From the human T2T-CHM13v2.0 reference genome, Homo sapiens: 64,000 bases of DNA. Within the stretch, counting starts at the first letter, position 1; each line of letters begins with the position of its first letter. Below are positions 1 through 64,000 of the stretch, piece by piece. A program made the position numbers and the translations under genes. Where the stretch lies: assembly GCF_009914755.1 (NCBI RefSeq), contig NC_060938.1; one strand, given 5' to 3'. Under the pieces are notes generated by a model. The model had not been told where the DNA came from. It did no database searches and saw only the letters and a program-made list of their open reading frames with translations.

Positions 1-2158
1 CTTTAAAATTAATCTGTTCCCCAAACAGATCCTTCACGTTGCTGATAATGGCCTTTCTCAAATACAACATGGACCTTCCATGTCAAAAATCTTCTGCATT
101 CAGAATAAAATTGTAATTTCTTCAGGTTATACAAGACTTCCCACATGCTATGGCTCCAACAAACCCTTTCGATTTTATCCTCCTCTAGTACCCAACCCCA
201 CATTCCAAAGTACATCTAAATATACCAGCTGTTGCACTTGTTCTTTTACAGTTCCTCTTCCTATACATCACGTTGCTTCTATCCAAATCATTCTTCCTTC
301 CGACAAAATCTCGATTATTCTTTAATAGCAGACTAATATGTTCCTCATCTGTGAAGCTTTTCTGGACTTCAACTTAGCTTGGTTTCTCTTTTCAATTGTG
401 TCCCCATAGTTTTGAGTACCTAAATCTACAGTATCAGTTATAAAACAAGCTGTATTTGCATGTCTAGCCATCAGAGTTCTTCAAGAATAAGGAATGTAAT
501 CTACTCCAAACATAATGGCTGAAGATATAGAAAATACTCTGTAGGTGGCCAATAAATAATTTCAAAGTAGTCAAAGAATTCTAAGTGCTTGCCATGAAAA
601 AAAGTACACATACACACACATACACATGCATGCACACATACACACTATTTCAAATGAGTTAAACCCTATACTAACCTTTCAGATTTTAGTGTGTAAGCAA
701 CTATTTCAGGCAGTTTTATTATCATACAATATAACTAGCATTTTATTATCAAACAAGATAGCTTTTCTTATCAATTTGCTATAAATGTTTAATTTAGCCA
801 CCTTCTAGTGACACTTTTACTACATTATTAAACAAAAAGTACCCCATTGAACTTAACATACTACAATACATTCAGATGTGAACAGTTAGAAGTGTTTTGG
901 TGGCTACTGGTTCTTCCTTAGTATAATATTTAAAGTTTAATTTCTCTGTTAAAAAGCAAGACAGAGGTATTTTTCTGACATTTATTCTCTTTTCTCATAT
1001 CCTTCCATCATCAAGCTCTTTTGAAAGGAAATACTAGAAATTACAAAAAGTGAAAAATTTTGTGTTATTAATATTATTACTGAGAAAAAGATAGGAGAAT
1101 GAAGAAGCTTTATATAATGGCAATGTCAAAATATGAACTTCTATGGTACGATCACCCTCACTGTCACTTTTACATTTCAGTGTTGATGAATTATGTACTA
1201 GTAAACTACTATGCATGTAATTTTGGCTCATTCTCTAAACTGCACTCCATAGAGTAGCAGGCAATTTCCAAAAAAAAAAAAAATTAAGAGCTTAAACTCA
1301 GATATAAGAATTGAAGGATCATATGATGTTCTATAAAACATGTGTACACATAAGTCTATATTAATAAATTCCTATTAAGTAACTCTAGAATTTATAGAAA
1401 TGCTACTATTAATATATCTGTATTAAAAAGGTATTTTAAGAAACAGATGTGTGAATCTCATTTTTCACCAAGTTAGCCATCGGTCCCCAATACAGGGGTG
1501 CTAAGTCATTATAAAAAAAGATACTTGCCACCCTGAAGGTAATTACGTATGATTTTTAATATATTTTCTCAGAAAATCAAATTTTGGGAAATATTTAAAT
1601 TCAAAGCATTCTTTTTGCGATTTTGCATTCTTTTAACCCATTTTTCATTCCATTCTTTCTCATTTAATGTCTTGTTACATAAATTTTAAACATAATTAAA
1701 TGCGTGAGTCAAAATGTTTAAGAGTATTCTCTGGTATCTGAACTACTTTGCAGGATCAGATATAATACTGTGGAGAGTAATATCAGCACTTTTATAATTA
1801 TGAAAATGCTTTTATGTCAGAAGATACTTAAGCTGAAGATTCATGGGTTACAAAAAATAAACATTTCAAACTTTAAACTTATTTTCTGGAATGATACTTG
1901 CTCTGAAATAATATTCAAAACACTTTTCCGAAATGCATCTAGCCACACAGGAGAATGAGCATGCAAGGAGGGAGAGGGTCGGTGGTGAAAAAATTATAGA
2001 TTTCAAAGTTATTGTTTGAAATAACCCAAACAAGCAAAACATTAGTATTTTTATCTTGAAATTCTTGGTGAATTTTATGTTCTAGCCCATAATATATTAG
2101 TTTATTTTAACACAAAAGTTTCTTCCAAAATGGACATGTCCAAAAGATACACCATGCT

Positions 2159-3821
2159 GGCGACGGGGGTGGCGGCGGCGGCAGCGAGTTCGGTTGCGCG
2201 TGGCGCACCGGGTGGGAGCGGAGACCAGGCCGGGAGCAGGCGCCACCGCCAGCGACCATGGGGAACATGTTGGCCGCCAGCTCGCCGCCCGCAGGGCCGC
2301 CACCTCCGCCCTCGCCGCCGGGCTTCACGCTGCCGCCGCTGAGAGGCGGCCTGGGCGCCGGCACCACTAGGAGTCGAGGTTCGGAACGGACCCCCGAGGC
2401 TGCAACCGCCAGCGCCTCAGGGGCCGCCGAGGATGGGGCCTGCGGCTGCCTGCCCAACCCGGGCACATTCCAGGAGTGCCACCGGAGGTGTAAGGAGCTG
2501 TTTCCCATTCAGATGGAGGGTGTCAAGCTCACAGTCAACAAAGGGTTGAGTAACCGTTTCCAGGTGAACCACACAGTAGCCCTCAGCGCAATCGGGGAGT
2601 CCAACTACCACTTCGGGGTCACGTATGTGGGGACAAAGCAGCTGAGTCCCACAGAGGCGTTCCCTGTACTGGTAGGTGACATGGACAACAGCGGCAGTCT
2701 CCACGCTCAGGTCATTCACCAGCTGGGCCCCGGTCTCAGGTCCAAGATGGCCATCCAGACCCAGCAGTCGAAGTTTGTGAACTGGCAGGTGGACGGGGAG
2801 TATCGGGGCTCTGACTCACAGCAGCCGTCACCCTGGGGAACCCAGACGTCCTCGTGGGTTCAAGAATTCTCGAAGCCCACTACCTCCAGAGCATCAGGCC
2901 TTGCCTGGCCCTGGGCAGAGAGCTGGTCTACAACCGGCGGCCTGGGGACGAGGGCACTGTCATGTCTCTAGCTGGGAAATACACATTGAACAACTGGTTG
3001 GCAATGGTAACGTTGAGCCAGGCGGGCATGCACGCAACATACTACCACAAAGCCAGTGACCAGTTGCAGGTGGGTGTGGATTTTCAGGCCAGCACAAGGA
3101 TGCAGGATACCAGCGTCTCCTTCGGGTACCAGCTGGACCTGCCCAAGGCCAACTTCCTCTTCAAAGGCTCTGTGGATAGCAACTGGATCGTGGGTGCCAC
3201 GCTGGAGAAGAAGCTCCAGCTCCTGCCCCTGACGCTGGCCCTTGGGGCCTTCCTGAATCACCGCAAGAACAAGTTCCAGTGTGGCTTTGGACTCACCATC
3301 GGCTGAGCCCTCCTGGCCCCCGCCTTCCACGCCCTTCCGATTCCACCTCCACCTCCACCTCCCCCTGCCACAGAGGGGAGACCTGACCCCCCTCCCTTCC
3401 CTCCCCCCTCAGGGGTTGGGGGGGACATCGGAAAGGAGGGACCCCGCCACCCCAGCAGCTGAGGAGGGGATTCTGGAACCGAATGGTGCTTCGGGATTCT
3501 GAGTACCAGGGGCAGTGTGCCCAGTGGGCATGGGGTCCCAGGAGGGATTCCGGAATTGAGGGGCACGCAGGATTCTGAGCACTAGGGGCAGAGGCGGCCA
3601 GACAACCTCAGGGAGGAGTGTCCTGGCGTCCCCATCCTCCAAAGGGCCTAGGCCCGCCCCGAGGGGGCAGCGAGAGGAGCTTCCCCATCCCGGGTCAGTC
3701 CACCCTGCCCCGCCCACTTTCCCACCTCCTCGGTATAAATCAAGTTTATAAGTTATGGAAGAACCAGGACATATAACAGAAAAAAAAAAAAAAAACAACA
3801 AAAAATATACGTGGGAAAAAA
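2159..3821 (+). pseudogene. TOMM40P: TOMM40 processed pseudogene (CDS-homologous 2258-3306)
   Basis: ORFs 2258-2971 and 2854-3306 translate to TOM40 ([17 protein letters not shown]...LPNPGTF...FGLTIG). Intronless, with 5'/3' UTR, short A tail and a 17-bp TSD AAAAGATACACCATGCT at 2142-2158 and 3822-3838. 1-bp frameshift near 2816 and a 36-bp in-frame deletion in the Pro-rich N-terminus. Confidence 0.97.
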
Positions 3822-4282
3822 AAAAGATACACCATGCTTATCTAAGGCTTTTAGTACCTCCTGTCATAGTTGCATATATGCCAGATTGAGGGGCACAGAA
3901 CTAGGGGAATTTGATAAAATGCTCATTATACAGAACTGTAATACCTATTGTGGCATTTTAATTATGTAAAAGCTTAATGAAATACTACATAAAAAGATAC
4001 TGTTTATTTTTCTGATAGATTTCATAGCACTCCGTGGTACTGAGATTTTCTAAAATTTAGAAAACAACATTAGTAATTATATTTGTCTACTATAGTAAGT
4101 ATATTTTTCTTCTTTCACTCTTCAGGTTTTCCATTAATATAAAAAGTAAAATTTCCATACGTTTCCATTTATTTTAAATCAAAGTAGTGTCAACAAATCT
4201 ACATTACCTATAGAATATAAAGAGAAGTATGTGAAACTTTATAAACTTTTAAGTTATACTTCCCTAACAATCAACCCCATAC

Positions 4283-4514
4283 CTGCTCTCATGTCATCTA
4301 CAGCACTCATTTTCAGCAATACTTGTTTAATTAGCCCAACTTCTGTGCTAGTCTGTACATTCCAAACACTTTTTCATAGAATGGCTGTAAACATGCTCCC
4401 TATTTCTGCTTGACATGTTACATCACAGTGCTCTAAAAGCTCTGTCATGTGTATTATACTCTCAGCATCCTGGATAATAGAGTTCATCTCCAGTTCAAAT
4501 TCTCCACCAACCAG
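4283..4514 (-). pseudogene. NBEAP: Neurobeachin (NBEA) duplicated exon (unprocessed pseudogene fragment)
   Basis: Minus-strand translation [76 protein letters not shown] matches the NBEA N-terminal region. 232-bp exon with intact tttcag acceptor and gtatgg donor; premature TGA at 4374-4376. Confidence 0.93.
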
Positions 4515-4708
4515 CTGAAAGTATACAGAAAGAAACAATAGTGTTAACATGGGAGGTTACTGATAACAGTAGAATAAAATAATAACAAGAGTTCAAATCT
4601 ACTACTCTAAAAAAGTTTCAAGGCTTTTGGTGTAAAATTACTTTTTATAAAAAGTATAAGAGCTACAGATAAATGACAGGCATTGTAAGCATTGAAACTA
4701 GCGAACAC

Positions 4709-5719
4709 TGAAGGCGTGGCCTGCCGCTCCACACCTGTGGGATATCTCATCGGGTGGGATGAGAGACTGAGAAAAGAAATAAGACACAGAGACAAAGCAT
4801 AGAGAAACAACAGTGGGCCCAGGAGACCAGCACTCAGCATACCAAGGATCTGCACCGGCACCAGTCTCTGAGTTCCCTCGGTTTTTATTGATTATTATTT
4901 TCATTATCTCAGCAAGAGGAATGCGGTAAGAGAGCAGGGTGATAATAAGGAGAAGGTCAGCAAAAAAACATGTGAGCAGAAGAATCTATGTCATAATTAA
5001 GTTCAAGGGGAGGTACTATGCCTGGATGTGCACGTAGGCCAGATTTATGTTTCTCTCTGCCCAAATATCTCAGTGCAGTAAAGAATAACAAGGCAGCATT
5101 GCTGCCAACATGTCTCGCCTCCCGCCATAGGGCAGTTTTTCTCCTTTCTCAGAACTGAACAAATGTACAATCGGGTTTTATACCGAGACATTCAGTACCC
5201 AGGGACAGGCAGGAGACAGTGGCCTCCCTCTATCTCAACTGCAAGAGGCTTTCCTCTTTTACTAATCCAACTCAGCACAGACCCTACACGGGTGTCAGGC
5301 TGGGGGACGGTCAAGTCTTTCTCATCCCATGAGGCCATATTTCAGACTATCACATGGGGAGAAACCTTGGACAATACCTGGCTTTCCAGGGCAGAGGTCC
5401 CTGTGGCTTTCCACACAGTGCACTGTGCCCCTGGTTTATCGAGACTAGAGAATGGCGATGACTTTTACCAAGCATACTGCTTATAAACATTTTGTTAACA
5501 AGGCACGTCCTGCACAGCCCTAGATCTCTTAAACCTTGATTCCATACAACACATGTTTTTGTGAGCTCAATGTTGGGGCAAAGTGGCTGGGGCAAAGTTA
5601 CAAATTAACAGCATCTCAGTGAAGCAATTGTTCAAGGTACAGGTCAAAATGGAATTTCTTATGTCTTCTCTTTCTACATAGACACAGTAACAGTCTGAGC
5701 TCTCTTTCTTTTCCCTACA
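4709..5719 (-). mobile_element. HERV-K(HML-2) solo LTR, LTR5A/LTR5B type
   Basis: Minus strand starts TGTAGGGAAAAGAAAGAGA and ends GCAGGCCACGCCTTCA; ~1.0 kb; flanks AACAC/AACAG form an imperfect 5-bp TSD. Confidence 0.9.
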
Positions 5720-7020
5720 AACAGAAATCTAATTTTCACATAAATGGGAAAGGGTGATTTCAAATCTAGTAAATCAGAGCAAACTACAGCATGTGATTCC
5801 TGGATGGGATTCAGGAAAAATTCCTAAAAAGAGGGTTTGGCCTTTAAAAGTGATAATCAACAGAAAATATAGAATTTACTAAGGATAAATTTTAAGACAT
5901 GAAATTCATTTTCCTTTTTGATATTACTAGTCTTACAGATAAAGAGATGTAACTGGGGCATAATCTCCATATATAGAAGATGAAGAAACATGAAACTGAT
6001 ACAACTTACAATAAATGTTGCAATAATGAAATGAATGTTAAAAATAAGTTGAACAGAAATATGCAAGGTCTTGTAATGCTTTTTTTTTTAAGCACAAATG
6101 TGAATTGGGTAAAGAAAGCTGATTTAACAGCAACACATTTGACTTCAATATTATGGCAAATGAGTCCAAAGTCATACTGCCCCTCCCGTTTGGTATTTTA
6201 AGTACAGTAATAGACAAATACACACAGAATAAAATAACATAATAATACTCTGTTACTCTCTGTTGATCGAATCCCATAAGAACTATTATATTCAGTTATA
6301 AGCATCATTCTTAAAAAAGAACACTGTCAAACTGGATATCCTTTTGGTCTAAAGAATGATAAGATTTAGGAATAAAATAATAATCATATACAACACCTCA
6401 CAAATTCAAAGTAATTAATTCCTTTGTTCATTCAATAAATAATTTATTAAGGTCTAGAAGTTACTGTTCTGGGAACTAGAGTATATGAACATCCAAGATA
6501 AAGACCATGCACTAACAGTGCTAAATTCTAGGAACAAAGATTTATATGTATGTATGCATACACTACTTTATTCCAAAAAAACACTCAAGGTGGCTACAAG
6601 TTATGTAAAGCATGAAGGAAGGCATAAAATATGAGTAGATGAGAAAAGAGGAAGCAAAGGAAAACAAGATTAGGAACAGACAGGGAGTAGAATTAGGATC
6701 AAGAAGTAGAATTAATTTCCTATCACTGAAAGGTATTCGCAAATACGGACAGGTCACCACAGAATATGATATAAATAAGATAAATAGTAACAATACCACC
6801 ACCTAACCTTACATGGCGTTTAGTCCTGTTTTAAAGGTTTTACATCCATTATGACACTATTCTTATCTTCATTTTACAGAGAAGGCATCATAGGCACAGA
6901 GTTATAAGTATGTTGAAGAATGTTACAAAACCGGTAAGAGACCCAGGATCCAAGCACAAGACGTCTGTCTTCGTGCAAGTTCATATAAACATTACAATCT
7001 CATTTAAGAATATTTTTTTA

Positions 7021-10000
7021 GGAGGGAGGTGAGACAAGACGGCAGAACAGAAAACTCCACAGATCATCCTCCTACCCCTACCACAAGGATACTAAGTTAA
7101 CAAACAACTACACAGGAAAAAGCAACTTCCTAAGAGCTAAAAATCAGGTGAGCACTCACAGTACCTGGTTCTAACCTCGTATCACTGAAAGAGACACTGA
7201 AAAGACAGAAAAACAGTTCCGAGTCTCCGATGCCACCCCTCCCTGACCCCAGCAGTGTGGCTTGGTGCCAAGAGCACCTCTGGGTGCTGGTGAAGGGAGA
7301 ACAGAGCAATTGTGAGGCACTGAACTCAGTGCCATTTTGTTGCAGCAAAAAGGAAAACCTGACCAAACTAAGCTGAAGTCCACCCAAAAGAAGGCATGTC
7401 AACCAGCCTTAGCCAGAGGGCAATCACTGATACCAGCAGTCCAAACCTGACTGCCCGCAAACCTCAGTACCAAAGGCCACAGTGCTCTTGTTGTCTAAGT
7501 AAATTGGAAAGGTAGTCTAGGCCATAAGGACTGCACCTCATAGGTGAGTCCTAGTGCTGAACTAGGCCCAAAGACAATGGACTGAAGTGGCATGGGACAT
7601 ACTGAGATACCAGCTGGGGCAGCTAAGGGAATGTTGGCATCACCTCTCCCCTAACCTGAGACTGCACAGCTTGTGGATCCAAAAGAAACCCCTTCCTTCC
7701 ACTTGAGAAGAGGAGAGGGAAGAGTTGGGAGGAGTTTGTCTTGCATCTTGCTTATCAGCTCTGCCACAGAAGGACAGGGCACCTTGAGGTCATGAGGCCC
7801 TTGTTCCAGGCTCTAGCTCTGGGATGACATTTCTAGATACACCCTGAGCCAGAAGGAAACCCACTGCCTTGAAGGAAAGGACCCAGTCCTGGCAGCATTC
7901 ATCATCTGCTAACTGAAGAGCCCTTGGGTCCTGAATAACCAGCAGTGATACCCGGGTACTACGTTGAGGACCTTGGTGAGCTTCTGAGACTTGTTGGCTT
8001 CAGGTGAGACTATGCACATTACCAGCTGTGGTGGCTATGGGGCAAAACTCCTTCCACTTGATAAAAACAGAAGGAAGAGTAAAGGGGACTTTGTTTTGCA
8101 TCTTAGGTACCAACACCACCACTGTGGGGTAGAGCACCAAGTGGGCTTTTGGGTTCCCAATTCTAGGACTTGACTCTTGGACAGCATTTCTAGACCTGCC
8201 CTTGGCCAAAGGGGAGCCCACTGCCCTGACGGGTGAGTCCCAGGCCAGGCAGCATTCACCACAAGCTGATATAAGAGCCTTTGGTCCTTAAGGGAACATC
8301 GGTGGTACTTTGGCAGTACTCCTCATGGCCAGGTGTGGCGGTGGCTACGGGGTAAGGCTCCTCAGCTTTTGGAAAGGGGAAAAAGTGGAAAGAGTGGGAA
8401 GGATTGTGTCTTGTGTTTTGAGTGCCAGCTCAGCCACAGTACAACAGAATGCCAAGTAGATTTCTAAGTTTTTTGACTCTAGTCCCTGACTCCTCTATGG
8501 CATCTGTGGACCCACTGGTGGCCAGGGGGACTTTGCCACCCAGAAGAGAAGGACACAGGCCCAGCCGACTTTTCTACCTGCCAATTGTAGAGCCCCAGGG
8601 CCTTGAGTGAATATAGGCTATAGCCAAGGAGTGATTAAGGCAGGCCTTGGGCAAGACCCAGCACTGTGCTTGCTTCAGGTGTGACCCAGTACCTGAAGTG
8701 GTGGTGGTGGTGGTCATAGGGGTGCTTGTATCATACATCATACCAGCCCCAGCTTTAGGTGTCTCAGAACAGAGAGAGAGAGAGACTCTGTGTTCTTGGG
8801 AGAAAGTAAGGGAAGAGAAAAAGAGACTCTGCCTGGTAATCCAGAGAATCACCCCAGATCTTATCCAAGGCCATCAAGGCAGTACCTCTACAAGTCTGCA
8901 AGAACCAGTGTCACTGGAAAGCCTTCCCAAGAAGGATGGCTACAAATAAGCTCAGGCAATGAAGAGTACAATAAATACCTAACTCTTCAATGCTCGGGCC
9001 CCGAGGAACATCTACTAGCATTAACACCATCCAGAAAAACATGACCTCACCAAACGAACTAAATAAGGCACCAAGAATCAATCCTCGAGAAACAAAGATA
9101 TGTGACCTTACACATGGAGAATTCAAAATAGCTGCGTTGAGGAAACTCAAAGAAATTCAAGATAACACAGAGAAGGGATTCAGAATTCTATCAGATAAAT
9201 TTAACAAAGATATTGAAATAATTTTAAAAAATCGAGCAGAAATGCTGGAGCTCAAAAATGCAATTGGCATACTTAAGAATTCATCAAGTCCTTCAAGAGC
9301 AAATTGGATCAAGCAGAGGAAAGAATTAATGAGCTTCTGAAGAAAGGCTATTTGAAAACACACAGAGGAGAAAAAAGAATAAAAACCAATGACACATGCT
9401 TACATGATCTAGGGAATAGCCTCAAAAGGGCAAATCTAAGAGGTATTGGCCTTGAAAAAGAGGTAGAGAACAGGGTGAGAAAGTTTATTTTGAGTAAACC
9501 TTCAAATAACAGAGAACTACCCAAATCTAGAGAAAATATCCAAATACAAGAAAGTTATAGAATACCAAGCAGATTTAACCCAAAGAAGTCTACCTCAAGA
9601 CATTTAATAATCAAACGCCCAAAGGTCAAGAATAAAATAAGAATCCTAAAAGCTGCAAGAGAAAAGAAACAATAACATACAAAGGAGCCCCAATACATCT
9701 GGCAGCAGACTTTTCAGTGAAAACCTTATATGCCAGGAGACAGTGGCATGACATATTTACATTGCTGAGGGAAAAAAACTTTTACCCTAGAATAACATAT
9801 CCAGTGAAAATATTATTTGACCATGAAGAGGAAATAAAGACTTTCCCAAACAAATAAAAGCTAAGGGATTTCAACAACAGCAGACCTGTCCTACAAGAAA
9901 TGCTAAAGGGGGTACTCCAATCAGAAAGAAAAGGGCATTAATGAGCAATAAATGATCACCTGAAAATACAAAACTTACTGGTAATATAAGTACACAGAAA

Positions 10001-11980
10001 AATACAGAATATTATAAACACTGTTACTGTGGTTTGCAAACTACTCTTATCCTAGGTAGAAAGACTAAATGATGAATTAAACAACAATAATAACTACAAC
10101 AACTTTTCAAGACATAGGCAGTAGAAGATATAAACAGAAACGACAAAAAGTTAAAAAGCAAGGAAATGAAGTTAAGGCAAGTTTCTACTAGGTTTCTTTT
10201 TGCTTGTTTGTTTGCTTATGCAAATAGTGTCATGTTATCAGGTTAAAATAATGAGTGATAAGATAGCATTTGCAAGGCTCATGGTAACCTCAAACCAAAA
10301 AACATACAATGGACACACAAAAAAATAAAAATCAAGAAACTAAATCACCAGAGAAAATCATCTTCACTAGAGGAAGACAAGAATGCAAGAAAGAAGACCA
10401 CAAAACAACCAGAAAACCAAAAACAAAATGGCAAGAGTAGATCCTTACTTAATAATAACAGTGAATGTAAATACACTAAACTCTCCACTCAAAAGACACA
10501 GACTAAAAGGATGAAAAGACAAGACCAATTGATCTGTTGCCTAAAAGAAACACACTTCACCTATAGAGACACACAAAGACTGAAAACAAACAGATGGAAA
10601 AAGATATCCCATGCCAAAGAAAAACAAAAAAAGAGCAAAAGTCACTACACTTATATCAGACAAAAGAAATTTCAAGACAAAAACTAACTATAAAAAGAGA
10701 CAAAGAAGGTCACTATATAAAGATAAGGGGGTCAGTTAAGCAAGATGATATAATAATTTCAATATATATTCACCCATCACTGGAGCACCCAGATATATAA
10801 AGGAAATATTACTACAGCTAAAGACAGCTATAGGCTCCATAATATCTGCAGACTTCAAAACCTCACTTGCAGCATTGGACACATCTTCCAGAAAGAAAAC
10901 AAAGAAACATCAGAATTAATCTTCACTACAGACCAAATTGAGCTAATAGATATTTACAGAACATTTCATCCAGAAGCTGCAGAATACACATTATTTTCCT
11001 TAGCACATGGATCAGTTGAAAAGACAGACCATATGTTAGGTCACAAAACAAATCTTGAAATATTCCAAAAAAATGAAATAATATAAAGCATCTTCTCTGA
11101 CAACAATGGAATAAAACTAGAACTACCAAGAGAAGTTTCAGAAACTATACAGATACATGGAAATCAAACAATACGCTCCTGAATGACAAGTGGGTCAATG
11201 AAGAAATTAAGAAGGAAATTGAAAAATTTCTTGAAACAAATAATAATAGGAACACAACATACCAAAATCTAAGGGATACAAGAAAAGTTGTACTAAGAGG
11301 GATGTTTATAAGTGCCAATATCAAAAAAGAGGAAAAATATCAAATAGACAATCAAATGCTGCATCTTAAAGGACTGAAGTATCAAGAGCACACCAAATCC
11401 AAAATTAACAGAAGAAAAGAAATAATAAAGATCAGAGCAGAAATACATAAAATTGAAATAAAAAAATACAAAAGATCAAAGAAATGAAAAGTTTATTTTT
11501 TGGAAAGCTAACGAAAATTGACAAATCTTTAGCCAGACTAAGAGAGAAGATCCAAATAAAGAAAAACAGAAATAAAAAAGGAGACATTACATCTGATACT
11601 GCAAAAGTTCAAAGGATCATTATCAGCTACTGTGGGCAACTACATGCAAATTAGTTGGGAAATCTAGAAGAAATTTATGAATTGCTACACACATAAAACT
11701 ACCAAGATTGAACCAGGAAGAAATCCAAAACCTGAACAGACTAATAACAAGTTACAAGACTGAAGTTGTAATAAAAGTCTCCCAGTAAAGAAAAGTCTGG
11801 GAAATGATAGCTTCACTGTTGAATTCTAACCAAACATTTAAAGAACTAATATTAATCCCACTCAAACTATTCTGAAAAATAGAAGAGAAGGGCATCCTTC
11901 CAAATAGAGGAGGAAGGAATACTTCCAAACTCATTCTATGAGGCCAGTATTACCCTGTTACCAAAACCAGTCACAGACAC
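7021..11980 (+). mobile_element. Old LINE-1 (L1M/L1MA-type 5' end): 5'UTR, decayed ORF1, inter-ORF region, endonuclease and 5' part of ORF2; 3' half missing
   Basis: ORF1 fragments 8990-9675 (MTSPNELNKAP...RHLIIK.PKVK.K.RILKAAREK); ORF2 start-like ATGGCAAGAG at 10428 followed by endonuclease motifs; homology ends at ...CCAAAACCAGTCACAGACAC before the RT core. Confidence 0.9.
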
Positions 11981-13522
11981 AAATTTTTAAAAATATATTT
12001 ATTGACTGACCAAAAAATAGAACAAATGAGGGATTCTTACCCCAATTTTGTTCGTTATAAATATTTATAATATGTCTCTAGTTCTACAGTAAGGATATAA
12101 GCTTGGTTAGTTACATGGCTTTAACAAGTTTACATCAAAAAATATCTCATAAGCCACTGGCACTCTGAAAAAGGTACTGTGATGCATTTCATTGGTTTCA
12201 TTATAATAAGGTCTCTTGTAAAAATTGTCACTAAGCAAAAAATAACATAACTCTGGGCTACTAGAAAATCCTTAGTTCTTCATAAGTACAACAAACAAGC
12301 ACCTAACAGTAGAATTAAATTGGACATACTGCCAGAAATTACAACAATGAATGCAAATTTGAATACTAGCTTCATAGTTCTCAGCCTCAAAAGTGAGAAC
12401 CTTAAAAGGTAAAAAGACTTTGGGATGACAGTTTCAGTAACACTTGGTTGGGAAAAGATTAGTAAAAATACAAAGAATAACTTTATTCTTAGTTTTTCCT
12501 AAAAATGAATTATTAGGCAAAAATATAATGGATATCATGTCTGTAACTCATAAATTACTGACATTACACAGCATAAATATTTTTAAACAACTACATTTAC
12601 ATGTAAGAGTTTTTGAGATATTAGCTTGCTGGTCTAGAAGCAAAATAATTACCACTTGGGGAATAATCGTAAGGAAGAATGAGTTCATATATCAATGTGC
12701 AATGGAATCAGAGTATCCACATTTTAAAACTGAAAAAGATGTTACAAACCATCTATTTGAATTGCTCCCTTCATGGAGAGCCTAGCTAGGCTTTTATAGA
12801 GACAAATGGATACTGTTTAAGTGACTTTTAATATTTCAAAAAGTATCACGTATCATATCTCACTGGAAAACAAAGTCATATTTATTTAATAGAAATAACA
12901 GTAGAAACTGGAGAAGAAGGTAAGGTAAGAAATAATTTTAAAAATTAAATGTTGGTAATCATGGAATCCCTACACCAAGGTCAAAAACTAAGGTAACAGA
13001 CAGGTAGAATATTCAAATTTCCTGACTAGTCCAGTGATCTTGCCTACCTCCACACTACTTTGAATACAGGACATAAATAATAGGTTTAACAAATGTCAAA
13101 TGTTTACAATAGTGACCATGGAGCAATGAGATTACTGGCGACTTTCCATTTCTTCTTCACATGTATTTTTAAATGATTTGCAATGAGCACATATACTATT
13201 ATAATAAAAACATACACACACATGCACACACACATTCACACACATTTAATAGTGAGTCTTCCTAAAGCAAAACCTATAATTGCACAAATCATGTTCAGAA
13301 ATATGATTTTCCCATGTTTCCTTTTCCATTCACATAATCTTGGAGTATGTTTCGTCATTTATAAAACAAGGGTAATGGTTGGTTCTTACACTATGTTTCA
13401 CTAATTATTGCTGGGACCACTCAAAAGATAGATGTAAAAGTAAATCTACTAACCGATTATGCAATGAGTGCCACTCATGTGGTATCTAATAAACAGTCTT
13501 CATTCACTAGAAACATAAGAGA

Positions 13523-13671
13523 TTTTTTTTTTTTTTTTTGAGACGGAGTCTCGCTCTGTCACCCAGGCTGGAGTGCAGTGGCGCGATCTCGGCTCGCTGC
13601 AGGCTCCGCTCCCCGGGGTTCACGCCATTCTCCTGCCTCAGCCTCCCGAGTAGCTGGGACTACAGGCGCCC
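13523..13671 (-). mobile_element. AluY right-arm fragment
   Basis: Poly-T followed by a CpG-rich Alu right monomer with AluY-type CACGCCATTCTCC; ends abruptly; no TSD seen. Confidence 0.85.
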
Positions 13672-14605
13672 TTAAAAGCCTAAAGGAGAACTAACATTTT
13701 ATTCCTTACTACACCTATCTATTGAATGTATTTTGCAAGCCATGTGTAGTTTCAAGGTACAGGAAATGTAGCGGTAAATGAAACAAAGTCCCTGTCCTCA
13801 TATAGCTTATGTTCTAATACAGGTCACAGACAATAAACTAGTAAAATGTATATAAATAATATGATTTCAGAAAATGATACTTTTTTATGGTATTTATTTT
13901 TATGAAAAAAATATAGTCTTGTAGTAATTTGTTATACAATTTTTTCCTGACTACCTTAGCACTACTTGAAGGCAGGGACTATAGCTTATAAATAAACTCT
14001 GCAGCAATAAGCTATGCTCATTGATTGATACATGGTAAATACTTGATAAATGTCTCAATTAAGGAAAGAAAGGAGGAAATAAAGGTAAAAATTCAATACA
14101 TTCAGTAGTTTGATACAGATTACTTACATTACAAGGCAATGTCACATATTAAAGGAAGAAAAACAAAAGGTTTTAAAGTCAGAATAAAATCATTCCTCTA
14201 AAGGACTGTTAAATTCCCTAAAACATGATTTTGGGGGAATAATAAGGTCCTCAAAACTAGCATTCAAAGTATTAAACCATCATTGTTGTGTTAAGTAAAT
14301 TATTTGGCCTCTTGGAGTCTTGATTTTCTTACCAATGAAATAGGAATGAGAGCATAGGAATGAACAGCTCTCATTATAGAAAGGGGTTGTAAGCACAAAT
14401 GAGATAAATTATGATCCTTTGAAAAGTACAAAGTATTACAGAGAAAGCAATAGCATTAATTCTGGCAGCAGTCTGGAATGGAGCAGTAATTCCAGTCATC
14501 TGGAAATACAGGCAGTAGTGAGTCATGGCTATAGACTCAGAGCAGGGAACTGGTTTGGATAAAGTGTGTGACAAGTTGTGGGGGATATTAAAAGGAGCTA
14601 GGCAG

Positions 14606-14910
14606 GGTCAGGCATGGTGGCTCACGCCTGTAATCCCAGCAGTTTGGGAGGCCGAGGCGGGCGGATCACCTGAGGTAGGAAGTTCGAGACCAGCCTGGCC
14701 AACATGGGGAAATCCCGTCTCTACTAAAAATACAAAAATCAGCCGAGCGTGGTGGTGCATGCCTGCAATCCCCGCTACTCGGGAGGCTGAGGCAGGTGAA
14801 TCGCTTGAACCCGGGAGGCAGAGGTTGCAGTGGCCACTGCACCACTCCAGCCTGGACAACAGAGCAAGACTCCGTCTCAAAAAAAAAAAAAAAAAACAAA
14901 AAACAAACAT
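14606..14910 (+). mobile_element. AluS element
   Basis: Full dimer with A tail; TSD GGAGCTAGGCAG at 14594-14605 and 14912-14923. Confidence 0.92.
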
Positions 14911-17900
14911 CGGAGCTAGGCAGGTTCCACACCCAGAGCTAGTGGTCAGGAATCAAATGGCAAGGAATCAAATCTAGTCATACAAGCCACAGTCGGGTCA
15001 AACCTGAAAAGACAGTTGCAGTGACCATGGATCCTCAAGAACAGAATAGGAAGGCAATATAAAGTTTGGTAAACAGTCAGGAATCTGGAAATGTGATGAA
15101 CAAAAAGAAGGATAATGTAAATGAGAGGCCAAATTTGAGATCTTCAAAAATGCAGCAAGGCAGTTTTGTGCATCAGCTCCAGTGTATGTATAAGGATCCT
15201 TTGAAGGAAAGCATTCACTCTTGAGGAGCAGGTGCTCAGGATTACATGATTGAGGTAAGGGAATGTAGGTGGAGCCGAACCAACACTTTCTCCTCAAGAA
15301 AATTCTGGCAATAAATATCTTAGCCAGTTTTTAGAAGAATCTTTCCAGTCATTCATTTTCTAATTGGACAGCAAGATAAAGCTTCATCAAATCTCTAGAC
15401 AAATTTCCCTTGGGACTTATGCCATGTTTTCATGATACCACAAAATATTTTGAAAGTAAAAAAACTCAATCGTCGATGTATGCACTCATTATTAGATCCT
15501 CAGTATGTATGGTTTCAGCTATGAATGAAAGCATTGCCTCCTTTCTTGTTGACCTGAGTTTACTAAGTAATTGGCTAAAGTTAATTAATGAATCAATTGT
15601 ACTGTAGCAACATGCATGTGAATGCTAGGCAAAACCCTCCTGTGGATGGGAGAGAATTACTGTCTTTGGGTAACTGTTTGTTTGCTTTCTATCTCTACAT
15701 TCAAAACTGACCAAGGAATGCCACTAGCTAGACATGTGTAGTGACTACCAGCGAACCTCAGGGAGGCTCACTCAGGACTGGCTACCCCCAGGATGGAGGG
15801 GTGGCATGCCAGTAAGGAACCTGGCCTTAGCAGCAAGTTGGTTTTTTTTCTGCAAGTATCTTCTATTTCTTCTCCAACCAATTTTGTTCCCCTTGGTTCT
15901 TGGGAACCATTATACTGTTAGGTTAATGGATCATTGGTTTATCCACCTGTACATTTCCTGAATTTTGGCCATTCAACCATGCGTTCCTGGTGACTGGGTT
16001 TATAAGTATTAGTTTCCTAGGTCCAACACCACATTTGGATATCTCTTAACTATAAATTGGTGTAGTAACCGTGATATATCGGCATAGAGATGGCTCCATC
16101 CATTAAAAATATATTGGTATTGGTGGTTTCAAAAAATTGTATATTTGTTACTGGCATCTAAAACAAATGAATGGCCAGATACAAAATTGTACAGAACCCA
16201 GATTAGTATCTAATAAAGAATTAATAAAGAATATGAATTAATGTAGATATATCCATTTACATATTAATTGTTTTTTTCAAATTGGCCAAATTTTTCAAAA
16301 CAATTACATATTAAAAACTGAGATATACGGAAATTCTAACTAATAGGTTTATAGTCATTCCTAGGGTAGGCATTAACACTTCTTGGTAAGTTCTGTAAGT
16401 TAATTATAGTTTAACTTCCTAATTAATTAATTCTGTAAGTCAATTTATAGTTTAACTTCCCAGAGGCTTTGGTGTCTTTTTTTACCCTCACTTTAAAATA
16501 CACACAATAGTATATAATATATCACATTTGGTCAACAGTTCAAATTTTTTTATTCTTTAAAGCATGTACAAAAAATATACTAGTTAGAATTCCTGTGAAA
16601 AATTCTAATACAGAGGAATTATATGGCTATGTTTGGAAAGATAATATTTCTTTAAAAATGTGTTTTCTTTATGTTTTATGTTTGCAATAAGGATTATTTA
16701 AGTTTGATTGAAGAACTTCATGATTCTTATGTATTATTTTCTTGTATTGAGAAATAGTGGCCCATTGTTGGGCTGTATTTAAAATTAATGTGTATGAAAC
16801 AAGAAATATTTAATTAGAGTTATTAATTTTCCACAAGTAATATGTGTACTTGACCTAAATCAGTATCTTTTATCATATCAGCCTCACATACAACAAGAAT
16901 AATAGCAAGGACAACAACAACAAATTTGAATGTTTCCTTTGTGCCTATGCTCCTAACTATCATGTTATACTCATTCATATAAACCTAACAATTAATTTGA
17001 AGTTAGACACACAGGATTTACTCATCAGTATTAGAGCATTCGCTGTTATCCAGGAAGAAAACTATCCCTGGTGCTGAAACTGCTCTGTGTAGTCCTTGCG
17101 GTTGAAGAATTAAAAGTCTCTTTTAGACATTTCCTTTCATTGAAATTATGAATTGGATAAGTGTTCATACCTTAAAGGAAGTATTAAATTTCACATATGT
17201 TAACATCTTAATTAATATAAGATTAATATTCTACTTATGACTATGTTTTAATATTGAAAAATGAGTTTATGATGAGTTTCATTAGTTTCTAGAGAAAACA
17301 GTGGTTTAAAAAATTTCAGTCATAAGACATTGAAGAGTCTATGACTGTTCCAGAAATCTGAAAACATATACCACTAATCAAAAGTTTCTCCATTCATGTT
17401 GACTAGCATTTGCCTTAGGTGTCAGAATTAATGGATTTGTGTTAAAAATAAACACCTGAAATCTAATTCCCTAACTACATTATAACACACTTGATTTCAA
17501 GTTCTTAGCTTTTATTTAATGCTTCTAATGACTTTAAATTGTAGCAAAATGGGCTTCCCCCAAGAGCACTGCTTTGTTGATCCTGAGTTGGGGTCCTAAG
17601 CCAGAAGTTAACTATGCTTTCATATATTCTTGCAAGTAGAAGTACAGTGTTGGTGTAAATTCCCCTTAGATGGATAGCTAAGCCCAGAGGAAATAATGGT
17701 AATTGGAACCATATGACCGTATGCAATTCATGTGCATATTTATATCAAGAAAAGAACATTATAGGTCTGGTGAGACCCTATTTTGTTCTGACAATGTCAT
17801 CTGTATTTACATGTCTGTTTCGGGAGTTTGGATGTCAAGGGATTCTGTGCTGGATTGTAAAGCATGGGCTTCTGCTTGATGTAGCTACTCAATTTTGTAT

Positions 17901-19135
17901 TCTTGACTAATAAAGTCATAAACATAATTCAACCTCTGTGTGTGTGCTCTCCTTCCATTAATTTATACTTTAGCAAAAAGTATTGAATGTGTGCGTTATG
18001 TAACAATTTCCTATAAATTATATTAAATGATTTATTAGCTTTATTCAATAAAGTTTTAAGTGTTTTCTTCTATGACTACATTACTTGTTAACAAGAAATT
18101 TCTTTAACTGAAAACTTCAAGGAAGATTATCTGGGTAACTCTTTCAAAAAGAATTGTACCTGTATTTTGGGATTGAATATATTAATTTCTTGTACTGTTT
18201 TAACAGCACATAATTTTACAAGACAAGCCACTTTTTCAAAGCCTGCTTCTCCTCCCATTTTCCCTATCTCGGTGATTGACACCTCCAACCCCTGTAGCCT
18301 GCCTCTGCTCTCTCTTAACCAGTCCTACTGATACTACTTCCTAAGTATTTTTCAGCCCTGTCCTTCCTCTCCATCATGATGGATTCACTTCCAGTTGAAA
18401 TCCTTATGGTACCCTCCCTGGATTATGGCAGTAATCAGAGAGCTGGTCTCCTTAACTCAGGATTCACTTCTTCTCATCTGTTGTTCACAGTGACATCAGA
18501 AAGATATTTTAAAATGATGAACTAGAATTAATTATATAAAACACACATACACACATAAATAATACTTAAATTTTTCAATGATGTTCCAATTATGTAAAAT
18601 ATAATATAGGAGGCACTTTATGTTCTGGCCTCAATCTTTCAATTCAAACTTATCTCCTGCCACTATCTCCTTTGAACATTGTATTCCAGCTACTTTAGAA
18701 TAATAATAATATATAATATTCATAGAGCCCTTCCTGGGTTCCTATCACCGTACAAAATACTTCACATATAACATTTAATCTTTGACAACTTTATTAGGCA
18801 TGCACAATTATTATCTATCTATATATCTATATCTATATATATAAAATCTATATTTTATAGATAAGAAAATAGAGGGTAAAAACTTGCCAAAATTACAAAG
18901 CTTAGAAGTGTAGCAGTTGGGATTTGAATCTAGGCATCCTGCTTCTATAGTCTACAGTGGCTTTCTTGTGCCAAAAGCCTTGCAGTTCCCTAGACTTAAC
19001 ATTTCTCAAAATCTGTGTCTTTCACATGCTCTTCCAATTGTCTGGAAAATCTTTCCCAACCTCAGTCTAACTGTGGTACTCATGTTCACCCCACAAGAAT
19101 TGACTCCATCTGTCCCCTCTCCATGAAAATTTCTT

Positions 19136-19405
<270 letters not shown>

Positions 19406-19476
19406 GAAAGAAAGAAGAAAGAAAGGAAGGAAGGAAGGAAGGAAGGAAGAAAGAAAAAAGAAAGAAAGAAAGAAAT

Positions 19477-19536
<60 letters not shown>

Positions 19537-19551
19537 AAAGAAAGAAAGAAA
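19406..19551. repeat. Compound (GGAA)n/(GAAA)n microsatellite derived from the Alu tail
   Basis: Directly visible tetranucleotide repeats. Confidence 0.95.
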
Positions 19552-20257
19552 GTAAGTTTCCCTGGTAAGGGCTCATGCCTTGGCACTGAGGGCATCTTGC
19601 AAAACTCAAGGATGCCACTTGGCATAGCAGATAGAAAATAATTGTGATATGAGACAGGCCTGAATTGGATTTATGGCTCTATTGCATATTGGTTTTGTGA
19701 TTTTGGGAAAGTCATTTAATCTCTCCGAATTTTAGTTTCTTTAGGGATTAATAGTACCTTTTCCAGGGAGCTGTTATTAGGATGAGACAACGACCAGAAC
19801 ATAGCAAGAATTCATTAGTGCTCTCACCACCCTTCCCCCATTGCAGCCCTCAGTACCTGAATGGCAATCGTGCATCTTCTCATCGGCCTGGAATTGCTTC
19901 CCCTTTCATCTTTGGCTCTGCAGTATTCAGTGTCACTAGTGAAATGTGTGAAATGAATGAATCGACAACTGATGCTTAATACCTAATGAGACAAGTGAAT
20001 GAATCCTTTTGTTCATTTTATGGCCAGAAAGATAGTGTAATTAAGTAATAACAACTGGCAAAAAAGAGAAACTCAACCTATACTTTGTCCTTTTCTCAAG
20101 TAGCATCTAAAACTTTTTCCTTCTGATTAAAAAATTATCACTGAAGGATCTCTTTGAATGTGTCTTGAATTTTATATAAGCAGATGATCACAGCTCAGCA
20201 TAATATTAGAAGATTATATGATTTTAAAAATTGGTTCATAGTTTTATAGTCTTGGAA

Positions 20258-20267
20258 TATCTATCTA

Positions 20268-20299
<32 letters not shown>

Positions 20300-20340
20300 G
20301 GTATCTATCTATCTACCTACCTACCTACTTACCTACCAAT
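20258..20340. repeat. (TCTA)/(TCTG)/(CCTA)n compound microsatellite
   Basis: Directly visible. Confidence 0.85.
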
Positions 20341-21335
20341 CTGTCATCTTCAAATATATTTAGGCTGCTTTCCTGAGGCTAATTTTTTATTCCATTCTTT
20401 CATCTTTTTCAAGATCCTGGTATTCCCTGGTGTATTGGGTCTAGGTATTTATGATTAGGAGAAGAAATGATTCAGTGGCAGCTCCCCAGGATTTTGAATT
20501 ATGAGATATGAAACTAGAAATGGCAACTTAGGTGGATTGTTTGAGAACACTGTGTATTACTGCTTCTGTATCAACTTCTATTCTCCCTTGTTCATACTTT
20601 TTTAACACGCATTTCAAGCACTATATATTGGTGAACATTTGAACCCGAATCATATAACAATAGAAGATGCCATAGTTGGAAAGGCATAAAAGGTCATTCT
20701 AAATGTGTGAACAAATTAGAGAACTACAAAATTAGAGATCATCATAGCTATATTGCAGACAGACTTCATTGCTTTTCACAGAAATTAAGCCATAGATAAC
20801 AATGACAGGTTGAAATAGGTCATGATTTCTAAAAATAATGTCATGTAAATTACCTATCTAAATACATTAAAATATGAATTATTTGAAAAAATGAATAGCA
20901 GGTCCTCAGAATAGCCCTACACATAAGTATCTAATAAAAGCATGAGTTCAAGAGCAGAATGTTAATGAAGCTCCCTGCCTTGGTTTCTTTAATAAGATTT
21001 TCTATTCCGCTTTCTGGAACTATTATGTTCCCATTATAAACTTTGTACCAAGTTAAAAGTAGGGCCCCTTTTGCCCCTTTTTTCTGTCTTCCTGGCTCTC
21101 TAGTCCTAGGAAGTTAAAAAGAGTCAGAAAATCCCATCTTTTCTTCTATGAAGTTTGGGAGAAAAGTCAAGATAGGCTATAAAGTGTTGCACGTGATAAT
21201 CCAAGCATCCTTCTACTGATAGTAGAGTCTCACTATCCTTCCTCAGATATATGCAGTGATGAAAATAGATAATGAGAAAGCATGCATCCAAGTAACTCTT
21301 TGAGTGTATAAGGGCTGATTAAGTTGAAAGAAGAT

Positions 21336-21633
<298 letters not shown>

Positions 21634-21734
21634 CTACTAATCTAAAAAATGCACAGCCTCAGTTCTCAAAGAGTTTATGTTGTAGGATCACGTCAGTTCC
21701 ATATATAATTTGTTTATCACAACTGCACACTGTT

Positions 21735-21943
21735 ACTGAATCTGAAATGCTTCAAAATCTGAAAGTTTTGAGCACTTACATGATGCTCAAAGGAAATGTT
21801 CATTGGAGCATTTCAGATTTCAGATTTTCAAATTAAGGATACTCAACTGGTAAGTATAACGCAAATATTCCAAAATCTGAAAAATATCCAAAATCCAAAA
21901 TACTTCTGGTCCCACGCATTTTCGATAAGGGATACTCAACAAG
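21735..21943. mobile_element. Tigger4/MER46 DNA transposon remnant
   Basis: AAATCTGAAA...GGATACTCAAC motifs and terminal ATAAGGGATACTCAAC typical of MER46/Tigger4. Confidence 0.75.
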
Positions 21944-23678
21944 TATTTTAAAAGATCAAAATAAGGGTAAGAGAATATGGATATTTAAGCTTATGGTTAC
22001 TTACATGGAACAGTTGAGGCCATTAAAAAATGTCTAAGACATAGGCAGTGGAAGGCTGAATTCAAGAAAAAGTCTCAGAGCTGAGGAAACAAAGAACCTA
22101 TGAGGTTAAGGTGTTAAATGAGCCAACCACATGAGTGTGAAAGGGAGGCCAAATGAGAAAATGATGTTGCTTGGGTGTAGAGGAAGTTCTGGAATAAATG
22201 TGGCAGTTGTTAGAAGACATTATAGTTAGAAGACATTATAGTTAGATGGATAGACAGTAAAGAAGGGGCTTTTGTATTAAAATAGAGGAATAGTGGTTGG
22301 GAATAGGAAATATGGAGCTAAAATTATGCCAACCCACTTCTATTAAATAAATTCTATGACACCTTAGCCTTTGGGAAAATGACTAGCCTTCAGTGGAGCA
22401 CATGTCGAGGGAAGCATTGTCCTCATATAGATAGCTGAATTTTAATTAAAGCAAAGAAATGGAGTCAATGTCCTCTAATGAGGTTTCCAGAAGTCACATT
22501 GAAAATATTTGGGAGGGAGGGAAGATTGATTCAGAAGTAAAACACAGAGCAGTATGGAGATATGACACTGGAGAGCATAAATGAGTCGAGTTTTCAAAAA
22601 AATAGAACAAAATTTTTGAAGTTAGTTGCCTATTAGCTTCCCTCACAGTTCTTAGGGAGATATAACTGAAGGCCTCCAAAGAATTTGTGTCTGCCCATAA
22701 GGTACAGAATAAATTTATTTCAAAGATCTCCTCCTCCCAGAGTTGATTATTTGACTTAGGGCAAAAGACCGAATGTAAATAGTAGCGAAACTGTCTCTGA
22801 TATTATTGTAAGGAATAAAATAATTTTGCTTTGTAAATAAAATAGAATATTTTCTAGAGAGAACTGACCCAAACTCAATTTTAGGACTGGTCCTGAAATT
22901 CAGAAATGCCTTTCCCATATTGCCTAACTGTGCCTTTTTCACTGGAAAAAAAGTGCTGCCTTCAGGGAGCACGCCTCCCCAGAGATCAGTAAAATCAATG
23001 AGAAATGCAATGTCCATTTGTCAGTAAAGACATCTGAAGTTTGATGGGTTTCTTGGGACTGGATAACTAGTTAAAGATTCTAAAGAAAAATTAAGTGGGG
23101 CATAGAAACCAAAAATCTCAAGAGATCTTTGAAGAAGGAAACATGAAAAATGAGGACAAATTTAGAGAAATGTTGCTGGCATAGATTTTAACTTCCAGAA
23201 GAAGATGGAAATAGACTACCATGCAAAACAAAAAGACAGAAGAGAATATTAGCACTCTGTTGCAAAGGAGAATAGGTATGCTCTACTGGTAAGTATAATG
23301 CAAATATTCCAATATCTGAAAAAAATCCCAAATCCAAAATACTTCTGGTTCCCTGCATTTTGGACAAGGGATACTCAACAGGTATTTTAAAAGATCAAAA
23401 TACAGATCACAGAATATGGATATTGAAGAATATGAGCAAACGAGAATAAGAAAAAATGTTGGAGGACTTTTAAAAATGTATAAAGGAATTAATGAATGCA
23501 ATTAGTATTATTTTTTAAATCAGTCATTAATAGCCACTCGCCATGATTGCCAACTCCTTTGATGAGTACTAATTTCAAAATTATTAAGGAAAGGCAAATA
23601 TTTAGACTCATACAGGTTAAAAGAAAATATTTTCAAAATTTCAAATTTAAGCTTATAAATGTTCTAATCTACTTTTGA

Positions 23679-24041
<363 letters not shown>

Positions 24042-24844
24042 AGAGTTTTTTTTAACAAGGTTCTTCTCAGCAATTCTAGTATCCAGATATAGGCCCATCA
24101 TAGACATCACACAAGCGTGTACTTCATAATCCTGGTGAATACAGAAGTTTCCTGGACTCCTTGATGAGCTACTGCTTTCGCTCCTATATCAGTGTTTTCA
24201 GCTGATGTCATTTGTGATTGTGTTTCTGACTTTCTGTAGGCAGAAAAAAACTTTCATTTTTTTTGCTTACATGCACATAAATGTAAGCGCTAATTCTTAT
24301 ATTAAACTGTTTATTTCTATAATACTTAATTGGCTGTTTTCCTGGCTGAACCAAACCAAGAGCATAAGGGATGATAACCTTCAAAACTGATTAAATTAGA
24401 GATCAATAAATGGAGCTGTTTTAATTCTATTATTCTTCTTTCATAGATGAAATAGAAAATTTTTGTAGATAGATTTTCTTCGCTGTCTCTTTGGTTACCA
24501 TGAGGTACTGCTTGTAGTGAAAAGGTAGAATAAATACGTTATTCTTTCCCTTTATTTACCATTTTCTATTTATCAGTTACTCTTTTATTTGCCAGTTTTC
24601 TAAGTAGCAATATGGTTTCCTAAAATCCTAGAAAGTACTTGAAGAAATTAAAAATGGATTGACTTTTTAAAAATTAATTTTGGGAATTATTCTCCTGACT
24701 CTTCTCAGTCTGATGAAATTTTTCTGTAAGATGTTGTATTTTTAAGTACTAGAATTTTTTTTAAAGTTTTTATCTCTGCTGAGGCTTCACATCTGTTTGC
24801 TCAATTTTATTTTTATTTCAATCCTTGAGCATGTTTATAATATA

Positions 24845-25488
24845 GTAGTATCCCCTTATTGTGGCTTTACTTTCCTCACTTTCAGTCACCCACAGTCAAA
24901 AAATATGAAATATAAAACTCCAGAAGTAAACAGTTTATAAATTTTAAGTCACACCTTGTTCCGAGGAATGTGATGCAACCTCCCGCCATTCTGCTGTATC
25001 CAGTTCAGGATGTGACATACCCCTTTGCTCAGCAGATACACAATTCCTGCTTCCTGCTCATTAGACATTGGCAGCTGTCTAAGTTATCAGATGGACCTAT
25101 CTCAGTATCGCAGTGTTTGTGTTCAAGTAACCCTTATTTTACTTAGTAATGGTCTCAATATGCAATAGTATTGATGCTGGCAATTCAGATATGCAAAAGA
25201 GAAACCTGAAAGTGCTTTCAGTAACTGAAAAGCAGAAAGTTTTGCACTTAATGAGGAAAAAGATATGCTGAGATTGCCAACATCTAGGGTAAGAACTATT
25301 CCTTTATTGGTACAATTGTGGAAAAGGAAAAATAAATTCTTGCTAGTTTCGCTTTTGTACCTCAAACTTCAAAAGTCACAGACACAGTGTGTAGTAAGTG
25401 CTAATGTAGGGTTCGGTATTATCCATGGTTTAAGACATCCACTGGAGGCCTTCCAAAGTATGCCCCACAGATAAAGAGGGAATACTGT
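24845..25488. mobile_element. MER44 (Tigger7 family) DNA transposon
   Basis: Terminal inverted repeats TAGTATCCCCTTAT... / ...ATAAAGAGGGAATACTG, TA flanks and MER44-like internal sequence. Confidence 0.75.
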
Positions 25489-25634
25489 AGTCTTTTTATG
25501 CTAATTCCAATACCTGCATAATGTATTTATTCTATTGACTGCATGCTTTAACATCATTATAAGCTCAATGATTTAAACATATAAGGTGTGCACCTGCTCA
25601 TTGCAGTCATCATCATCATCATCATCATCATTAT

Positions 25635-25940
25635 TTTGGTTTGTTTGTTTTTGAGACAGATCTTGCTTTATGGCCCATGCTGGAGTGCAGTGGCATAATC
25701 ACAGCTCACCGCATCCTCAGACTCCTGGGCTTAGGTGACCCTGCCACCTCAGCCTCTCAAGTAGCTGGGACTACAGACACAAGCTACCATGCCTGGCTAA
25801 TTTTTTGTTTTCTATTTTTGGTAGACAGAAGGTTTTACTATGTTGCCCAGGCTTGTCTTGAACACCTGGGCTAAAGCAATCCACCTGCCTTGGCTTCCCA
25901 AAGTGTTGGGCTTACAGGTGTGAACCACCGTGCCTGGCTT
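25635..25940 (-). mobile_element. AluJ element preceded by (CAT)n
   Basis: Diverged antisense Alu dimer. Confidence 0.85.
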
Positions 25941-26407
25941 GTGGTCATCAATATTATTGATGCTTATATTAGTTCATGTTTGGAGAGTGGGACTTCCTTC
26001 AAGTTGCCTCTTGGATCCTATGGACACGATCCTAGGGGGTATAAAAGTGTCCTTGCATTCCAGTATGACGAGATGCTCTAGATTGATTTTGCACATTGCC
26101 TGCCTGCAGCCAGAAAGCAGCCATTTCTCCGAGAAGCTTTGGTTCCTTTTAGTGAATGATGACATGGAGAATCCAAAGTTATGGCACCAAGGTGCTTTCT
26201 GCTTCTGTTTTATTTAATGCTTCCAGGACTTTTCAGTGGATAAGTCTAAAAGATAAGTGTATTTTTTAATAAAAATTTATAACTTTTAAACAAACCTTTC
26301 GGTTAACAGTCTTGATTAGAGGATTTTAATTATGCTCAGAGATATTACATCTGTATCTTCTTCTATTTCATTAGAAAAGTACCAGTTTTCAATGTCACAC
26401 CCATAAT

Positions 26408-27396
<989 letters not shown>

Positions 27397-28277
27397 CTAA
27401 TCATTTTTTTAAAATCCTGCAATATAAGACAAACCAATAGCCTAAGACTAAAAATACAGCCTTCTGAAAAATAATAAGCAATCTGAGATTATTTTTGTGC
27501 ATTATTTTGTTCTTAGGCTATATTTCATCATGAATATACAGTCATATTATTGCTTTTTAAAGTCAGTGTAATTCTGATTGACAGATGACATAAATATATT
27601 GATTAGAAAATAAAATGTTATTTTCCAACCATTCCTAGACAGTGTTCTAACATGACTAACTTTAATTGCCAGAAGTAAAAGCTTTTATTTTACATGATTA
27701 CACTTCATTGTACTAGAATATATCACAATCTCTATTTCCTTGAGACAAACAGTTTCCCTAATATGGTATTATAAAACTGTTTAAACATATAAAAATGTTG
27801 TGGGAAGTGCATATTTATAGTCCAACCACTTAGATTGTACAATTATCATTTTGTTATATTTGCTTTACTACATATCTCTCACTCTATCCACCATTCTATC
27901 CAATTATCAACTCACCGTTTCTTATTTATGTCAAAGTATATATTTTTCTTACATACTTAACATATGTAGCATTATTGTTCAGTATTTGTGTACAGCTCAT
28001 TTTTTTTAAGTTACTAAGGTTTTTTATTAACACCTCAGAGTAGAGGTTATGAAAGGACCCTGAATTGTTCTAGGAATTTTCTTCAGTGAGCATTTGTGAA
28101 GACTCGGGGATCAAGGTTGGGTTAAACTTTGTGATGGGTCCATTGGCAGTCTAGTCACAAGCACCTCCTCGATCCTTAGGTCCCAGCGGAAAATGATGCC
28201 AGACTCTTAAACTGCCACAAGGTAGCCTGGAAAGAACTCTACAGTCCAGAAAGAGCCTGGAAAGTGGTTTTGTGAGA

Positions 28278-29198
28278 TGAAATTTACTCCTGGTGAAAAT
28301 GCTGTGAATATTGTTTAGCCTACAACAAAGGATTTAGAATATTGATAAACATAGTACAACAGTGGCAGGGTGTGAGAGGACTGACTCCAATTTTGAAAGA
28401 AGTTCTACTATGGGTAAAATGCTTATCAAACAGTATCGCATGGTACACTGAAATCTTTCGTGGAAGGAAGAGTCAGTTAATGTGGCAAATTTCATTGTTT
28501 TCTTTTAAGAAATTGTGACAACCACTTCAATATTCAGCAACCATCGCCCTTATCAGGCAGCAGCCAACAACATCAAGGCAAGACCCTTCACCAGCAAAAA
28601 GACTAAGACTCCCTGAAGGCTCAGGTGATCATTAGCATTTTCAGCAATAAAAGATTTTTCTATTTTTTCTTTGTTTTAAATAATTGAGCTTCAAGTAAGG
28701 GCAGCAAGTAGTTTTTCTTCTTTTTCTTTCTGTTTTTCTTTTTTCTTTTCTTTTTTTAAAGACGTGTTTTGCCATGTTGTCCAGGCTGGTCTTGAACTCC
28801 TGAATTCAAGTAATCAACCTGTCTTGGCCTCCCAAAGTGATGGGATTACAGGCATGAGCCACCGAACCCAGCCAGCATCAAGAGTTTTAAAATTAAGGAC
28901 ATAACGCCATTTCACACTTTAAATAGACTATAGTGTAGTGTAAACATAGCTTCTTTTTTTAAATAGAGACAGGATCTCCCTATATGCCCAGGTTGATCTC
29001 ACAATTCCTGGGCTCAAGTGACCCTCCCGCCTCCGTCTCCTAAAGTACTGGGATTATAGGCATGAGCCATCACACCCAGCCAATATAACTTCATATTCAC
29101 AAGGAAACAAAACAATTTGTGTGACTCACTTTGTAGCAATATCTGCTTTATTGTGGTGGTCTCGAATCAAATCTACAATATCTTTGAGGTATGGCTGT
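28278..29198 (+). mobile_element. Tigger1 3' portion interrupted by two Alu monomers (FLAM-like, ~28730-28873 and ~28953-29082)
   Basis: Tigger1-like GACTCCAATTTTGAAAGAAGTTCTACT, GGCAAGACCCTTCACCAGCAAAAAG and terminal GAGGTATGGCTG. Confidence 0.75.
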
Positions 29199-29261
29199 AC
29201 TTTCTAAGCATTTCCTGAGTCAGCCTACTTTTTCTCCATTTTTATTGTCACTATTCTATCT

Positions 29262-29558
29262 ATTTTTTGTTTTGTTTTGTTTTGTTTTCTTGTTGTTGTT
29301 TGGAAACAGGAACTTGCTGTGTCACCCAGGCTGGAGTGCAGTAGCACGATCATAGCTCACAGCAGCCTCGATCTCCTATGTTGAAACCATCCTCCTGCCT
29401 CAGGCTCCTGAGTAGCTGAGACTACGGGTGCATGCTACCACACCTGGCTCATTTTTAAAAAGATGTTTTTAGAGATGGGGTCGCATGATGTTGCCCAGGC
29501 TGATCTGGAACTCCTGGCCTCAAACAATTATTCCACCTCAGCCTCCTGAGTAGCTAGG
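29262..29558 (-). mobile_element. AluJ element
   Basis: Diverged antisense Alu with (GTTTT)n tail. Confidence 0.8.
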
Positions 29559-30159
29559 GTCGATCCATTGTTGAAGAGTACATGGATGTTATTTTGCAGA
29601 CTGTCAACCTGAATTTGTATTTGCTTGACATTGCCTAATTATTAGTTTCAGTTTCAGCTTACCCACTTTTTGTCTGCAACATGCAGAAGAGACAGTGCCC
29701 TTTTTAGTGTATCATATCAGGAATCATCTCACATTGGTTTGTGCCATTACTGGTGCAGTGACTTTCAGCCACTTGGGTAAGGTGGAGTTGGCCATATGTC
29801 TCCACTGCAAAATTACTGATTTTCCTTTTGTAATTAATAAGTGTGTGTGTGAAGATTCTTTGAGATGAGGTATATATCTCACTCTTCATCAAACTATAAG
29901 TTTTTTTAAGTAAAAGAAAATTTATTATGAAACTAAAGGAATAAAAGAATGACCACTCCATAGGCAGAGAAACGTCACTTTAAGGTTTTGACGTCAGTTG
30001 ATTTTTGTCCAAATCAATAATTACTGCAATGATTGAAAAATGATTATTACTAAGTTTGTTTTCATTGTCTCAAGGTCTGCTGAACTCTGGATCCAGGCTG
30101 TGTCAACAGGGTAGTGTGGTGCCTCCTGTACCTGTCTTGGCCTCCTACAGTCCTTTTTA

Positions 30160-30296
30160 CTTATTTTGTTTTTTAGAATAGAGACAGGGTCTTACTATGT
30201 TGCTCAGACTGGTTTCAAACTCCTAGGCTCAAGCAATCTTCCAGCCTCAGCCTCCTAAAGTGCTGGGATTACAGGCATGAGCCACCACACCCGGCC
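30160..30296 (-). mobile_element. FLAM Alu monomer in the DUXA-derived 3'UTR
   Basis: Single antisense left monomer. Confidence 0.8.
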
Positions 30297-31467
30297 AAGT
30301 TCTTTACCATCTTCAGAAGGCTTAGCTTGCACTTTTGGAAGAAGAATAGACTCCCAGGAAGACTGTGAGAGAGATTTGGGGCCCAAATTGATATTATCAA
30401 ATACACTGAACTTGATTGTATTCACCATGTTCTGGCTCTTGAGAAATGAGAGTGCTAGTGAGGCTGGTGCCACTTTGTGTATCTTCTGTACCTTGAAGTC
30501 CCTCAGAAACCTTGCCCCTGGTCTTCTCTGGTCTTCTCATTCTAAGGACATAACAGGTTCTCTTTTTCTCTGGAGATGAAATCTAGATCTTCGATTCTGG
30601 AACCAAATTTGGACTCTTGACTCTGAAGCACCAATTTCTTCAGCAAGTTGTTCTCTGGAATCAATCCCAGGGTATGGGTTTTTCATAAATGCATGGATGA
30701 CTGTGTGTAATTGAAAGGTGCTATAGGTGGTACAACACCATCTGGCTTCTCTATTTTGAAACTCCACACCAGGTTAATCTTGTCCATGGCTGTGGCTTAA
30801 ATCTAAAGTCAGGTTCTGGTGTTTTCTGGAATCCATGCCTAGGTCTTTGATTCTGAAACCAAATCTGGATTCTGGACTCTTCTGCATTGATTGCTAAAGC
30901 AAGTTTTTGTTTGGTAGCATAACCTGGGTAAGGTTTTTGAGTGAAGGTATTGATGAGGATTTTCAATTGATCTTCTGTGAATTTGGTGCAATTGCACCTA
31001 TGATTTGTTGCTACCATCTTGTGTGAAGAGGGGTCTTCAACTATGCAGAAAGAGAGTTCTGGAGGCTGAGCTACTGTCTGGGAGACTGCTTACAGCTCAT
31101 TTTTTAAAAAGAAAGGTCACATATAATACAATATAAAATTCACAAATCTAAAGCTTATGGTTTTCTGGGTTTTGACAAATGAAAACTCCTGTGCAACTTC
31201 AAGCCTTACCAGGATATGGATGAGGGTTTCTACCCAAAAGCACCAGTATTCTAACAAACAACTTTACGTTTTTTGAATTGTCCAGTGCCTGTGAGGATTC
31301 CTTACTCCAAGTTTATGACAAACATATTCAGAAGGCATAGTCTACAATTAGTGTTTGGGTAAGTATTTTCATCAATTGTCTGATTATTTGCTGTGAATTT
31401 GAAGTATGCTGATTCTTATGTAATTGTCTTCTGAGAAACATTGTGCCATTTTTCTTGTGGAAACCAC

Positions 31468-31490
31468 CTGTAGAATAAACAGAAATTATG
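31468..31490 (-). other. Strong 3' splice acceptor upstream of the DUXA retrocopy (candidate terminal-exon start of a DUXAP lncRNA)
   Basis: Minus strand cataatttctgtttattctacag|G. Confidence 0.5.
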
Positions 31491-32189
31491 AACGCACAGA
31501 GTTGGTTGTGATGGGCACGTCTACCTGTGGCTGCCATTTAAGTGGAAGGTGGAATCCGACTCTGGAGCATCAGCAGCCTGAGCTGCTGCTGGGCTCACAC
31601 TGACCCTGGGAGTGCTCTATGCATGCTTCACCTTATGAGGGGTGCAGAAGGAACAAAAGTAGAAAAGTGTGCTCTACTTTCACGTGTTACCAAAGGACAG
31701 AGGACACCACCAAGGATTTAGAAAACTGTTAAGTGAGGATTTATTCTTCTTAATAGCCTTTCAAGCAAGGAATTTGAAAACAAGATTCTACTCATCCCAC
31801 ACCAAAATGTAAACAGATATATTATTTTCTATACTCCCAGGATAATTTTGGTTTTACTTAAGCATCACTATTGCCCTCAAATGTCAAGTGGAAAAATAAA
31901 TGTGAATAATCCCACCACTAGCCTCCAGACTTGATGTTTATGCTATTTCGTTTTTAAAATGACCTTTTAAAAGTTATAAATTAGAAACGTGGAAGTAGAA
32001 TGGCTTCATGCAAGAAATACTGGAATAAGATCCCTGTTCTGGCCCCAGAGTCTTAGACAAGTCATTCAGCCTTTCTAAGCATCAGTTCTCCCTTCGGGAA
32101 AACATGGGCATTCATCTCTACGGGAGCTGCTAGCTCTAACTGTCAGTGAGTTTCTGAAACTTGCCCAGGAAGGAGCAGCCCCAGTGTGA

Positions 32190-32724
<535 letters not shown>

Positions 32725-33551
32725 ACGATTATGTCTTTTTATATGAGAAAAATTTATTGAGATCATAAGGAAAAAAAAAAATCCCTGAGCCAAAAAATGT
32801 CAACCAAGAAGAAAAAGAAAGTGAGAAGTAAGAAAAATATGTATTTTAGAGAAAGTGAAGTGGGCATAGCAATCACATTGAAATCTGGGTATAGAACAAC
32901 CTTCATCTCTAAAATTTATATTTAGTCAACCACTATGCTAAGCAAGGTTGTGGTAGGAATACCTGCCACCTATTCTAGGCCACATGTCTCTTACGGGCAA
33001 AAAGTAAAGCAAAGCCATAATTGTGGTTCGATATTTTGGATGTATTAATTCTCATTTCAGCATTTGCATAGTCTCACATTTTGGAAAACAAAATTGTGGT
33101 GATTTCACTTGTCTCTCCATATCATGATTATATTCAAAACTAGGAAACAAACGTAGACTAAAGAAGCAAATACTAAAGAGTGAGATCATGCAGGTTAAAC
33201 AGATACTCTTTCTCAGGGAAAAGTCATTTACCCATCATGAGCTGATATACTGTTGTGAGTTTCTATGGTTTAGTGTATTTACAACTTAACTAAGTATACA
33301 TGATTCACTGTGTACTGTAGAATATAATTAAATTGACATTTGCTGGTACGGAATAAATTTGCACATCAGTGAAATAAATGATGAAAATAAATAAAGTCTG
33401 AGGCCAGATAATTCCATTGGTTACCAATTTATGTCTTCAGCTCTACACCAAAGCAAATATTACAACTCTAAACAAGCAAACAGGTGAAGAAGAGATTTGC
33501 TGTAACCTCAGATGTCAGAGAATGCATTTGTCTCTGAAAACATTTGTACTG

Positions 33552-33555
<4 letters not shown>

Positions 33556-33589
<34 letters not shown>

Positions 33590-33606
33590 TCACGCTGTAC
33601 TTTATT
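33556..33606 (-). other. Poly(A) tail (T32 on +) with AATAAA 13 nt upstream: 3' end of a retroposed non-repeat transcript
   Basis: Pure T32 at 33556-33587; TTTATT at 33601-33606; adjacent sequence is not Alu or L1. Confidence 0.65.
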
Positions 33607-34468
33607 TAAAGGTGGCCACAGCATTAAAGTGTGAATTCATTTTGTACAACCAGAAATGGAAAAGGAGTCAGTCAAGGTGGGGCAGAAGTTTCTAACAAAG
33701 TCTAAAGCATAGTTTTATATAACTAATAATAAGGACACAATGTTTAGCTTACTTAATTCCCAAACTGAGGTCACTAAAACTTAAGATTATCTACCAAAAC
33801 TTAAGCAAAATCTCAGAGAGAAACTTTAAAAATAACATTTTATTTTTGATCATTCAAAATGTTTCAATCAATATTCTGAGCCTAAACGTGTAGGTGAGTG
33901 CTTTCTCCATCTTTGCACATGTGAAGTGCGCCTGAACCATAGCCCCACATTTTCTCAAACACCATCACACTCATAGAACAGAAAGGAAAGGGCAGTTTCA
34001 CCAGCTAGCCCCCATACACCACTCCCTAGGGTCCTCCCCAGCACCTGATAAATTTGGGAGGCCTGATTCCAGGGGGCTGGATAATGAGCTGGCAAAATAA
34101 ACCCAGAAGAATCGTAATTGCAGACAAAGATAAACTCAGGTTCCAGCACAGATAGACAGCCCATACCAGTGCTTTTGATATTAGCTGCAGTTAAGCGGGC
34201 AGGAAAGGCTCCCACTCTATGGCCGGTGGTGTGGTCAGCTCAGCGCCGCCACCTCGGCAGGCTCCATCCCACCATCACCCTCCCAATCAGGCTGATAGTG
34301 TCTCCTTATGCCAAGTGGAAGGAACTGCAATCAAATTCTGACACGAACTGGAAATCCTCCAGGGCCCTGGGCTACTGGTTAGGCCAGTAGGGCTGTGTAT
34401 CAACCGATTAAACCAATTAATAACTGGCAGCACAGCATGGCCTCCTTCTCAACAAATTACGATGCTGA

Positions 34469-34893
<425 letters not shown>

Positions 34894-35131
34894 GACAGTT
34901 CTTTACACCGTTCTCCAGTTGGGGCGGAGTGGGAGACACCACGGAGCCTACCTCTGCAGGAGGCATAGCTTGGCAGAAGGGAGACACCAGCCAGAGGAAG
35001 GGTGCACTTTAGGCACCGAACTTTAGGTAAAGCGCTCTGGGTCAGGCGTCTCCTCCAGAGTGGTCTGTTTAAAGTTAAAAAGGTCGCCTTCAAAATAGTT
35101 GTAAAATCTATACACTTACCCAGACATACAC

Positions 35132-35414
35132 ATTTTTCGAGACAGGGTCTTGCTCTGTCGCGAAGGCTGGAATGCAGTGGTGCAGTCGCAAGCCATCTTC
35201 CTGCCTCAGCCTCCCGAGGAGCTGGGACCACAGGCCCGCACCACCACACCCGGCTAATTTCGTTTTCTGTTTGTTTTATTTTCGTTTGTTTGTTTTGGAA
35301 GGATGGAGTCTGACTGTGTTGCCCAGGCTAGTCTCGAACCTCTGGGCTCAAGGGATCCTCCCTCCTCGGCCTCGCCAGGTGCTGGGGATTAAGGCTTGAG
35401 CCTCCACACCCGGA
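35132..35414 (-). mobile_element. AluJ element
   Basis: Diverged antisense Alu. Confidence 0.8.
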
Positions 35415-35439
35415 CCTATTAATTATTCTTAATTAAAAC

Positions 35440-37790
35440 ATTTAAAGGACACAGCATTTGGGGTCAGCGCAGCATTTGCAGTGGCTGCTCCAGCTTCGGG
35501 GCCGCAGGTCACCGCGGGGGCCCGGTGCCTACTGGCCCGGCCGCCCTGCGGGTCAGCTCATGGGGATTCTCTGGAGAACCCTGAGCCCATCTCCTGCGCC
35601 TCGCCCAACCTTGGGTCCCCAGGCCCAGCCTCCGAGGCCCCGCTCCCAGCGCTGCCGCCAGAGCTCCAGGCTGCGCTCCCCCAGGCAAAGGCGCCACCGG
35701 CGTGTCCAGCGCAGCCTCCTCCTCCAGGCGGCGCGTGTGAGTCAATGGAAATGACCGTGGCGGACGGAGCAGCCACCTAGGACATCGCGGAAGCCTCCTG
35801 AGGGGACTTCCACCGCTTGTCCCAGGAGGTTCTACAACAGCTGGCATTGAGAGTTCAGTTATAATATTTTCCGCCAGTTTTTCCCATCCCGGCCCCCAAG
35901 CGTCTGATTTTAAAGTTCCCGCCTCAGGCTCCGGGGCGCCTACCCTGCAAGGGCGCCAGTTCTCCGACACCTGCTAGGGAATGAATCCCCATCCCAGGAG
36001 GAAGGCGTGGCGGGGACGGAAGAAACAACCACACGATCTGTGACAGCGACCAAGCTTTAGAGGCCCCGCGTGCCTGCCAGGCGCCTGAGCCCACACCGTC
36101 CACGCTTCCCTGCCCCGGCGGGAACCACCTGTTCTCCTTGCACCGGCGAGGGCGCGGGGTCACCCCCGCCGGGCCGACCCCAGGCGTGAGCTCCAGAACC
36201 CCCTCCCAATCGCCCCGTCTTGGGAGCGCAGGGAGCCTGGCTCTTCCCTGCCAATAACGAAATCATCACGGACATTAGGAAAGCGGGGCGAGGCTGGGAA
36301 GGGAGCGGCTTTAATCCGGGGTCCGCCCCCTTCAATTCTCCAGCGTAGCGGTCCCGAAAGTGGGGTGGGGACGGGGATTGAGGCTGAGCTCGCTTCTTCC
36401 TTGTTTTCCGGGTCTTGCGCTTCTGAAGCGAACTAGGCCTGGAGGAGTGCTGGGGGTCGAGGAAACAGGGTTGGGGTGACCGAGGGACAGGTGGGGCGGG
36501 CACCTGTGCCCCGGTCGAGGCGGATTCCGAGGCGGAGCCGCTGCCTGCCTGCGCCTCGCCTGCTCGGTCCACCCAACAGCTCCGCCCTAGACTCGCAGCT
36601 GCGGAAGCGGTGGGCCGGGTGGTGATTACAACCCTGAGCGCTGTCCCTTTGGAACCTGACTCCCGACTCCGCTCAGCAACCGGGACGTTGCGACCTCAAA
36701 GCCCTCTGTGCTTCTCCATCGATACCGGGCCGCCTCTCTCGCCTGCAGCGCACGCCTCCGCCCCCAGGGGCAGCGCAGCGAGGCGGAGACCCTCCTGCAT
36801 TCCGAGCGTGCGGGGCAGCCCTCAGACTGAGGACCTGCGACTTCGTGGGACGCCGGTGTCCGCCACTGCGCCCCTCCAGGGAGCAGAGGCGGCTCTGGAA
36901 GTCGGTTTAGGGCGGAGACCGCGACTGGAGGGGCGCAGAACGCTCTTCCCAGCGTCCCGGGCTCCACCGGCACAATTTTAAAACCAGGGGCGAAATCCGA
37001 GTCCTGCTGCCACGCGGGGGTGGAGCGTGACCGCCTCGCCGCGCGCTGTCTCAGGCTCCGCCGGCTTTAGCGCCGCGAGGCTGCCAGGTGACTTCCAGGG
37101 CTCTGTGGTTCCTAGAGCGCTCCCGGGAGTCTCCTGGCTGCAGCGGGAACCGAGCTGGATGCCCGGACAGCGCCGGGGTCGTTTTTCTGCCCCCGCCCCG
37201 TGGCCGGAGCCGCAGGCCTGCCGCTACCCCCACCCGGGCCGCGCCTTCCTTCCTCGCGGCCGGACCGCGCCAGAGTCCCGGGCCCTGGCTGGAAACTCGC
37301 AGGCCCCGGGCAGCCGGGGCCGCAAGTGCGATGAAGAAGCGGGCCCGGCGCGCACATGTGGTTCCGGGCAGGAGCCCCGGCCGCCTCGTGCCCTTCTTCT
37401 CGCCCACGACGGTGGCCGGCGGCGGCCTCTGCTTCCCGGACCCATGAACAAAGCTGGAGATGCGGCTTTGGAGTCGGCCCTGGGACCTGCTTCTTCTCTT
37501 GGCTTTGGGGACCGTAGCCCAGGGCGTTCCCTCCGGGTCGGTGGCCAGGGCTTGCGGGGCGTGTGCGACTCGGGACCCCCAGCCGGGCAGCAGCGGCCGC
37601 CAAGCATGGCAAGGAGCAGCGCCAGCCTCTCCCCACCACGTCCCGGGATGGCGGGCGTCGGGTGGGAGCCGGCCCAGGACATCCAGGTGGGATCAGCCAC
37701 CGCTCAGGCCCTGTCCCAAGCGGACGCGGCCAGAGGCAGTCTCAGCACCACGCAGGCCGCGGGTTCAGTGGGCAAAGAGAGGGGCCCCCG
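35440..37790. promoter_or_regulatory. CpG island / probable promoter region
   Basis: ~2.3 kb of very GC- and CpG-dense sequence with GC boxes (GGGGCGGG, CCGCCCC) and CCAAT motifs (~36206, ~36251). Confidence 0.85.
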
Positions 37791-38477
37791 GTTTAGACCA
37801 AAAACGTGTGTTCTCCAACCTCCTACTTAAAAGCCCCTGTCTCATATGCTGGTTCCTGTCTCTAATAGTTCCTAGGTGTCTGGGACCGGTGACTTGGCCC
37901 CTGTTATCCCCGAGCTCAGCCGCAGGCTTCAGGGACCTGGGCAAAGTGTGGATAACCCTGCCCGCCTTTTGGGGAGGAAAGCCAGTTGCTCCCCTAGCCT
38001 CTACTGTGGCACTAGGAAGCAAGGGCAGCCAAGCTGATCGCTGGTTTCATCTGCACCACCCCACTCCCTCTGGCAGGTGATGAGATGGCCAGTGACGGGT
38101 GGGTTGGCAGCTGGACTGGCGTGGCATGGCTAGCTGCCCTGGGCACCATATTCCCTGCCTATCACCACTCCTGGTTGTCCAACAAAGCAAAGTCACAATG
38201 ACAAGATCCAGAGAGGGGAGTCTCCAGCTGGAGATGGTGCCGCTGTCACAGGGCACCAGAGCAGCAATGTGACAGCTTCTCATGGAGGCAGACTCTGTTC
38301 CCAGTCCCTACTCAACCCTGGCTTGATCCTTGTCAGTGTCTTATTTCTTTGCCTTGCCTTTTTCTCAGCCTGGCTTCCCTTCCAGGCAGCTCTGAGTGGC
38401 TCTTGGTCCAGGCTTGTCTCCATCTCTCCTTCCTCTTCCCAACTCCCTAAACTCAGGACCCAGTCACTCCTGCTCCT

Positions 38478-38850
38478 TACATACACACACACTCACACTA
38501 ACACACGCACACACTCTCACCCTCTCCCCCCCACACACTCACACACACTCCCACCCTACCTTAGGAAACAGGTTTCCTTCCATGAACCTTTATTAAGACC
38601 TGTGGGGAATGACCAGGATCTGGGCCCCCAGTGTGTCTGTGAGCCAGCTTGTGTGTGTGTGCAAAGGTGTGAGTGTGTGAGCATCCATGTGGCTGTGGAA
38701 ATTAGAAAGCATGTGTGTACACACGCGAGTGTGACAGTGAAGTGCTGAGAGTTGAAACAGTGTGCGTTTGGGGTCAGTGTGACCTTGGCCGTGTGGGCAC
38801 ACAGGTGAGCTGTGGCGACGGTGGAGGGATGTGAGTGACTCTGAGTGTGG
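38478..38850. repeat. Degenerate (CA)n tract followed by a TG-rich tract
   Basis: Directly visible low-complexity purine-pyrimidine alternation. Confidence 0.7.
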
Positions 38851-39404
38851 AAGCTGAGCCCAGGGCAGATGGACAAATGCATCCTTTGAGCTCCTGTAGA
38901 GGCTGCCACTCCATACCTTGCTCAACTACTCCCTCTTTGTCATCCTGGGCTCCCTCAAATCAGGATGGGGTGCAGGAAGGGGAAGTGAAGCTGGTGACCT
39001 ATGGGAAGGGGACTGTCTGCTTCCTGGGCCTGTCAGCCACTGATCTGTTCCATGTTCCTACAAATACTTACAAATCCCAGCTGCTGAGGAGCAAGACATC
39101 CTCCACCAGCCAGTTGGGGCTCCTGGCCTGGAGCTATGGAGCGAGACACATGGGGGAGGGGAGGGGGACCGCATCAGAAAGGCTGGCATCAGGGACTCCT
39201 GAGTTCAGCTCCTAGTTTTGCCAAAGGTTAGCCTGGGCACCCCAGTATGTCTTCATCAGGAACTGCAGAGCCAGACACACCACCCACGCCTCTGCCCCAG
39301 GAAGCGGCCCTACCTCTGCCTGAAGAGAGAGACTCCCACCTCAACAGCCAGCTTTCTGCCTTCTAGTCACGCCTCTCAGTTAGGGGTAAAAAGAGGGGTC
39401 TTCT

Positions 39405-39532
39405 TGTTTTTTGTAGTGGGGGGTGTCTCACTGTGTTGCCCGGACTGTTCTCTAACTCCTGGCCTCAAGTGATCCTCCTGCCTGTAGCTCTGAAAGCACA
39501 GCAATTACAGGTGTGAGCTGCCACACCCAGCA
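39405..39532 (-). mobile_element. FLAM/Alu monomer
   Basis: Diverged antisense left monomer. Confidence 0.7.
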
Positions 39533-41374
39533 GCTTCTTACCCTTTAAACGCCACACAAAATTCTCCTGGAGTTCCTGGGGGAGATTGTCTCTTTGAAAT
39601 CAAAATCTTTCCCAGGACACCTTGAGCAATCCTTCAGGCTCTTTCTGGATTGGAGGCAGAAGAAATTGCAGCTCGGTGACCCTCCCTTTGCAAGGGCCCC
39701 CTCTGCAGCCCTTGAGGGGAGTGAAAGCATTTTCATTTGGCCTCATGCCCAGCTGCAGCCAGCTCTTTCACTTCTGGAGCTGGGCTGGTTGTGATAACCT
39801 GGAGGAGGGGGAATGAGTTGGGATGACTCACTTGCCCCAGCCCATCAACCCTGGCCTAGGCTTGTGGCCAGACACCTGGTTAACCACCCCAAGAGAGCTT
39901 CCTTTCTCAGGGAAATAATGATTATTGATTATTGATCCTCTATATCCACTTCCCAGGACACTGTCAGGCACACCACAGGCCCTTGGGCATTTTTGTGGCA
40001 TCATCAGCCTTATTCCTGGATCACCATGTCAAGCTTTCCCAATAGCAGTTGGTGGCAAACTCCAACTCCTACTGTCAGAAGGCATCACAAGGCCCAGATA
40101 TGCTGGGCCTCCCAGCTCAGGCAAGCCCAGCTGTCAGGGACACAGAAACCCCTGACACTGAGCCAAGATCTTTTCCCCCTGTCTTGGCTTGAAATTCAGA
40201 TATATTGATGTTGAGCCCTCCTGGCCCGCAGTGGGACCCCCCCTTAGCCTTACAGAGGTAATGCCTATATCATGGCCTAGGTTTTTCCAAAAAGCCAGAC
40301 TCTGGGAAGAACCTGGAGTGGAGGAAAAAACCAGGCAGAGGTAACCCCATGAGGGGCTCTGGCATGTGACTCCCTGCTGGAAACGTGCCCCTAAGAGGGC
40401 ATCAAAGCCAGGCAGGCAGGGGCTCCTGCTCTGCCAGAGGCTGGAAATCAGGACTGCAGCTTCCCATCTTACTCTGGGGATGCAGGTCAACTATTTTCCC
40501 TCAGATGAGAGATGCTGAAGTTCCAATTTTATAAGATGAGAAGAAGGGCTGAGGTGATGCCCATTCTGCCACTTTGCTGAGTCCAGAGCTGTGATGAAGA
40601 GGGAGAAGTCACAGGACAAAGAAGGGGGCTCAGGGACCCCGGAGTTTTCCTTGGCAGAAGTCAACTTGCCCCGCCCCTGAGAAAACTCTGACCTCAGCTG
40701 CCAGGGAGGAAAGCAGGGACTGGGGAGGAGGGGACAAGGAGAGGGAATAGTCTGGTGCTCTGTGCTCTGGGAGAGAAGTCTGATGGCGGCAGTGACTCAG
40801 GAAGGGTTAAGAATATTCCTAAAATAGCCAAGCCACAGCCTAAGCCAGTTCATGAATGCCTCTTCCAGAGAGCAGATCAGTAGCAGGAAAATTCAGCCTG
40901 ATCTTCGCCCCACTGCCTGCCGCCTGCCCCTGGCTACTAGTTAAGCCTCCCACCCTGTCCCCTTCACCAACTCCTGTCCTAGTGGGGATGGGGTAGGAGT
41001 AGTCAGAGGGGCCAAATCTCCCCCAGTCAACAGGGAACTCCAGCTGGGACCAGGAGTACTGGGCCCCAGTGCCCGCCACCACCCCCCACCCCCATCCACA
41101 CTCCTGGTCTGAGTCAGGTAGGAGGACTTGGGACAGACAGGCAAAGTGCAGGCCTTGTACATGGGATGGAAGGTGCCAGAAGAGAGCAGCCAAATTCTCC
41201 CACCCACACACATGCATCACCAGCCATGATCAGGTGGGACCTCCAAGATCATCCTCAAATACTGCCTTCTCCTAGCTCTGTGTTCCCCTTTACTTAGGGC
41301 ATCTTGGAGTGAGATGGGCAGGGAGGGGTCGAGTGAGTCCCTTCATGAACAAACCTTATCTTTGTTTCAGGGAC

Positions 41375-41547
41375 AGGACTGGGTACATAATTTGCAGGAC
41401 CCGGTGCTAACTGAAAATGTGGAGTCTGTTCAAAAATTGTTAAGAATTTGAAGGCAGTGACAACATAGCACTAAACCAAGTTCAGGTCCCCTCTGACAGT
41501 GGGGCTTTTGCCACTGCACAGGTGGCACCTCTATGAAGCCAGCCTTG
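41375..41547 (-). mobile_element. MER45A hAT DNA transposon
   Basis: CAGGACTGGGTACATAATTTGCAGG...ATGAAGCCAGCCTTG is the reverse complement of the recalled MER45A pattern. Confidence 0.75.
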
Positions 41548-41608
41548 TGCAGGGGTTTGGTTTAATGAACATTTACTTAGCGCCCACTGCTCAGCTCTTC
41601 TGGCTCTG

Positions 41609-41930
41609 TAATATGGTGTGGCTCTGTGTCTGCACCCAAATGTCATTTTGAACTGTAATCCCCACGTGTTGGGGGAGGGGCCTTGTGAGAGGGCATTACA
41701 TCATGGGAGTGGTTCCCACATGCTGTTCTCGTGATACTGAGTGAGTTCCCACGAGATCTGATGGTTTTATAAGGGGACTTTCCCCTCTTCTGCACTTCTC
41801 TCTCCTGCTGCCACGTGAAGGATGTGTTTGCTTCCCCTTCCACCATGATTGTAAGTTTCCTGAGGCCTCCCCAGCCATGTGGAACTGTGAATTAAACTTC
41901 TTTCCTGGAGTGTGAAAATGAACTAATAAA
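41609..41930 (+). mobile_element. THE1/MST MaLR solo LTR
   Basis: T(A)ATATGGTGTGGCTCTGTGTC...AACTAATA ends; 5-bp TSD CTCTG at 41604-41608 and 41931-41935. Confidence 0.85.
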
Positions 41931-42140
41931 CTCTGTGACCTCAGAGACTCCCTCTCAGTGACCCTGTTCTCAAATGTATGAAGATGGGTGCTCAAAGATC
42001 TCTCTCTAAACATGGAACAGGGCCTGTCTGAAGACATAAGTGATTAACTTCTAATCTATAACTAAGGTCTGAGTCCTGAAGACCTTCCTCTGGAGGCTGA
42101 GTAGTTAATCTAGATGGGTCCAGGTGCTGCAGGTGATTAC

Positions 42141-42231
42141 CTTTATCTTGTTTCCTGCAAAATCATGGAGGTTTGGGAAGTTCCTTTAGACCCATTCTCG
42201 TATGGAGGTTTGTTTTCTTCTTTTTTCTTTC
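42141..42231 (-). ncRNA. 91-bp internal exon of a minus-strand DUXAP8/10-type lncRNA (candidate)
   Basis: Consensus splice sites ttgtccttgcag|G ... AAG|gtaatc; same strand as the DUXA retrocopy; sequence recalled from DUXAP lncRNA transcripts. Confidence 0.6.
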
Positions 42232-44225
42232 CTGCAAGGACAAACCGAATTCTGTGATGGTTTGTGTAGCATTTTTGAGTTTATTGCCAAAAATTGAGGC
42301 TCGTTTGTAGACTACATTTTTTAATAAAATAAAACTTTCTAGACAAAGAAATGCAGGTGAAACTGTTCCTTTGACACCATTTTCCAAATCTACACAGAGT
42401 TGATAGCAAATTTTTCTCTTTATCTTTCCTTAAATTGTATATATTCATATAAATGCTCTTAAATTCTTAGTGCAACCGAGTGGATTGTCATTACAGAGCA
42501 TGTCCTTAGCATAGAGCACAGATCTTCCCACTGTCAACTGGGCTCTGTTCACAAAGCACCCAGAGCTGGCCTTCAATTTCCACTCCTCAGTTCCTTTGCC
42601 TACCTTATTTCTAAAATAGGGAAGGTATTTGTCTTTTTAATATTTAATAAATGACATTTATTATCATTCTGCCTACTGAATTTCACTTGTCTGTCTGGTA
42701 ATAACCTACTCCCGTAAGAATCAATGAGTTCTTGGTACATATTGGTCTAAATTTGCCTCCTCTTTGAACCTTTTTCCAGTTTTCCAGGCAAGGTTGATTT
42801 ATCTATCTATTTATTCTATGTTTCCATAACAATCTTTCCAAGCATAATACAGTAAAAAAAGAGCTGATGCATCATGTCCTGTCCGTTTCCCTCTGGAGAC
42901 TTTGGAGCCAATGTGAGGGTACAGGTATGCTCCTGTAGAAGCTCTTTGGTCGCCTTTGTCAGTTTAGGACAGTTCTCAGTATGTAATTGTTCTCAGGTGC
43001 CATTAAACTAGACCTGAATAATTGAAGGATTGAAAGTGTTCAGAAATCACCCAGGATGCTTCAATAATTCATCCTAATTAGGGATATGGGGATAGTTTGC
43101 ATGAGAAAGAAGTTTTTCTTTTTGAGGAAAAGTTAAAATTCAGCAGGCAGAATGAAAATAAATGTCAATAATTTTTTATTTTAAAATATTCATGTTTTAC
43201 TATTTTGATATAATTTTTAAAGAAAAAGGCAGAAACCACTGCTTATTAGAAGGCAGATTTTATTGATTTTATACCCCTAGACTTGTTGCATATCAAACCT
43301 GTGTAAAAACATCTATAAATCAAATCATTAATTGCACCTAGTATAATAATTCTATATATGGAGGTAATGTTTGATTCTTCAGGAGCTTTAATAACTTGAA
43401 GCCCGTTTGATTGCTTTAAAATGATTTCTCATTGTATTTGTTTATATTGTATCATTAAGCAAAAGTACAGAGTAAGCAATTAGTGTGATTAATTCCTCTT
43501 CTATAATACAGTAAAGCACTGCCTCCATAGACCAATTCTCTGGGATCCCTGGAAAACATCTGGCATCCAGCAAGTCTTGACCCCTCTTTAGAAAGCCATG
43601 GAGAAACTGGAGGCAATTCTGTTAATTATTTGCCCTCTAGAGGCAATTGGGTTAATTACCCTCCCTTCCCTATCCATGACACAATTTCTCCAGTTACATG
43701 TAGAATGCTGTTATGTGTCTCCTGACCAGACCCTTTATTTCATAGATGTGGAAACTGAGGCCATGAAGGATGAGGTGACTGTTCACAATCCACATGGCTA
43801 GTTAGTGTCCAGAGCCTGGCCTGGACTTCTCTCTTGTTCTGGGGCCTTGAGTTCTCTCCCTCTTCTTTAGTACATATGGCCACAGGTAACGTAATCTGCG
43901 TACCACATTTGCATTTGGAGTGCATCTGTTTTGCATTCATTTAATCTTGTTGAGATGGTTTGCTTGCTGACCTACTCAGTCAGTTATCTTTTCACCTTTG
44001 TGAGTTGAGAGCTTTGTGTATTAAATCTGTAAAACTTTGCATCGTGGAAAGTGACATAATCTGTAGCAGACCCATGCTGTTTTTAGATGCATCTTCATTG
44101 TGGTAGTGACAGTGATTGAGAAACTTTACATGTTTTTCTGTGCTATTTCAGAATATGCCTTCTGAATTCAGCTAGAGGTGGAGTCAAAAACAACAGAATA
44201 CTATATTTTTGTTTCTCTGATTTAG

Positions 44226-44713
44226 GTAAAATACCTCTTTTCTGACAAGACTAGGACTCTTACATAGACTACCATGAACTAAAAGAAGCACAACATTGCC
44301 AGAGTAACCTGTGGTACGTGTATTAATCACTTACTGAACATTTTACTTGCATTCTTTCAAGAAAATGAGTTTATTTTTAGATACTTAGTCAAATTATCTT
44401 GACTTTCTGATGTTTTTAAAGAGTATTTATAATAGATTTAGTTATTTCATTAATATTGAATGTATTTAAAACTAAATGCATCCCAAAGGAAACTGAACAG
44501 TTAAAACATGGTTTATTTCTGCAAATATTAACTTAGTGAGAAATCCCAGGGAATCTGCACATTTGTGTTTTCTATCTAACAATCATGAATTTCTTAGTGT
44601 ATGTTTTGATCAGGCTGTCTTTTGATCACAGTTTTGTGACCACTCTGTTATTCCTCTCTCTCTGGCAGTCATTTCCCAGAATTGACAAGGAATTCATCCT
44701 GAGATGATTTCTG
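44226..44713 (+). pseudogene. ATP8A2P: ATP8A2 (P4-ATPase) unprocessed pseudogene fragment: two exons, 44226-44313 and 44669-44713
   Basis: Exon 1 reads [28 protein letters not shown] (P-type DKTGT motif region; ATP8A2 [30 protein letters not shown]). Exon 2 reads HFPELTRNSS*DDF. AG acceptors are present; the second donor is mutated to CT. Confidence 0.85.
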
Positions 44714-45354
44714 CTAAGTAAATCCTAGCACTTCTTGACACTTTAGAAAAGGCTTTGGAATAATTTTATATTAGCATTTTTCACCTGCATATTTTTACAT
44801 GTAAATATAAGCTGTGAATGCATTACTTTGAAAGAGAGCCAGGATAAAATTTAAAGAAACATGGTTTTAGAAGTCCAATGGTAGTATAAGATTTCACAAA
44901 GAAACAGACTGCTCTTCATTCAGTACTTCCTATTTACTCCCCAGACACAGCCAACTTCAACATTTTTTACTTAAAAAATGTATTTTTATATTTCAAAATA
45001 ACATGTTTATGTGACCTGTCTCTCACCCATCCTGCCCTACTCTGGCTTTACCCCCTTCAGAATATTTAAAATTTCTTGAGTATCCTTAGCATATACCATT
45101 CCAATCATGAATCTTGGGGTAGGCTTATTTTTTTTTAATTTGTGCATTTAATAAACTCCTAGTGGTACATGTCTGTTTTTCTTGTTAATTCTTGGAAATG
45201 TCTTTCTATTGTTTCTATAATAATTTTCTTCCCCTCTAGCTTCCCTTTTTCTTCTGGATCTCGTTAGGTATTGAACCTCTTGAGTTGATTTTCTAATTTT
45301 TGTCATCTCCCTCTCTCATTTTTTGTATTTTGTGTTTAATTTTCTGGTATCTAG

Positions 45355-45793
<439 letters not shown>

Positions 45794-45864
45794 TGGCTTC
45801 TTAATTTTGTTTTATAAGCTTTCTTCAAAGGCCTGGTCATCATTTGCTGTGTGTTTATATATTT

Positions 45865-46690
45865 TTATTTTTTTCAGTGGGCAAAATACATGTAACATAA
45901 AATGTATCACATTAACGATTTTAAGTGTACAATTCAGTTGCTTTAACTATATTCATGTTTTGTAATGATTCCCACCATTCCTCTCTAGAACTTTTTCATG
46001 TGAAGCTCTGTACCTGTAAAACAGTAATTCCTAACTCCTGTCATCTTCCAGTCCCTATTAACCACCATTCTACTTTCTGCCTCTATGACTTTGCCTATCT
46101 TAGGTACCTCATATAAGTGGAATCATACAGTATTTGTCTTTTTGTGTTTGGCTTATTTCCATTAGCATAATGTATTCAAGGTTTCATTGTTCATCCACAT
46201 TGTGAAATGTGTCAGAATCTCCTTCCTTTAAAAAGGAATAATATTCCAATAATATTCCATTGCGTGCATATATCACATTTGTTTATCCATTCATCCACCA
46301 GTGGGCATGATGTTGCTTCCACCTTCTGGCTACTGTGAGTACTGCTGCTGTAAACATTGCTATGCAAATATCTTTTTGGGTCCCTGCATTTAATTATTGG
46401 GGCTATATACCTCAAAGTGGAATTACTGGGTCATATAGTAATTCTATGTTCAACTTTTTGAGGAACCACTGTGCTGCTCTGTAGACCAGTCCACCACTTT
46501 ACACTACTATTAGTAATGCACAAGGGTTTCATTTTCTCCATGTCCTTGTCAACACTTTTAATTTTCCATCTTTTGTTTGTTTGCATTATAATCGCCATTT
46601 TAATGGGTATGAAGTTGTACCTCTTTGTGATCTTGCTTTACATCTCCCGTATGACTTGTGATATTTTCTGCACATATTTTAAGGTTTATA
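45865..46690 (-). mobile_element. L1MB-type 3' end
   Basis: Antisense old L1 3'UTR and ORF2 end motifs (GGTACCTCATATAAGTGGAATCATACAGTATTTG). Confidence 0.75.
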
Positions 46691-46825
46691 TACTAACAAA
46701 GCCGATTACTAGGGGGGTGTGTGTAGGGGGAACTGTGTGGCTGCTGAGTGGCTTCCCTGTGGGATGATCAGCCAGAACCCACTATTGTATCAGGAAATCC
46801 CCAGGTGTCACCATCTATGGGTCTT

Positions 46826-48720
46826 TTGTAGTTTTTATGGGTACACAGTAGGCATATATGTATTTATGGGGTATATGAGATATTTTGATACAAACATATA
46901 ATGCATAATAATCACATCAGGGTAAATGCGTTATCCATCATCTCAAACATTTATCATTTCCTTGTATTATGAACAATTCAGTTATACGCAGTTATCTTAA
47001 AATGTACAAAAAACTATTGCTGACTATAGTTACCCCGTTGTGCTATCAAATAAAAGATCTTATTCATTGTAACTACATTTTGTACCTATTAACCATCCCC
47101 ACTTCCCCCCACTGGCTACACTTCCCAGCCTCAAGTAACAACCATTCTACTCTATCTTCATGAGTTTGTTTTAATATTCAGCTCCCCCAAATCAATGTGA
47201 ATGTACAAAGTTTATCTTTCTGTGGCTGGCTTATTTTACTTAAAATAATATCCTACAGCACCATTCCATGTTGTCACTAATGACAGAATCTCATTCTTTG
47301 TTATGGCTGAAAAGTACTCCATCATATATAGGCACATTTTCTTTATCCATTCATCTGTTGATGGACACTGAGGTTGCTTCCACATCTTGGATATTGTGAA
47401 TAGTAATGCAATAAACATAGGAGTGCAGTTATCTCTTCGATATATTGATTTTCTTTTTTTGTGTATATATCTAGCAATGAGATTGCTGGATCATATGATA
47501 GCTCTAATTTTAGTTTTTTGAGGAACCTCCAAATTGTTCTCCATAGTGGTTGCACTAATTTACATTCCCACCAACAGTATGCAAGGGTTGGCTTTTTTTC
47601 CATATCCTCACCAGCATTTGTTATCACCTGTCTTTTGAAAAAAAAGCCATTTTAACTGAGGTGAGATGATATCTCTTCATAGTTCTGATTTGCATTTCTC
47701 TGATAATCAGTGATGTTGGCCACCTTTTCCTAAGTCTGTTAGTCTTTTGTATTTCTTTTTTTGAGAAATATCTATTAAGATCTCTTGCCCATTTTCAAAT
47801 CAGATTATTAGATTTTTCTCTATACAGTTGTTTGAGCTTTTTATATATTCTGGTTATTAATCCCTTGTCAAATGGATAGTTTGCAAATACGTTTCCCCAT
47901 TTTTTGCATTTTCTCTTTGTTGACTGTCTCTTTTGCTATGCAGAAGCTTCTTAACTTAGTGCAATCCCAATTGTCCACTTTTGCTTTAGTTGTCTGTGCT
48001 TGTGGGGTATTGCTTAAGAAATCTTTCCATAGTCTAATAGCCTGGAGAATTTCCCCAATGTCTTCTTGTAGTAGTTTAACCTACCAAGATTAAACCATGA
48101 AGAAATTCAAAACCTGAACCGACCAATAACAAATAATGAAATCAAAGCCTTAATAAAAACTACCAACAAAGAAAATCCTGGAAGCAATAGCTTCACTGCT
48201 GTATTTTACCAAACACGTACAGAATAACTAACACCAATCCTACTCAAACTATCCCAAAGAATAGAGGAGGGAGGAATATTTCAATGCCTGATACTTAAAC
48301 CAAAGACAAATTAAAAGAGAAAACTACAGGCCAATATCCCTATGAAAAATTGATGCAAAAATCCTCAAGGAAATTTACAAACAAAACAAATCCACAACAT
48401 ATTGAAAATTATTCATAATGACTAAGTGGAATTTATGCCAGGAATGGAAGGATGGTTCAAAATATGCAAATCAATGTGATCATCATATCAACAGAATGAA
48501 GGACAAAATTTATATAATAATGTCAATTGATGCGGTAAAGCATTTGATAAAATTCAACATTTTATTGTGAAAACCCTTCAAAAAACAGGGTATAGAAGAA
48601 ACATACCTCAACACAATAAAAGCCATATAAGACACTCCCACAAGTATAGTATCTTACTGAATGGCAGAAAAACTGAAAGCCTCTCCTCTAAGCTCTGGAA
48701 CAAGAGATGCTCATTTTCAC
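46826..48720. mobile_element. L1MA-type element: antisense 3' part (46826-48077) joined to a sense ORF2 piece (48078-48720)
   Basis: Minus ORF2 C-terminal ORFs (47343-47627); abrupt orientation switch at ...GTAGTAGTTT|AACCTACCAAG. Confidence 0.8.
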
Positions 48721-48723
48721 CAC

Positions 48724-48810
48724 TCTGCCTCCTGAGTTCAAGCAATTCTCCTGCCCAAGCCTCCCTAGTAGCTAGGACTATAGGTGCATGCCACCACACC
48801 TGGCTAATTC

Positions 48811-48841
<31 letters not shown>

Positions 48842-49467
48842 GTATTTTTAGTAGAGATGGGGTTTCACCGTGTTAGCCAGCATGGTCTCAATCTCCTGAC
48901 CTTGAGATCTGCCCACCTCAGACTCCCAAAGTGCTGGGATTACAGGCATGAGCCACTGGGCCCAGGCCTTCCTGTCTTCTTCTAAGCTCTCCAAACTGTT
49001 CCAACCTCTGCCCATTACCCACTTCCAAAGCTGCTTCCACATTTTCAGGTATCTTCATAGCAATGCTCTACTTCCCAGTACCAATTTTCTGTATTAGTCT
49101 GTTCTTGCACTGCTATGAAGAACTACCTGAGACTGGGTAATTTTATAAAGAAAAGTGGTTTAATTGGATCACGATTCTGCAGGCTGAACAAGAAGCATGG
49201 CTGAGGAAGCCTCAAGAAATTTACAATCATGGCAGGAGGTGAAGAGGGAGGTGACACGCCTTACATGGCTGAAGCAGGAGGAAGAGAGAGCAAAAGGGAA
49301 GATGCTACGTACTTTTAAACAATCAGATCTGGTGAGAACTCACTATACAAGAATGGCAAGGGAGAAATCCTCCCCCATGATCCAATTACCTCTGCCCAGA
49401 CCCCTCCTCCTACACTGGGGATTACAATTAGACATGAGATTTGAGTGGGGACACAAATCCAAACCAT
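48724..49467 (-). mobile_element. Alu fragment (48724-48967), MST internal fragment and MSTA LTR (~49090-49467)
   Basis: TGTATTAGTCTGTTCTTGC...CAAACCATA MaLR LTR ends preceded by MST-internal sequence. Confidence 0.8.
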
Positions 49468-49479
49468 AAGGTTAGTATT

Positions 49480-50245
49480 AAAAGTTAATTGCTTTCCTAT
49501 ATACTAGCAATGAAAAAAACTGGAATTTGAAATTTCAAATACAATGCTATTTACATGAGTACCCCAAAAATGAAATATGTAGGCATACAGTAAACAAAAT
49601 ATGTACAGGATCTATATGAGGAAAACTTCAAAACTTTAATGAAAGAAATCAAAGGAAACCTAAATAAATTGATATATATTTCATGTGCAAGGATAGCAAG
49701 ACTCAGTATTGTTAAGATGTTAATACTCCCCTTCTTGATCTATAGATTCAACTCTACTCCAATTAAAATTCTAGCAGGTTATTTTGTAGATATAAACACA
49801 TTTATTCTAAAGCTTATATGAAGACGCAAAAGACTCATAGTCAAAATGCTGAAGAATAACAACTCAGAGGACTGACACTACCCAACTTTAAGACTTACTC
49901 TCCAGCTAAATAATTGAGTTAGCATGGCATTAGTGAAAGAATATGCAGATTGATCAATGGTTCAGAAGAGAGAGCCTGGAAATTGACCTATGCAAATATA
50001 GTTAGCTGAGCTTTGACAAAGAAGCAAAGGCAATTAAATGAAAGAATGCAGTCTCTTCAACAAATGGTGCTTAAAAATTGGATGTCCATGTACAAAAAAA
50101 AAGAATCTAAGTTCAGACTTTACACCCTTCTCAAAAATTAAAACTCAAAATGGATCAAAGATCTAAATGTAGAATGCAGAATCACAAAACTTCTAGATCA
50201 AGAATATCCAGGTGACCTTGGGTTTGGTGATGTATTTTTAGATAC
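49480..50245 (+). mobile_element. Old L1 ORF2 fragment
   Basis: ORF 49639-49821 (MKEIK.NLNK...IVKM.ILP.LIYRFN.TPIKI) is L1 ORF2-like. Confidence 0.8.
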
Positions 50246-50249
50246 AGCT

Positions 50250-50562
<313 letters not shown>

Positions 50563-51205
50563 TTATCCACTGGGTTTTGTTTCCTACTTTTTTGATTTGT
50601 GTTAAGAAAGGGGAAAAAAATCACAAGTTTGTCTAACCATTCAGTAGAAAAACAGAGCATTTGCAGACAACTTGGCAAGGGTAGAGAAATGGATGTACTG
50701 TTTTTCAGTATTTGGGGAAGGTGGTTTGAGCAGTATTTATTGACAATTTCATTAGTGGGGATGTTTCTATTAAAAACACATAGTAAGATCATTAAGTGTT
50801 CTTGCAATATAAAGTAATAATACCACCAGTGTTTATCTTACTGTTTTCGTGTTCTAAATGCATGCACCTGAGTAAAAGGATCTGGGCTGCAGTCTAGGCT
50901 GAGAGATGCCAGCAAAGGCTGCCTAGGCCAGTGCAGTCCAGTAAATCCCTCTTTAATCTTCTCTTCCACACAGACAGCAGTGATGAGCATGCCCACGAAC
51001 CCACATGATTATTTTGGGAAAAATGAAAGAGTTGTATTCTTTTTGTGGTAGTAATTCCACTTCCAGGGGCAAATACATTTTGATTATTTTATCACCTTTC
51101 AGTGAGTTGTTTTTGTTCTTTAACCAAGGATGTATGTTTGAGGTAAGAAGTAAAGCATAAAGTATATGATTTTTTGTGTGTATTTTTATCTTGCTATACC
51201 CATAG

Positions 51206-51871
51206 GGAATGTTTAATTCTGCCTTGGAAGTGGCCATATTTGAAGGTGCTGTGATTCAAACTGTCAGCGAGATAAGGCAGCAGATCAAGAAAGCACTCCG
51301 GGCTCCAGAAGGAGCCTTCCAGGCCAGCTTTGAGCATAAGCTGCTGATGAGCAGTGAGTGTCTTGAGTAGTGTTCAGGGCAGCATGTTACCATTCATGCT
51401 TGACTTCTAGCCAGTGTGACGAGAGGCTGGAGTCAGGTCTCTAGAGAGTTGAGCAGCTCCAGCCTTAGATCTCCCAGTCTTATGCGGTGTGCCCATTCGC
51501 TTTGTGTCTGCAGTCCCCTGGCCACACCCAGTAACAGTTCTGGGATCTATGGGAGTAGCTTCCTTAGTGAGCTTTCCCTTCAAATACTTTGCAACCAGGT
51601 AGAGAAGTTTGGAGTGAAGGTTTTGTTCTTCGTTTCTTCACAATATGGATATGCATCTTCTTTTGAAAATGTTAAAGTAAATTACCTCTCTTTTCAGATA
51701 CTGTCTTCATGCGAACTTGGTATCCTGTTTCCATCCCAGCCTTCTATAACCCAGTAACATCTTTTTTGAAACCAGTGGGTGAGAAAGACACCTGGTCAGG
51801 AACGCGGACCACAGGACAACTCAGGCTCACCCACGGCATCAGACTAAAGGCAAACAAGGACTCTGTATAAA
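51206..51871 (+). pseudogene. BMS1P: BMS1 unprocessed pseudogene fragment: two 3' exons, 51206-51353 and 51698-51871
   Basis: [49 protein letters not shown] / TVFMRTWYPVSIPAFYNPVTSFLKPVGEKDTWSGTRTTGQLRLTHGIRLKANKDS match the BMS1 C-terminal domain. Canonical AG/GT sites; 2-bp deletion near 51864. Confidence 0.93.
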
Positions 51872-52089
51872 GTACCGGTGGCATGTGTATTAGTGGAGAT
51901 GCAGCCTGTGCTCTGCAGACAGGGAGTCACACAGACACTTTTCTATAATTTCTTAAGTGCTTTGAATGTTCAAGTAGAAAGTCTAACATTAAATTTGATT
52001 GAACAATTGTATATTCATGGAATATTTTGGAACGGAATACCAAAAAATGGCAATAGTGGTTCTTTCTGGATGGAAGACAAACTTTTCTT

Positions 52090-54270
<2,181 letters not shown>

Positions 54271-54289
54271 TTTTTCCTGATCAGCCACT

Positions 54290-55563
<1,274 letters not shown>

Positions 55564-55574
55564 TCAGATTTTGA

Positions 55575-57330
55575 GGGTTCACAAACTATACTCCAAGGAT
55601 ATAGTAACCAAAACATCATAGGTCTGGTACAAAAACCATGACACAAAAGCCAATGGAACAGATTAGAGAAGGTTGTAGGCTGCACTCCTACAACCATCTG
55701 ATCTTTGACAAAGTCTATAATTAGAAGCAATGGGAACAGACTCCCTATTCAATGAATGGTACTAGGATAACTGTTTAGCCATATTCAGAAGATTTAAAAT
55801 GGACAACTTCCTTCCAACATATTAAAAAAATCAACTTAAGATGGATTAAAGACCTAAATGTAAAACCTAAAAGTATAAAAACCCTAGACAAAAGCCCAGA
55901 ACATAATATTCTGGACATAGGCAATAACAAGGATTTTATGATCAAGTTTCCAATAGCTATTGCAACAAAAACATAAATAGACAAGTGGGACCTAAGTATA
56001 CTAAGGAGATTATGTTCAACAAAAGAAACTATCAGCAGAGTAAACAGACAACCGACAAAATGGGAGAAAATATTTGCAAACTATGGATCTGACAAAGGTC
56101 TCATATCCAGAACCTGTAAGGAACTTAAAAAAATTTTTAAGCAAAAACTAAACAACCTCATTGAAAAATGGGCAAAGGACAAGAACAGACACTTCTCAAA
56201 AAAGACATACATGCTGTTAACAAGAATATGAAAAAATGCTCCATTTTAAAAATCACTAATCATTAGAGAAATGCAAATGAAAACCACAATGAGATACCAT
56301 TTCATACCAATCACAATGGCTACTAATAAAAAGTCAGAAAATAACAGATGTTGCTGAGGTTGCAGAGAAAAGGGAAATCTTATACACTTCCGTTGGGAAT
56401 GTAAATTAATTCAGCCATTGTATAAAGCAGTGTGAAGATTTCTCAAAAAACTTAAACAGAACTACCATTTGGCGCAGCAGTCTCATTACTGGGCACGTAC
56501 ACAAAGAAATATGAATTGTTCTACCAAATGACACATGTACTTGTATGATTATCACAGCACTATTAACAGTAGCAAAAACATGGAACCAACCTAGAGGCTC
56601 ATCAGTGGTGGACTAGAAAAAAAAAATGTGTACCGCCTGACGTGGTTGCTCACACCTGTATTCCCAGCACTTTGGGAGGCCGAGATGGGCGGATCATTTG
56701 ATATTAGGAGTTTGAGAAAAGCCTGGCCAACATGGTGAAACACCATCTCTACTAAAAATACAAAAATTAGCCAGGCATGGTGGTACATGCCTGTAGACCC
56801 AGCTACTTGGGAAACTGAGGTGGCAGAATAGCTTGAACCTGGGAGGCGAAGGTTGCAGTGGGCCCAGATTATGCCACAGCACTCCAGCCTGGGTGTCGGA
56901 GTGAGACTCTATCTCAAAAAGAAAAAAAATTGGTACATATACACCATGAAATACTGTGTAGCAACAAAAAAACAATAAATTTATGGCTTTTGCAACAAAA
57001 TGGATGTAGCTGGAGGCTACATCCCACAAATTAAGCAGATTAACACAAAAACAGAAAAAGACAGCATATATTATCACCTATAAATGAGAGATAAACATTG
57101 GCTCCACATGGTCCAAAACAAGGACCAATAGATACTAGGGCCTGTGTGAGGGTAGAGGGTGAAAAATCGGTGAAGATTGAAAAATTACTTATGCCTATCA
57201 GGTACTATGCTCACTACCTCAGTGACTAAATTATTTTTTCCATGAAACCCCAGCAACATGCAATTTACCTACATAACAAAGCTGCACGTGTACCCCCTGA
57301 ACCTAAAATATAAATTAAAAAAGAAAAAAA
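55575..57330 (+). mobile_element. Older L1PA/L1PB 3' portion with nested Alu (~56633-56930)
   Basis: ORF2 C-terminal motifs; 3'UTR ending GTACCCCCTGAACCTAAAATATAAA plus A tail. Confidence 0.85.
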
Positions 57331-57586
57331 TGAATATCAATAAGATACTTAGTAAACACACAAGTGTTTGGAAATCAAACAACAAACTTCTGAATAATTC
57401 ACAAAGAAACATCAAAATAAAACTTAGAATACATTTTGAATTGAAAGATAAACATCTGAAGTGCTGAAAGAATAGAGATGGCTTTAGTCTCGAAACTTAC
57501 ATATAAAAACATTGAAATTTCAATCAGATGGCAATTGGTATGTGATTGGATAATCTACTTTAAAGTTTATACAAAACTGAGAACCC

Positions 57587-57885
57587 GGTTAGGTGCGGTG
57601 GCTCACGCCTGTAATCCCAGGACTTTGGGAATCGGAGGTGGGTGCAACACGAGGTCAGGAGTTCAAGACCAGCCTGGCCAAGATGGTGAAACCCTGTCTC
57701 TACTAAAAATAAAAAAATTAGCCAGGCGTGGTGATGGATGCCTGTAATCCTGGCTACTCAGGAGCCTGAGGCAGGAGAATCAATTGAACCAGGGAGGCAG
57801 AGGTTGCAGAGAGCCAAGATTATGCCACTGCACTCTAGCCTGGGTGAGAGAGCAAGGCTTCATCTCAAAAAGAAAAAAAAAAAAA
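57587..57885 (+). mobile_element. AluS element
   Basis: Sense dimer; TSD-like AAAA(C/T)TGAGAACCC. Confidence 0.88.
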
Positions 57886-59796
57886 TTGAGAACCCAGATA
57901 AAAATAGCTAACTTTCTTCTCCAAAAGAAAAAAGAATGACAGTGAGTAGAGGTCTGCTTCTATTGGCTATCAGATAATCTTATAACCCTGCAGTACTGTG
58001 GTGGTACGAAGCACATCCACAGCAGTAGTGTGACCGTCAGGTATCAAATAGACAAGAACTTCAGAGAAGACAAATGTAACATTTGAAATCAGTAGAAAGA
58101 AGTATTACTTTGAGAAAGTTGGTTATTATTTGGAATTTGAAGAAATAAACAATAAATTTCAAATAACTTAAAGAATGAAATAAAAAATAAAATTAATACT
58201 ACAAGGAAGTTTTTAAAATATTCATGCCTTTTCCTCATGACATGAAATATAAATATCATGAAGTAAAAGACAGACAAATTTTACTAACTAAACAAACTCA
58301 TTTTTAGCAAACACTTGATAAATACCATTGAGACAAATAAATTAGAAGAAAATATTTACATGGTATATATAACAAAAAAATGGATATTCAGAATGTATAG
58401 AGATTATCAAATAATAAAGAACTTGCAAATCCCAGTGGGAAAATGAGCAAAGAATATAAAGAGGAATTACACAGAAGAAAACGTATGCTATGTATTAACA
58501 AATGAAAAGTTGCTTCATCTGTGTAATGGCCAAAATGTATGTTAAAATATAAGACAGCATTTCTCCCATCTCATTGGTAAAATAAAAAATACATATGCAC
58601 TTCATAAATTCATATGTCACTTCAGCATTTTTACAGTTAATATCACTTTTGTTATTCTTAAAAAGTTGAAAAATTAAATGAGTTAAAAGCAGTATGAGAG
58701 AAATTATTGCAAATATGTGTATAATATTGTTAGGAGAAACCCAAGTAAGACCCCAGAGGTGTAAGTTTAAATTGAAGACTAATCAGTTTATATATATAAT
58801 AATTTAAAAATATTCTGTGCATTATAAAACTCACAAAAGAATTAAAAGGCAAAAAAATCAAGAAAAAATAATTTCAAAATAAATGCCACAACACAGCTTC
58901 CTGTGGTCAAGATTTCTCTCCATTCTACTTTGACGTCTAAATAGATCTTTGGGCATCTAGACTAATATTGGGTTTGTATACTCCCAGAAAATTCAAGACT
59001 ACTAAACGCACCCAACCTTACAACCCCGAAGCATATTATCACATAGGGGTCTTGTGTAGTTTGCTAAAATGTAATGTACTACCTGTCACAGAATGAGCAC
59101 TTAACTGATGTTGGGTGTGATGTAGCATAGTAGCAAAAAACTTTAGAATTAGGCCACAATGTTTTTAAGGGCTTTGCACGACCCATTATTTTTTGGCACT
59201 TAATTTTAAAAAATCTGCATGCTTATTTTAATTTTGTCATTACTTGCCATTGTATCCATCTCAGCACACTGATCAAATAATCACAAAAATCACAGAGATG
59301 ATACTCTGCTAATTAAGAAAGTTTTCTTTTTTTCTTTGTGAAACCATTCTTCATTTTTTTTTTTTTTGGTATTTAGAAATAATTTCTAGTGCTAATTTAT
59401 TTTTAGTGACATTTTGCACAGACTCTCCAAATAAAAAACCAAGAACGACCAATTTTATTGGGAAAATACTAAATGTAACAAACTTTATTTTTTGATGAGT
59501 GAAGACTATTTTTCTAATTTTGCTTAAAAATTTTAGGTTTAGCCTTAGGTAATAAAGTTAATAGAGAGAATGTTTACTACCATGCATAAATTCAAAAGAC
59601 TTGTTAGTTTAGATTGTCAATTTAATGTTGAACAAAGTTGCTTGAAATTTTCAGATGAAATAACTTTAGGTAAGCTTAAGAAAAGTTTGATTGCATTTTG
59701 TTTATAATCTTGTACTTCTATTTTCATTCTGATTTAGTAGGCTGCACACTTTTTAAAAAAAAAAATTCAGGTGGATTGTGGCCATTCCTTTTCCTC

Positions 59797-62700
59797 TTAA
59801 GTCTTATTTGATTGTTCTTCCAGAACAAATATTAACATTTGCAGTCCTGCATCTGGATCAAGCAGTTTGGTTAGAGAAATTTAAACCTTTAAATCACAAA
59901 ACAGCTTATTTTCAATTGTCATAGCTGACACTGAATCTATGCCTAATGGTGTAAGCAATGTGGATATTGGAATGTCTCTGAGTTTTTATATTAATAAATT
60001 TACTAGCTAAATAAGTGATGTAATCATCTGTTGATGTCTGAGATGAAGAGTGAGTAAAAACCACATAAAAGTCTTCCATAAAACTAAACTTATCTTGGAA
60101 TTCTTTGTAAAAATAATTTCTGTGAGATGGAACTTTGGAAAGTTTTCCTGTAATTTCTTGAAATCAAATTTAACAGTGCATGGTAGTCTGACCATTCTGC
60201 ATTCTCCTTTCTGTATAAAAAACATCACTATTTCAAGGCCAGAGAGCCCCCTTTACATGGCTTGTTAAGAATTCTTCAAAATCCAGCATGATTCAAGATA
60301 CTGATGGATTTTGGGTATTTCAAGAGAATTCCTCTGGTGGCTAAAATGCTTTGAAGATCATTTGTGCAGCAGTCACTCAAGATGAAAGACTCCCTAGTTA
60401 ATTGTCCAGTGAGATTACAGTTCCTGTGACAGTGGCAGAAGAAGTCCAGCAAGGAGTTAGCAGCAGCCTAGTTGGCTTTTGTTGCATTCTCAATGAAAGC
60501 AGAAACTAATGAATAGCACTCAAAGTAATCAAGTTCCTGCTTTCTTGTCAAAAATTGAAGATGTACTGCTCCAGCTACTTTGGGGCTTAACACTTTCTCC
60601 AATTAAGAAGAGATGTTGAGAGCTTCTAGGAACCCATCATCCAAGACTGCGGCACTAAAAAAACACACCTGAGATTTTGCTCTACGAAGTTATTTTCTAT
60701 TAAATTCACTGCCTTTTTCACATCAGAGTGAATAATGACAAAACATTGTAGCTTGGTCGTTTTGCACTCTTCATTCTGATTTTGCAGCAACTTGCATTCC
60801 TTTCAACTGCTCATAAGTTAAATTTCTCAATGAAGTAATCACAACAGAACTATCTCCTTGGACAGTTTGGAGTTTCCTGAAAAAAAACAGATATACTACC
60901 ATATGATCCAAAAATCCCACTGCTTGGTATATACCCAAAAGAAAGGAAATGAGTATATCAAAGAGATTTCTGCACTCCTAGGTTTGCTGCAGCACTGTTT
61001 ACAATTACTAATATTTGAAAGCAACCTAAGTGTCCATCAACAGATGAATGAAGAAAATGTGGTACATATACACAGTGGAGTACTATTCAGCCATAAAAAT
61101 GAAAGCCTGTCATTTGCAACAACATGGATGGAACTGAAGATGATTATGTCAAGAAAAATAAGCCAGGCACAGAAATACAAACATCATGTGTTCTCGCTTA
61201 TTTCCGGGATCTAAAAATAAAAACAATTAAACTCATGGACGTAGAGAGTAGAAGGATGATTACCAGAGCTTGGGAAGGGTAGTGAGAGAGTGAGGGGGAG
61301 GCAGGAATTGTTAATGGATACAAAAAACAAAAAAGAAATAATATATAATAAAAACCTACTATTTGATAGCAAACCCAGGTGACTATAGTCAATAGTAACT
61401 TAATCATATATTTGAAAATAACATAAAGAGTGTAATTGGAATATTTGTAACTCAAAGAATCACTGAGGGGATACCCCATTCTCTAGGATGTGCTTTTTTT
61501 CACATTGAATGCCCGTGTCAAAACATCTCATGTACTCCATAAATACTATGTACCCACAAACATTAAAAATAAAATACAAAAAAGAACCATCTTCTCTCTG
61601 TGTAACAAATACTATGGTTTCAAATCCAAGGCTAGAGAGCTGCCCTGAAATAATATACACTCTTTTGACTTGAAGAGTTTTCTCTTTGCTCTATACATAG
61701 GTATTTGTAGAAGTTAACATTCTGGAACACTGACTTCCAACACAGCAAGAGGGACAGCCACACATGTAAAATACAATGACAGAGCAGGACTCACAAGTGC
61801 ATTCTGCTGAAAAGGTGAGCAAGCCAAATTCAAATTATTTTTCAAACTCATTGATTTTAGCTACCGAAAGGTCTATAGGACATTATCAGACAGAGTTTTT
61901 GTAGAACCTAAGATTTAGAAAGTGAACTTGAATGTGACTGTGATCATTATGCAACAACTGCTGTAAAAACTCAGGTTGGTGTTGGCCACAAAGGACTACA
62001 ACACTCTTGTGTTGCCTTGACAAGCTCCTCTAAACGTGGCAGTAAACTTAGTGCCTTTCAGTATTCTCCTTTTTCCCATAGACTCACAGACAGCGAGAGA
62101 CACCTGGCTCCCCCACATCACTTCCTTAGCAGCCAAGAACAGCATGTCACCCAGAATGAATTCTGGCTGTGGCAGAAAATGGCCCACATAGAGAGATGTC
62201 TGGCATTTGGTAGTACCTGGGTGAGAGCTTTCCAAGCTCTTAGGAAGTATACAATGCATAAGGTCCATTTCTAAATACTAGAAACATCTTGCTGTGAAAG
62301 CACATAAAGTCCATAGTTAAGATGATGATGCCATGCAGAAAAACACGTGGCAATGTAACCACCAGTCTTTACTTTTTCAATGGCCTTGCACATGGCTGTT
62401 ACTGTACTGCTGAAGTCCAGCGTCAGCAGTTTATGTTTCCCCATTGTGTCATCAGCCCAATGCAAAGTACCATCAAAATAACACCTGGAGGTGCTAACAG
62501 GAAAATAATCTGAGTAAATCCACATTTGCTGTCTCAACTTCCAAAGACTGGTCATCAAACAGTGTGTTTCTGTCTTTCTATCTTGGCTGCCACCTTTACT
62601 ACACTGTAGGGGTCTGAGGTTTGTAGAGTGGATATCGCAGAGTTCTGGTTGTCCTTGTGAGGTTTGATATGATAAACTTTTTAAAAGAAAGTAGGCCTGA

Positions 62701-62808
62701 TTACAGAAATGAGTATTGTCCCGACAATCCACATAGAATTCTGGGGCATTCTTCTCTTTACATTCAATAATAGCTTCCGCTAAACTTGTAATATTCTGTG
62801 GGAATGTA
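59797..62808 (-). pseudogene. Fossil animal type I polyketide synthase (vertebrate pks1/MuPKS-like), C-terminal part: ER-like, KR, ACP; split by L1
   Basis: Colinear minus-strand motifs across several frames: ER-like DYFPVS...KHKLLTLDFSSTVTA..KVKTG (~62360-62513); KR VYIISGQLSSLGFET (61615-61660); AVLDDG (LDD at 60636-60644); LEKVLSPKVAGA; ELDYFECYS; AN*AAANSLLDFFC; IN*G; ACP LTPLGIDSVSAMTIEN...LLDPD (LGIDS at 59932-59946), then stop. Many stops and frameshifts. Confidence 0.88.
60858..61582 (+). mobile_element. L1MA1-3-type 3' fragment inserted into the PKS KR domain
   Basis: L1 ORF2 end and 3'UTR ending TACTATGTACCCACAAA plus A-rich tail; TSD AGAAC(T/C)ATCT at 60846-60855 and 61583-61592. 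Confidence 0.87.
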
Positions 62809-62819
62809 TCACTTCTTCA

Positions 62820-64000
62820 CCTTCTTGCTCACTTCCCACCTTCTTGCTCAGAGCTCCAATGGGCTCAGAGCAATGTTTGGAGTGCCAATCACCCTGAGCT
62901 CAACCTTGCTCTGAGCATCATCTTCTCTGAGCTCCATCTTACACTGAGAAGCACCTGCTGCAAGCTCCATCTTGCTTGGAGCTCCTTCTTGCTCCAAGCT
63001 CTATCTACTCCAAGCTCCATCTTGCTCAGAGCTCCATCTGCTCCAAGCTCCATCTTGCTCGAAGTGCCAATCGCTCCAAGCACTATCTTGCTGTGAGCAA
63101 CATCTGCATAGACATTCATCTTACTCAGAGCTCCATCTAGTCAGAGATCCATCCACTTTGAGCTCCATCTTGCTAGGAGTTCCAATCACTCCAAGCCCCA
63201 TCTTGCTGGGAGCTCCAATCACTTCTAGCTCCATTTTGCTCTGAGCACCATGTGGACAGAGCTCATCTTACTCTGAGCTACATGTGCTCTGAGCTCTACC
63301 TTGCTTGGAGCTGTAATCACTGTGGGCTCCGTTTTGTTCTGAGCTCCAACTAAAACCAAGCAACGTCTCCTCCAAACTCCATCTTGCTTAGAGCTCCTTT
63401 TTTGCTCAGAGCTCTGTCTGCTCTGAGCTGCATCTTGCTCAGAGCTCCAATTGCTCAGAGCAATGTTCAGAGTGCCAATCATTCTGAGCTCCCTCTTGCT
63501 CTGAGTACCATCTGCTCTGAGCTCCATCTTACACCAGCAACATCTGCTCCAAGTTCCATTTTGTTTGGAGCTCCTTCTTGCTCAGAGGTCTATCTGATCT
63601 GAGCTCCATCTGGTTCGGAGATCCAATCACTCCAAGCTCCATCTTGCTCTGAGCACCATCTTCTTGAAGCTCCATCTACTCCCAGCTCCATCTTGCTTTA
63701 GAGCTTCCATCACTCTGAGCTCCACTTTGCTCAGAGCTCCATTTACTCAGAGCTCCACTTGCTCCAAGCTCCATCTTTCTCAGAGCTCCAATCCCTCCAA
63801 ACTCCATCTTGCTCTGAGTACCCTCTGCTCAGAGCTCCATATTCTCGGAGCTGCATCTTCTAGCTCCATCTTGCTGATATCTCCAATCACTTCCAGCTCC
63901 ATTTTGTTCTGAGCATCATGTGCTCGAAGCTCCATCTTACTGTAAGCAGCATGTTCTCTGAGCTCCATCTTGCTCTGAGCACCATCTGTTCTGAACTCCA
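62820..64000. repeat. Degenerate ~16-17-bp tandem array (GAGCTCCATCTTGCTC[A/T]-like), continues past window end
   Basis: Dozens of variants of gagctccatcttgctc/ccaagctccatc/gagctccaatcact. Confidence 0.9.

What the first reader, a model, noticed from the sequence alone, without database searches (positions are those of the whole stretch)
59797..62808. Fossil vertebrate-type polyketide synthase (ER-like/KR/ACP, no TE) hidden in a primate segmental duplication
Seen: the minus strand, read across frameshifts, gives in correct type I PKS order TLQTSDPY, DYFPVS...LTLDFSSTVTA..KVKTG, YFTCVAVPLAVL...KLFKSKRVYIISGQLSSLGFET, SAAVLDDGFLEALN..LEKVLSPKVAGAVHL..TRKQELDYFECYSLVSAFIENATKAN*AAANSLLDFFC..RNC.LTGQ/IN*G, and DDYITYL...LTPLGIDSVSAMTIENKLF...KLLDPD...LEEQS*. 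Established: these are the KR Rossmann, LDD, catalytic Lys and YAAAN, and INWG motifs plus the ACP phosphopantetheine Ser motif. Termination after ACP without a thioesterase is the architecture of animal PKSs (fish otolith pks1, budgerigar MuPKS), a family reported as largely lost in placental mammals. Inference: this is a unitary-type PKS pseudogene, part of a giant terminal exon since no introns are seen over ~2.3 kb, multiplied with the duplication. The ORF track shows only scraps of it.
Basis: partly seen in the sequence, partly recalled or inferred. Interest (0 to 1): 0.95.

Follow-up and report, generated by a model that had tools for sequence, protein, structure and literature searches.

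The report
Dead polyketide synthase gene fragment, duplicated
This stretch of human chromosome 14 is a decayed, copied fragment of a polyketide synthase gene that marsupials, birds, reptiles and fish still have, so it is a physical trace of a gene that the papers I read report as missing from placental mammals.

Summary
The minus strand 59797-62818 is colinear with the last ~745 residues (ER-like region, KR, ACP, stop) of vertebrate type I polyketide synthases. By frameshift-aware alignment it is 44.5% identical to opossum PKS (score 1077; controls 42-58). It carries 6-7 stops, about 16-18 frameshifts and an antisense L1 3' end (60861-61597). The catalytic Tyr codon of the KR is TAG.

In trees the human copies form one clade, sister to marsupial PKSs. 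The relic is not FASN-derived (33 bits against 112).

The window copy is not the ancestral locus. It is a 5'-truncated piece of a giant terminal exon. Near-identical copies lie on chr14 and chr22 (99.7-99.8%), an older one on chr2 (96.7%), and much older ones on chr16 (about 85%) and chr13 (about 78%). The chr16 lineage shares at least 8 lesions and the L1 with it.

The chr16 and chr13 copies each lie about 32-33 kb downstream of an ANKRD26-like exon. Five KS exons of the same family, named LINC00614 by database records, lie downstream of ANKRD26 on chr10. That is probably the parent locus.

My searches found no paper describing these relics. It is a pseudogene of a known family: moderate interest.

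The parts
59797..59799 (-). TAA stop that ends the relic reading frame. It follows the codon aligned to opossum residue 2082 of 2083.
59800..60030 (-). ACP (carrier domain) relic. GIDS motif with the Ser codon at 59932-59934, one TAA at 59881-59883, and one frameshift near 59977.
   Evidence: Own ACP profile E 4e-9 and 2e-5. tblastn E about 1e-9. Pfam PP-binding only 14.2 bits, E 0.055.
60031..60330 (-). Decayed KR-ACP linker with an 81-nt insertion (60175-60255), a TAA near 60267 and frameshifts.
   Evidence: no hit with the linker profile
60331..60860 (-). KR relic, C-terminal two thirds. Contains SAAVLDDG, the Lys in SPKVAG, an in-frame TAA at 60603-60605, TAG in place of the catalytic Tyr of YAAAN at 60468-60470, and IN*G in a shifted frame.
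   Evidence: Pfam KR E 3.5e-15
60861..61597 (+). 5'-truncated L1 3' end, antisense to the PKS, A-rich tail at its high-coordinate end. It splits the KR after the Rossmann strand and is shared with the chr2 and chr16 copies.
   Evidence: The plus-strand ORF matches LINE-1 ORF2p residues 1236-1273, E 1.1e-5. Insertion seen.
61598..61690 (-). KR relic, N-terminal Rossmann part. VYIISGQLSSLGFET (61616-61660) against turtle VYIVAGGLTGLGFET.
   Evidence: own KR profile E 1e-6
61691..62818 (-). ER-like (degenerate MDR/enoyl-reductase type) region with its flanking linkers, corresponding to opossum residues 1339 to about 1720. It carries 3 stops and about 12 frameshifts.
   Evidence: Own ER-like profile, 4 ORFs, best E 1.7e-22. 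Family profile against CurF ER, E 5.8e-6..
62809..64000 (.). 5' breakpoint of the relic at about 62818, followed by a tandem-repeat array of 16/33-bp units that replaces the upstream PKS sequence. The chr2, chr22 and second chr14 copies share this junction.

Best explanation
The stretch is a non-functional, 5'-truncated duplicate of the giant terminal exon of the mammalian ortholog of the vertebrate iterative type I polyketide synthase (KS-AT-DH-[ER-like]-KR-ACP, no thioesterase). It encodes nothing. The frame is broken about 25 times, the KR is split by an L1, the KR catalytic Tyr codon is a stop, and KS, AT and DH are absent.

Shown:
- homology, domain order, and the end after ACP;
- placement as sister to marsupial PKSs;
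- the set of human copies and their divergences;
- lesions shared with the chr16 and chr2 copies.

Inferred history:
1. The PKS gene lay downstream of ANKRD26. Its five KS exons remain there on chr10 and are named LINC00614 by database records.
2. Its terminal exon was carried with ANKRD26-like sequence into pericentromeric duplications (chr13 and chr16 lineages; K2P 0.24-0.27).
3. One dead copy picked up the L1 and at least 8 lesions.
4. A piece cut at opossum residue 1339 then spread to chr2 (K2P 0.034) and lately to chr14 (two copies) and chr22 (K2P 0.002-0.003).

In the window the relic lies inside an intron of the DUXAP10 and LINC01297 read-through lncRNAs, on the same strand.
For: - Colinear tblastn to reptile and bird PKSs: P0004 residues 1025-1769 map to 62795-59803.
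- Frameshift-aware alignment: 722 codons, 321 identical to opossum (44.5%), 6 stops, 16 frameshifts, inserts of 737 and 81 nt. Against turtle: 724 codons, 298 identical, 18 frameshifts. Controls 42-58 against 1077.
- Trees: human relics are one clade (SH-aLRT 98 and 99), sister to 8 marsupial PKSs (100 and 100). This holds with an opossum-guided and with a turtle-guided reading. Without any guide, the top 4 of 47 references by summed tblastn bits are marsupials.
- Copies and identity.
- Lesions shared with the chr16 copy: frameshifts at opossum residues 1363, 1522, 1578, about 1777, about 1823 and about 1972; a TGA at 1589; a TAA codon insert at 1840; an insert at 1959; and the L1 at 1755.
- The junction at about 62818 is shared with the chr2 copy, while chr16 reads on into DH.
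- ANKRD26-like CCDC144C exons lie 32-33 kb upstream, on the same strand, of the chr16 and chr13 relics. ANKRD26 itself lies 59 kb upstream of the chr10 KS exons.
Against: - Pfam PP-binding on the ACP piece is below its cut-off (14.2 against 20.8 bits).
- 12 of 13 single fragments gave no PKS-domain Pfam hit, and the 181-aa ORF gave no PDB hit.
- Frameshift counts come from my own aligner and are approximate in poorly conserved linkers.
- No DNA homology links chr10 to the duplicated copies. The intron upstream of the chr13 exon matches only the two chr13 loci apart from Alu copies, and the chr10 sequence downstream of exon 5 gave only dispersed repeat hits. No terminal-exon copy is on chr10.
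- The ANKRD26 link is therefore positional only. For the chr14, chr22 and chr2 copies it is not shown: POTEG lies 73 kb upstream in the annotation table supplied with the finding, and I recall rather than tested that POTE genes descend from ANKRD26.
- No genome of another placental mammal could be searched, so the timing rests on K2P and assumed rates.
Confidence: 0.86

Rival explanations
1. The window copy is the unitary pseudogene decaying in place at the ancestral PKS locus.
For: No intact PKS gene was found in the genome. The relic is colinear and has no introns.
Against: It is cut at about 62818 against a tandem repeat, and the chr2 copy shares that junction. The chr16 and chr13 copies reach further upstream. 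The window copy shares the L1 and at least 8 lesions with chr16. It is 99.7-99.8% identical to two other loci. The KS exons lie on chr10.
Confidence: 0.05
2. It is a processed (retrocopied) pseudogene made from a PKS mRNA.
For: No introns over 2.2 kb here, and none over about 4.3 kb in the fullest copies.
Against: The chr13 copies begin at a splice acceptor, and homologous intron sequence continues upstream of it. Medaka pks has only six exons for a 6.1-kb transcript (Hojo 2015, passage read), so a giant exon is native to the gene. No poly(A) run follows the stop.
Confidence: 0.03
3. It is a pseudogene of human FASN or of another fatty-acid synthase.
For: FASN KR domains do appear among the PDB hits (E 5.7e-7, 33 bits).
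Against: Turtle PKS scores 112 bits on the same query. Bacterial PKS KRs score as well as FASN does. The relic ends after ACP without a thioesterase. The trees nest it in vertebrate PKSs, though FASN itself was not a row in those trees.
Confidence: 0.01
4. It is foreign DNA (bacterial or fungal PKS) from horizontal transfer or assembly contamination.
For: Database names of the relatives borrow bacterial and fungal labels such as 'mycocerosic acid synthase-like' and 'PKS6-like'.
Against: The gene tree follows the vertebrate species tree, with the relic beside marsupials. The relic holds an L1 and lies in seven human loci with graded divergence.
Confidence: 0.01
5. The relic has been taken over for a new role, as a lncRNA exon, a regulatory element or a short peptide.
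For: It lies inside the span of the DUXAP10 and LINC01297 read-through transcripts, on the same strand (annotation table supplied with the finding).
Against: No listed exon overlaps it. The longest open stretch is 181 codons without a PKS start. Its paralogs diverge at rates typical of neutral DNA. Expression was not testable here.
Confidence: 0.04

Closest known systems
Marsupial PKS (for example opossum 'mycocerosic acid synthase-like', P0107, 2083 aa). Hojo 2015 Table 2 lists the opossum and Tasmanian devil genes as KS-AT-DH-KR-ACP.
   Same: Sister group in both trees. Colinear from residue 1339 to 2082 with the same C-terminal end. 44.5% identity despite decay.
   Different: The relic lacks residues 1-1338 and has about 25 disabling lesions plus an L1. 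No product is possible.
Sauropsid and fish PKSs of the same family. The budgerigar MuPKS and the medaka and zebrafish otolith pks are the characterised members; those two names come from the papers and from recall, not from my alignments.
   Same: Same family and same architecture. Reptile and bird PKSs were the first database hits. There is no thioesterase.
   Different: Orthology to MuPKS or to fish pks1 specifically was not tested. The product of the lost mammalian enzyme is unknown.
LINC00614 locus, chr10:26994413-27006140 (minus strand), next to ANKRD26.
   Same: Same PKS family. Five KS exons equal to turtle residues 1-260 at 65-81% identity. The shrew model is closest to marsupial PKS N-termini, at 74%. 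It is probably the 5' end of the same ancestral gene.
   Different: It has canonical splice sites, no stops and a single frameshift, so it is far less decayed than the window relic. No DNA overlap with the window, so the link is inferred.
Human FASN
   Same: Same megasynthase superfamily, with a recognisably related KR (33 bits).
   Different: FASN is intact, has many exons and carries a thioesterase (recalled). The relic is not derived from it.

Membership tests
Vertebrate (animal) iterative type I PKS | KR domain of the PKS type | tested here: met
   Pfam KR E 3.5e-15, 56.8 bits against a cut-off of 22.6, on the read-through with X at stops. E 3.2e-7 on a single fragment.
Vertebrate (animal) iterative type I PKS | Carrier (ACP) domain with a phosphopantetheine Ser, downstream of KR | tested here: inconclusive
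   Pfam PP-binding gives 14.2 bits, E 0.055, below the 20.8 cut-off. The family-specific profile gives E 4e-9 and 2e-5. The GIDS motif is present with its Ser codon at 59932-59934.
Vertebrate (animal) iterative type I PKS | Ends shortly after ACP, with no thioesterase | tested here: met
   The alignment ends at opossum residue 2082 of 2083 and TAA follows. No thioesterase Pfam hit in P0003, P0004, P0005, P0007 or P0107.
Vertebrate (animal) iterative type I PKS | Falls inside the vertebrate PKS clade in a tree | tested here: met
   Sister to 8 marsupial PKSs, SH-aLRT 100 in both trees. These were quick searches, and FASN was not included as a row.
Vertebrate (animal) iterative type I PKS | KS, AT and DH domains present | tested here: not met
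   None in the window: 0 of 238 HSPs lie outside 59700-62900, and none map upstream of opossum residue 1339. The copy is truncated, so it is a fragment of a member and not a whole member.
Vertebrate (animal) iterative type I PKS | Open reading frame and catalytic residues intact | tested here: not met
   6-7 stops and 16-18 frameshifts. The KR Tyr codon is TAG at 60468-60470.
Enoyl reductase (MDR) domain of PKS/FAS | Sequence homology to ER/MDR domains, including the NADPH-binding lobe | tested here: inconclusive
   A profile of 8 vertebrate PKS ER-like regions hits the CurF ER at E 5.8e-6 over the N-terminal lobe only. Going by their names, 41 of the 42 listed hits are MDR enzymes. Pfam ADH_N is below threshold in 5 intact relatives. 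No nucleotide-binding lobe was detected. A fold test was not possible.
Segmental duplication | Other loci in the same genome with high identity over more than 1 kb | tested here: met
   Second chr14 locus 99.83%, chr22 99.70%, chr2 96.7% over 2-3 kb of aligned sites. 5 kb at 99.7%.

The most novel reading that the evidence does not exclude
The PKS may not have died at the marsupial-placental split. The parent gene next to ANKRD26 may still have been intact when its terminal exon was first copied into pericentromeric duplications. If so, the chr13 and chr16/chr14 lineages were dead-on-arrival copies of a live gene.

Support: the chr13 and chr16/chr14 lineages share no lesion in the ACP region when viewed at DNA level, and at most one candidate elsewhere. 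The chr16 and chr14 lineages share at least 8.

The five KS exons then stayed under constraint far longer. The shrew model has an intact 266-aa ORF, and human has a single frameshift. That would mean either a surviving KS-only protein in some placentals or a late, lineage-by-lineage loss.

The relic family would then be a dated record of how the ANKRD26-linked duplications spread, and its window copy preserves the uninterrupted site where the chr16 copy is cut by satellite.
Probability: 0.3. Interest if true: 0.65.

Novelty: new member of a known kind. Interest (0 to 1): 0.42.

Why it matters
The two papers I read state that placental mammals lack a type I PKS. Hojo 2015 says the gene was lost in mammals and asks for a more intense search. 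Lin 2024 saw none in any placental. This relic and its paralogs are the physical remains, and they allow three things:
- They show that the human lineage inherited the gene vertically (sister to marsupial PKSs).
- They allow a rough dating of its decay.
- They give a test of where the gene sat (next to ANKRD26).

They are also useful markers for the history of pericentromeric duplications. None of this changes what is known about PKS chemistry, and a gene loss that leaves a pseudogene is expected. The interest is evolutionary and moderate.

Tried and rejected
- Pfam on 13 single ORF fragments: only one KR hit, plus a chance DUF6434 at E 0.041.
- PDB search with the 181-aa ORF: nothing.
- Pfam on the L1 ORF: nothing. 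The PDB search then identified it as LINE-1 ORF2p.
- hhalign of the PKS alignment against P0010: it covered only KR-ACP, so it says nothing about the ER-like region.
- DNA search with the intron upstream of the chr13 terminal exon: only the two chr13 loci plus Alu copies.
- DNA search with the chr10 sequence downstream of KS exon 5: only dispersed repeat hits, which I take to be Alu.
- blastn of 60 kb of chr10 against the relic loci: only repeat hits shared with many unrelated loci.
- ESM Atlas with the shrew KS protein: generic KS clusters, nothing on mammals.
- Repeat finder for a target-site duplication around the L1: none reported. By eye, CAGAGAGAAGATGGTTC and CAAGGAGATAGTTC flank the insert and may be a decayed one.
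- Candidate lesions shared by chr13 and the other lineages near opossum residues 2025 and 2036-2037 turned out, at DNA level, to be independent events.
- The apparent acceptor 'cccacag' at 62797-62803 is coding sequence in the chr16 copy, not a splice site.
- Literature: 9 searches. None of the listed titles or abstracts, nor the passages read in three papers, mentions a PKS pseudogene in placentals, nor LINC00614.
- Supplements were not opened. Those of Lin 2024 list its vertebrate KS sequences and might include the LINC00614-type fragments.
Full report
WHAT IS THERE

The window is chr14:13578001-13642000 of T2T-CHM13 (annotation table supplied with the finding).

tblastn with reptile and bird PKSs gives a colinear series. 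Chrysemys P0004 residues 1025-1234, 1349-1443, 1459-1618 and 1712-1769 map to 62795-62175, 61860-61586, 60802-60327 and 59976-59803.

I wrote a frameshift-tolerant protein-to-DNA aligner to read the relic through.
- Against turtle P0004 it aligns 724 codons, 298 identical (41%). It finds 6 stops plus a TAA inside a 3-nt insert, 18 frameshifts, a 737-nt insert (60861-61597) and an 81-nt insert (60175-60255).
- Against opossum P0107 it aligns 722 codons to residues 1339-2082 of 2083, 321 identical (44.5%), with 6 stops and 16 frameshifts.
- The score is 1077. Controls give 50 for the reversed protein, 42-44 for three shuffles and 58 for the wrong strand.

HMM tests:
- Pfam KR is met: E 3.5e-15 on the read-through with X at stops, and E 3.2e-7 on one 44-aa fragment.
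- Pfam PP-binding is below its cut-off: 14.2 against 20.8 bits. The ACP of this family fits that model poorly even when intact (opossum 22.3 bits).
- Profiles built from 47 vertebrate PKSs and run over all 2749 six-frame ORFs of the window hit only eleven minus-strand ORFs in 59800-62816, in the order ER-like, KR, ACP.
- All 238 of 238 tblastn HSPs of the 47 references lie in 59700-62900.

STATE OF THE MOTIFS (read from the alignments; the motif names are recalled)

| Motif | Turtle | Human relic |
|---|---|---|
| KR Rossmann | VYIVAGGLTGLGFET | VYIISGQLSSLGFET |
| Following motif | HSAVVLHDGRLEA | SAAVLDDGFLEA |
| Lys of SPKVAG | kept | kept |
| Catalytic Tyr, QANYAAAN | Y | TAG at 60468-60470 |
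| LNWG | LNWG | IN*G, in a shifted frame |
| ACP | LGMDS | LGIDS (Ser codon 59932-59934) |

The frame ends at TAA 59797-59799, one residue short of the opossum C-terminus. Five intact relatives show no thioesterase domain. Hojo 2015 (Table 2, read) gives KS-AT-DH-KR-ACP for opossum and Tasmanian devil.

THE INSERT

The plus-strand ORF 60837-61214 matches residues 1236-1273 of human LINE-1 ORF2p (E 1.1e-5). An A-rich run lies at the high-coordinate end. The insert is therefore a 5'-truncated L1 3' end, antisense to the PKS.

THE ER-LIKE REGION

- Pfam gives only sub-threshold ADH_N hits, at the same place in five intact relatives.
- A profile of that region from eight vertebrate PKSs hits the CurF enoyl reductase (5dp2) at E 5.8e-6, over the N-terminal lobe.
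- Going by their names, 41 of the 42 listed hits are MDR enzymes.
- No nucleotide-binding lobe is detected.

'ER-like' is therefore right, and the domain is probably degenerate in the living enzymes too. A fold test was not possible.

WHAT FAMILY

- With the 137-residue KR read-through as query, 8 of 9 database hits are turtle, lizard or bird PKSs (E 7e-27 to 1e-19, 51-62% identity).
- Against PDB, the same query scores 34.9 bits on PksJ and 33 bits on human FASN. The relic is not a FASN copy.
- A search with turtle residues 1021-1783 found 926 proteins at E <= 1e-10. Of the best 120 listed, 8 rows are marsupial and none of the named rows is placental (5 rows carry no name).

TREES

The first tree has 51 rows and 744 columns (IQ-TREE quick search with a mixture model).
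- It follows the species tree: ray-finned fish, lungfish, amphibians, then amniotes.
- The four human relic rows form one clade (SH-aLRT 98).
- That clade is sister to the 8 marsupial PKSs (100), and mammals are sister to sauropsids (99).

The relic peptides in that tree were read with opossum as guide, so I repeated the reading with a turtle guide. The result is the same (99 and 100; LG+G4). Without any guide, the four references with the highest summed tblastn bits are marsupials.

FASN was not a row in these trees. The relic peptides carry X at every stop and frameshift.

THE OTHER HUMAN COPIES

Searches of the whole genome and fetched loci give seven loci.

| Locus (strand) | Opossum residues | Identity to window at aligned sites | K2P |
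|---|---|---|---|
| chr14:13.64 Mb (minus; the window) | 1339-2082 | - | - |
| chr14:13.385 Mb (plus) | as window | 99.83% | 0.0017 |
| chr22:16.37 Mb (plus) | as window | 99.70% | 0.0030 |
| chr2:132.13 Mb (plus; extra inserts) | as window | 96.7% | 0.034 |
| chr16, two pieces (minus) | 1017-2082 | 84-85% | 0.165-0.181 |
| chr13:18.45 Mb (minus) | 660-1312 and 1882-2082 | 77.5% | 0.27 |
| chr13:20.48 Mb (plus) | 660-979 | no overlap with the window | - |

The two chr13 copies differ from each other by K2P 0.066.

SHARED LESIONS

The chr16 copy shares these with the window copy:
- the L1;
- frameshifts at opossum residues 1363, 1522, 1578, about 1777, about 1823 and about 1972;
- a TGA at 1589;
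- a TAA codon insert at 1840;
- an insert at 1959.

Their common ancestor was therefore already dead.

The chr13 lineage shares none in the ACP region once viewed at DNA level, and at most one candidate elsewhere, a +1 shift at 1186-1187 in a poorly conserved linker.

With assumed neutral rates of 1.0-2.2e-9 per site per year (recalled), the splits fall roughly at:
- 1 million years (chr14/chr22);
- 8-17 million years (chr2);
- 40-90 million years (chr16);
- 55-135 million years (chr13).

This is inference with wide error.

EDGES

The window copy loses homology to the chr16 copy at about 62818. Upstream, chr16 reads on into DH, while the window and the chr2 copy both run into a 16/33-bp tandem repeat (62894-64000, continuing beyond the window). 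The 'cccacag' there is coding sequence, not a splice acceptor.

Both chr13 copies start at opossum residue 660 (mid-AT), directly behind a pyrimidine tract and AG. Their homology continues about 430 bp into the intron. Hojo 2015 reports six exons for the 6153-nt medaka transcript (passage read). The native gene therefore has a terminal exon of about 4.3 kb, and the window holds its last 2.2 kb (not counting the 737-nt L1).

WHERE THE GENE PROBABLY SAT

- A Pfam KS search of the genome finds OXSM, FASN, and three open exons on chr10.
- tblastn and inspection show five exons at chr10:26994413-27006140 (minus strand). They have an ATG start and canonical GT/AG sites, match turtle residues 1-260 at 65-81% identity, and carry no stop and one frameshift, in exon 4.
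- Database records call this 'putative uncharacterized protein encoded by LINC00614' in gibbon and orangutan. A shrew model of 266 aa, named 'putative inactive ... polyketide synthase', is intact and is closest to marsupial PKS N-termini (74%).
- No KS C-terminal half and no AT N-terminal half was found anywhere in the genome.
- The large CCDC144C-type exon of ANKRD26 lies 59 kb upstream of KS exon 1 on the same strand. ANKRD26-like copies of that exon lie 32 kb upstream of the chr16 relic and 33 kb upstream of the chr13:18.45 relic, again on the same strand.
- I infer that the PKS lay downstream of ANKRD26 and that its terminal exon travelled with ANKRD26-like sequence into pericentromeric duplications.
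- This link is positional only. No DNA homology joins chr10 to the copies.

MECHANISM

The stretch does nothing as a gene. What it once encoded is the reductive and carrier end of an iterative PKS: the KR reduces the beta-keto group, and the ACP carries the chain. That description is established knowledge of the family, not something tested here. According to the annotation table supplied with the finding, the relic lies in an intron of the DUXAP10 and LINC01297 read-through transcripts and overlaps no listed exon.

NOVELTY

- Hojo 2015 lists no type I PKS for human, cattle, dog, dolphin or mouse, and says further search is needed (Table 2 and Discussion passages).
- Lin 2024 states that no PKS was seen in any placental mammal (section 7 passage).
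- Nine literature searches listed no paper whose title or abstract describes a placental PKS pseudogene, and no paper mentions LINC00614.
- The library holds open-access papers only. I did not open supplements and could not see GENCODE pseudogene tracks.
- The RefSeq table supplied with the finding has no row for the relic.

It is an undescribed member of a known kind: a duplicated pseudogene fragment of a known family. Interest is moderate.

Noticed in passing
G000:C16:39163651-39166261 (L029) and G000:C16:52263428-52264878 (L028): The chr16 copy of the relic is cut in two. Opossum residues 1017-1510 lie at 52.26 Mb and residues 1516-2082 at 39.17 Mb. Both pieces are on the same strand and in colinear order, 13.10 Mb apart. 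Both break edges abut CATTC-rich satellite in the same orientation; the name HSat2 is my recall. The window copy (62302-62359) keeps the uninterrupted site. The large 16q satellite block therefore seems to sit inside this pseudogene copy.
   Followed up: partly
G000:C10:26994413-27006140 (L056, L057): Five KS exons of the same PKS family (LINC00614 by database names), 59 kb downstream of the ANKRD26 coiled-coil exon. They have an ATG start, canonical splice sites, no stops and one frameshift in exon 4, which the orangutan model also shows. A shrew model keeps an intact 266-aa ORF. They are far less decayed than the window relic (1 lesion in 260 codons against about 25 in 745).
   Followed up: partly
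whole genome (G000): No relic of the KS C-terminal half or of the AT N-terminal half (opossum residues about 260-660) was found anywhere. Pfam PF02801 and PF00698 hit only OXSM, FASN, MCAT and the two chr13 relics, and the chr13 hits start at mid-AT.
   Followed up: yes
G000:C13:20479676-20480480 (L031): A short relic (opossum residues 660-979) on the plus strand at 20.48 Mb. It shares two stops and a frameshift with the chr13:18.45 Mb copy (K2P 0.066). No ANKRD26-like exon was listed nearby.
   Followed up: partly
G000:C23:4858951-4859115: A weak Pfam ketoacyl-synt hit on chrX (31 bits, E 2.9e-4, open frame). tblastn with PKS proteins gave no support, so it is probably chance.
   Followed up: partly
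window 62809-64000 and L027 1-1160: A tandem-repeat array with 16/33-bp units (about 64-69% matches between units) directly upstream of the relic breakpoint. It is shared with the chr2, chr22 and second chr14 copies. Its origin is unknown.
   Followed up: no
Hojo 2015, Table 2 (PMC4604110): The platypus PKS-like locus LOC100091954 is listed there as a pseudogene, so PKS decay in mammals may not be limited to placentals.
   Followed up: no
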